The notes under the pieces are model-generated. The model was not told where the DNA came from. It saw only the letters and a list, made by a program, of their open reading frames with translations, and searched no databases. Positions 1 to 32,000 of a stretch of DNA of 32,000 nucleotides are shown here, piece after piece (the stretch's first letter is position 1; the number at the start of each line of letters is the position of its first letter). The DNA is taken from positions 630,001-662,000 of the forward strand of contig NC_000854.2 in the NCBI RefSeq assembly GCF_000011125.1. The letters are read 5' to 3'. The DNA is from Aeropyrum pernix K1. GTDB lineage: Archaea; Thermoproteota; Thermoprotei_A; Sulfolobales; Acidilobaceae. A program made the position numbers and the translations under genes.

Positions 1-140
1 TCCGCAACCATTTTTGGTTTACCACATATAATCTCGGGCAGGGTGTGTAAGACCCTGTAATTACCATACCCCCGTGCCGGTGTCGTCGGGGAAGCTTTCT
101 ACGTAGACGTGGATAACCTCTCAGGATTGACACTTTTGTC

Positions 141-1076
141 TCACATCTTCACCGCAACCAGGCCCAGCGCCCTCCTCCTAAAACCGAGGACCTCAAACCC
201 CGCCTCCCTTAGTAGCCTAGCTACCCTCCCGGGAAGATTTAACCCCCTGATCCTCCCGGGCTCTCCTGTGTAGTGGAAGAGCCTGCCACCCCTCCTTAAG
301 ATCCTGTGAAACTCCCTATAGAGTTCCAGAGTGTAAAGGCTGCTTGTGGACTTTGAGAACCTTGGGGGATCGTGTATTAGGGCGTCGAAGGCCGAATCGC
401 CGAAATCCCGGACGACTTCAACGGCGTCCCCAAGTATAATCCTAATTCTCTTGTCACGGAGGCGGTGGCTCCAAGGGTTGAGCGCGGCGAGCTGGAGGAC
501 GATCTCATCAACCTCCACCGTATAGACTAGCGAGGCCCCTCTAGCTATGGCCGCTATGGAGGTGTATCCCAGTCCTGTGCATGTGTCTAGCACCCTGAAA
601 CCCCTTTTCACGACCAGCGAGGCCTTAGCCAACGCATCACTCCAGGGGTCAGTCCCAGCCACCCTGTGCATGTGTATGCCGTTTATTTCAAGGGTAGGAG
701 GCTTGCCGCCGGGGAGTGGGACAAGCTTGTAGTACGAGCCCCTGTACGCCTCTGCAACTCCCATAAAGCCTGTGCTCCCCACGACGGCCATGCTCCTCTC
801 GCCGAGGGAAGCTGCATGCTCGTCTACAACAAACCTCGAACCACTTTCGCTCACGAGGACCGCCCTCTCGTCTATGCACTGCAACCCAAAGACTAGTCCA
901 CCCATCCTGACCTTAGCGGGCGGCCTCTCTCCCCTAGACCATTCTCTACACCTGCCGAGAAGCTCTTTGGCTATACTCGACGGAACTGCAATACGCCGTA
1001 GACTCCCCATGTTGTAGAGTTCCACTTCTATAGCCGAGCCACCTCTACACCGCCTGCCAAGAGGTGTCACGGGCAT
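141..1076 (-). CDS. Class I SAM-dependent methyltransferase (archaeal, COG2521-like by recollection)
   Basis: 311-aa ORF. SAM-binding loop VLDTCTGLGYTSIAA, acidic strand-2 end YTVEVD, and motif IV IHDPPRF typical of amino-directed MTases. TATA-like ctatatataat lies about 28 nt upstream of the ATG. Confidence 0.75.
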   Translation of the reverse strand: MPVTPLGRRCRGGSAIEVELYNMGSLRRIAVPSSIAKELLGRCREWSRGERPPAKVRMGGLVFGLQCIDERAVLVSESGSRFVVDEHAASLGERSMAVVGSTGFMGVAEAYRGSYYKLVPLPGGKPPTLEINGIHMHRVAGTDPWSDALAKASLVVKRGFRVLDTCTGLGYTSIAAIARGASLVYTVEVDEIVLQLAALNPWSHRLRDKRIRIILGDAVEVVRDFGDSAFDALIHDPPRFSKSTSSLYTLELYREFHRILRRGGRLFHYTGEPGRIRGLNLPGRVARLLREAGFEVLGFRRRALGLVAVKM

Positions 1077-1101
1077 GTTCTTGCTGCAAACCCGCTAATG
1101 G

Positions 1102-1112
1102 CTATATATAAT
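1102..1112 (-). promoter_or_regulatory. TATA-box-like element for the leaderless methyltransferase gene (palindromic, could also serve the plus strand)
   Basis: ctatatataat sits about 26-30 nt upstream of the ATG at 1076, the usual crenarchaeal TATA-to-start spacing for leaderless mRNAs. Confidence 0.45.
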
Positions 1113-1186
1113 TTTGCTGGATAGACCGTTTAACGCTTAAAATCATAGGTGATAACCTCTAAAACCGGGGCTGGAGGGCGACTACG

Positions 1187-1357
1187 TTGAAGCGGCTAGT
1201 ATACTCTAGGGAGGAGGAGGAAGAGGAGCTTTGGGAGGAAGAAGAGGAGGAAGAGCTGGAAGAGGAGGAGTTTTTCGACGAGGAAGAGCTAGAGGAGCTT
1301 GAGGAAGAAGAGGAGCTTTGGGAGGAGGAGCTCGAGGAGGAAGAGGAGGAAATATAG
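1187..1357 (+). CDS. Candidate hyper-acidic small protein (56 codons, TTG start), absent from the ORF track because it is under 60 aa
   Basis: Hand translation: (M/L)KRLVYSREEEEEELWEEEEEEELEEEEFFDEEELEELEEEEELWEEELEEEEEEI*. It has 36 Glu + 1 Asp of 56 residues. An in-frame stop at 1160-1162 bounds it upstream, TTG 1187 is the only candidate start, and the stop is TAG 1355-1357. It may instead be a non-coding low-complexity tract. Confidence 0.3.
   Translation: MKRLVYSREEEEEELWEEEEEEELEEEEFFDEEELEELEEEEELWEEELEEEEEEI
1208..1351 (+). repeat. Polypurine (GAR)n low-complexity tract with internal near-repeats
   Basis: About 145 nt consist almost entirely of gag/gaa/gga triplets on the plus strand. 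The unit gaggaaga(a)gaggagctttgggagga occurs twice (about 1217 and about 1301). Confidence 0.85.
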
Positions 1358-1539
1358 ACTGTTCAGGCTGACGAGCCTAGCCTCCCTATAAACACCTTTC
1401 CTGTGTTTCCCGAGTTCAATATTAGGACCTAGACCCTGCCCTATTATAGAAGGGCATCGCATTTGTATCACTCGAGGAGCAGTTCTACTCTATACATTTT
1501 ACCTCTTAGCGTAAGCGAAGGCCATCCTGGGAGTATGCC

Positions 1540-2403
1540 TTGTCTTCGCTGATAGGGTATGCACTAGCGTATGCCGCGAGCCTGCTGTTCGCAGTGTCCG
1601 ACGTTCTAGTTAGGAAAGCATCGAGAGATATAAGCCCGGCCGGCATACTCTTCCTCTCCCTCACCTCGGGCATACCGAGCCTGGCGGTGGTTTCGATACT
1701 TCTGGGGGAGCCCACGCTACCCGGTATGTGGTACCTACTCCTCTACTGCGCAATAGGTGCTGGCCACTTCTACTTTGGCAGGCTCTTCTTCTACACGGCT
1801 GTGGCGGGGCTAGGAGCGTCGAGCGCGGCGATAATAGTGTCGGCCACTCCCATAATGTCCAGTTTCTTGGCAGTTCTCCTCCTAGGGGAGGACCTCAGGC
1901 CCCCCGTACTAGCGGCTCTTATACTTGTGACGCTCGCCGCGTATATTGCCGCGAGAAACCCTTCGGGTAGGCCGCTACAGAACGTTAGCAGGAGCAGGGC
2001 CGTGTTGGCGGCTGCCGCTGCAACCCTAATATTCGCCTCCACCACGGTTGCTGTGAGGTGGATTGGGTTCCATGCGGACTCCCCCGTGTTGGGCGTCGTG
2101 GCCTCCTACACGGGGGCGTATCCTCTAGCACTAGCCACTGTGGAGGCTAGAAGAGTCTCCTGGGGGAAACCCGCTCTCTACACCGCGCTCGCCGCAGGCG
2201 TTGTTGTTGCTTTCGCCCAGGCGTCGAGATACTCCTCTCTAGAGCTAATACCAGTGCCAGAGGCCTCCGTGCTCTTCGGCCTGTTCCCCGTGAACACGGC
2301 AGTAATATCCGCTGTTGCCGGGGGTGAGGATGAGAGGCCTTCTAAAAAACACGTGGTTGCGGCGCTTATGTCTGTCGCTGCGGTGGCCATAATGTTCTCA
2401 TGA
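1540..2403 (+). CDS. EamA/DMT-family membrane transporter
   Basis: 287-aa ORF with a TTG start. About 10 hydrophobic Gly/Ala-rich helices are arranged as two similar halves, typical of drug/metabolite transporter superfamily proteins. Confidence 0.75.
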   Translation: MSSLIGYALAYAASLLFAVSDVLVRKASRDISPAGILFLSLTSGIPSLAVVSILLGEPTLPGMWYLLLYCAIGAGHFYFGRLFFYTAVAGLGASSAAIIVSATPIMSSFLAVLLLGEDLRPPVLAALILVTLAAYIAARNPSGRPLQNVSRSRAVLAAAAATLIFASTTVAVRWIGFHADSPVLGVVASYTGAYPLALATVEARRVSWGKPALYTALAAGVVVAFAQASRYSSLELIPVPEASVLFGLFPVNTAVISAVAGGEDERPSKKHVVAALMSVAAVAIMFS

Positions 2404-2428
2404 CACGCCATCTATTCCTGGCCGCCCT

Positions 2429-4615
2429 CTAGCCGGCCCTAGACCTGTAAAGTGCTGCTGCCACTATGATGATGGCGGCTGCGACGGCTGCACCCAGTAT
2501 TATGAGGGAGCTGTCGAGGCGTCCAGCAGTTTCCCCAGGGCTGACCGGCGTGGTTGCGGTCTCCTCCACGCCTGCCTTTCCTGCGGTTGTAGTCTCGCTG
2601 GTCTCCTCCGTCGTGGTCACAGTCTCGACAGTCTCACTGGTTGTCGTGGTTGCGGTTGTCTCGGTGGTCTCTGTCTCCTCTGTTGTCTCTGTGGCCGTCT
2701 CTGCGGGTGGTGTGGTGGTTGTTGTCTGGGGGGCAGGCACCTCCAGCTCTATCACTACTTCGCTAGCGTTTCCTGCCAGGTCTACAGCTATAATCTTAAT
2801 CCCCTCCATCCCGGGCACTGCCTGGGTTCGTATCATGTAGATCGAGGGGTCTAGACCGGAGAACACTGGAACCTCCTCGCCTAGCCCGAGGACCTCGGCT
2901 TGCACCTCCTCTATTCCCCAGCCTATGTCGGACACTTTGACCTGTATCGTCACGATGGAGCCTCTGAAGGGCTTGCTGGGTACTACAGACTGGACCTCTA
3001 TCTGCGGCGGCGTATCGTCCGGCTCGGCGTACATTATAGTCTTGCCTTTAGGACTCTCTATATTGAACGTGGCTATCCCTAGGTAGTAGAGGCCCTGGTC
3101 AACAATCTTGACGTCCACTGGGGATAGCCCGTCGGCTATCAGGTTGCTGGTATATACTTCGGCGGGAACGGCCTTAGAGAGCGGGTAGACTAGGGTAAGC
3201 CGTTCGAGCTTTACGCCGAACTCTTCGATATCGTATGTCCAGGAGTACGACTTACCCTCGGTACCGTAGGAGGCGTACACCTTGAAGCCCGTAGTGTCAA
3301 TACTCCCCTTCTCTAGCCTGTACTCGCGGTCGAGGGATATAACCTCGACCTGGCCGTCGGCGGTAACCCTAACGACCTTCGCGCCCCAGAAGTAGCCCTG
3401 TGGGTGGCCGTGCATCGCTGTTGTCGTGGTTATGAAGTACACGGGGGTGTTATCCTGCCTGAAGTATATGGCGTCTGCGTCCCTGTGTATGTGGCCAGAG
3501 AATACGACCTTGACCATATCATACCTGTTTATGATGTCGAAGAACCGCTCCACAAGCTCGAACTTAGACTCCCAGCTGCCGTAGAGCGCGCCTCTAAAGC
3601 TCTCCGGGTCTCCCTTGTACCTACCCGGGTCCGAGAATATTGGGTGGTGGACCAAGATAATGGCGACCACATCCTCGCCGCTGTACTGAGACAGAACGTT
3701 CTCCAGGAAGTCGAGGCCCTCAGGCTCTACATAGCCTTCCGACTGGCTGTCCAGGCCTATAAAGAGGAAGTTACCCCACTTGGCCGCCCAGTACCTGGCT
3801 GGCACGTTGTATTTGCCATAGAAGTCTAGCAGGAAAGATTCTAGGCCGGGAACCTGTGCCCAGTCGTGGTTACCCGGCACTGTCATAGTGGGTACTAGCA
3901 GCTGGTTCATTGCGAAGGCCCAGTTTCTATAGGAGCTCACGTTGATGCCGATATCGCTGATATCGCCAGTCACGACGACGAGGTCAAGGCCGAGCTCGTA
4001 CTTGAGAGTGTTAACTAGCGCCACGTCCCTGGCGAACTTTACGTCGTTAAGTATCCCCTTGTCTATGGCCCCGAAATGGATGTCGGTGAGGTGCATAATA
4101 ACGAGTTCGTCGGGAGGTGTATCATAGATTATGAGCGAGCGCGGCATCCAGACCATGTCTCCCGTAGTGAGAGTGAGATAGAGGTTGTAGAGGCCGGGTG
4201 CCGCGTCCTGCGGTATAGATAGCTTAGCCAGGGCTGGGCCCACCACAGCACCGTCCTGTATGGTTATAGAGTCGGATACCTTCTCCAGACTCTCCACGGT
4301 AAGCTCGATTCTCGCTCCTGTCTCCACGTTCACGGCATAAGCAGCCGCCACTTCGACGTATACGCTGAGCTCAACCTCAATGGAGCCGCCGGGCTGGGCT
4401 GATACGGGTTTAGCCCACGTTGGGTCTAGAATCCTTGCCTCGTTTTCCAGAGACTCCAGCACAGCCTGCCAGGGCTCGGGAGTCTCTTGGGAAGCGGCGG
4501 CCGCCGGGGCCTCGGTAAACCCGGGGAATGATGCGGCGAGGGTGCCTAGGACTATGAGGGCTACGAGGGCCAGTAGAGGTGCTCTAGCTAGGGGCGTCCT
4601 CAAATACCACACCAT
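2429..4615 (-). CDS. Secreted, C-terminally membrane-anchored calcineurin-like metallophosphoesterase
   Basis: 728 aa with an N-terminal signal-like segment LLALVALIVLGTLAA. The metallophosphoesterase motifs appear in order: LTDIH, TGDISD, PGNHD, LVHHP, SGHIHRD. The C-terminus has a Thr/Glu-rich linker, then a TM helix (LIILGAAVAAAIIIVAAAL) and a basic tail. tataaag lies about 28 nt upstream of the ATG. Confidence 0.85.
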   Translation of the reverse strand: MVWYLRTPLARAPLLALVALIVLGTLAASFPGFTEAPAAAASQETPEPWQAVLESLENEARILDPTWAKPVSAQPGGSIEVELSVYVEVAAAYAVNVETGARIELTVESLEKVSDSITIQDGAVVGPALAKLSIPQDAAPGLYNLYLTLTTGDMVWMPRSLIIYDTPPDELVIMHLTDIHFGAIDKGILNDVKFARDVALVNTLKYELGLDLVVVTGDISDIGINVSSYRNWAFAMNQLLVPTMTVPGNHDWAQVPGLESFLLDFYGKYNVPARYWAAKWGNFLFIGLDSQSEGYVEPEGLDFLENVLSQYSGEDVVAIILVHHPIFSDPGRYKGDPESFRGALYGSWESKFELVERFFDIINRYDMVKVVFSGHIHRDADAIYFRQDNTPVYFITTTTAMHGHPQGYFWGAKVVRVTADGQVEVISLDREYRLEKGSIDTTGFKVYASYGTEGKSYSWTYDIEEFGVKLERLTLVYPLSKAVPAEVYTSNLIADGLSPVDVKIVDQGLYYLGIATFNIESPKGKTIMYAEPDDTPPQIEVQSVVPSKPFRGSIVTIQVKVSDIGWGIEEVQAEVLGLGEEVPVFSGLDPSIYMIRTQAVPGMEGIKIIAVDLAGNASEVVIELEVPAPQTTTTTPPAETATETTEETETTETTATTTTSETVETVTTTEETSETTTAGKAGVEETATTPVSPGETAGRLDSSLIILGAAVAAAIIIVAAALYRSRAG
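2546..2743 (-). repeat. Thr/Glu-rich low-complexity linker coding region (probable glycosylated stalk)
   Basis: Encodes QTTTTTPPAETATETTEETETTETTATTTTSETVETVTTTEETSETTTAG.... Coordinates are approximate. Confidence 0.7.
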
Positions 4616-4639
4616 AGATTCAGCCTATTGCGATAACCC

Positions 4640-4646
4640 CTTTATA
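4640..4646 (-). promoter_or_regulatory. TATA box for the metallophosphoesterase gene
   Basis: Minus-strand tataaag is centred about 28 nt upstream of the ATG at 4615. Confidence 0.45.
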
Positions 4647-4775
4647 GTGGACATCCTCCGGTTGAAAGCCCTATGTAAAGACGGTTTTATTCTGTGTCTG
4701 GAAACGGAGGGAGGCCCTCTTATTAGCCCTAGAGCGTTGAATGGGAAACCGGATGGATCGGCAGGGTGGAATGTA

Positions 4776-5978
4776 TTGGCTAGGCCTGGGCTAGCGGTCC
4801 TCCTAGCAAGTCTCTTCATCGTCCCCCTCCTGCTCTCCGCGGCCTCCCTCGCCTCTCCAGGAGGCGTGATTGTTGCTGTCGACGTGAGCCACGGCCAGGG
4901 TACGGAGGGCCTAGACACCATCGTCTCCAGCTGCGCCGGCTGCACATGGGTCCTAATACTGGCTGACGAGTCCCAGGAGGCCAACATAACGCCTGATATC
5001 CTGGATCTGTTCCAGGAGAAGCGGTATGGAGGGCTAACGCCGGAGAACCTCTCCGACGTTGACGTCCTCCTCATAGGCCAGGCTACCTCCCTTCTCTCCA
5101 ACGACGAGGTCTCCGCTATTGCAAGCTGGGGCTCGCAGGGCAAGAAGGCGGTGTGGGTTGCTGGCGACAGCGACTATCCCGCTCAGGGGAGCGAGACCGC
5201 CCAGCAAGTTGTCAACCAGGTGCTGGAGGCGCTGAATAGCAATATAAGGATTGACTACGTAAGCGTGGAGGATGACGAGAGCAACGCTGAGAGGTCCTAC
5301 AGGGTTGTCGGTATTGTTGACCCTGAGGGAGTGTTCTCATTCCTCAAGGAGGGCCTGCCCAACGGGGGCAAGGTGCTATTCCACGGTCCCGGCGGCCTCT
5401 TCGTGATAGGCACCGACGGAGCCCCGGCCAACCCGGTTAAGGAGCCTGAGAAGAAGCCGGAGAACGTGTACGTGATAGTTAGGACCACGGAGAACTCGAG
5501 GAGCGTCCAGCACCAGGACCCGAGTAACGGCGGCCTCCCAGCGGTGCTCTACGACCCGCTCAGCGACTTCTACAACACAGGCCCATTCCCGCTTATGATG
5601 GCCGAGGTCAAGGACAACGTGCTGATATTCGCCAGCAGTGAGACCATGTATGGAGGCTACGAGCCCATGACTGCTCCCGAGTACTACGGGGTGCAGCTTG
5701 ACGGGCCGCAGTTCGTAGCCAAGGTCATAGCAACCATGGTAGGGTTCACCCAGGGCACATTCATAGTGGTGGAGAAGGTTATAACGCAGACCGAAACAGT
5801 GACAGAGACAGTTACAAAGACCCAGACGGAGACGACCACTAAAACTGAGACCGCAACTGTGACCGAGACCGTTACTCAGACTACTACAGTCACTGAGACG
5901 AATACGGCAGTTATTGCAGCCGCCGTGATAATAATCCTGGCAGCACTGGGCGCAGCGTTCTTCCTGCTGAGGAGATAG
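4776..5978 (+). CDS. Secreted surface protein of unknown function with a Thr-rich stalk and C-terminal TM anchor
   Basis: The tracked ORF starts at 4380, but its first ~120 codons are antisense to the metallophosphoesterase gene. In-frame TTG at 4776 (alternative TTG at 4737) gives a good signal peptide, (M)ARPGLAVLLASLFIVPLLLSAASLASP. The C-terminus is ITQTETVTETVTKTQTETTTKTETATVTETVTQTTTVTETNT followed by TM AVIAAAVIIILAALGAAFFLL-RR. Confidence 0.7.
   Translation: MARPGLAVLLASLFIVPLLLSAASLASPGGVIVAVDVSHGQGTEGLDTIVSSCAGCTWVLILADESQEANITPDILDLFQEKRYGGLTPENLSDVDVLLIGQATSLLSNDEVSAIASWGSQGKKAVWVAGDSDYPAQGSETAQQVVNQVLEALNSNIRIDYVSVEDDESNAERSYRVVGIVDPEGVFSFLKEGLPNGGKVLFHGPGGLFVIGTDGAPANPVKEPEKKPENVYVIVRTTENSRSVQHQDPSNGGLPAVLYDPLSDFYNTGPFPLMMAEVKDNVLIFASSETMYGGYEPMTAPEYYGVQLDGPQFVAKVIATMVGFTQGTFIVVEKVITQTETVTETVTKTQTETTTKTETATVTETVTQTTTVTETNTAVIAAAVIIILAALGAAFFLLRR
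5781..5906 (+). repeat. Cryptic T-E-T-V-T type repeat coding region (stalk)
   Basis: 42 codons have alternating Thr (acn) with Glu/Val/Gln/Lys. The DNA shows reiterated acng/agac units. Confidence 0.7.
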
Positions 5979-6198
5979 TAGCCAAGCATGAAACACTAAA
6001 GATCGGTTACGTTTCACACCCACTTTTTAACCCTATTCTTCACCACATGATTCGATTTCGCGGAAGTTTCGTCCGGCCCGTTTTTCTCGCCCTTCCTCCC
6101 TCTATCTGCGGGGTGATTGCTAGCCAGCACCCTATGTCTAAACAACATACCTAATCTTTTAACACTCGAATTTAGCTTTCAAACGGGGTGGCGGGGGG

Positions 6199-7671
6199 TT
6201 GGCTGGTCAGGCGGTTCTGGTTAGCCTCTTCGTCCTCCTGCTCTACCTGGCCCTGGGCTCCCTGATAACCCTCTACGCTAGGAGGAGGATGGCACGGGGG
6301 GAGGGGGAGTTCTACCTTGCTGGTAGGAGGCTGACGGGGTTTCTCTCCGCTATGACTTATGCCGCCACAACTTACAGCAGCTTTATGATTGTTGGTCTAG
6401 TAGGCCTCGCTTACTTCACGGGGATCGGGAGCCTAGTGTTCGAGCTTGCCTACCTAGTGGCTACCGTGATACTCTTATCCTTATTCTCCCGCAGGGTCTG
6501 GAGGATGTCCAGGGAGAGGGGCTGGGTCAGCCCTGGCGAGATGCTTGCAGACCTTTTGGGCAGCCCGTGGGTGGCTCTAACCGCTAGTCTCGTTTTCCTA
6601 GTGTCGCTCGTACCCTACGCCTCAGCCCAGCTGAAGGGCATCGCCGAGACTATAGTAGCTATAGCCGGCTATAGTCCCGGCGACAACACCGCTTACATGG
6701 TTGCTGTTGGTGTGGCCCTGCTGATACTACTCGCCTGGTCGCTCCTAGCGGGCGTTAGGGGTGTGGTTCTAACGGACGCCTTCCAGGGGCTCTGGATGCT
6801 AACCGCTGGCTCTCTCCTCTTCCTATGGCTAGCTTCCAGGGTGTTTTCAAAGTCTGGCGCCAGCGAGGTCCTCTCGGCAATGGAGTCTGCGGGGCTCTTC
6901 GATATGTGGAGTGCGACACTGCTAATAGGCTTCGTGACGCCATGGGTGTTCTTCGCCGTGACCAACCCCCAGGTTGTCCAGAGGCTCTATATGCCGAAGG
7001 ATGAGGAAAGCTTGAGGAGGATGATCCTCTACTTCTTCCTCTTCGGCCTCTACTACACGGTCCTTGTGGTCGCCATAGGCTTCCTCGCCAGGGCTGGGGT
7101 GGAGCTTGGCATATTAAGTATAGAGCCGCAGGGGAGGGACCAGGTAACCCCCCAGCTGCTGTCCCTAGCGCACCCTCTGCTGGCGGCGCTAGTGTTCACC
7201 AGCATTGTAGCAGCCTCGGTATCCACTGCCGACAGCATTATACTGGCCCTGGCGAGCAGCGCCTCCAGGGATATAGGCCTGCTCGTCCTCAGGCTGGATG
7301 AGAAGGGTAGGCTGAGGCTTGGCTATGCAGCGGCGGCGCTGTTCACCGTCTTAATGGCTGTTTTCGCGGCCACCAGGATAGGCTACATAGTCCAGCTGTC
7401 CGTGCTGAGCAGTGTAATGCTCCTTGGCCTGGCGCCGGTTACTATAGCAGCATGGGTGGGGCTGAGGGTTCACCCGGCGCTGGCGGTGGCTTCCATAGCA
7501 ACGGGACCTGTATTGGTGGCAGCTAACGTCCTCTACTCGCTAGCTGTAGGGGGCGAGGTTTCCCTGAGCCCTGCTAAGCAGGTATTGGGTGTTCCGATTA
7601 GCGTTTGGGTGCTCGCCATCTCTCTTGCCTTGACAGCGGCCGGTATAGCTCTTGTCAGGGGAAGGCGATAG
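6199..7671 (+). CDS. Sodium:solute symporter (SSS) family transporter
   Basis: 490-aa ORF with a TTG start and about 13 hydrophobic helices. The overall pattern recalls PanF/PutP-type SSS carriers. Substrate cannot be inferred. Confidence 0.7.
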   Translation: MAGQAVLVSLFVLLLYLALGSLITLYARRRMARGEGEFYLAGRRLTGFLSAMTYAATTYSSFMIVGLVGLAYFTGIGSLVFELAYLVATVILLSLFSRRVWRMSRERGWVSPGEMLADLLGSPWVALTASLVFLVSLVPYASAQLKGIAETIVAIAGYSPGDNTAYMVAVGVALLILLAWSLLAGVRGVVLTDAFQGLWMLTAGSLLFLWLASRVFSKSGASEVLSAMESAGLFDMWSATLLIGFVTPWVFFAVTNPQVVQRLYMPKDEESLRRMILYFFLFGLYYTVLVVAIGFLARAGVELGILSIEPQGRDQVTPQLLSLAHPLLAALVFTSIVAASVSTADSIILALASSASRDIGLLVLRLDEKGRLRLGYAAAALFTVLMAVFAATRIGYIVQLSVLSSVMLLGLAPVTIAAWVGLRVHPALAVASIATGPVLVAANVLYSLAVGGEVSLSPAKQVLGVPISVWVLAISLALTAAGIALVRGRR

Positions 7672-7723
7672 AATTTTTCAATTATTATTTCCATGTATTC
7701 CCCTATGAAGAGGAGTACATGCG

Positions 7724-8755
7724 GTGGTGGAAGCTCCCTTGAAGCGTGTAGGAGACCTTGAGGACCTCGCCGGGCTGAGGGTTTTAGTTTTCGGTGCTGG
7801 AGGAGGGGGAGACGCCCTCGGCGCCGTACATCTGTACAGGAGGCTGGAGAGGATTGGAGCAGAGCCTGTGCTAGGGAGCATCGTCTGGGAGAGGAGAGTG
7901 GTAGATCCGACCCCAGGGCCTATACCCGTGTGGGCGATAGAAGGGTCTCAGAGGCTGGCCGAGCACGCCGCAATAGTAAGAGGGTGGGAGCGGGTTGAAA
8001 GGCAGGGGGTAAGGTTCACCCCCCAGATCGTGAGGGCTGCCCGCGCCCTTGGTGTTGAGGCTGTAGCGCTCGGCGTCGACGGGGGCAGCATGGGGCTGGC
8101 TGAGGCTCTAGACACTTTAGCCAGGTTCTACGGGCTAGACGCTATCATAGCCCTCGACTCGGGGGGCGACGCCCTCGCCACGGGCTGCGAGGAGGACTTG
8201 TGGAGCCCGCTCGCAGACGCTGTGAGCCTATCATCCTTGTTGGATGTTAAAGTGGATGTGAAGCTTCTAGCCGTCCACGGTTACGGCGTTGACGGCGAGC
8301 TCCCTAGAAGCTACGTCCTCAAGAGGATAGCCGATGTTGCCAGGGAGGGAGGGCTTGTAGCCTTCACCGGTATAACAAGGCTTGACGCCGAGCTTCTTGA
8401 GAATATGGAGCGTGATTTCGTGAGTGAGGCCTCGAAAGCACCACTATGGGCTTTCAGAGGCGAGTGGGGAGAGAGGAGCATAAGGGGGGGTACAAGGGTT
8501 GTGGAGCTCGACCCCCTCCAGGCTACAACAGCCATAATGGATGTTGATAAGGTAGCGTCGATAACCAGCCTACCACACAGCGTGGCTGGCAGTAGGAGTA
8601 TCTACGAGGCTAACGCGAGGCTTAACGAGAGGTGCATCTACACAGAGCTAAACTTGGAGGAGGACCTCGCCAGGCATCCTGGATTGAGCGCGGTCGAGGC
8701 TAGAAGCAGGGGTAGAAGCCTCCTTAGAAGGCTTGGCTGTAGGCCCCTCTGCTAG
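7724..8755 (+). CDS. Conserved archaeal hypothetical protein (resembles DUF1152 by recollection)
   Basis: 343-aa soluble ORF. Glycine-rich motifs VFGAGGGGDALGA (N-terminal) and ALDSGGDALATG (mid-protein) suggest a nucleotide or phosphate-binding fold. Confidence 0.55.
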   Translation: MVEAPLKRVGDLEDLAGLRVLVFGAGGGGDALGAVHLYRRLERIGAEPVLGSIVWERRVVDPTPGPIPVWAIEGSQRLAEHAAIVRGWERVERQGVRFTPQIVRAARALGVEAVALGVDGGSMGLAEALDTLARFYGLDAIIALDSGGDALATGCEEDLWSPLADAVSLSSLLDVKVDVKLLAVHGYGVDGELPRSYVLKRIADVAREGGLVAFTGITRLDAELLENMERDFVSEASKAPLWAFRGEWGERSIRGGTRVVELDPLQATTAIMDVDKVASITSLPHSVAGSRSIYEANARLNERCIYTELNLEEDLARHPGLSAVEARSRGRSLLRRLGCRPLC

Positions 8756-9105
8756 CCCTCTTTGTTCGCAGTCCTTATCGTCGAGTATGCCTTGAGCGAC
8801 ATCACCGTCTCCTCCAGAATCTCAACCCTCTCTATCAGATAGGTTATGGCGTCTTCCATCTGCCTGTACTTGCCCTCGAGAAGGGTGAGCTTCATCCTGT
8901 AGTCTTTTTCAAGCTTATCTAACTTTCTGCTGAGCGCCAGGAGGGTCTTGGTAGACTCCTCGCTCGACTCCGCTGCGAAACCCTTGTTAAGCCCCATCTT
9001 AATGTAGAACTTGATTATGTCGGTAACCTGCACCCCGAGCTCTGCAGCCCTCTTCTTTAGCTCGCTGTATACGCTGTCGGGTAGGGATAGGTGAACGGTG
9101 GGCAA
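8752..9105 (-). CDS. Ribbon-helix-helix (CopG/Arc-like) DNA-binding protein with a C-terminal coiled coil
   Basis: 117 aa with a TTG start. The N-terminus VHLSLPDSVYSELKKRAAELGVQVTDIIKFYIKMGL fits a beta-strand/helix/helix RHH pattern. The C-terminal half is heptad-like (LDKLEKDYRMKLTLLEGKYRQMEDAITYLIERVEILEE). Confidence 0.6.
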   Translation of the reverse strand: MPTVHLSLPDSVYSELKKRAAELGVQVTDIIKFYIKMGLNKGFAAESSEESTKTLLALSRKLDKLEKDYRMKLTLLEGKYRQMEDAITYLIERVEILEETVMSLKAYSTIRTANKEG

Positions 9106-9226
9106 TGTCTTTCCCCATTAAGAAAAATACTGCAGTACTAGTATTTAAATTAATCTGTCCATGTCTTTTCCTATGGAGAATAATACCGGAAATCCCGGGG
9201 GACAATCTTTTTCTACATAACAGGCT

Positions 9227-9234
9227 CTATATAG
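9227..9234 (+). promoter_or_regulatory. TATA box for the small RHH gene
   Basis: ctatatag lies about 27 nt upstream of in-frame TTG 9257, suggesting a leaderless start there rather than at 9248. Confidence 0.4.
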
Positions 9235-9247
9235 TAGAGTTTAGGGG

Positions 9248-9430
9248 TTGAAGGCTTTGCGCGTCGTCAGCTTCAAGATAGAGGAGGACCTGCTGGAGCT
9301 GCTGGAGGAGTATGCTAGGAGGAAGAACTTGACTAAGAGCGAGATAATAAGAAGAGCCCTGGAGAAGTATCTAAGGGAGAAGCCGGATATGAAGCCATAT
9401 GTCGGCAAGGTAATGAAGATATATGCCTAA
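9248..9430 (+). CDS. Small ribbon-helix-helix (CopG-family) protein
   Basis: 60 aa: LRVVSFKIEEDLLELLEEYARRKNLTKSEIIRRALEKYL is a classic RHH signature. The start is TTG 9248 or, more likely, TTG 9257. Confidence 0.7.
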   Translation: MKALRVVSFKIEEDLLELLEEYARRKNLTKSEIIRRALEKYLREKPDMKPYVGKVMKIYA

Positions 9431-9590
9431 AAATGTAGTGTCCTGCTAGAAATGTTTGAACTGAGACCCTCTTTTAATATGATTGCATGTGGTGTGTACG
9501 GGTAGCTCGTCCGGTTCTTTCAATTTCCTACATAAAAGTTTTATACGTTTAAACTATGACAAATTCTGTCGAGGGTCAGCAGGGTTGAAA

Positions 9591-10484
9591 ATGCTAACCA
9601 GCCTCCAGAGGGAGGTCCTGGAGACTCTTGTGTCGCTCTACGAGAGGCACAAGAGGATGATTAAGAGTAAGGAGGTTGCGGAGGCCCTAGGGAAGGATGA
9701 GGGGACGGTTAGGAACGTTATAATGTGGCTCAAGAGTCTTGGGCTGGTGGAGAGTCGAACGGGCCCGGCGGGGGGCTACATGCCCACGTTGAAGGCCTAC
9801 GAGGTCATAGGCGTTCAGACACCCACCCTCAGCCACGTAACCTACGGTCAGGTCATAGTTGAGAAGGATGGAAACCAGTACCGCTACGCAGCCCTCGACA
9901 TGGAGATAATGGGGATATTCGGGAGTGACACTATGAAGGCTGTTGTCACGGTTTCAGGCAACATAGCTCCCATAGAGAAGGGTGATCTGGTTAGGGTTGA
10001 GAGCGTGCCTGTAAGGAAGTTCGCCCTCGAGGGGAGGGTTGAGAAGGTTAGCAGGGAGGCCAGGCAGCTCATGATAGTTATATCGAAGATGACTGTAATA
10101 CCGAACATCAAGGTGAACAGCCTTATATCGAGGAAGCTGCTCACGGTGAGGCACGACATGACAGTCAGGGAGGTGGCCAAGTTCCTCTACAGCCACGGAA
10201 TCAGGGGGGCTCCTATAGTTGATGACAAGAACAACATCATAGGCTTCATAACAACCACAGACATATCAATGCTTATAGCCCGGGGCGAGGACCTCGACGC
10301 AACCGTTGACAAGTACATGAGGAAGACCGTGTTCACCATAAACGAGGACGAGAGCATATACGAGGCCATGAGGTACATGGACTTCAACGGCGTGGGAAGG
10401 CTGGTCGTTATAGACTACGCTGGCAGGCCTCTGGGCATAATAACCAGGACCGATATACTGAAGGCTCTGATAGCTGTGAAATAG
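9591..10484 (+). CDS. Transcriptional regulator: N-terminal winged HTH (HrcA-N-like) + middle beta domain + C-terminal CBS pair
   Basis: ATG 9591 gives MLTSLQREVLETLVSLYERHKRMIKSKEVAEALGKDEGTVRNVIMWLKSLGLVES.... The upstream 36 codons of the tracked ORF lie in AT-rich promoter-like DNA. Two CBS motifs are present (LLTVRHDMTVREVAKFL...GAPIVD, and TINEDESIYEAMRYM...RLVVID). Confidence 0.8.
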   Translation: MLTSLQREVLETLVSLYERHKRMIKSKEVAEALGKDEGTVRNVIMWLKSLGLVESRTGPAGGYMPTLKAYEVIGVQTPTLSHVTYGQVIVEKDGNQYRYAALDMEIMGIFGSDTMKAVVTVSGNIAPIEKGDLVRVESVPVRKFALEGRVEKVSREARQLMIVISKMTVIPNIKVNSLISRKLLTVRHDMTVREVAKFLYSHGIRGAPIVDDKNNIIGFITTTDISMLIARGEDLDATVDKYMRKTVFTINEDESIYEAMRYMDFNGVGRLVVIDYAGRPLGIITRTDILKALIAVK

Positions 10485-10592
10485 ACTTGGTTACACCGTA
10501 GGCCGCGGCAGCCATGGTGTCCTGCACGCCTTAGACCAGCCCATATTCTCCGCGACGAATATACTGCTGCTCGAGGCCCCGGTTGCTCCCCC

Positions 10593-11381
10593 CTACTTCT
10601 CCTGGGGCTGTATCCTCCTCTCCTCTCTCCTCTTACCCTTTCTACCCTTCGACTTGGGTAGTATGGAGTCTAGTGCCCTGTTGTTTAGCTTGAACACGTC
10701 TTCGGCTATGACCCTTATGTACGTGTCGTCAGGCAGCACCTTCCTCCCCAGCCACGAGAACTCTAGTGCTAGAGCCTGTTTAGTAGCCTCTTTTGTCAGC
10801 CTATCCCTAACCTCCCCCTTCTGTATGTCATCCGCTATCTTGAAGGCTATGTAGAATCGAGCGTACTTTGACGCCATCTCCTTGTACTCGGGGAAAGCTT
10901 CCGAGAGCCTTTTGAGGAGGTTCTTGAGAGAGTCTTGGCTTGAGAAGCCGAAGTAGACTTCCGCCAGCTTGAGCCTGAGCATCCTAGCTATAGTGTTTTC
11001 ATCGAAGCTGCCTCCTAGAAGCGTTTCAACCTTCATCCTCGCGGTTGAAGGTTTCTCGGTCAAAAGTATCTTTATAGCCTCCTCGTATCTTATCTCGTCG
11101 TGGAACACCTTGTCGAAGAGCTCGGGATAGTCGCTCTCCAGGCCCATGCCGTACTTGCCCACCACGTAAAGGCTCGCCAGCTCCTTCTCAAAAAGGTCGG
11201 GGGGGTTGGCGGCCCCCTTCAGGGGTTTGATCCTCTCCCTCCCGTAGACCTCCTTGAGGATCTCTATAGCCCTCTCCCGCGTCAAACCCCCTTTCTCCCA
11301 CTCCTGGAGCATCCTCTCCCAAACGTCCATTAGTATTGAGATCCTCCTCCTAATGCTGACACCCCTAGGCCTATCTTCCAC
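10593..11381 (-). CDS. Conserved hypothetical helical protein with a Lys/Arg-rich C-terminal tail
   Basis: 262-aa ORF with coding-like composition. cttatag lies about 27 nt upstream of the ATG, suggesting a leaderless mRNA. The C-terminus is KSKGRKGKRREERRIQPQEK. No family is confidently recognised. Confidence 0.6.
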   Translation of the reverse strand: MEDRPRGVSIRRRISILMDVWERMLQEWEKGGLTRERAIEILKEVYGRERIKPLKGAANPPDLFEKELASLYVVGKYGMGLESDYPELFDKVFHDEIRYEEAIKILLTEKPSTARMKVETLLGGSFDENTIARMLRLKLAEVYFGFSSQDSLKNLLKRLSEAFPEYKEMASKYARFYIAFKIADDIQKGEVRDRLTKEATKQALALEFSWLGRKVLPDDTYIRVIAEDVFKLNNRALDSILPKSKGRKGKRREERRIQPQEK

Positions 11382-11449
11382 GCCTGACCACCACAGCCTC
11401 CGGCCTTATAGCAAATACACACGCCACGCAGCCTGTTAGCCGTCTCCAC

Positions 11450-11517
11450 CACTCTAACCGGGTGTGCTACCGTAGCTTTAAAACTGAAATCCCTCTAGAA
11501 CACTCTCCGGGTGTGCT
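11450..11517 (+). repeat. Two direct repeats CACTCT(AA)CCGGGTGTGCT flanking a TATA-like box
   Basis: Copy 1 is at 11450-11468 (with an AA insertion) and copy 2 at 11501-11517. tttaaaa at 11477-11483 lies between them. Confidence 0.8.
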
Positions 11518-11520
11518 GTT

Positions 11521-11709
11521 GTGCGGCCTAACTGGCCTCCTGTGAAGCCTGGTGTTAGGGTCGAGCGTCTGGAGCGCGGCCTGGAGGCGGGGTGCTCGGA
11601 GGAGACGCTCTACAGGGTCAGCATTGAAGGGCTTGAGAGCATTTTGAGGAGGTGTGGATGGGTCGAGAGGGGCTGTGTGTTCGAGGTAGTGTGGGAGGAG
11701 TGGGTTTAG
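11521..11709 (+). CDS. Small hypothetical protein (62 aa, GTG start)
   Basis: The ORF is preceded by tttaaaa about 40 nt upstream and by a GGTG Shine-Dalgarno-like element about 8 nt upstream. There is no recognisable family, and its 3' end overlaps the rpl14e stop by 4 nt. Confidence 0.3.
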
Positions 11710-12008
11710 AGTGTGAAGGGCGTTATCCTGGCTATTCTGACCGGCTCTCTCATAAAGTCCGCTAGCCCCGCTTCCTCGAGGGCTTTGAGGACCTCCTCGT
11801 CGCTGGCGCCCTTCTGTATGTCAACCTTCTTGTCCAGTATCTCTATGTGGTCTATGTTAACCCTCCTCCTCCTAACCCCCGTGAGGCTCTTAGGCCCGGT
11901 GACGAGGACGAAGTTCTCGTCTATAATATCCACTATAACGCACTTCCTGCCGGCCTCCCTACCCCTGGTCTTGACGCATATCCTGCCAACCTCAACAACC
12001 TTAGCCAT
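11706..12008 (-). CDS. rpl14e: 50S ribosomal protein L14e
   Basis: [40 protein letters not shown]... is the KOW-type L14e signature. I chose the start at the second Met (12008) of the tracked ORF. Confidence 0.9.
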
Positions 12009-12058
12009 CCCATCCACCCACATTCGCCTAGGGCCGTGCCAGGGATATTAAGAGTTTT

Positions 12059-12628
12059 TCAGAGGCCCCTCCTCCTAGCCCCCTCGAGGATGAGCCTGTA
12101 GGTATCCTCGACGCTGTACATGCTCGTGTCGACCGTCAGGTGGAATATGGTGGTGTCTGAGACGTCTATGCCGTAGTACCTCTTGAACCTCAGCCTCTGG
12201 CTCCACTCCCTCTCCACAGTCTCGGCAAGCGCCCTCCTGAGGGGGACGCCGTCGCGCCTTGCTATGCGCCTAACCCTAACCCACACCGGCGCCTTCACCA
12301 GGACGAGATACTGCGCTTTGTCCCTGAGGAGCCAGGCGGCGAGGTGGCTGTCTATAACCACGCCGCCCCGGGACGCCACATCCAGGGTCCTCCTATCTAT
12401 CTCCAGATCTATCCTCGGATCCTCCTCAGCGAGCCTACTCATCTCCGCCAGGCTCAGCCCCCTCTCCCTGGCTATAGAGCGGAATATGGTGCCTGTACTG
12501 TAGTATGAGAGGCCCAGGTCCTCGGCCAGCCTCTTAGCGTAGGTTGATTTGCCCGAGCCCGGGGGCCCCGAGATCACGACGACCCTGCTATCGCCTCGAA
12601 AATCATCTCCGCCAGGCATGTGCTGCAA
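12059..12628 (-). CDS. cmk: Cytidylate kinase, archaeal type
   Basis: P-loop [25 protein letters not shown] followed by [21 protein letters not shown] and [11 protein letters not shown]. The canonical position is between rpl34e and rpl14e. The start may be the Met at 12619. Confidence 0.9.
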
Positions 12629-12861
12629 AGCACCCCGCCGTAGGGCCTCTCCGGCCTTTTGGCAGTCTTGCTCAGCCTCCTAACCCTGGGGGGCCTGCCG
12701 CGCGGCACCCCGCCCAGGGGCCTACCGCACCTAGCGCACCTGGCAGGCCCGGGCTTCCGCCTCTCGTAGTGCACCACGGTAGACCCTCCCGGGGTCCTGC
12801 GGTAAACCCTCCTAAGGCTCCTGCTCCTGAGGCCAGGCCTGACCACTACGCAGCACCCCAC
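12574..12861 (-). CDS. rpl34e: 50S ribosomal protein L34e
   Basis: [45 protein letters not shown]... is typical L34e. The true start is possibly GTG at 12846. It overlaps the cmk 5' end by about 50 nt. Confidence 0.9.
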
Positions 12862-12888
12862 GATACCGCTCCTATTGGCCGGAGGCTA

Positions 12889-14226
12889 TTAATGGATGGC
12901 CTCGGCCCTATAGGGGAGTAGAAGCGCCGCCGCGAGCAGGGCTTCGAGGCTGCTGGAGGAGAGCAGGAGGGGCGCTGGAGCCCCGCAGTCCAGCCTGGAG
13001 GGGCCTAGGGGTATGGAGAGGCTGTAGAGGTCGAGCGTGTTGGCTAGGGATGTGAATACTATGGCCCTCCTGGTGTAGGCTAGCCTGCCAGCCTCCTCAA
13101 CAGGGATGCAGCCCCCTGTGGCCACTGCGGGGGTGGCCAGCACTGTAGAGCCGGGTATTTGGGTGGAGGTCCTCACCCTCTCTAGAACCCTCGCCGCCTC
13201 CCCCCTCCAGGGCCTCAGCATACCCCCCAGCCTGAGGAGGCCTTTAAGCCTCTCGGGAAGCCTGGAAACACACTCCTCCCTACAGAACTTTCCAGCCCAG
13301 TCGGCGGCCTCCGCCAGCGTCACGACAGCCCTAGGAGGCTCTAGGGTCTTGTAGAGGCTGTGGAGCTTCACACCGGCTATTAGGAACGCCCCCGACGACC
13401 TGGCGGCCTCCACCTGCTCCTCAAATGCGGAGCAGGCTCCAGGGTCCAGGGCTTCCCTGCAGAGGAGCCCCAGGTCCTCGGGGGTTAGTAGGGTTATCCG
13501 AGCCAAGCCCTCTGCCGCAGCCCCGGCCGCCAGAGCGGCTCTCTCCCCGACGCCCCGGTAGCCTAGAGCCTCGAGACCCCTCACCAGTGTGGTCATGCTC
13601 AGGGATAGCAGGCCGGGGGCCTCCACGCTTGGGGCCATTCCACGGTAGCCCCTGTAGTCTATCCTCCTGAGCTTGAGGCCAAGAACCCCTGTGTAGCCCG
13701 CTGGTATCCTGGCTGACCCGCCGGCGTCGCTGGCTAGGGCGAGAAGGCCGGGTGCTAGTAGTGCTGAGGCCGCGGCGCCCCCTGAGCTCCCCCCCGTGGT
13801 GTAGCGGGGGTTGCGGGGGTTGAGGACGTCTCCGAGGACGGGGTTGAACCCGGAGGTGCCGAGGGCGAGAATGTCCATCGATGTCCTGGCGTAGGGCTCG
13901 AACCCTCCTGTGGTAAGTGCTTTGAGGACCTGGGGCTCGCCTCCCGTGTCTAGCGGCAGCCCTGTCCCCCAGCCAGCAGGCTCCCCGGGCAGTGGGTAGG
14001 TGTCTTTGTAGCTCAGCAGCCCCTCTGGACTACGGTCCTCAAGCCCGCTCCTGCAGGTTATGGAGGCGTTCAGCCTCTCCAGCCGGCGGCACACTCCAGA
14101 GGCTCCGCCGCCGGGCTCCCTGGCCCTGAGGAGCTTGAGGCCGTTCTCTAGGGCTGAGTCCAGGAGTTTGGAGGAGGACCTCACACCATCCCCCAGAGAT
14201 GCCGCAGCAGATTCTAGACTCCCCAC
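12889..14226 (-). CDS. Amidase-signature family enzyme (divergent; not clearly GatA)
   Basis: 445 aa with a GTG start. The AS signature is TTGGSSGGAAASALLAPGLLALASDAGGSARIPAGYTGVLGLK, with the Ser-cisSer elements present. A candidate catalytic Lys lies in SYKDTYPL. Confidence 0.8.
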   Translation of the reverse strand: MGSLESAAASLGDGVRSSSKLLDSALENGLKLLRAREPGGGASGVCRRLERLNASITCRSGLEDRSPEGLLSYKDTYPLPGEPAGWGTGLPLDTGGEPQVLKALTTGGFEPYARTSMDILALGTSGFNPVLGDVLNPRNPRYTTGGSSGGAAASALLAPGLLALASDAGGSARIPAGYTGVLGLKLRRIDYRGYRGMAPSVEAPGLLSLSMTTLVRGLEALGYRGVGERAALAAGAAAEGLARITLLTPEDLGLLCREALDPGACSAFEEQVEAARSSGAFLIAGVKLHSLYKTLEPPRAVVTLAEAADWAGKFCREECVSRLPERLKGLLRLGGMLRPWRGEAARVLERVRTSTQIPGSTVLATPAVATGGCIPVEEAGRLAYTRRAIVFTSLANTLDLYSLSIPLGPSRLDCGAPAPLLLSSSSLEALLAAALLLPYRAEAIH

Positions 14227-14278
14227 GCCTGGCTACCAGAAATGTGGTTTAGCCGGGCCGCAGGTTTAACCGCCGCGT

Positions 14279-14707
14279 CTACACCATCTCATCCCTGTAG
14301 AGGAGGGCTGCGTAGAGGAAGGAGAAGAAGTGGGCGAAGAGCGAGCTGAGGACGGGGCCCTCGGGGGTGTCGAGGGTGATTAGGGGCAGTTTATAGGGGG
14401 AGGGTATTGCGGGGACGAGGGTGAGGGCGACTACTCCGAGAACCGTGTAGACGGCCATTAGGAGCCCGATCTTCACTATTATACTTTTAAATATGATGCT
14501 TCGAGCCCTCTTAGCCTCGGGGGCCGCTTCCCTCAGCTTCTTAGCAGCCCTCCTACTCCTGGCCGCCTCCCTCTCAAGCCCCCTATACCTCCTCGAAACT
14601 TCCATAGCCCACAGCACGGCCTCGCGGGGGACGAGCCTGTTGTACACAACCTTAGCCAGATACACGGAGAGAAACCCGGTTGCAACAGGAATCAGGTAAA
14701 CAACCAT
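14279..14707 (-). CDS. DUF106-family membrane protein (archaeal YidC/Oxa1/EMC3-like insertase homolog)
   Basis: 142 aa with TM1, a basic coiled-coil hairpin (RRYRGLEREAARSRRAAKKLREAAPEAKRA), TM2 and TM3. It sits in the conserved position directly downstream of secY-adk. Confidence 0.7.
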   Translation of the reverse strand: MVVYLIPVATGFLSVYLAKVVYNRLVPREAVLWAMEVSRRYRGLEREAARSRRAAKKLREAAPEAKRARSIIFKSIIVKIGLLMAVYTVLGVVALTLVPAIPSPYKLPLITLDTPEGPVLSSLFAHFFSFLYAALLYRDEMV

Positions 14708-14737
14708 AACAGCCCCTCCCCGCGCTAGGTAGGAGGT

Positions 14738-16722
<1,985 letters not shown>

Positions 16723-17026
16723 GTGGATGCACCCGCCTAGTTGGAACCAGGATATTCCCGGGAAACCCGTGTTAGAGTCGGAGGTTAAAAACTGAGTGTC
16801 CCCCCGCTGGCAGAGGGGCACCCTCTGTATCATACGGCCCGGGTGACCGGTATTACGAGCATTGGATGAGGCTTTTAATTCTTATGGAGAGGAAAGCTAG
16901 TATATGGTGTCAAAACGTTTTGAATACCAGGTTTATGGCGGGGGCCTTAGTGCCGCCCTTCTTCCAAGCTATACTCCTCCAAAAATACCCAAAATAGATA
17001 AGTATTTTTGTATGGTACTCTTATAA

Positions 17027-18070
17027 ATGAAACATCGCTTCCGGGCGTACATTATTTGGGGTCATCTTATGAGCCAAGAGGCTCTGGGTGTTAGATACGG
17101 CGAGGGCCTTAATAAGAGGCTGGAAGTATCGATTATGATATTCAACCTTATAATCAAGGACTCGATAAGGAAGCAGGCTGAGGAGGGTAAGAGTCTGAAG
17201 GAGATAGCCGACACCCTCTCCTACCTTGACGTGGCTGACAGGGGCTTCGTGATGATGGTTTCCGAGCTGGGCGGCGTGTACCTGTCTTCCGCGCCCCTCA
17301 TGAACACTAATATACTCTACCTCTCAGTAGCCAGCAGGGTGCTAGAGAAGAGTGTGGAGGAGGGTGTAGACCTAGAGCGGGTGTATGAGAGGCTTGATAA
17401 GGCCTCGAAGGTTCTCGCCAGTACTCTGGCTAGGCTAGTGGAGAAGGGGTTTAGGCAGAGCGTCTCCACACTGGCTAAGGAGGCTCAAGGCCGAAGGCTC
17501 TACATATATGGCAGCGAGTTTTTCTCGAGAGTGGCCTACCAGGAGGCGTCCTCGCAGGGTGCTGACGCGGTGCTGATAGCAGCCTCCCCCTGGGACGCCC
17601 TCATATCCAGGCTGGCGGAGGAGCTCGAGGCCCCCCTAGTTTATTACCCGAACGTAAACCTCGAGTTCGCCACATCGGGGGGCAGAGGGTTCTATGTCGC
17701 TGTCGAGGTAGAGTCTATACTCGAGGACAGCCTTCTCGCCCTCGCGGGGACGCGGGCTATAGCCTCTCTTGCTAGGATGTGGGGCGGCACTACGGGGGCG
17801 GTCTCCACACCCCTGGGCCCCAGCCTCTGGACGCCCGAGTTCATGAGGAGCCTACGCGCCGGTGAGATAGTACCCTCCTACATCATGGTGACGGAGTGGG
17901 GAGAGTCCCTGACGTTCAAGGCCTTAGACCCTATACCTAGGAGCGGGGTAGACGCGTTGTACGTGGGGGAGAGAAAGTTCCCGCGGGATACCGACAATAT
18001 AACCCTCTCCTCCGAGTCCTCGAGACTCGTTAGAGAGGCTCTGGAGGAGGTTCAAATCGAGATCGGCTAG
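17027..18070 (+). CDS. Divergent eIF-2B alpha/beta/delta-family-like protein (ribose-1,5-bisphosphate isomerase / aIF-2B fold), function unknown
   Basis: The C-terminal half aligns by eye with the IF-2B family Rossmann-like core: RLYIYGSEFF...VLIAASP...PLVYYPN...FYVAVEVESILEDSLLALAGTRAIASLARMWG...AVSTPLG...SYIMVTEWGE. The start is uncertain (ATG 17027, 17069 or 17135). TATA-like elements lie at about 17001 and 17021. Confidence 0.45.
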   Translation: MKHRFRAYIIWGHLMSQEALGVRYGEGLNKRLEVSIMIFNLIIKDSIRKQAEEGKSLKEIADTLSYLDVADRGFVMMVSELGGVYLSSAPLMNTNILYLSVASRVLEKSVEEGVDLERVYERLDKASKVLASTLARLVEKGFRQSVSTLAKEAQGRRLYIYGSEFFSRVAYQEASSQGADAVLIAASPWDALISRLAEELEAPLVYYPNVNLEFATSGGRGFYVAVEVESILEDSLLALAGTRAIASLARMWGGTTGAVSTPLGPSLWTPEFMRSLRAGEIVPSYIMVTEWGESLTFKALDPIPRSGVDALYVGERKFPRDTDNITLSSESSRLVREALEEVQIEIG

Positions 18071-18194
18071 CAGCAGCACTTATTCTTAACGCCTAAATAT
18101 TACTCCCCAAGGCCCTAGACTCAGTTATATAGATGGATGGGAGGCTTCGGCCTTCTGGATTGGGACGCGGTGTCCCGGGTAAGGTGTCGGCGGC

Positions 18195-18911
18195 TTGGAG
18201 GGCAGGTATAAGCCTAGTCTAGAGGGTTCCATCGCTAGGGCTGTCGATTCTCTGAGGAACGGCATGCCCGTTATGATCTACGATGGTGACAGGCGTGAGG
18301 GGGAGGTGGACCTAGTCTACTACGCCGGCTCGGTGACCTGGAGGGAGGTCTACACCCTCAGAACCCTGGCTGGGGGGCTGATATGCTTCGTGACCAGCGA
18401 GCGGGTGGGCAGGCTTCTCGGCCTGCCCTTCGCCCAGGAGCTCCTACTCTCCCAGGAAAGCCTCGCCCCCCTGGCCTCCAAGACCCCCGGCTACGGTGAC
18501 CCCCCCGCCTTCTCCATATGGGTCAACCACGTCTCCGTCAAGACGGGGATAAGCGATGAGGACAGGGGGATAACCATTTCTGGGCTCCACAGGGTTGTGG
18601 AGAAGGCGTATAGCGGCTTGGTCGGCGAGGCGCGGAGGATGCTTAGGGAGGAGTTCATGTCGCCCGGCCACGTCCCCATACTCCTGGCCCGGAGCCTAGA
18701 CAGGAGGAGGGGGCACACCGAGCTGACGGTGGCCCTGGGGAGGCTCGCCGGCCTGCCCCCCAGCTTCGTGATAGCCGAGATGCTGGGTGAGAGGTGGAGC
18801 CTGGGCCTTAGGGAGGCTGAGGCTATAGCCAGGGAGAGGAGAATACCCCTGCTGAGAGGCGAGGAGATAGTGGAGGCGTGCAGCCGTGGGGAAGTGTGTA
18901 GGGGTGGCTGA
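18195..18911 (+). CDS. ribB: 3,4-dihydroxy-2-butanone 4-phosphate synthase
   Basis: MPVMIYDGDRREGEVDLVYYAGSVT...TLAGGLICFV...SPGHVPIL...RRGHTELTVAL match the archaeal RibB motifs. TTG start. Confidence 0.88.
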   Translation: MEGRYKPSLEGSIARAVDSLRNGMPVMIYDGDRREGEVDLVYYAGSVTWREVYTLRTLAGGLICFVTSERVGRLLGLPFAQELLLSQESLAPLASKTPGYGDPPAFSIWVNHVSVKTGISDEDRGITISGLHRVVEKAYSGLVGEARRMLREEFMSPGHVPILLARSLDRRRGHTELTVALGRLAGLPPSFVIAEMLGERWSLGLREAEAIARERRIPLLRGEEIVEACSRGEVCRGG

Positions 18912-19353
18912 CACCACCTTCGCCAGGGTCGACATGGGGAGTGTTGCGGAGGAGGTCCTGAGGCGGAGGCTCCCCGGCTACAGGATAGTCAGGCACACGG
19001 TGCCGGGGATAAAGGACCTGCCCGGAGCCGCAAAGAGGATCCTGTCTATGGGCTGCGAGGGGGTCATAACCCTGGGCTGGGTGGGGCGTAGGGAGGCGGA
19101 TAAGCTGAGCTACCTGGCGGCCAGCGTGGGGCTCATTATGGTTGAGGTCCTCACAGGCAAGATAGTTATAGACGTGACGGTCCACGAGGACGAGGCCGAG
19201 GCCCCGGAGGAGCTGGCGGCCATAGCTGTTGACAGGGCCAGGAAGCACGCCGAGAACCTTGCAGCCCTTATAAGGGAGGGGCCCGAGGCCCTAGTCAAGC
19301 ACGCTGGCATGGGGCTGAGGCAGGGCTACCCCGACGCCGGCCCCATAAAATAG
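18886..19353 (+). CDS. ribC: Riboflavin synthase, archaeal (lumazine-synthase-like) type
   Basis: VGVADTTFARVDMGSVAEEVL is the hallmark N-terminus of archaeal riboflavin synthase. The size is about 150 aa. The GTG start (18886 or 18904) overlaps the ribB 3' end. Confidence 0.85.
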   Translation: MGKCVGVADTTFARVDMGSVAEEVLRRRLPGYRIVRHTVPGIKDLPGAAKRILSMGCEGVITLGWVGRREADKLSYLAASVGLIMVEVLTGKIVIDVTVHEDEAEAPEELAAIAVDRARKHAENLAALIREGPEALVKHAGMGLRQGYPDAGPIK

Positions 19354-19438
19354 AGGCGCTCCTATATAGCTCCCTGCCCTCCACGTAAATAGTTATAGGG
19401 CATACGGCCCCTGGGAGTTTAGGGGTGCATCATGAGGT

Positions 19439-20541
19439 ATGGCGGAGGAGGCTGTCGACGCTAGGGGCGAGGGAGCTAGGTTCATAGAGAAGGTTAAATC
19501 GATATGCGGCAACACGTCCAGGATACTTTACAAGTACGATGAGCCGACGGACCCTAGATACGGCTACCTACCCCATGAGAGGCCGTTGGACGTGTATCTA
19601 AGGTATGGTATGATAGTTGTGGACAAGCCTCCAGGGCCTACGAGCCATGAGGTGGTGGCGTGGATCAAGAGGATGCTGGGAGTCTCCAGGGCGGGCCACG
19701 GGGGGACCCTAGAGCCCCTGCCAGCCCCCAGGGGGCTGCGGGGCGGGGATATCCTAAAGTGACTGGAGTGCTCCCCGTGGCCCTGGAGAGGATGACAAGG
19801 ATTATAGGGACGGTTATGCACAGCAGCAAGGAGTACGTTTGCGTGATGCAGCTCCATAGGCCTGTGGAGGAGGATAGGCTGAGGGAGGTCCTCAAGCTGT
19901 TCGAGGGGGAGATATACCAGAAGCCCCCTCTGAGGAGCAGTGTGAAGAGGGCGCTTAGGACGAGGAGGGTATTCAGGATAGAGCTTCTAGAGTACACGGG
20001 GAAGTATGCCCTGCTGAGGGTGGACTGCGAGGCGGGGACCTACATGAGGAAGCTCTGCTGGGACATAGGCTTGGTGCTGGGGGTCGGGGCCCATATGAGG
20101 GAGCTCAGGAGGATAAGGACAGGGCCCTTCAGCGAGGACAGCGGCCTCATGGTGAGGCTGGACGACGTGGCCTACGCGGTCATAAGGTGGCGGGAGGAGG
20201 GTAAGGACGACCTCCTCAGGAGGGTGGTTATACCCGGGGAGTATAGTGTGTGCCACATACCTAAGGTCCTCGTGAGGGACAGCGCGGTGGAGAGCCTGAC
20301 CCACGGAGCCCAGCTGGCGGCGCCGGGTGTGGCTGCGGTGGAGGAGGGGGTGGAGAAGGGGGGTATGGTGGCTTTGATGACGCTCAAGGGGGAGCTCATA
20401 GGGCTGGGTAAGGCACTCGCGAGCGCCCAGGAGATGCTGGAGGCTGAGAGGGGGATAGTGGTGAGCCCCACCAGGATTATAATGGAGAGGGGGCTCTACC
20501 CCAGGATGTGGAAGCGCCAGCAGGCCCCCCAGGGGGCCTAG
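19439..20541 (+). CDS. cbf5: tRNA/rRNA pseudouridine synthase Cbf5 (H/ACA RNP catalytic subunit); CDS = join(19439..19712,19751..20541), 354 aa after intron removal
   Basis: Exon 1 ends ...[32 protein letters not shown]. Exon 2 continues (D)[19 protein letters not shown]...[10 protein letters not shown]...[13 protein letters not shown], followed by a C-terminal PUA-like region. The two tracked ORFs (19439..19762, 19660..20541) are the two exons read in different frames. Confidence 0.9.
19713..19750 (+). other. 38-nt bulge-helix-bulge (hBHBh') intron in the cbf5 pre-mRNA
   Basis: Hand fold: outer helix 19703-19706:19752-19755; 3-nt bulge 19749-19751; central 4-bp helix 19707-19710:19745-19748; 3-nt bulge 19711-19713; inner helix 19714-19718:19740-19744; apical stem 19722-19727:19733-19738. 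Excision joins cta g|at cct to give Leu-Asp-Pro in frame. The boundary could equally be shifted by +1 nt with an identical product. Confidence 0.85.
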
Positions 20542-20564
20542 GCGGCTGGTGTGGGGTGCTCCTG

Positions 20565-21299
20565 TTGAGGAAGCCGGTTCACCTCGAGGCAGGGCCCGGC
20601 GACGTGGCACCACTCGTGGTGGCAGTCGGCGACCCGGGGAGGGCTGAGAGGCTGGCCACAGGCCTCCTCGAGGACGCTAGGCTGGTGTCCTCCGCCAGGG
20701 GTCTGAAGGTATACACGGGCAGCTTCAACGGCTCGGAGGTAACGATAGCCACCCACGGCATAGGAGGCCCCTCGGCGGCTGTAGTCTTCGAGGAGCTGAG
20801 GATGCTTGGGGCTGAGGTTCTGGTGAGGCTCGGCACCTCGGGCGGCCTATCCAAGGACCTCAGGCTGGGGGACGTGGTGGTCGCCGCGGGGGCGGGCTGC
20901 TACTGGGGCTCCGGGGGTAGCATCCAGTACGCGGGCGAGAGGCCCATGTGCCTCCCGGCCTCCCCCGACCCCATATTGACGGCGGGGATATACAGGGGCC
21001 TCTCCTCCAGGCTCGGGGATAGGGTGGTTCTAGCCCCCGTCATGTCGAGCGACGCCTTCTACGCCGAGACGCCCGAGGCTGCCGGGAGGTGGAGGAGCCT
21101 CGGCATGGCGGCTGTTGAGATGGAGCTCCACACCCTCTTCAGCATATCCTGGATACGGGGCTTCCGCTCGGCCGGGGTGCTCATAGTCTCCGACCTCCTC
21201 CTACCCGAGGGTTTCAAACGCATCACACCAGGGGAGCTTGCAAGGAGGGAGGTTGAGGTTGGCAGGGCTCTCCTCGAGGTCCTCACAGGAGGAGTCTAG
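20565..21299 (+). CDS. Nucleoside phosphorylase, PNP/UDP family 1 (purine nucleoside / MTA / uridine phosphorylase type)
   Basis: VVAVGDPGRAERLA...YTGSFNGSEVTIATHGIGGPSAAVVFEELRMLGAEVLVRLGTSGGL...GDVVVAAGA...AVEMELHTLF. The start is TTG 20565 (or GTG 20556), just after the cbf5 stop. Confidence 0.8.
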   Translation: MRKPVHLEAGPGDVAPLVVAVGDPGRAERLATGLLEDARLVSSARGLKVYTGSFNGSEVTIATHGIGGPSAAVVFEELRMLGAEVLVRLGTSGGLSKDLRLGDVVVAAGAGCYWGSGGSIQYAGERPMCLPASPDPILTAGIYRGLSSRLGDRVVLAPVMSSDAFYAETPEAAGRWRSLGMAAVEMELHTLFSISWIRGFRSAGVLIVSDLLLPEGFKRITPGELARREVEVGRALLEVLTGGV

Positions 21300-22134
21300 A
21301 CGCCCCCAGGCCCCCCTTAGTCTGGGCTGGCTCGGGTTCATAGGAGGCCTCCTCAAGGTGGTGTCGGCCCTCTACCTGGTGTTCATACTGGGCCTGTTCA
21401 GCAGCGTCAAGTCCGTCCTAGCCAGCGCGGAGAGGCTGGCCCTAGAGCTCGAGAGCCAGGGTGGCTTCGAAACCGGAGACGCTGCAGCCCTTGTGGCCTA
21501 CATCACCGGAGGGCTAAGGTCGATAATAGCCGAGAACGCCCTGGGCATAGGAGCGGCTCTCTTCCTCTGGATACTTGGCACCATACTATTCTCCCGGGAG
21601 TGGGAGAGGATAGCTGGCTACTGGCCCTCGATAGCCAGGAGGGCCTTCTCCATCTTCACCTGGCTCTCCAGGCTAGGGGCACTCGCCGCGGGGGTGGCGA
21701 CGGGACTCGTGCTCTCGAGGCTCTCGGGCGACATGTCCTCTATAGCGGCTGGGGTGAGGCTAAGCTATATTGTGGCGACGCTCTACCTCCTCCCCCTCCT
21801 CCCCCCGGTGGTCTACTCGCTCCTCTCCCTCAAGTACCCGCCCCCCAGCTCGAGGGCGGGCGTGCTGCTCCTCCTCGCGGGGGCTGTGCTCTACGTCTAC
21901 AGCATGTACAGCGTGATACAGGCCTTCAGACCCATCTCCGCCGTCGCCGGCCCCCTGGAGGAGGTCCTCAGGGGCGGGCTGAACCAGCATTCCGAGACGG
22001 AGCTGGTGAACGGGTTTATAGAGGCGCTGAGGATACTCATGGACAGGGTTAGGAACACGCTCGTAGCCCTGGCACTGGCCTCAGCCTTCTACACCCTAGG
22101 CTTCGCCGTCATCGGGTTTAGGAGGAGGTCCTAG
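21238..22134 (+). CDS. Polytopic membrane protein, unknown function
   Basis: 298-aa ORF with 6-7 hydrophobic segments. The start is one of TTG 21238/21253/21259, overlapping the upstream gene. Its 3' end overlaps the convergent glycerate kinase gene by 39 nt. Confidence 0.5.
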   Translation: MQGGRLRLAGLSSRSSQEESRRPQAPLSLGWLGFIGGLLKVVSALYLVFILGLFSSVKSVLASAERLALELESQGGFETGDAAALVAYITGGLRSIIAENALGIGAALFLWILGTILFSREWERIAGYWPSIARRAFSIFTWLSRLGALAAGVATGLVLSRLSGDMSSIAAGVRLSYIVATLYLLPLLPPVVYSLLSLKYPPPSSRAGVLLLLAGAVLYVYSMYSVIQAFRPISAVAGPLEEVLRGGLNQHSETELVNGFIEALRILMDRVRNTLVALALASAFYTLGFAVIGFRRRS

Positions 22135-23442
22135 CAGCACCACGACGACGCTGTTCAGGTTAGTGCCCGTGAGCCCCGTGGAGACGAGGCTGCCCGCGTA
22201 GGCGAAGGCCCTCTCGCTGTCGTTATCCGCCAGGAGCTGGTAGGGGTCGAGGCCTGCGTCCCTAAGTGCTACGGGGAGCCAGGGCCAGGCCACCGCCCCG
22301 GCCGCGTCGCTCCTACCGTCTATACCGTCAGTATCCATAGCGAGAATGGCGGCGGGGGCCTCCGGGCTCCAGTAGGCCATTGCCAGGCTCCAGGCCAGGG
22401 CGAGCTCCATGTTCCTCCCGCCCCTGCCTCCGCCCCTCACCGTGACGGTTGTCTCGCCTCCCGCCAGCAGGGCTGCGGGTGGCTTCACTGGCACACCCCT
22501 GTCAAGCGCCTCGAGGGCTATGCTCGCCAGGGCTCTCCCCACCTCCCTCGACTCCCCCTCCAGCCTGGAGGTTAGGACTAAGGTGTTGAACCCCCTCCCG
22601 CCTAGCCAGGCGGCGAGGTCCTCGAGGACGTCCATGTTAGAAGCCGCCAGGCGGTTCTCCGTGGTCGAGAGCCTCCTGTCACCGGGCTTAGGCGTCTCCT
22701 CAACCTCCCCCCGGGCACCGGCCTCGAGGAGGGCCACAACCCTCGGGGGCGCTGAGTCCCGGAGCCCGTACCTCTCGAGAACCGCGAGGGCGTCCCCGTA
22801 GGTGGTGGGGTCGGGGACCGTGGGGCCGGAGGCTATCATGTCAAGCCTGTCGCCGGGGACGTCGCTGGCGTACACCCCGAGGACCCTGGCTGGGTAGGCG
22901 GTTGCAGCCAGCCTCCCGCCCTTTATCCTTGATAGGTGCTTCCTCACGGTGTTGATCTCGTGTATCGAGGCGCCGGATTTCAGGAGGAGCATGTTAACCT
23001 CCCGCAGGTCCTCCAGGGCCAGCCCCTCCATGGGCACCTCGGCCAGGGCGCTACCGCCCCCCGAGACCAGGACAACCACGTTATCGCCTTCACCAGCGGA
23101 GCCGGCCCACTCCAGCAGCCTCCTGCCAGCCCGCAGGCTCCACTCGTCGGGCAGGGGGTGGCTGCCCTCCACCACCTCCAGACCCTCAACATTCCCCGTC
23201 ATGCCGCGGGGCTTGACAACCACTCCACCCTCGGGCTCGAGGCACTCCAGCGCCCCCCGGGCCATCTGGAGGGAGCCCTTCCCCAGGGCCAGCACCACAG
23301 CCCGGGAGCGGCACAGCCCCCTCTCCTCCAGGAGCCGCCTAACCCTCCAGTCCAGCCTGGAAGCCTCCAAAACCCTCCCAACAGCCTCCCTGAGGATGCT
23401 GACAAGCCTCCTCTGCCCCTCAGGGCCCGTGTCAATGGGCAA
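22096..23442 (-). CDS. Glycerate 2-kinase (DUF4147 + MOFRL domains; TtuD/hydroxypyruvate-reductase-like)
   Basis: VVLALGKGSLQMARGA, VVVLVSGGGSALAE, LLKSGASIHEINTVRKHLSRIKGGRLA and a C-terminal MOFRL-like GETTVTVRGGGRGGRNMELAL...DTDGIDG. TTG start preceded by a ggtgagg SD-like element. Confidence 0.85.
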   Translation of the reverse strand: MPIDTGPEGQRRLVSILREAVGRVLEASRLDWRVRRLLEERGLCRSRAVVLALGKGSLQMARGALECLEPEGGVVVKPRGMTGNVEGLEVVEGSHPLPDEWSLRAGRRLLEWAGSAGEGDNVVVLVSGGGSALAEVPMEGLALEDLREVNMLLLKSGASIHEINTVRKHLSRIKGGRLAATAYPARVLGVYASDVPGDRLDMIASGPTVPDPTTYGDALAVLERYGLRDSAPPRVVALLEAGARGEVEETPKPGDRRLSTTENRLAASNMDVLEDLAAWLGGRGFNTLVLTSRLEGESREVGRALASIALEALDRGVPVKPPAALLAGGETTVTVRGGGRGGRNMELALAWSLAMAYWSPEAPAAILAMDTDGIDGRSDAAGAVAWPWLPVALRDAGLDPYQLLADNDSERAFAYAGSLVSTGLTGTNLNSVVVVLLGPPPKPDDGEA

Positions 23443-23483
23443 AACGCCTCACCCAGATCTAACGTATGGTGTCTGGCCGGGAT

Positions 23484-23639
23484 TTAACCCGGGGGCCCGC
23501 TCTCGGCTATACTCTTGGACACGCGGGCCCCCATGAGGGGCAGAAATACTAAGCTGTATCTTTCTATACCGCGTGGAGCTATTAGATAGGCTGGTGTTGA
23601 ATGCCTATCTAAGCCATATCTCTTCGTTATGTAGCTCAT
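23484..23639 (-). CDS. Candidate leaderless small ORF (51 aa) upstream of glycerate kinase
   Basis: The ATG at 23639 lies about 25 nt downstream of the palindromic TATA cttataag (23661-23668). It encodes MSYITKRYGLDRHSTPAYLIAPRGIERYSLVFLPLMGARVSKSIAESGPPG, with no family recognised. The 3' third of the ORF contains two GC-rich hairpins. The longer tracked version (to 23780) runs through promoter-like AT-rich DNA. Confidence 0.25.
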   Translation of the reverse strand: MSYITKRYGLDRHSTPAYLIAPRGIERYSLVFLPLMGARVSKSIAESGPPG

Positions 23640-23657
23640 ATTGGGGAATCCCCAATA
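23639..23657. promoter_or_regulatory. 19-nt perfect palindrome TATTGGGGAATCCCCAATA between the TATA box and the small-ORF ATG (candidate operator)
   Basis: Read directly: 9 + 1 + 9 nt dyad symmetry, placed at the expected transcription start. Confidence 0.5.
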
Positions 23658-23660
23658 AAA

Positions 23661-23684
23661 CTTATAAGGCTTTAAGTTTATAAA
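23661..23684 (-). promoter_or_regulatory. Tandem TATA-like boxes (cttataag, tttataaa)
   Basis: Both are palindromic AT-rich octamers inside an AT-rich patch of otherwise G+C-rich DNA, 25 and about 42 nt upstream of ATG 23639. Confidence 0.45.
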
Positions 23685-23691
23685 CCTAGCC

Positions 23692-23755
23692 CGGTGACCC
23701 CGGGGTTCCCGAGGGAAGCCCCCAGGGGCTTCCGTAGGCAGCCCCGGGGAGACCG
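23692..23755. other. 64-nt imperfect rod-like inverted repeat / RNA hairpin just downstream of the LEA_2-like gene
   Basis: Hand pairing: 23692-23695:23752-23755; 23698-23705:23742-23749; 23709-23710:23737-23738; and an apical 8-bp stem 23714-23721:23726-23733 (ggaagccc/gggcttcc) with a 4-nt loop. Confidence 0.55.
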
Positions 23756-23786
23756 TGATGAACCCAGCCGTGCCCGACACAACCTG

Positions 23787-24347
23787 CTATAATTTGTTAC
23801 ATGAAGGCACGGTTTGGGTGAACGGTATTGGGCCTAGGTAGGGCTTCGCCTCCACCTCAACCTCCACCACCAGCTCCGCGCCCCCGATGACGGCGGCGAG
23901 AGCCCTGAGTATACCGACGCTCACATCCATGTAGACCGTGCTCGAGGATCCTGGGGCTAGGTACACCGGGGATTTTGAGGTGAGCACGGCAACCTCCTCC
24001 AACCCACTCCCGGAGGAGGCATAGACCCTTACCTCCAGCCGCTCGACACGGAAGCCGAAGCTAGTAGGGTTCTCTATGGAAGCCACAACGCTACCCCCTA
24101 TGGGGTCGATGTCCACTATTCTAACGACAATCTCGCCTGCCGCCCTAGAGGCGCTCCAGGACAGGTATGCATAGCCCGCCACAGCCCCTACCGCCGCGAG
24201 AGCCGCAAGGAGTGCCAACGCTGCTGCGCGCCGCGATACCAAACCCAGGACCCCCCCGGGGCCACATTGGGGGCTCGGGTTTTTAGGGCTGTCTCCCGGC
24301 CTGGCCTTGCTCCCCCCTCGAGCCACCCTCCTTGTACGCCCTGTCAA
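23787..24347 (-). CDS. N-terminally membrane-anchored LEA_2 / WHy (NDR1/HIN1-like) domain protein
   Basis: TM LALLAALAAVGAVAGYAYL, then ...VASIENPTSFGFRVERLEVRVYASSG...PVYLAPGSSSTVYMDVSV, which fits the LEA_2 beta-sandwich pattern. The start is TTG 24347 or, avoiding overlap with the upstream gene, TTG 24242. Confidence 0.5.
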   Translation of the reverse strand: MTGRTRRVARGGSKARPGDSPKNPSPQCGPGGVLGLVSRRAAALALLAALAAVGAVAGYAYLSWSASRAAGEIVVRIVDIDPIGGSVVASIENPTSFGFRVERLEVRVYASSGSGLEEVAVLTSKSPVYLAPGSSSTVYMDVSVGILRALAAVIGGAELVVEVEVEAKPYLGPIPFTQTVPSCNKL

Positions 24348-25455
24348 GTAGTGCTGCGGCTATGGCTAGGAGGAGCGTGGTTTTCACGTAGGTCGCTATG
24401 GTTGGGGGGGCCAGCGGGTCTAGGGGGTTTGGCGTGGTATGCCACGTGAGTATGACGGCCGTGGCTGCAGTGTCCTGGGCTAGGAGTATGGGGTAGAGGC
24501 TCGGGGTGAAGAGGGGGGTTGAGAGGGCTAGTAGGGCTGGGAGGAGGTTCATCTGGGGTGTGTAGACGTAGGTGCCCAGCAGGTAGGCTGAGAGCGTTAC
24601 AAACGCCGCTGTAACGGGGTCCAGCCTGAGGAGCCTGGATGCGGCTAGAGCCGCCAGGACGGCGAGGGCCGCGAGGGCCTGGGCCACCCTCCTAAGCTCC
24701 TCGCTGAAGGGGTCGCCGAACACGAGGAGCCAGCTACCCTCGATATACCAGCCGGCGTGGTGCCTGTAGAACGCCTCTATAAACCCCGGCGCCAAGGCCT
24801 CCACGGCGAGGAAGGAGGCGGCTGTGACTGCAAAGGCTGTGGCCGCCGCCTTAACCCCCCTCCTCCCGGCCACCACTGGCAGGGGGGCGGCGGCGAGGAG
24901 GGGGAGGAGCTTCGCCGCGCCCCCCAGGCCCAGCAGAAGCCCGGCGGCGGTGACTCGGCCCCGCCTGAACATGTAGAGGCCCCAGAGCATTGGTGCAGCG
25001 GCCAGCAGGTCCCAGTTGTAGACCGAGTACACCGCCATGCTGGGGAGGAGGGCGGCGGCCAAAGCCCTCTTAACCCCTGCGAGCCTCCTGACAGCCTCCA
25101 CCGAGAGGAGTCCCATAGCCGCCGCGGCCAGGGCCTGGACAATGTAGTGGCTCTCAAGCCCCGTGAGCCCTGGGATGCGGGTGTTCACCGAGAGGAGCCA
25201 GAGCAGGCCCACGAGGGGAGGGTACTCCAGGTGGAAGTCCCTATACGGCAGCAGCGTCCCCCCGCCCTCCAGGGGGGCTACCCTTGAGAGGTAGAGGTGG
25301 ACCACGTCCGAGTAGATGGGGGACTCGAGGCCCGGGTGGTGGACCGCCACAGCAAGCCCCAGCATAGCCAGGGCTGCGGCGAGGTGGATGTTGCACGCTG
25401 CCAGCGAGTAGAGTCTGCTTGTCAGCGGAGCCGCCGCACCCCCCAAGACTCTCAC
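24283..25455 (-). CDS. GT-C fold integral-membrane glycosyltransferase (DUF2029 / GPI-mannosyltransferase-like)
   Basis: 390 aa, polytopic, GTG start. The first-loop motif YSDVVHLYLSRV...LLPYRDFHLEYPPLVGLLW is characteristic of GT-C mannosyltransferase-like families. Confidence 0.65.
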   Translation of the reverse strand: MRVLGGAAAPLTSRLYSLAACNIHLAAALAMLGLAVAVHHPGLESPIYSDVVHLYLSRVAPLEGGGTLLPYRDFHLEYPPLVGLLWLLSVNTRIPGLTGLESHYIVQALAAAAMGLLSVEAVRRLAGVKRALAAALLPSMAVYSVYNWDLLAAAPMLWGLYMFRRGRVTAAGLLLGLGGAAKLLPLLAAAPLPVVAGRRGVKAAATAFAVTAASFLAVEALAPGFIEAFYRHHAGWYIEGSWLLVFGDPFSEELRRVAQALAALAVLAALAASRLLRLDPVTAAFVTLSAYLLGTYVYTPQMNLLPALLALSTPLFTPSLYPILLAQDTAATAVILTWHTTPNPLDPLAPPTIATYVKTTLLLAIAAALLDRAYKEGGSRGEQGQAGRQP

Positions 25456-25463
25456 CCGCGCCG

Positions 25464-27098
25464 CTAGCGTACCAGCCTCATCCTGAGGTCCTCAACCTCC
25501 TCCTCAAGCCTCTCCATATTCGCCTCCAGCTGCTCCCAGAGTATGCTGCGGGGCGGGGCCCGCGGAGGCGGTGTAGGGGAGAGGGAGTAGAGCTGCCTCT
25601 CACTCCTCCCCACCTCCACCACCGCCAGCGGCGGCCTCCCCCTCTCAATATCCCCCATTATCCTCTTGAACAGGCTGGCCTCGGGCATGTAGAGCGCCTC
25701 CAGGGGTCTCGACTCCCACCTCAGGCTGCCGTAGTGAACAACCTTAAGGAGGCTCCTGGAGGCCTCGCGGAAGAGGGCTCCCCAGCCCGCCCTCCTAGCT
25801 AAGGATTCTAGGATGTAGAGGAGCCTCCTCCCCCTGACACCAGCCCCCGATAGGGAGCTGCGGAAGTGGTGGGTTAGCCTCGGCCACTCCGGCCCCCGGG
25901 TGACTGTCCTGACAGCGGCCTCAACAGCCGTCCAGGCGGTGTCCCAGGAGGCCCTGTCGGGGGTGTCCCTAGGGGTGTGGTAGGCCTCCTGGACGCCGGG
26001 ACACCATAGGCTGTGGAGGGATAGGGTAGGTATGCCGGCCCAGGCCATCATTATGCTGTCGCACTCCGGGCACTCGCAGCACCTCTCAACAGCCCCCGCC
26101 TCCAGGGCGTGGCCCACCAGCTGGGGGGCCCCGCTGGCCACGAGGCACCTGTAGCCGGCGACGTCGAAGTTCACATAAGCCTCCACCTCCTCCGCCGCCC
26201 CGCTCTCCCGGAGGAGGCCTGCGTAGCTCCTGCTCCCCGCAGCCCAGTACCACGACGCCATCCCCGGCATCCCATGCTCCTCGGCCCCGAACACCACAAC
26301 ACCAGCCGCCAAGCCCCTCCCCCTAAGCCTCCCTGCAGTCTCCACCGCCTGTGCCACCCCGAGGATGTTGTCGGTGAACCCGGTGTACCAGTGGTCGAGG
26401 TGGGCCCCTGCCAGCACCACCCCTCCCCGCCCCCCGTCCACAGCAACCACGTTATAGTCCCTCCTCCTCTCGACACAAGCGTCAACCCAAACCCTCACAA
26501 CCCCCGCCTCCTCCGCCCGGCGGGAGTAGCCTAGGGGGACCACCGCCACGGGTATGGGTGTGGGGCTCCCCGCGGAGACGCTATACCCCCAGTCACCCCC
26601 CGTCACTATAACCCTGGGGTCCCTAGACTCTACCAGGAGAGCCTCAGCCCCCGCCTCCGCGGCGAGGAGGGCGGCGGCCTTAAGATCGTCCACAACACCC
26701 GGCGCCCTAGCAACGACAACACGCCCCCCAGCATCCACCCCCCTCCAGCTGGAGGCGTGGCTCGGATCACCCTCAAGAACCAGGGGCCTCCCCTCAACAT
26801 CACCCCCCAGAACATAAGGGCCCACAGAGTGCCAGGAAGCCGCGGGGTCGAGGCCCGAGGACCTCAGCACCCACGCGTCAACCCAGAACTCGTGGAGCCT
26901 CGAAGACACGCCCAGAGACTCCTCCAGAAAAGCCCTCACAACCTCCACAGCACCCCGAGAACCCCCAGCCCGGACCCCCAGCCACCCTGAAGCACCCTTC
27001 AACGCAGAGTAGAGCCTCAACGCATCACCAGCAAGCCCACCCCAACCACCAGCCAAACCCGAGGACCCCCCGGCTAGGAGCAGGGGCGGGGGGCTCAT
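25464..27098 (-). CDS. M28-family metallopeptidase with PA (protease-associated) domain
   Basis: The PA-like segment is GRVVVARAPGVVDDLKAAALLAAEAGAEALLVES. The M28 metal ligand pattern is LAGAHLDHW...FTDNILGVA...VVVFGAEEHG...YHTPRD. I chose the start at Met 27098 to avoid overlap with the divergent gene. Confidence 0.7.
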   Translation of the reverse strand: MSPPPLLLAGGSSGLAGGWGGLAGDALRLYSALKGASGWLGVRAGGSRGAVEVVRAFLEESLGVSSRLHEFWVDAWVLRSSGLDPAASWHSVGPYVLGGDVEGRPLVLEGDPSHASSWRGVDAGGRVVVARAPGVVDDLKAAALLAAEAGAEALLVESRDPRVIVTGGDWGYSVSAGSPTPIPVAVVPLGYSRRAEEAGVVRVWVDACVERRRDYNVVAVDGGRGGVVLAGAHLDHWYTGFTDNILGVAQAVETAGRLRGRGLAAGVVVFGAEEHGMPGMASWYWAAGSRSYAGLLRESGAAEEVEAYVNFDVAGYRCLVASGAPQLVGHALEAGAVERCCECPECDSIMMAWAGIPTLSLHSLWCPGVQEAYHTPRDTPDRASWDTAWTAVEAAVRTVTRGPEWPRLTHHFRSSLSGAGVRGRRLLYILESLARRAGWGALFREASRSLLKVVHYGSLRWESRPLEALYMPEASLFKRIMGDIERGRPPLAVVEVGRSERQLYSLSPTPPPRAPPRSILWEQLEANMERLEEEVEDLRMRLVR

Positions 27099-27144
27099 AT
27101 AAAACAGCCCCTCATGCCACACCACCAGCCCCGGGGGGAGGTGT

Positions 27145-28074
27145 TTGGAGGGGTGCAGCGGCCTCACGGTGGCGGGGCTGGGGGTTTCGACGGTGGAGTC
27201 TGTGCCGCTCTACCACTACAGGCCGGGCGGGCTTGTTCTGAGGCTCTACACGGGCCCCCACGGCTCCCCCAGGCCGGGGGGAGGGGCTTCCAGTCGGTGT
27301 CTTGAGTGGGGTGTTGAGGTTTGCGAGTGGATGTCGAGGCCCGGCAGCTTCCCGGCCTATACTGTGGGGCTGGAGAGGCTGCGGGGGCTGGCTGGCAGGT
27401 GGGGTGTTGAGGCTGCTGTGCTGGATGGTCTGGAGTCGTGGCTCCACGCCCCCTGCGCCAGGAGGCTGGGGCTGCCGCTGGCAGCTAGGACCCAGGGGCT
27501 CCTCGAGCCCGGTGCGGAGGAGCTGGGGCTGCTTGAGGCGTTGGCTGCAGAGTACACCTACCTCTTGGGGGGCGGGGGTTCGAACCTGGCGCTGGCCAGG
27601 ACGGTGGAGGAGGCTGTGGGGAAGGGTGTTTGGGTTGAGGTGGTGGTTTACATGCCTAGGCCTGTTGAGTCCAGCCTCCTAGCACCACCCCTCCAGGCCG
27701 CTAGGGAAGCCGGGGCTCCGCTCCACCTGGTGGTGCTGGACCACGGCGGCGGGGGGCCCCTGTCGAGGCTCGCCGCGGAGGTTGAGAGGCTGCACTGGCC
27801 GGTCTACATACACTCACCCCCCTACAGCAGGCTCGACACCCGCTGCCCCCGCTGCGGCACAGTGGTTGCCACGAGGAGGGAGGGGCTGCTGGACGCCATG
27901 CAGCTGGCCAGCGGCGGCAGGTGCCCCCGCTGCGGCGCGGGGATACCGGTGAAGGGGGGGTGGAGGGGAGGGACGCCCAGGTGGTTCAGGAGGCTAGCCC
28001 CCGAGGGGGTCTACTGGATCGACCCTAGGATCCTGGGGGGCAGGCCCGCCGGGGATCCGGGGGAAAGCTTATAA
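27145..28074 (+). CDS. Radical-SAM activase (PflA/AmmeMemoRadiSam-type, COG1180)-like protein lacking the CxxxCxxC cluster motif; C-terminal double CPRCG zinc ribbon
   Basis: VESVPLYHYRPGGLVLRLYTG aligns by eye with the DPIEKKPLxHFxPGS...G block that precedes the Fe-S motif in this family. The expected GCNxxCxFCQN is replaced by PHGSPRPGGGASSRCLEWGVEVCEW. The C-terminus VYIHSPPYSRLDTRCPRCGTVVATR...GGRCPRCGAGIPVKGGW matches the family tail. Confidence 0.45.
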   Translation: MEGCSGLTVAGLGVSTVESVPLYHYRPGGLVLRLYTGPHGSPRPGGGASSRCLEWGVEVCEWMSRPGSFPAYTVGLERLRGLAGRWGVEAAVLDGLESWLHAPCARRLGLPLAARTQGLLEPGAEELGLLEALAAEYTYLLGGGGSNLALARTVEEAVGKGVWVEVVVYMPRPVESSLLAPPLQAAREAGAPLHLVVLDHGGGGPLSRLAAEVERLHWPVYIHSPPYSRLDTRCPRCGTVVATRREGLLDAMQLASGGRCPRCGAGIPVKGGWRGGTPRWFRRLAPEGVYWIDPRILGGRPAGDPGESL

Positions 28075-28127
28075 CCTCTGGATGTCTTTATGGAGTTGGA
28101 CACTAACCCGCATGGAGGTGGTGGAGC

Positions 28128-28400
28128 GTGAAGTTCTGTCCCAAGTGCGGCGGCGTCATGCTGCCCAGGAAGGATGGTGAGAAGAGGCTCCTCGTCTGCG
28201 GCAGCTGCGGCTACACCATAGAGGCCAAGCCCGAGGACCTCAGCAGGTACAAGGGCGTGGAGAAGGTCAAGGACCACGTGCTCACTACCAAGACGGTGAA
28301 CGTGGTTAAGAAGAGGCAGAGGGAGAAGGAGGAGATAGAGCAGGCGAGGGAGGAGTACTACGAGCTCGTTCTAGAACAGCTCGGAGAGTACGGCGAGTAA
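28128..28400 (+). CDS. TFS/Rpb9-type N-terminal zinc-ribbon protein with an acidic helical tail (lacks the TFIIS-type C-terminal ribbon)
   Basis: The GTG start is preceded by a strong ggaggtgg SD. (M)KFCPKCGGVMLPRKDGEKRLLVCGSCGY is near-identical in pattern to the N-terminal ribbon of archaeal TFS/RpoM. The rest (KKRQREKEEIEQAREEYYELVLEQLGEYGE) has no second Cys4 ribbon and no acidic DE hairpin. Confidence 0.6.
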   Translation: MKFCPKCGGVMLPRKDGEKRLLVCGSCGYTIEAKPEDLSRYKGVEKVKDHVLTTKTVNVVKKRQREKEEIEQAREEYYELVLEQLGEYGE

Positions 28401-28431
28401 TGAGGGCCCCCAAGCCCGGAGCCCTGAAACC

Positions 28432-28968
28432 CTAGTTTAGAGCCTCCCAGGCCCTCCCGTCGCTGTCGTGAGGCCCCGCGGCGGGGGGCTGGAGCCCCCC
28501 GCCCTCGACCTCGCTCCTCCTCACAACAGTCATCCCAACCCTCAGCGCAGCCCCCCTCCTGAGCATCTCTATAAGGTCTCTCCTCAGGTCCGCCGCCGCC
28601 TTGGAGCTCCCTATCATAACAGTCTCCGGCCCAACGAAGCTGCTCCTCCTGAACACCATCCTCCTCCCGTCGCCTAAGCTAAGGCCAGGGTGGCCCCTTC
28701 CGACGGCGGTGTCGCAAACCCCCTCAGAGCAGAGCACCACCACTATTATCGAGTCGGGGCTCCTAGCTATGCTCTTAAACCACTGGGGGAGGCTCCTGGG
28801 GGTCACGCTGCTCCTGATGCCGATTATGCAGTCGCCCCTGGGGGTGAGGTAGTCGTCGCTCGTGATCTCAAACGTCGTCCTATGGGTAGCCCTAACATTG
28901 GGGTGCCCCCAAGCCTGGAAGAACAGCCACCTACCCACAACCTCAAGCCCAGCCTCAGCCAACAACAA
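28432..28968 (-). CDS. Conserved archaeal hypothetical protein (DUF371-like by recollection)
   Basis: The core is AWGHPNVRATHRTTFEITSDDYLTPRGDCIIGIRS. The N-terminal part of the tracked 224-aa ORF overlaps the pcm upstream region and is probably not translated. Candidate starts are TTG 28968-28962 or GTG 28938. Confidence 0.5.
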   Translation of the reverse strand: MLLAEAGLEVVGRWLFFQAWGHPNVRATHRTTFEITSDDYLTPRGDCIIGIRSSVTPRSLPQWFKSIARSPDSIIVVVLCSEGVCDTAVGRGHPGLSLGDGRRMVFRRSSFVGPETVMIGSSKAAADLRRDLIEMLRRGAALRVGMTVVRRSEVEGGGLQPPAAGPHDSDGRAWEALN

Positions 28969-29185
28969 CCCCCCAGGGGCGGACCCGCGGCCTCCACACC
29001 AATCCCTAGGAGCCAAAACCTTATAGTTTCCACTCCCCCAGGCGGCCTCCAGTGCGGGTGGACGGTTGAAAAGCCCGGTGGCAGGGGCTGTTTTAGACCC
29101 CTCCACACCCCCTCCTACAACCGGGACGTCTTGGAGGTGGCCTGGGTTAAGGGATGCCGATCCCTACAGGGAGGCTAGGCTCAGG

Positions 29186-29848
29186 ATGGTGGAGCAGCTT
29201 AGGAGGAGCGGGCTGGTGACCAGCAGGAGGGTGCTCGAGGCCATGGCCAGGGTTCCCCGCCACCTCTTCGTGCCCCCGGAGTACAGGGGGATGGCGTATG
29301 AGGACAGGCCCCTCCCCATAGGCCACGGCCAGACGATAAGCGCCCCCGGGGTGGTGGGGAGGATGCTCCAGCTCCTCGACCCCCAGCCCGGGGAGAAGGT
29401 CCTAGACGTGGGGGCGGGCAGCGGCTACCAGTCCGCCCTCCTCGCAGAGCTCGTAACCCCCGGGGGCAGGGTCTACGCGGTGGAGAGGATACCCGAGCTG
29501 GCCGAGTACGCCAGGGAGAACCTGGAGAAGACGGGCTACCGGGGGGTGGTGGAGGTTGTCGTGGGGGACGGGAGCAAAGGCCTCCCACAACACGCCCCAT
29601 ACCACAGGATAAAAGTGGCCGCCGCAGCACCCAAACCCCCCAAACCCCTGGTGGAACAGCTAGCCCCCGGCGGGAGAATGGTCATACCCATAGGAACACC
29701 AGATCTCCAAATCCTAACAATCATAGAGAAAACCCCCGACGGCAGAGTGAGGGAGAGGAGGGACATAGAGGTCCTCTTCGTACCCCTAATAGGGGAACAC
29801 GGATACAGAGAAGACTGGCGGAAACAATACTGGCAATGGTGGCGATGA
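29186..29848 (+). CDS. pcm: Protein-L-isoaspartate O-methyltransferase
   Basis: MVEQLRRSGLVTSRRVLEAMARVPRHLFVP...PLPIGHGQTISAPGVVGRML...VLDVGAGSGYQSALLAELV...VVGDGSKG...APYHRIKVAAAAPKPPKPLVEQLAPGGRMVIPIG...FVPLIGEHGY. I chose ATG 29186 within the longer tracked ORF. Confidence 0.9.
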   Translation: MVEQLRRSGLVTSRRVLEAMARVPRHLFVPPEYRGMAYEDRPLPIGHGQTISAPGVVGRMLQLLDPQPGEKVLDVGAGSGYQSALLAELVTPGGRVYAVERIPELAEYARENLEKTGYRGVVEVVVGDGSKGLPQHAPYHRIKVAAAAPKPPKPLVEQLAPGGRMVIPIGTPDLQILTIIEKTPDGRVRERRDIEVLFVPLIGEHGYREDWRKQYWQWWR

Positions 29849-29991
29849 CGACTGTGGTTGGCACAGAACCCCAAAATAAAAGAGGGGTGATGAAGACTAG
29901 GAGCCCACCGAGCCGAGCCGTTAAAACATGAAATGATCCTGAAATGATAAGGAAAAGATGGTTGTAAGTGATTGGAGAAGAAATTCTATCC

Positions 29992-30519
29992 TTATCCTGA
30001 ATTTGCCTGACCTGCTATTCCTTCGCTAACTACTGTCGGTACAGATATTACTCCGCTCTTCTCGAAGTAAAGCTTTACAAGTATATTGTCTCCGGGACCT
30101 ATGTCTCCCTCGGTCAGGCTACACGTGGTCCCGTTCAGAATTATAGCTCCTGTTGAAACGATTTCGGTCGTGTTGGCTTGTATAGTAAAGGGTAGTACGT
30201 TGCCTAGGTTATTCTCGTCTAAAACACACGTCTTATTGTTACCAGATATCTCAATCCTAATAAGAGTATCACTACTACCACCGCTGTTGTTTATGTATAA
30301 TTTAGCCTCTATTTCATCGTTGTCTGTATTGTTTATCGTTTCGTAGACGACTTTTGCTGCTGATACTTGTATTTGTGGGCTTCCTGTTGCGAAGCTTCCC
30401 CATAGGCCGAATAGCCATCCTGCTACTGCTATGCTTATGGCTATCGCGACCGCCACTATTATTACCGTGGCTATAACCGGCGAAATACCCCTCCTGAGCC
30501 TCACTTCTGGTTTCACCAC
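29992..30519 (-). CDS. Archaeal type IV pilin-like protein (class III signal peptide)
   Basis: GTG start. (M)VKPEVRLRRG|ISPVIATVIIVAVAIAISIAVAGWLFGLW is the prepilin-peptidase-type signal with the hydrophobic N-terminal helix. The mature part is beta-rich with five N-x-S/T sequons (NNT, NNS, NKT, NTT, NGT). Confidence 0.75.
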   Translation of the reverse strand: MVKPEVRLRRGISPVIATVIIVAVAIAISIAVAGWLFGLWGSFATGSPQIQVSAAKVVYETINNTDNDEIEAKLYINNSGGSSDTLIRIEISGNNKTCVLDENNLGNVLPFTIQANTTEIVSTGAIILNGTTCSLTEGDIGPGDNILVKLYFEKSGVISVPTVVSEGIAGQANSG

Positions 30520-30660
30520 CTCTTCTTGTGTCTGTTTATGGTTTTTAGTGTTTGGTCTTGTTAAAACGGTTTTGATAGTAATACTGTGTTATGGGTTGGC
30601 CGGGTGTTTAGCTTTATGGTATTAAATTATTATTACTTTACCCCTGACTCTTTTAAGGGT

Positions 30661-31542
30661 TTAGGGCGGGCTGGCCTGGAACACCCTCTCCACCAGGTCT
30701 ATGTTCGTCCTGCGGACCCACTCTCGAGTCTCGGGTGTTCTGGAGGCTATTTCTCTGAGCTTCTGTGCCATCTTCCAGGGTTCTACGACTGCGCCGGGCC
30801 TGGCGGGGTCGTCTAGGTAGTCGCTCTCCACCATGTAGTCTGGCGGCTCGTTTGCGGCGGCGTGCTCGAGGAGCTTTGGGACCCCGGGTATGGTGGCGTT
30901 GTAGCCCCTCGCCACCGCCTCCTTGGCTACCCTGAGGGTTGCGTGGTGGAAGATCACCATGCCCCTCCTAGCCCCTGTGGCACCGGCCCTCCGGAGTATC
31001 CTGTCCACGGTCTCCACCGTGGCGGGCCCCTCGTTCTCCAGGTGGAGCTGGAGTAGGCAGCCCTCCTCTAGTGCGGCTGCTGCGGCCTCCTCCAATACCA
31101 CTTCAGCTATGGCCACTCTCAGGGGGCTCGTCCGGTAGTGCTGCCTCCCCACCTCCCCCACACCGTCTATAGCCCCCTCCCTGCAGAGCCTCCTGAGGAC
31201 CTCCACCGCCTCCAGCGCGGTCTCGAGGGCCTTCTCCGGGGGCTGGCGGTGCTTGTCTATCATCCTGTCAACCTCCGCGGGGTGGATGCCGGCGAAGCAC
31301 GCCACCCTCAGCCCCTCCTCACGGGCGGCCCTGCACTCCCGCAGGTGTATCTCGTACATCCTCCTGTAGGCCTCTACCCCTGTTGGGGCGAGGCCGTAGC
31401 TCCAGGTTGTGAGGGTTAGGAGGGCGGCGAACCAGCCCCCCTCCCTCCTGAACCTCCTCGCAACCTCCCTCGCGCCCAGCCCCCTGGTGGGGTTTGTGTG
31501 CATGTGGGCGTCCGCCACCAGTATATCCGCGGCCAAGTCCAC
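30661..31542 (-). CDS. TatD-related / amidohydrolase-superfamily metal-dependent hydrolase (TIM barrel)
   Basis: 293 aa. The N-terminal metal motif is ILVADAHMHTNP. Later His/Glu/Asp positions (GIHPAE, LQLHLE, VIFHHA, MVESDY) fit the TatD-like pattern. Confidence 0.65.
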   Translation of the reverse strand: MDLAADILVADAHMHTNPTRGLGAREVARRFRREGGWFAALLTLTTWSYGLAPTGVEAYRRMYEIHLRECRAAREEGLRVACFAGIHPAEVDRMIDKHRQPPEKALETALEAVEVLRRLCREGAIDGVGEVGRQHYRTSPLRVAIAEVVLEEAAAAALEEGCLLQLHLENEGPATVETVDRILRRAGATGARRGMVIFHHATLRVAKEAVARGYNATIPGVPKLLEHAAANEPPDYMVESDYLDDPARPGAVVEPWKMAQKLREIASRTPETREWVRRTNIDLVERVFQASPP

Positions 31543-32000
31543 CTAGCCTCCTCTCTTCTCCGCGTAGAGTGCGGGCCTGCCTGGGAGGGCGTTGGCCCTC
31601 CTGGGGCTTCCGCCATCCTCCTCCGTCTCAACCACCACCTTAACACCCAGCTCCTCCTGGAGTAGCTGGGCAGCGTCCCTCAGGGCCTCCAGCTCCACGC
31701 TCCTGGGTGCGGCTCTCCTGAGGACCTCGGGCGCCCTTGACAGCTGTTGGACGAGCCTCGCGGCCTCCCTCTTGTCGACGCCCTCCACCTTGAACGCCTC
31801 TCTGAGGGCCTCCTTCATGCTGGCGCCCCTCTCCCTCGCCCTCCTGACGGCCTCGACAGCCCGGTACTTCCACTCAGCCGCAACTGTGACGACTAGGGTG
31901 TCGGCCCCGCCTATGAGGCTGAGGACCTCCCTGGCGTCCTCCAGCACCGCCTGCACAGTCTCCTCCGCCGCCTCCACCTCGGGGCTTATCTTCGACTCGT
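31543..32000 (-). CDS. leuS: C-terminal domain of a class I aminoacyl-tRNA synthetase, most likely leucyl-tRNA synthetase (partial; continues beyond the window end)
   Basis: The reading frame stays open to position 32000. The tail ...RRANALPGRPALYAEKRGG resembles the A(L/M)PxKPAIYxE ending I recall for archaeal LeuRS. Family assignment is from memory only. Confidence 0.5.
   Translation of the reverse strand, partial: ESKISPEVEAAEETVQAVLEDAREVLSLIGGADTLVVTVAAEWKYRAVEAVRRARERGASMKEALREAFKVEGVDKREAARLVQQLSRAPEVLRRAAPRSVELEALRDAAQLLQEELGVKVVVETEEDGGSPRRANALPGRPALYAEKRGG

What the first reader, a model, noticed from the sequence alone, without database searches (positions are those of the whole stretch)
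19713..19750. cbf5 is interrupted by a 38-nt bulge-helix-bulge intron, a protein-coding archaeal intron rather than a frameshift or pseudogene
The ORF track splits the Cbf5/TruB-family pseudouridine synthase into two pieces. The first, 19439..19762, ends ...[23 protein letters not shown]. The informative part of the second, 19660..20541, starts at ...[14 protein letters not shown]. In this family GHGGTL is followed directly by DP, with the catalytic Asp, then K/x-x-x-G-x-L-P. Here the two halves lie in different frames, 38 nt apart.

Folding the junction by hand gives a canonical hBHBh' motif, the substrate of the archaeal splicing endonuclease:
- outer helix G19703-A19706 : U19752-U19755;
- 3-nt bulge A19749-U19750-A19751;
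- central 4-bp helix C19707-U19710 : G19745-G19748;
- 3-nt bulge A19711-G19712-A19713;
- inner helix G19714-C19718 : G19740-C19744;
- a further GC-rich apical stem.

Cleavage after the second nucleotide of each bulge removes 19713..19750. It joins cta g|at cct to give Leu-Asp-Pro, restoring both the frame and the catalytic Asp. The mature CDS is 1065 nt (354 aa).

Introns in archaeal protein-coding genes are very rare. From memory, a cbf5 intron was reported in the early 2000s for Aeropyrum pernix and Sulfolobus species. This is therefore probably a rediscovery, but automated annotation routinely breaks this gene.
Basis: partly seen in the sequence, partly recalled or inferred. Interest (0 to 1): 0.75.

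Follow-up and report, generated by a model that had tools for sequence, protein, structure and literature searches.

The report
Known cbf5 mRNA intron, Aeropyrum pernix
The split pseudouridine-synthase gene really is interrupted by a 38-base intron removed by the archaeal tRNA-splicing machinery, but this is the original textbook case, described in Aeropyrum pernix K1 in 2002, so it is a correct rediscovery and not a new finding.

Summary
The observation and its interpretation both hold, and the feature is already known.

- **Splice product.** Removing 19713..19750 (38 nt) joins ORF 19439..19762 to the informative part of ORF 19660..20541. The result is a 1065-nt CDS of 354 aa.
- **Identity.** That protein is residue-for-residue identical to the deposited Cbf5 of Aeropyrum pernix K1 (BAA79974.2 / Q9YDC3.2 / BAE96920.1). 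The window is therefore A. pernix K1.
- **Prior description.** Yokobori et al. 2009 list a 38-bp cbf5 intron for this strain, with a cDNA accession. Splicing was first reported by Watanabe et al. 2002.
- **Protein family.** The spliced protein aligns without gaps to Pyrococcus furiosus Cbf5 across [20 protein letters not shown]. It scores 460 bits on the NCBIfam Cbf5 equivalog (cut-off 242).
- **Relatives.** 36 of 80 related loci carry an intron of 27-57 nt at the same site. All five inner-helix pairs covary, and the central helix is 100% paired.
- **Exon constraint.** Thr/Leu codons are ACC CTA in 35 of 37 intron-bearing genes. In 44 intron-less genes ACC occurs 7 times and CTA 11 times.

Two caveats:
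- A BHB-shaped motif alone is not rare here: 46 in the window against about 33 by chance.
- The "canonical" outer-helix register is not supported across relatives, and the literature calls the motif relaxed.

Interest is low.

The parts
19439..19712 (+). cbf5 exon 1 (274 nt). It ends with G, the first base of the catalytic Asp codon.
   Evidence: The start codon and sequence match deposited A. pernix K1 Cbf5 BAA79974.2 exactly.
19713..19750 (+). 38-nt BHB-type intron (AGCCCCTGCCAGCCCCCAGGGGGCTGCGGGGCGGGGAT).
   Evidence: A 38-bp intron is listed for A. pernix JCM 9820 in PMC2738675 Additional file 1. Related loci carry 27-57 nt introns at the same site.
19751..20541 (+). cbf5 exon 2 (791 nt including the stop codon). 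It begins with AT, completing GAT (Asp), followed by CCT AAA GTG ACT GGA (P K V T G).
   Evidence: Gap-free alignment to P. furiosus Cbf5 2hvy_A.
19703..19706 (+). Outer helix h, 5' strand (GGGA). It pairs with 19752-19755 in the canonical register. The run G19700-G19705 also allows a slipped register, 19700-19703 with 19752-19755.
   Evidence: Family support is 70% of cells paired for the canonical register and 92% for the slipped one.
19707..19710 (+). Central 4-bp helix H, 5' strand (CCCU, exonic: the end of the Thr codon and the start of the Leu codon).
   Evidence: It is 100% paired in 33 distinct relatives. Synonymous sites are frozen: ACC CTA in 35 of 37 intron-bearing genes, while in 44 intron-less genes ACC occurs 7 times and CTA 11 times.
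19711..19713 (+). 5' three-nucleotide bulge AGA. The inferred cleavage is between 19712 and 19713.
   Evidence: The rule of cleavage between the second and third bulge residues is stated in PMC2738675.
19714..19718 (+). Inner helix h', 5' strand (GCCCC). It pairs with 19740-19744.
   Evidence: All 5 pairs show compensatory changes across relatives, and 98% of cells are paired.
19720..19739 (+). Apical G+C-rich stem-loop of the intron (19720-19721 with 19738-19739; 19723-19728 with 19732-19737; loop 19729-19731).
   Evidence: This part varies in length and sequence among relatives.
19740..19744 (+). Inner helix h', 3' strand (GGGGC).
19745..19748 (+). Central helix H, 3' strand (GGGG, intronic).
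19749..19751 (+). 3' three-nucleotide bulge AUA. The inferred cleavage is between 19750 and 19751.
19752..19755 (+). Outer helix h, 3' strand (UCCU, exonic: the end of the Asp codon plus the Pro codon).
19760..19762 (+). TGA that terminates translation of the unspliced mRNA in the exon-1 frame. The product would be a 107-aa fragment with Glu in place of the catalytic Asp.

Best explanation
This is the cbf5 gene of Aeropyrum pernix K1. It encodes the catalytic subunit of the H/ACA RNA-guided pseudouridine synthase and is interrupted by the 38-nt intron already described for this strain.

In the pre-mRNA, exon bases 19703-19710 and 19752-19755 pair with each other and with intron bases. This builds a bulge-helix-bulge(-like) motif: two 3-nt bulges separated by a 4-bp helix.

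The crenarchaeal heterotetrameric (alpha2beta2) splicing endonuclease EndA, the same enzyme that removes tRNA and rRNA introns, cuts after the second nucleotide of each bulge. That places the cuts at 19712|19713 and 19750|19751. An RNA ligase then joins the exons.

Joining G + AT recreates the catalytic Asp codon and the reading frame, giving a 354-aa Cbf5. Unspliced mRNA can yield only a 107-aa fragment that lacks the catalytic Asp.

Shown here:
- the gene identity;
- the exact splice product;
- the structure and its conservation and covariation.

Taken from the literature: cDNA evidence and EndA cleavage.

Inferred: the ligase step, and any regulatory role for the intron.
For: 1. The conceptual splice gives a 354-aa protein identical over its full length to BAA79974.2 / Q9YDC3.2 / BAE96920.1, 'small nucleolar RNP protein Cbf5 [Aeropyrum pernix K1]'. 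It sits on a 1,669,696-bp contig. The neighbouring RibB and riboflavin synthase proteins are also exact A. pernix K1 proteins.
2. PMC2738675 Additional file 1 lists A. pernix JCM 9820 with a 38-bp intron and cDNA accession AB245523. Its Background section states that splicing was shown in A. pernix in 2002 and that cleavage depends on EndA recognising a BHB-like structure.
3. Pfam finds DKCLD, TruB_N, TruB_C_2 and PUA domains. The NCBIfam Cbf5 equivalogs score 460.5 and 421.6 bits against cut-offs of 242 and 238.
4. phmmer against PDB gives E = 4e-113 to P. furiosus Cbf5 2hvy_A. The alignment is uninterrupted through [20 protein letters not shown].
5. The MFE structure equals the proposed hBHBh'.
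6. Comparative evidence:
   - 37 of 81 sequences (the window plus the 80 loci) carry an intron at the identical codon position, 27-57 nt long.
   - Across 33 distinct sequences, the inner helix has compensatory changes at 5 of 5 pairs.
   - The central helix is 100% paired.
   - 0 of 500 shuffles reach the observed covariation score, and slid controls fall from 90-97% paired to 40-70%.
7. Exonic synonymous sites that form the central helix are frozen only where the intron is present. Thr ACC is 35/37 against 7/44, and Leu CTA is 35/37 against 11/44.
Against: - The splicing evidence is second-hand, from the literature.
- A BHB-shaped motif alone occurs at about chance frequency in this G+C-rich window: 46 against 33 +/- 6.
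- The fold energy is not exceptional (z = -1.5).
- The register of the outer helix is ambiguous.
- PMC3241643 reports that His-tagged A. pernix EndA barely cleaved the 3' junction of a cbf5 BHL substrate in one study. In vitro efficiency at the 3' site is therefore not settled.
- The A. pernix genome itself did not appear among the 80 loci returned, so the identification rests on exact protein identity and not on DNA identity.
Confidence: 0.97

Rival explanations
1. The splicing explanation is the same, but the motif EndA sees is not the canonical hBHBh'. Instead it is a relaxed one (BHL / hBH-like). The 5' site lies in a true 3-nt bulge. The 3' site lies in a 3x3 internal loop formed when G19700-G19703 pair with U19752-U19755, leaving G19704-A19706 unpaired.
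For: - With a short context, RNAfold chooses this register for the window and for most relatives.
- In the window the slipped register scores -34.1 kcal/mol against -33.3 for the canonical one, when the extra outer CAC/GUG helix is not counted.
- Across 33 distinct relatives the slipped outer helix is 92.4% paired against 70.5% for the canonical register. Relatives with Asp = GAC have an A.C mismatch next to the bulge in the canonical register.
Against: - In this particular sequence all four canonical outer pairs can form.
- With 71 nt of context the canonical register is the MFE, at -37.6 kcal/mol.
- The outer helix shows no compensatory double changes in either register, so comparison cannot decide between them.
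Confidence: 0.4
2. A genuinely split gene. Two separate polypeptides, an N-terminal 107 aa and a C-terminal fragment, are translated and assemble into an active enzyme without RNA splicing.
For: - The ORF track shows two overlapping ORFs.
- RefSeq carries the 107-aa piece as a protein.
Against: - The break falls inside the catalytic Asp codon, so neither piece would carry the Asp.
- The informative part of the second ORF has no start codon at the junction. The first Met after it is in ...LERMTRII.
- A cDNA-derived record and the curated genome record give the joined 354-aa protein.
- The intron structure covaries, which a mere gene split would not require.
Confidence: 0.01
3. A pseudogene, a frameshift, or an assembly or sequencing artefact.
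For: The reading frame is broken in the genomic sequence.
Against: - Both exons are intact and score as a full-length Cbf5 equivalog.
- An insertion at the same codon, 27-57 nt long and with conserved pairing, is present in 36 independently assembled relatives.
- It is also reported in several A. pernix isolates and in A. camini.
Confidence: 0.01

Closest known systems
cbf5 pre-mRNA intron of Aeropyrum pernix K1 (Watanabe et al. 2002, FEBS Lett 510:27; Yoshinari et al. 2006; Yokobori et al. 2009, PMC2738675)
   Same: It is the same object: same organism, same gene, same 38-nt length, same spliced protein.
   Different: Nothing differs.
cbf5 introns of other Desulfurococcales and Sulfolobales (16-44 bp in PMC2738675; 27-57 nt in the loci)
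   Same: Same insertion point inside the catalytic Asp codon, same central helix and bulges, and the same presumed EndA dependence.
   Different: The length and the apical sequence vary. Many are multiples of 3 and carry an in-frame stop, whereas the A. pernix intron shifts the frame. Pyrodictiaceae and Ignicoccus lack the intron.
Archaeal tRNA and rRNA BHB introns
   Same: Same recognition motif and the same endonuclease. Cleavage is between the second and third bulge nucleotides.
   Different: The host RNA is an mRNA, and the helices are built partly from coding sequence, which constrains synonymous codons. There is no tRNA body to assist recognition.
BHB intron in the 5' UTR of Haloferax volcanii HVO_1309 mRNA (Schwarz et al. 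2020, PMC7714728)
   Same: An EndA-processed BHB in an mRNA.
   Different: That intron lies in the untranslated leader of a euryarchaeal mRNA. This one lies inside the coding sequence of a crenarchaeal mRNA.
Unconventional cytoplasmic splicing of HAC1/XBP1 mRNA in eukaryotes (own knowledge, not tested here)
   Same: It works alike: a non-spliceosomal mRNA intron is cut by a structure-specific endonuclease at two stem-loop sites, and the exons are joined by a tRNA-type ligase, changing the reading frame.
   Different: The endonuclease is different (Ire1, not EndA/Sen), the motif is different, and the eukaryotic case is demonstrably regulatory. No regulation has been shown for cbf5.

Membership tests
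Archaeal EndA-dependent (BHB-type) cbf5 pre-mRNA intron | The insertion lies inside the codon of the catalytic Asp of the GHGGTLD motif. | tested here: met
   G19712 | intron | A19751 T19752 gives GAT. 36 related loci have the same position. [quoted passage not shown]
Archaeal EndA-dependent (BHB-type) cbf5 pre-mRNA intron | Two 3-nt bulges are separated by a 4-bp helix, and cleavage after the second bulge nucleotide gives exactly the exon borders. | tested here: met
   All pairs were verified, and the MFE structure agrees. The central helix is 100% paired and the inner helix covaries at 5 of 5 pairs.
Archaeal EndA-dependent (BHB-type) cbf5 pre-mRNA intron | A canonical flanking outer helix (strict hBHBh' as opposed to a relaxed motif). 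| tested here: inconclusive
   It can form in this sequence. An alternative slipped register is about equally stable and better conserved, at 92% against 70% of cells paired. The literature uses 'unconventional' and 'BHL'.
Archaeal EndA-dependent (BHB-type) cbf5 pre-mRNA intron | The spliced mRNA exists and encodes the continuous protein. | tested here: met
   The conceptual product equals the deposited protein records, including BAE96920.1. A cDNA accession, AB245523, is listed for this strain. That BAE96920.1 derives from that cDNA is my inference. No RNA data were analysed here.
Archaeal EndA-dependent (BHB-type) cbf5 pre-mRNA intron | Cleavage by the heterotetrameric crenarchaeal splicing endonuclease, followed by exon ligation. 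| not testable with these tools
   Literature only. The EndA genes were not looked for in this window.
Archaeal EndA-dependent (BHB-type) cbf5 pre-mRNA intron | The host belongs to Desulfurococcales or Sulfolobales. | tested here: met
   Exact protein matches to Aeropyrum pernix K1 for Cbf5, RibB and riboflavin synthase.
Cbf5 (H/ACA RNP pseudouridine synthase, TruB family) | DKCLD + TruB_N + TruB_C_2 + PUA architecture, and a score above the curated equivalog cut-off. | tested here: met
   Pfam. NF003280 scores 460.5 bits against a cut-off of 242, and TIGR00425 scores 421.6 against 238.15.
Cbf5 (H/ACA RNP pseudouridine synthase, TruB family) | The catalytic Asp lies in GHGGTLDP and aligns with solved Cbf5 structures. 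| tested here: met
   Gap-free alignment to 2hvy_A and 3lwo_A across the junction, E = 4e-113.

The most novel reading that the evidence does not exclude
The intron may be more than a tolerated insertion. It may act as a gate on Cbf5 synthesis. Every unspliced cbf5 mRNA examined terminates early: all 23 distinct in-frame introns carry an in-frame stop, and all 10 frame-shifting ones run into a stop. This suggests selection against making a catalytically dead Cbf5 that could still bind guide RNAs and partner proteins. Cbf5 output, and hence H/ACA pseudouridylation capacity, would then be coupled to EndA and ligase activity. The original authors proposed a negative-regulator role without evidence. 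As of 2020 the function was 'not yet known'.
Probability: 0.2. Interest if true: 0.45.

Novelty: already known. Interest (0 to 1): 0.1.

Why it matters
As a discovery it does not matter. This is the founding example of pre-mRNA splicing in Archaea, published in 2002 for this very strain.

It has practical value as an annotation check. RefSeq still carries a 107-aa fragment of this gene under a wrong name (TruA). The A. camini record likewise holds only a fragment. Pipelines therefore still mis-call cbf5 in Desulfurococcales and Sulfolobales and in their metagenome-assembled relatives. In the relatives sampled here, 36 of 80 loci have the intron.

The comparative results show how an RNA-processing signal built from coding sequence constrains synonymous sites. 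These results are the frozen ACC CTA codons, the covarying inner helix, and the obligatory stop codon in in-frame introns. They give a testable handle on the open question of whether the intron has a function.

Tried and rejected
- **Chance occurrence of the motif.** A strict 13-pair hBHBh' scan of both strands found 46 motifs against 33 +/- 6 in Markov-1 simulations. The structure alone is therefore not evidence, and I dropped 'rare motif' as an argument. I rely instead on position, splice product and covariation.
- **Fold energy.** z = -1.5, which is not informative in a window with 60% G+C.
- **Other structured RNAs.** tRNA and Rfam scans of the window found nothing: 0 tRNAs and 0 Rfam families at gathering score.
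- **Locating the source genome by DNA.** The genome-contig scan returned relatives at no more than 78% identity and not A. pernix itself. Identification came from the exact-protein look-up instead. Why A. pernix was absent from the 80 loci kept is not known.
- **How earlier authors drew the A. pernix motif.** I looked in PMC2724299 for a cbf5 substrate description. The term is absent there. The 2002 and 2006 primary papers are not in the searchable library.
- **Rejected rivals.** Split gene, pseudogene and assembly error are rejected for the reasons given under the rival explanations.

Full report
**1. Observation**

The sequence and ORF list confirm the split.
- ORF 19439..19762 (107 aa) ends ...[24 protein letters not shown].
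- ORF 19660..20541 (293 aa), in another frame, reads ...[16 protein letters not shown]....

- Every one of the 13 proposed base pairs is a standard pair: 19703-06 with 19752-55, 19707-10 with 19745-48, and 19714-18 with 19740-44.
- The two bulges are AGA (19711-13) and ATA (19749-51).
- Deleting 19713..19750 (38 nt) yields a 1065-nt ORF of 354 aa that reads ...[20 protein letters not shown]....

RNAfold of 19695-19765 returns exactly this hBHBh' as its minimum-energy structure: -37.6 kcal/mol, z = -1.5.

Because 19713 and 19751 are both A, an intron of 19714..19751 would give the same mRNA. Only the BHB cleavage rule fixes the borders at 19713..19750.

**2. Is it more than chance?**

The motif alone is not.
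- A strict scan (all 13 pairs, 3-nt bulges, intron 15-150 nt) finds 28 such motifs on the + strand and 18 on the - strand of this 60% G+C window.
- First-order Markov simulations give 33 +/- 6 for both strands together.

The evidence lies in the conjunction. The motif falls on the single (position, length) combination that restores the frame and the catalytic Asp codon. Chance for that is about 6e-6 per combination on the + strand. It is also conserved in relatives.

**3. What the gene is**

- The spliced protein has DKCLD, TruB_N, TruB_C_2 and PUA domains.
- It scores 460.5 and 421.6 bits on the two NCBIfam Cbf5 equivalog models, against cut-offs of 242 and 238.
- It matches Pyrococcus furiosus Cbf5 structures at E = 4e-113.
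- That alignment runs without a gap through the junction: [20 protein letters not shown] against [20 protein letters not shown].

**4. Where it comes from, and whether it is known**

An exact-sequence look-up shows that the conceptually spliced 354-aa protein is already deposited.
- Accessions are BAA79974.2, Q9YDC3.2 and BAE96920.1, named 'small nucleolar RNP protein Cbf5 [Aeropyrum pernix K1]'. The contig is 1,669,696 bp.
- The two upstream ORFs are exact A. pernix K1 RibB (BAA79970.2) and riboflavin synthase (BAA79972.1).

The window is therefore A. pernix K1.

The literature covers this case directly.
- Yokobori et al. 2009 (PMC2738675) state that pre-mRNA splicing of cbf5 was first reported in 2002 for A. 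pernix, S. solfataricus and S. tokodaii. They also state that cleavage depends on recognition of a BHB-like structure by the splicing endonuclease EndA.
- Their Additional file 1 lists A. pernix JCM 9820 with a 38-bp intron and a cDNA accession, AB245523.
- They report the intron in all A. pernix isolates examined, in two types that differ by two substitutions.
- A 2020 paper still calls cbf5 the only BHB intron reported in an archaeal mRNA besides the one described in that paper. It adds that its function is not yet known.

The finding is thus a correct rediscovery of the type example.

**5. Comparative evidence gathered here**

A scan of one genome per species returned 80 relatives, mostly metagenome-assembled Desulfurococcales, Acidilobaceae and Pyrodictiaceae.

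Distribution of the intron:
- 36 relatives have an insertion at exactly the same codon position, 27-57 nt long.
- 44 have none, including the Pyrodictiaceae and Ignicoccus pacificus. This agrees with the published pattern of loss.

I built a fixed-register alignment of the boundary segments, with 33 distinct rows, and counted pairs on it.
- The inner helix has compensatory double changes at all five pairs, and 98% of cells are paired.
- The central helix is 100% paired.
- No shuffle out of 500 reaches the observed covariation score.
- Sliding the partner by 1-3 columns drops pairing from 90% to 41-63%.

The exon bases that form the central helix are synonymous-site frozen only when the intron is present.

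| Codon | Intron-bearing genes | Intron-less genes |
|---|---|---|
| Thr = ACC | 35/37 | 7/44 |
| Leu = CTA | 35/37 | 11/44 |

**6. Qualification on 'canonical'**

The run G19700-G19705 lets the outer helix slip.
- In the slipped register, 19700-03 pair with 19752-55 and GGA is unpaired, so the 3' site lies in a 3x3 internal loop. This scores -34.1 kcal/mol.
- The canonical bulge register scores -33.3 kcal/mol.
- The canonical register becomes the MFE only with a further CAC/GUG helix.

Across relatives, the slipped register is paired in 92% of cells and the canonical one in 70%. The reason is that Asp = GAC creates an A.C mismatch in the canonical register. Neither register shows double changes.

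[quoted passage not shown] It also fits the argument that the broad-specificity heterotetrameric crenarchaeal EndA is what made such an mRNA intron possible.

**7. Mechanism**

Shown here:
- the gene identity;
- the borders that restore the deposited protein;
- the conserved and covarying structure;
- that unspliced mRNA ends at TGA 19760-62, after Glu replaces the catalytic Asp.

From the literature: the spliced cDNA, and cleavage by EndA.

Inferred: exon ligation by the archaeal RNA ligase, and any regulatory use of the intron.

**8. Rivals**

- A split gene making two polypeptides, a pseudogene, and an assembly error are each contradicted. The evidence is the split Asp codon, the intact full-length exons, the deposited cDNA-derived protein, and the conserved, covarying insertion in 36 independent assemblies.
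- The only live alternative concerns the fine structure: relaxed against canonical motif.

**9. Verdict**

Novelty is 'already known', and interest is low at 0.1.

The residual interest lies in two side observations.
- Every in-frame cbf5 intron carries an in-frame stop.
- Current RefSeq annotation still breaks and misnames the gene.

Noticed in passing
window 19713-19762, and loci L001-L080 at the cbf5 junction (coordinates): Of 33 distinct cbf5 introns, 23 have a length divisible by 3 (binomial P = 2e-5 against 1/3, not corrected for phylogeny). All 23 contain an in-frame stop codon (TAG, TGA or TAA) at varying positions. The mean chance per intron is 0.21 when the apical part is shuffled. 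The 10 frame-shifting introns, including this window's, also run into a stop, in or shortly after the intron. No unspliced cbf5 mRNA can be read through. I did not find this stated in PMC2738675.
   Followed up: partly
window 19439-19762: RefSeq holds the 107-aa exon-1 read-through fragment as WP_241759711.1, named 'tRNA pseudouridine synthase A [Aeropyrum pernix]'. That is both a truncated product and the wrong family name (TruA instead of Cbf5/TruB). Two other 107-aa fragments, annotated as 'H/ACA RNA-protein complex component Cbf5p', fall in the same protein cluster as the exon-1 fragment: one from A. camini SY1 and one from another A. pernix assembly.
   Followed up: partly
window 19703-19712 and 19751-19755; the same codons in L001-L080: Synonymous sites of the Thr and Leu codons before the splice site are frozen (ACC CTA) in intron-bearing genes and free in intron-less relatives. 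This is a clear case of an RNA-structure constraint on coding sequence.
   Followed up: yes
loci list: The species-representative genome scan returned relatives at no more than 78% identity (Aeropyrum sp. MAGs). Neither A. pernix nor A. camini appeared, although both exist as genomes. The reason is unknown; possibly the source genome is withheld or masked.
   Followed up: no
window 20508-20541: The 3' end of cbf5 overlaps the longest ORF of the downstream gene by 34 nt. That gene is 20508..21299, PNP_UDP_1 phosphorylase superfamily, E = 1e-35. Its true start may lie further downstream. Upstream, ribB (18195..18911) and riboflavin synthase (18886..19353) lie on the same strand, so cbf5 sits in a tight same-strand gene row.
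   Followed up: no
window 17027-18070 (+) and 21238-22134 (+): Two sizeable ORFs, of 347 and 298 aa, have no Pfam match. The 298-aa one looks like a multi-pass membrane protein from its sequence.
   Followed up: no
window, whole: There are no tRNA genes and no Rfam family at gathering score anywhere in the 32 kb.
   Followed up: yes
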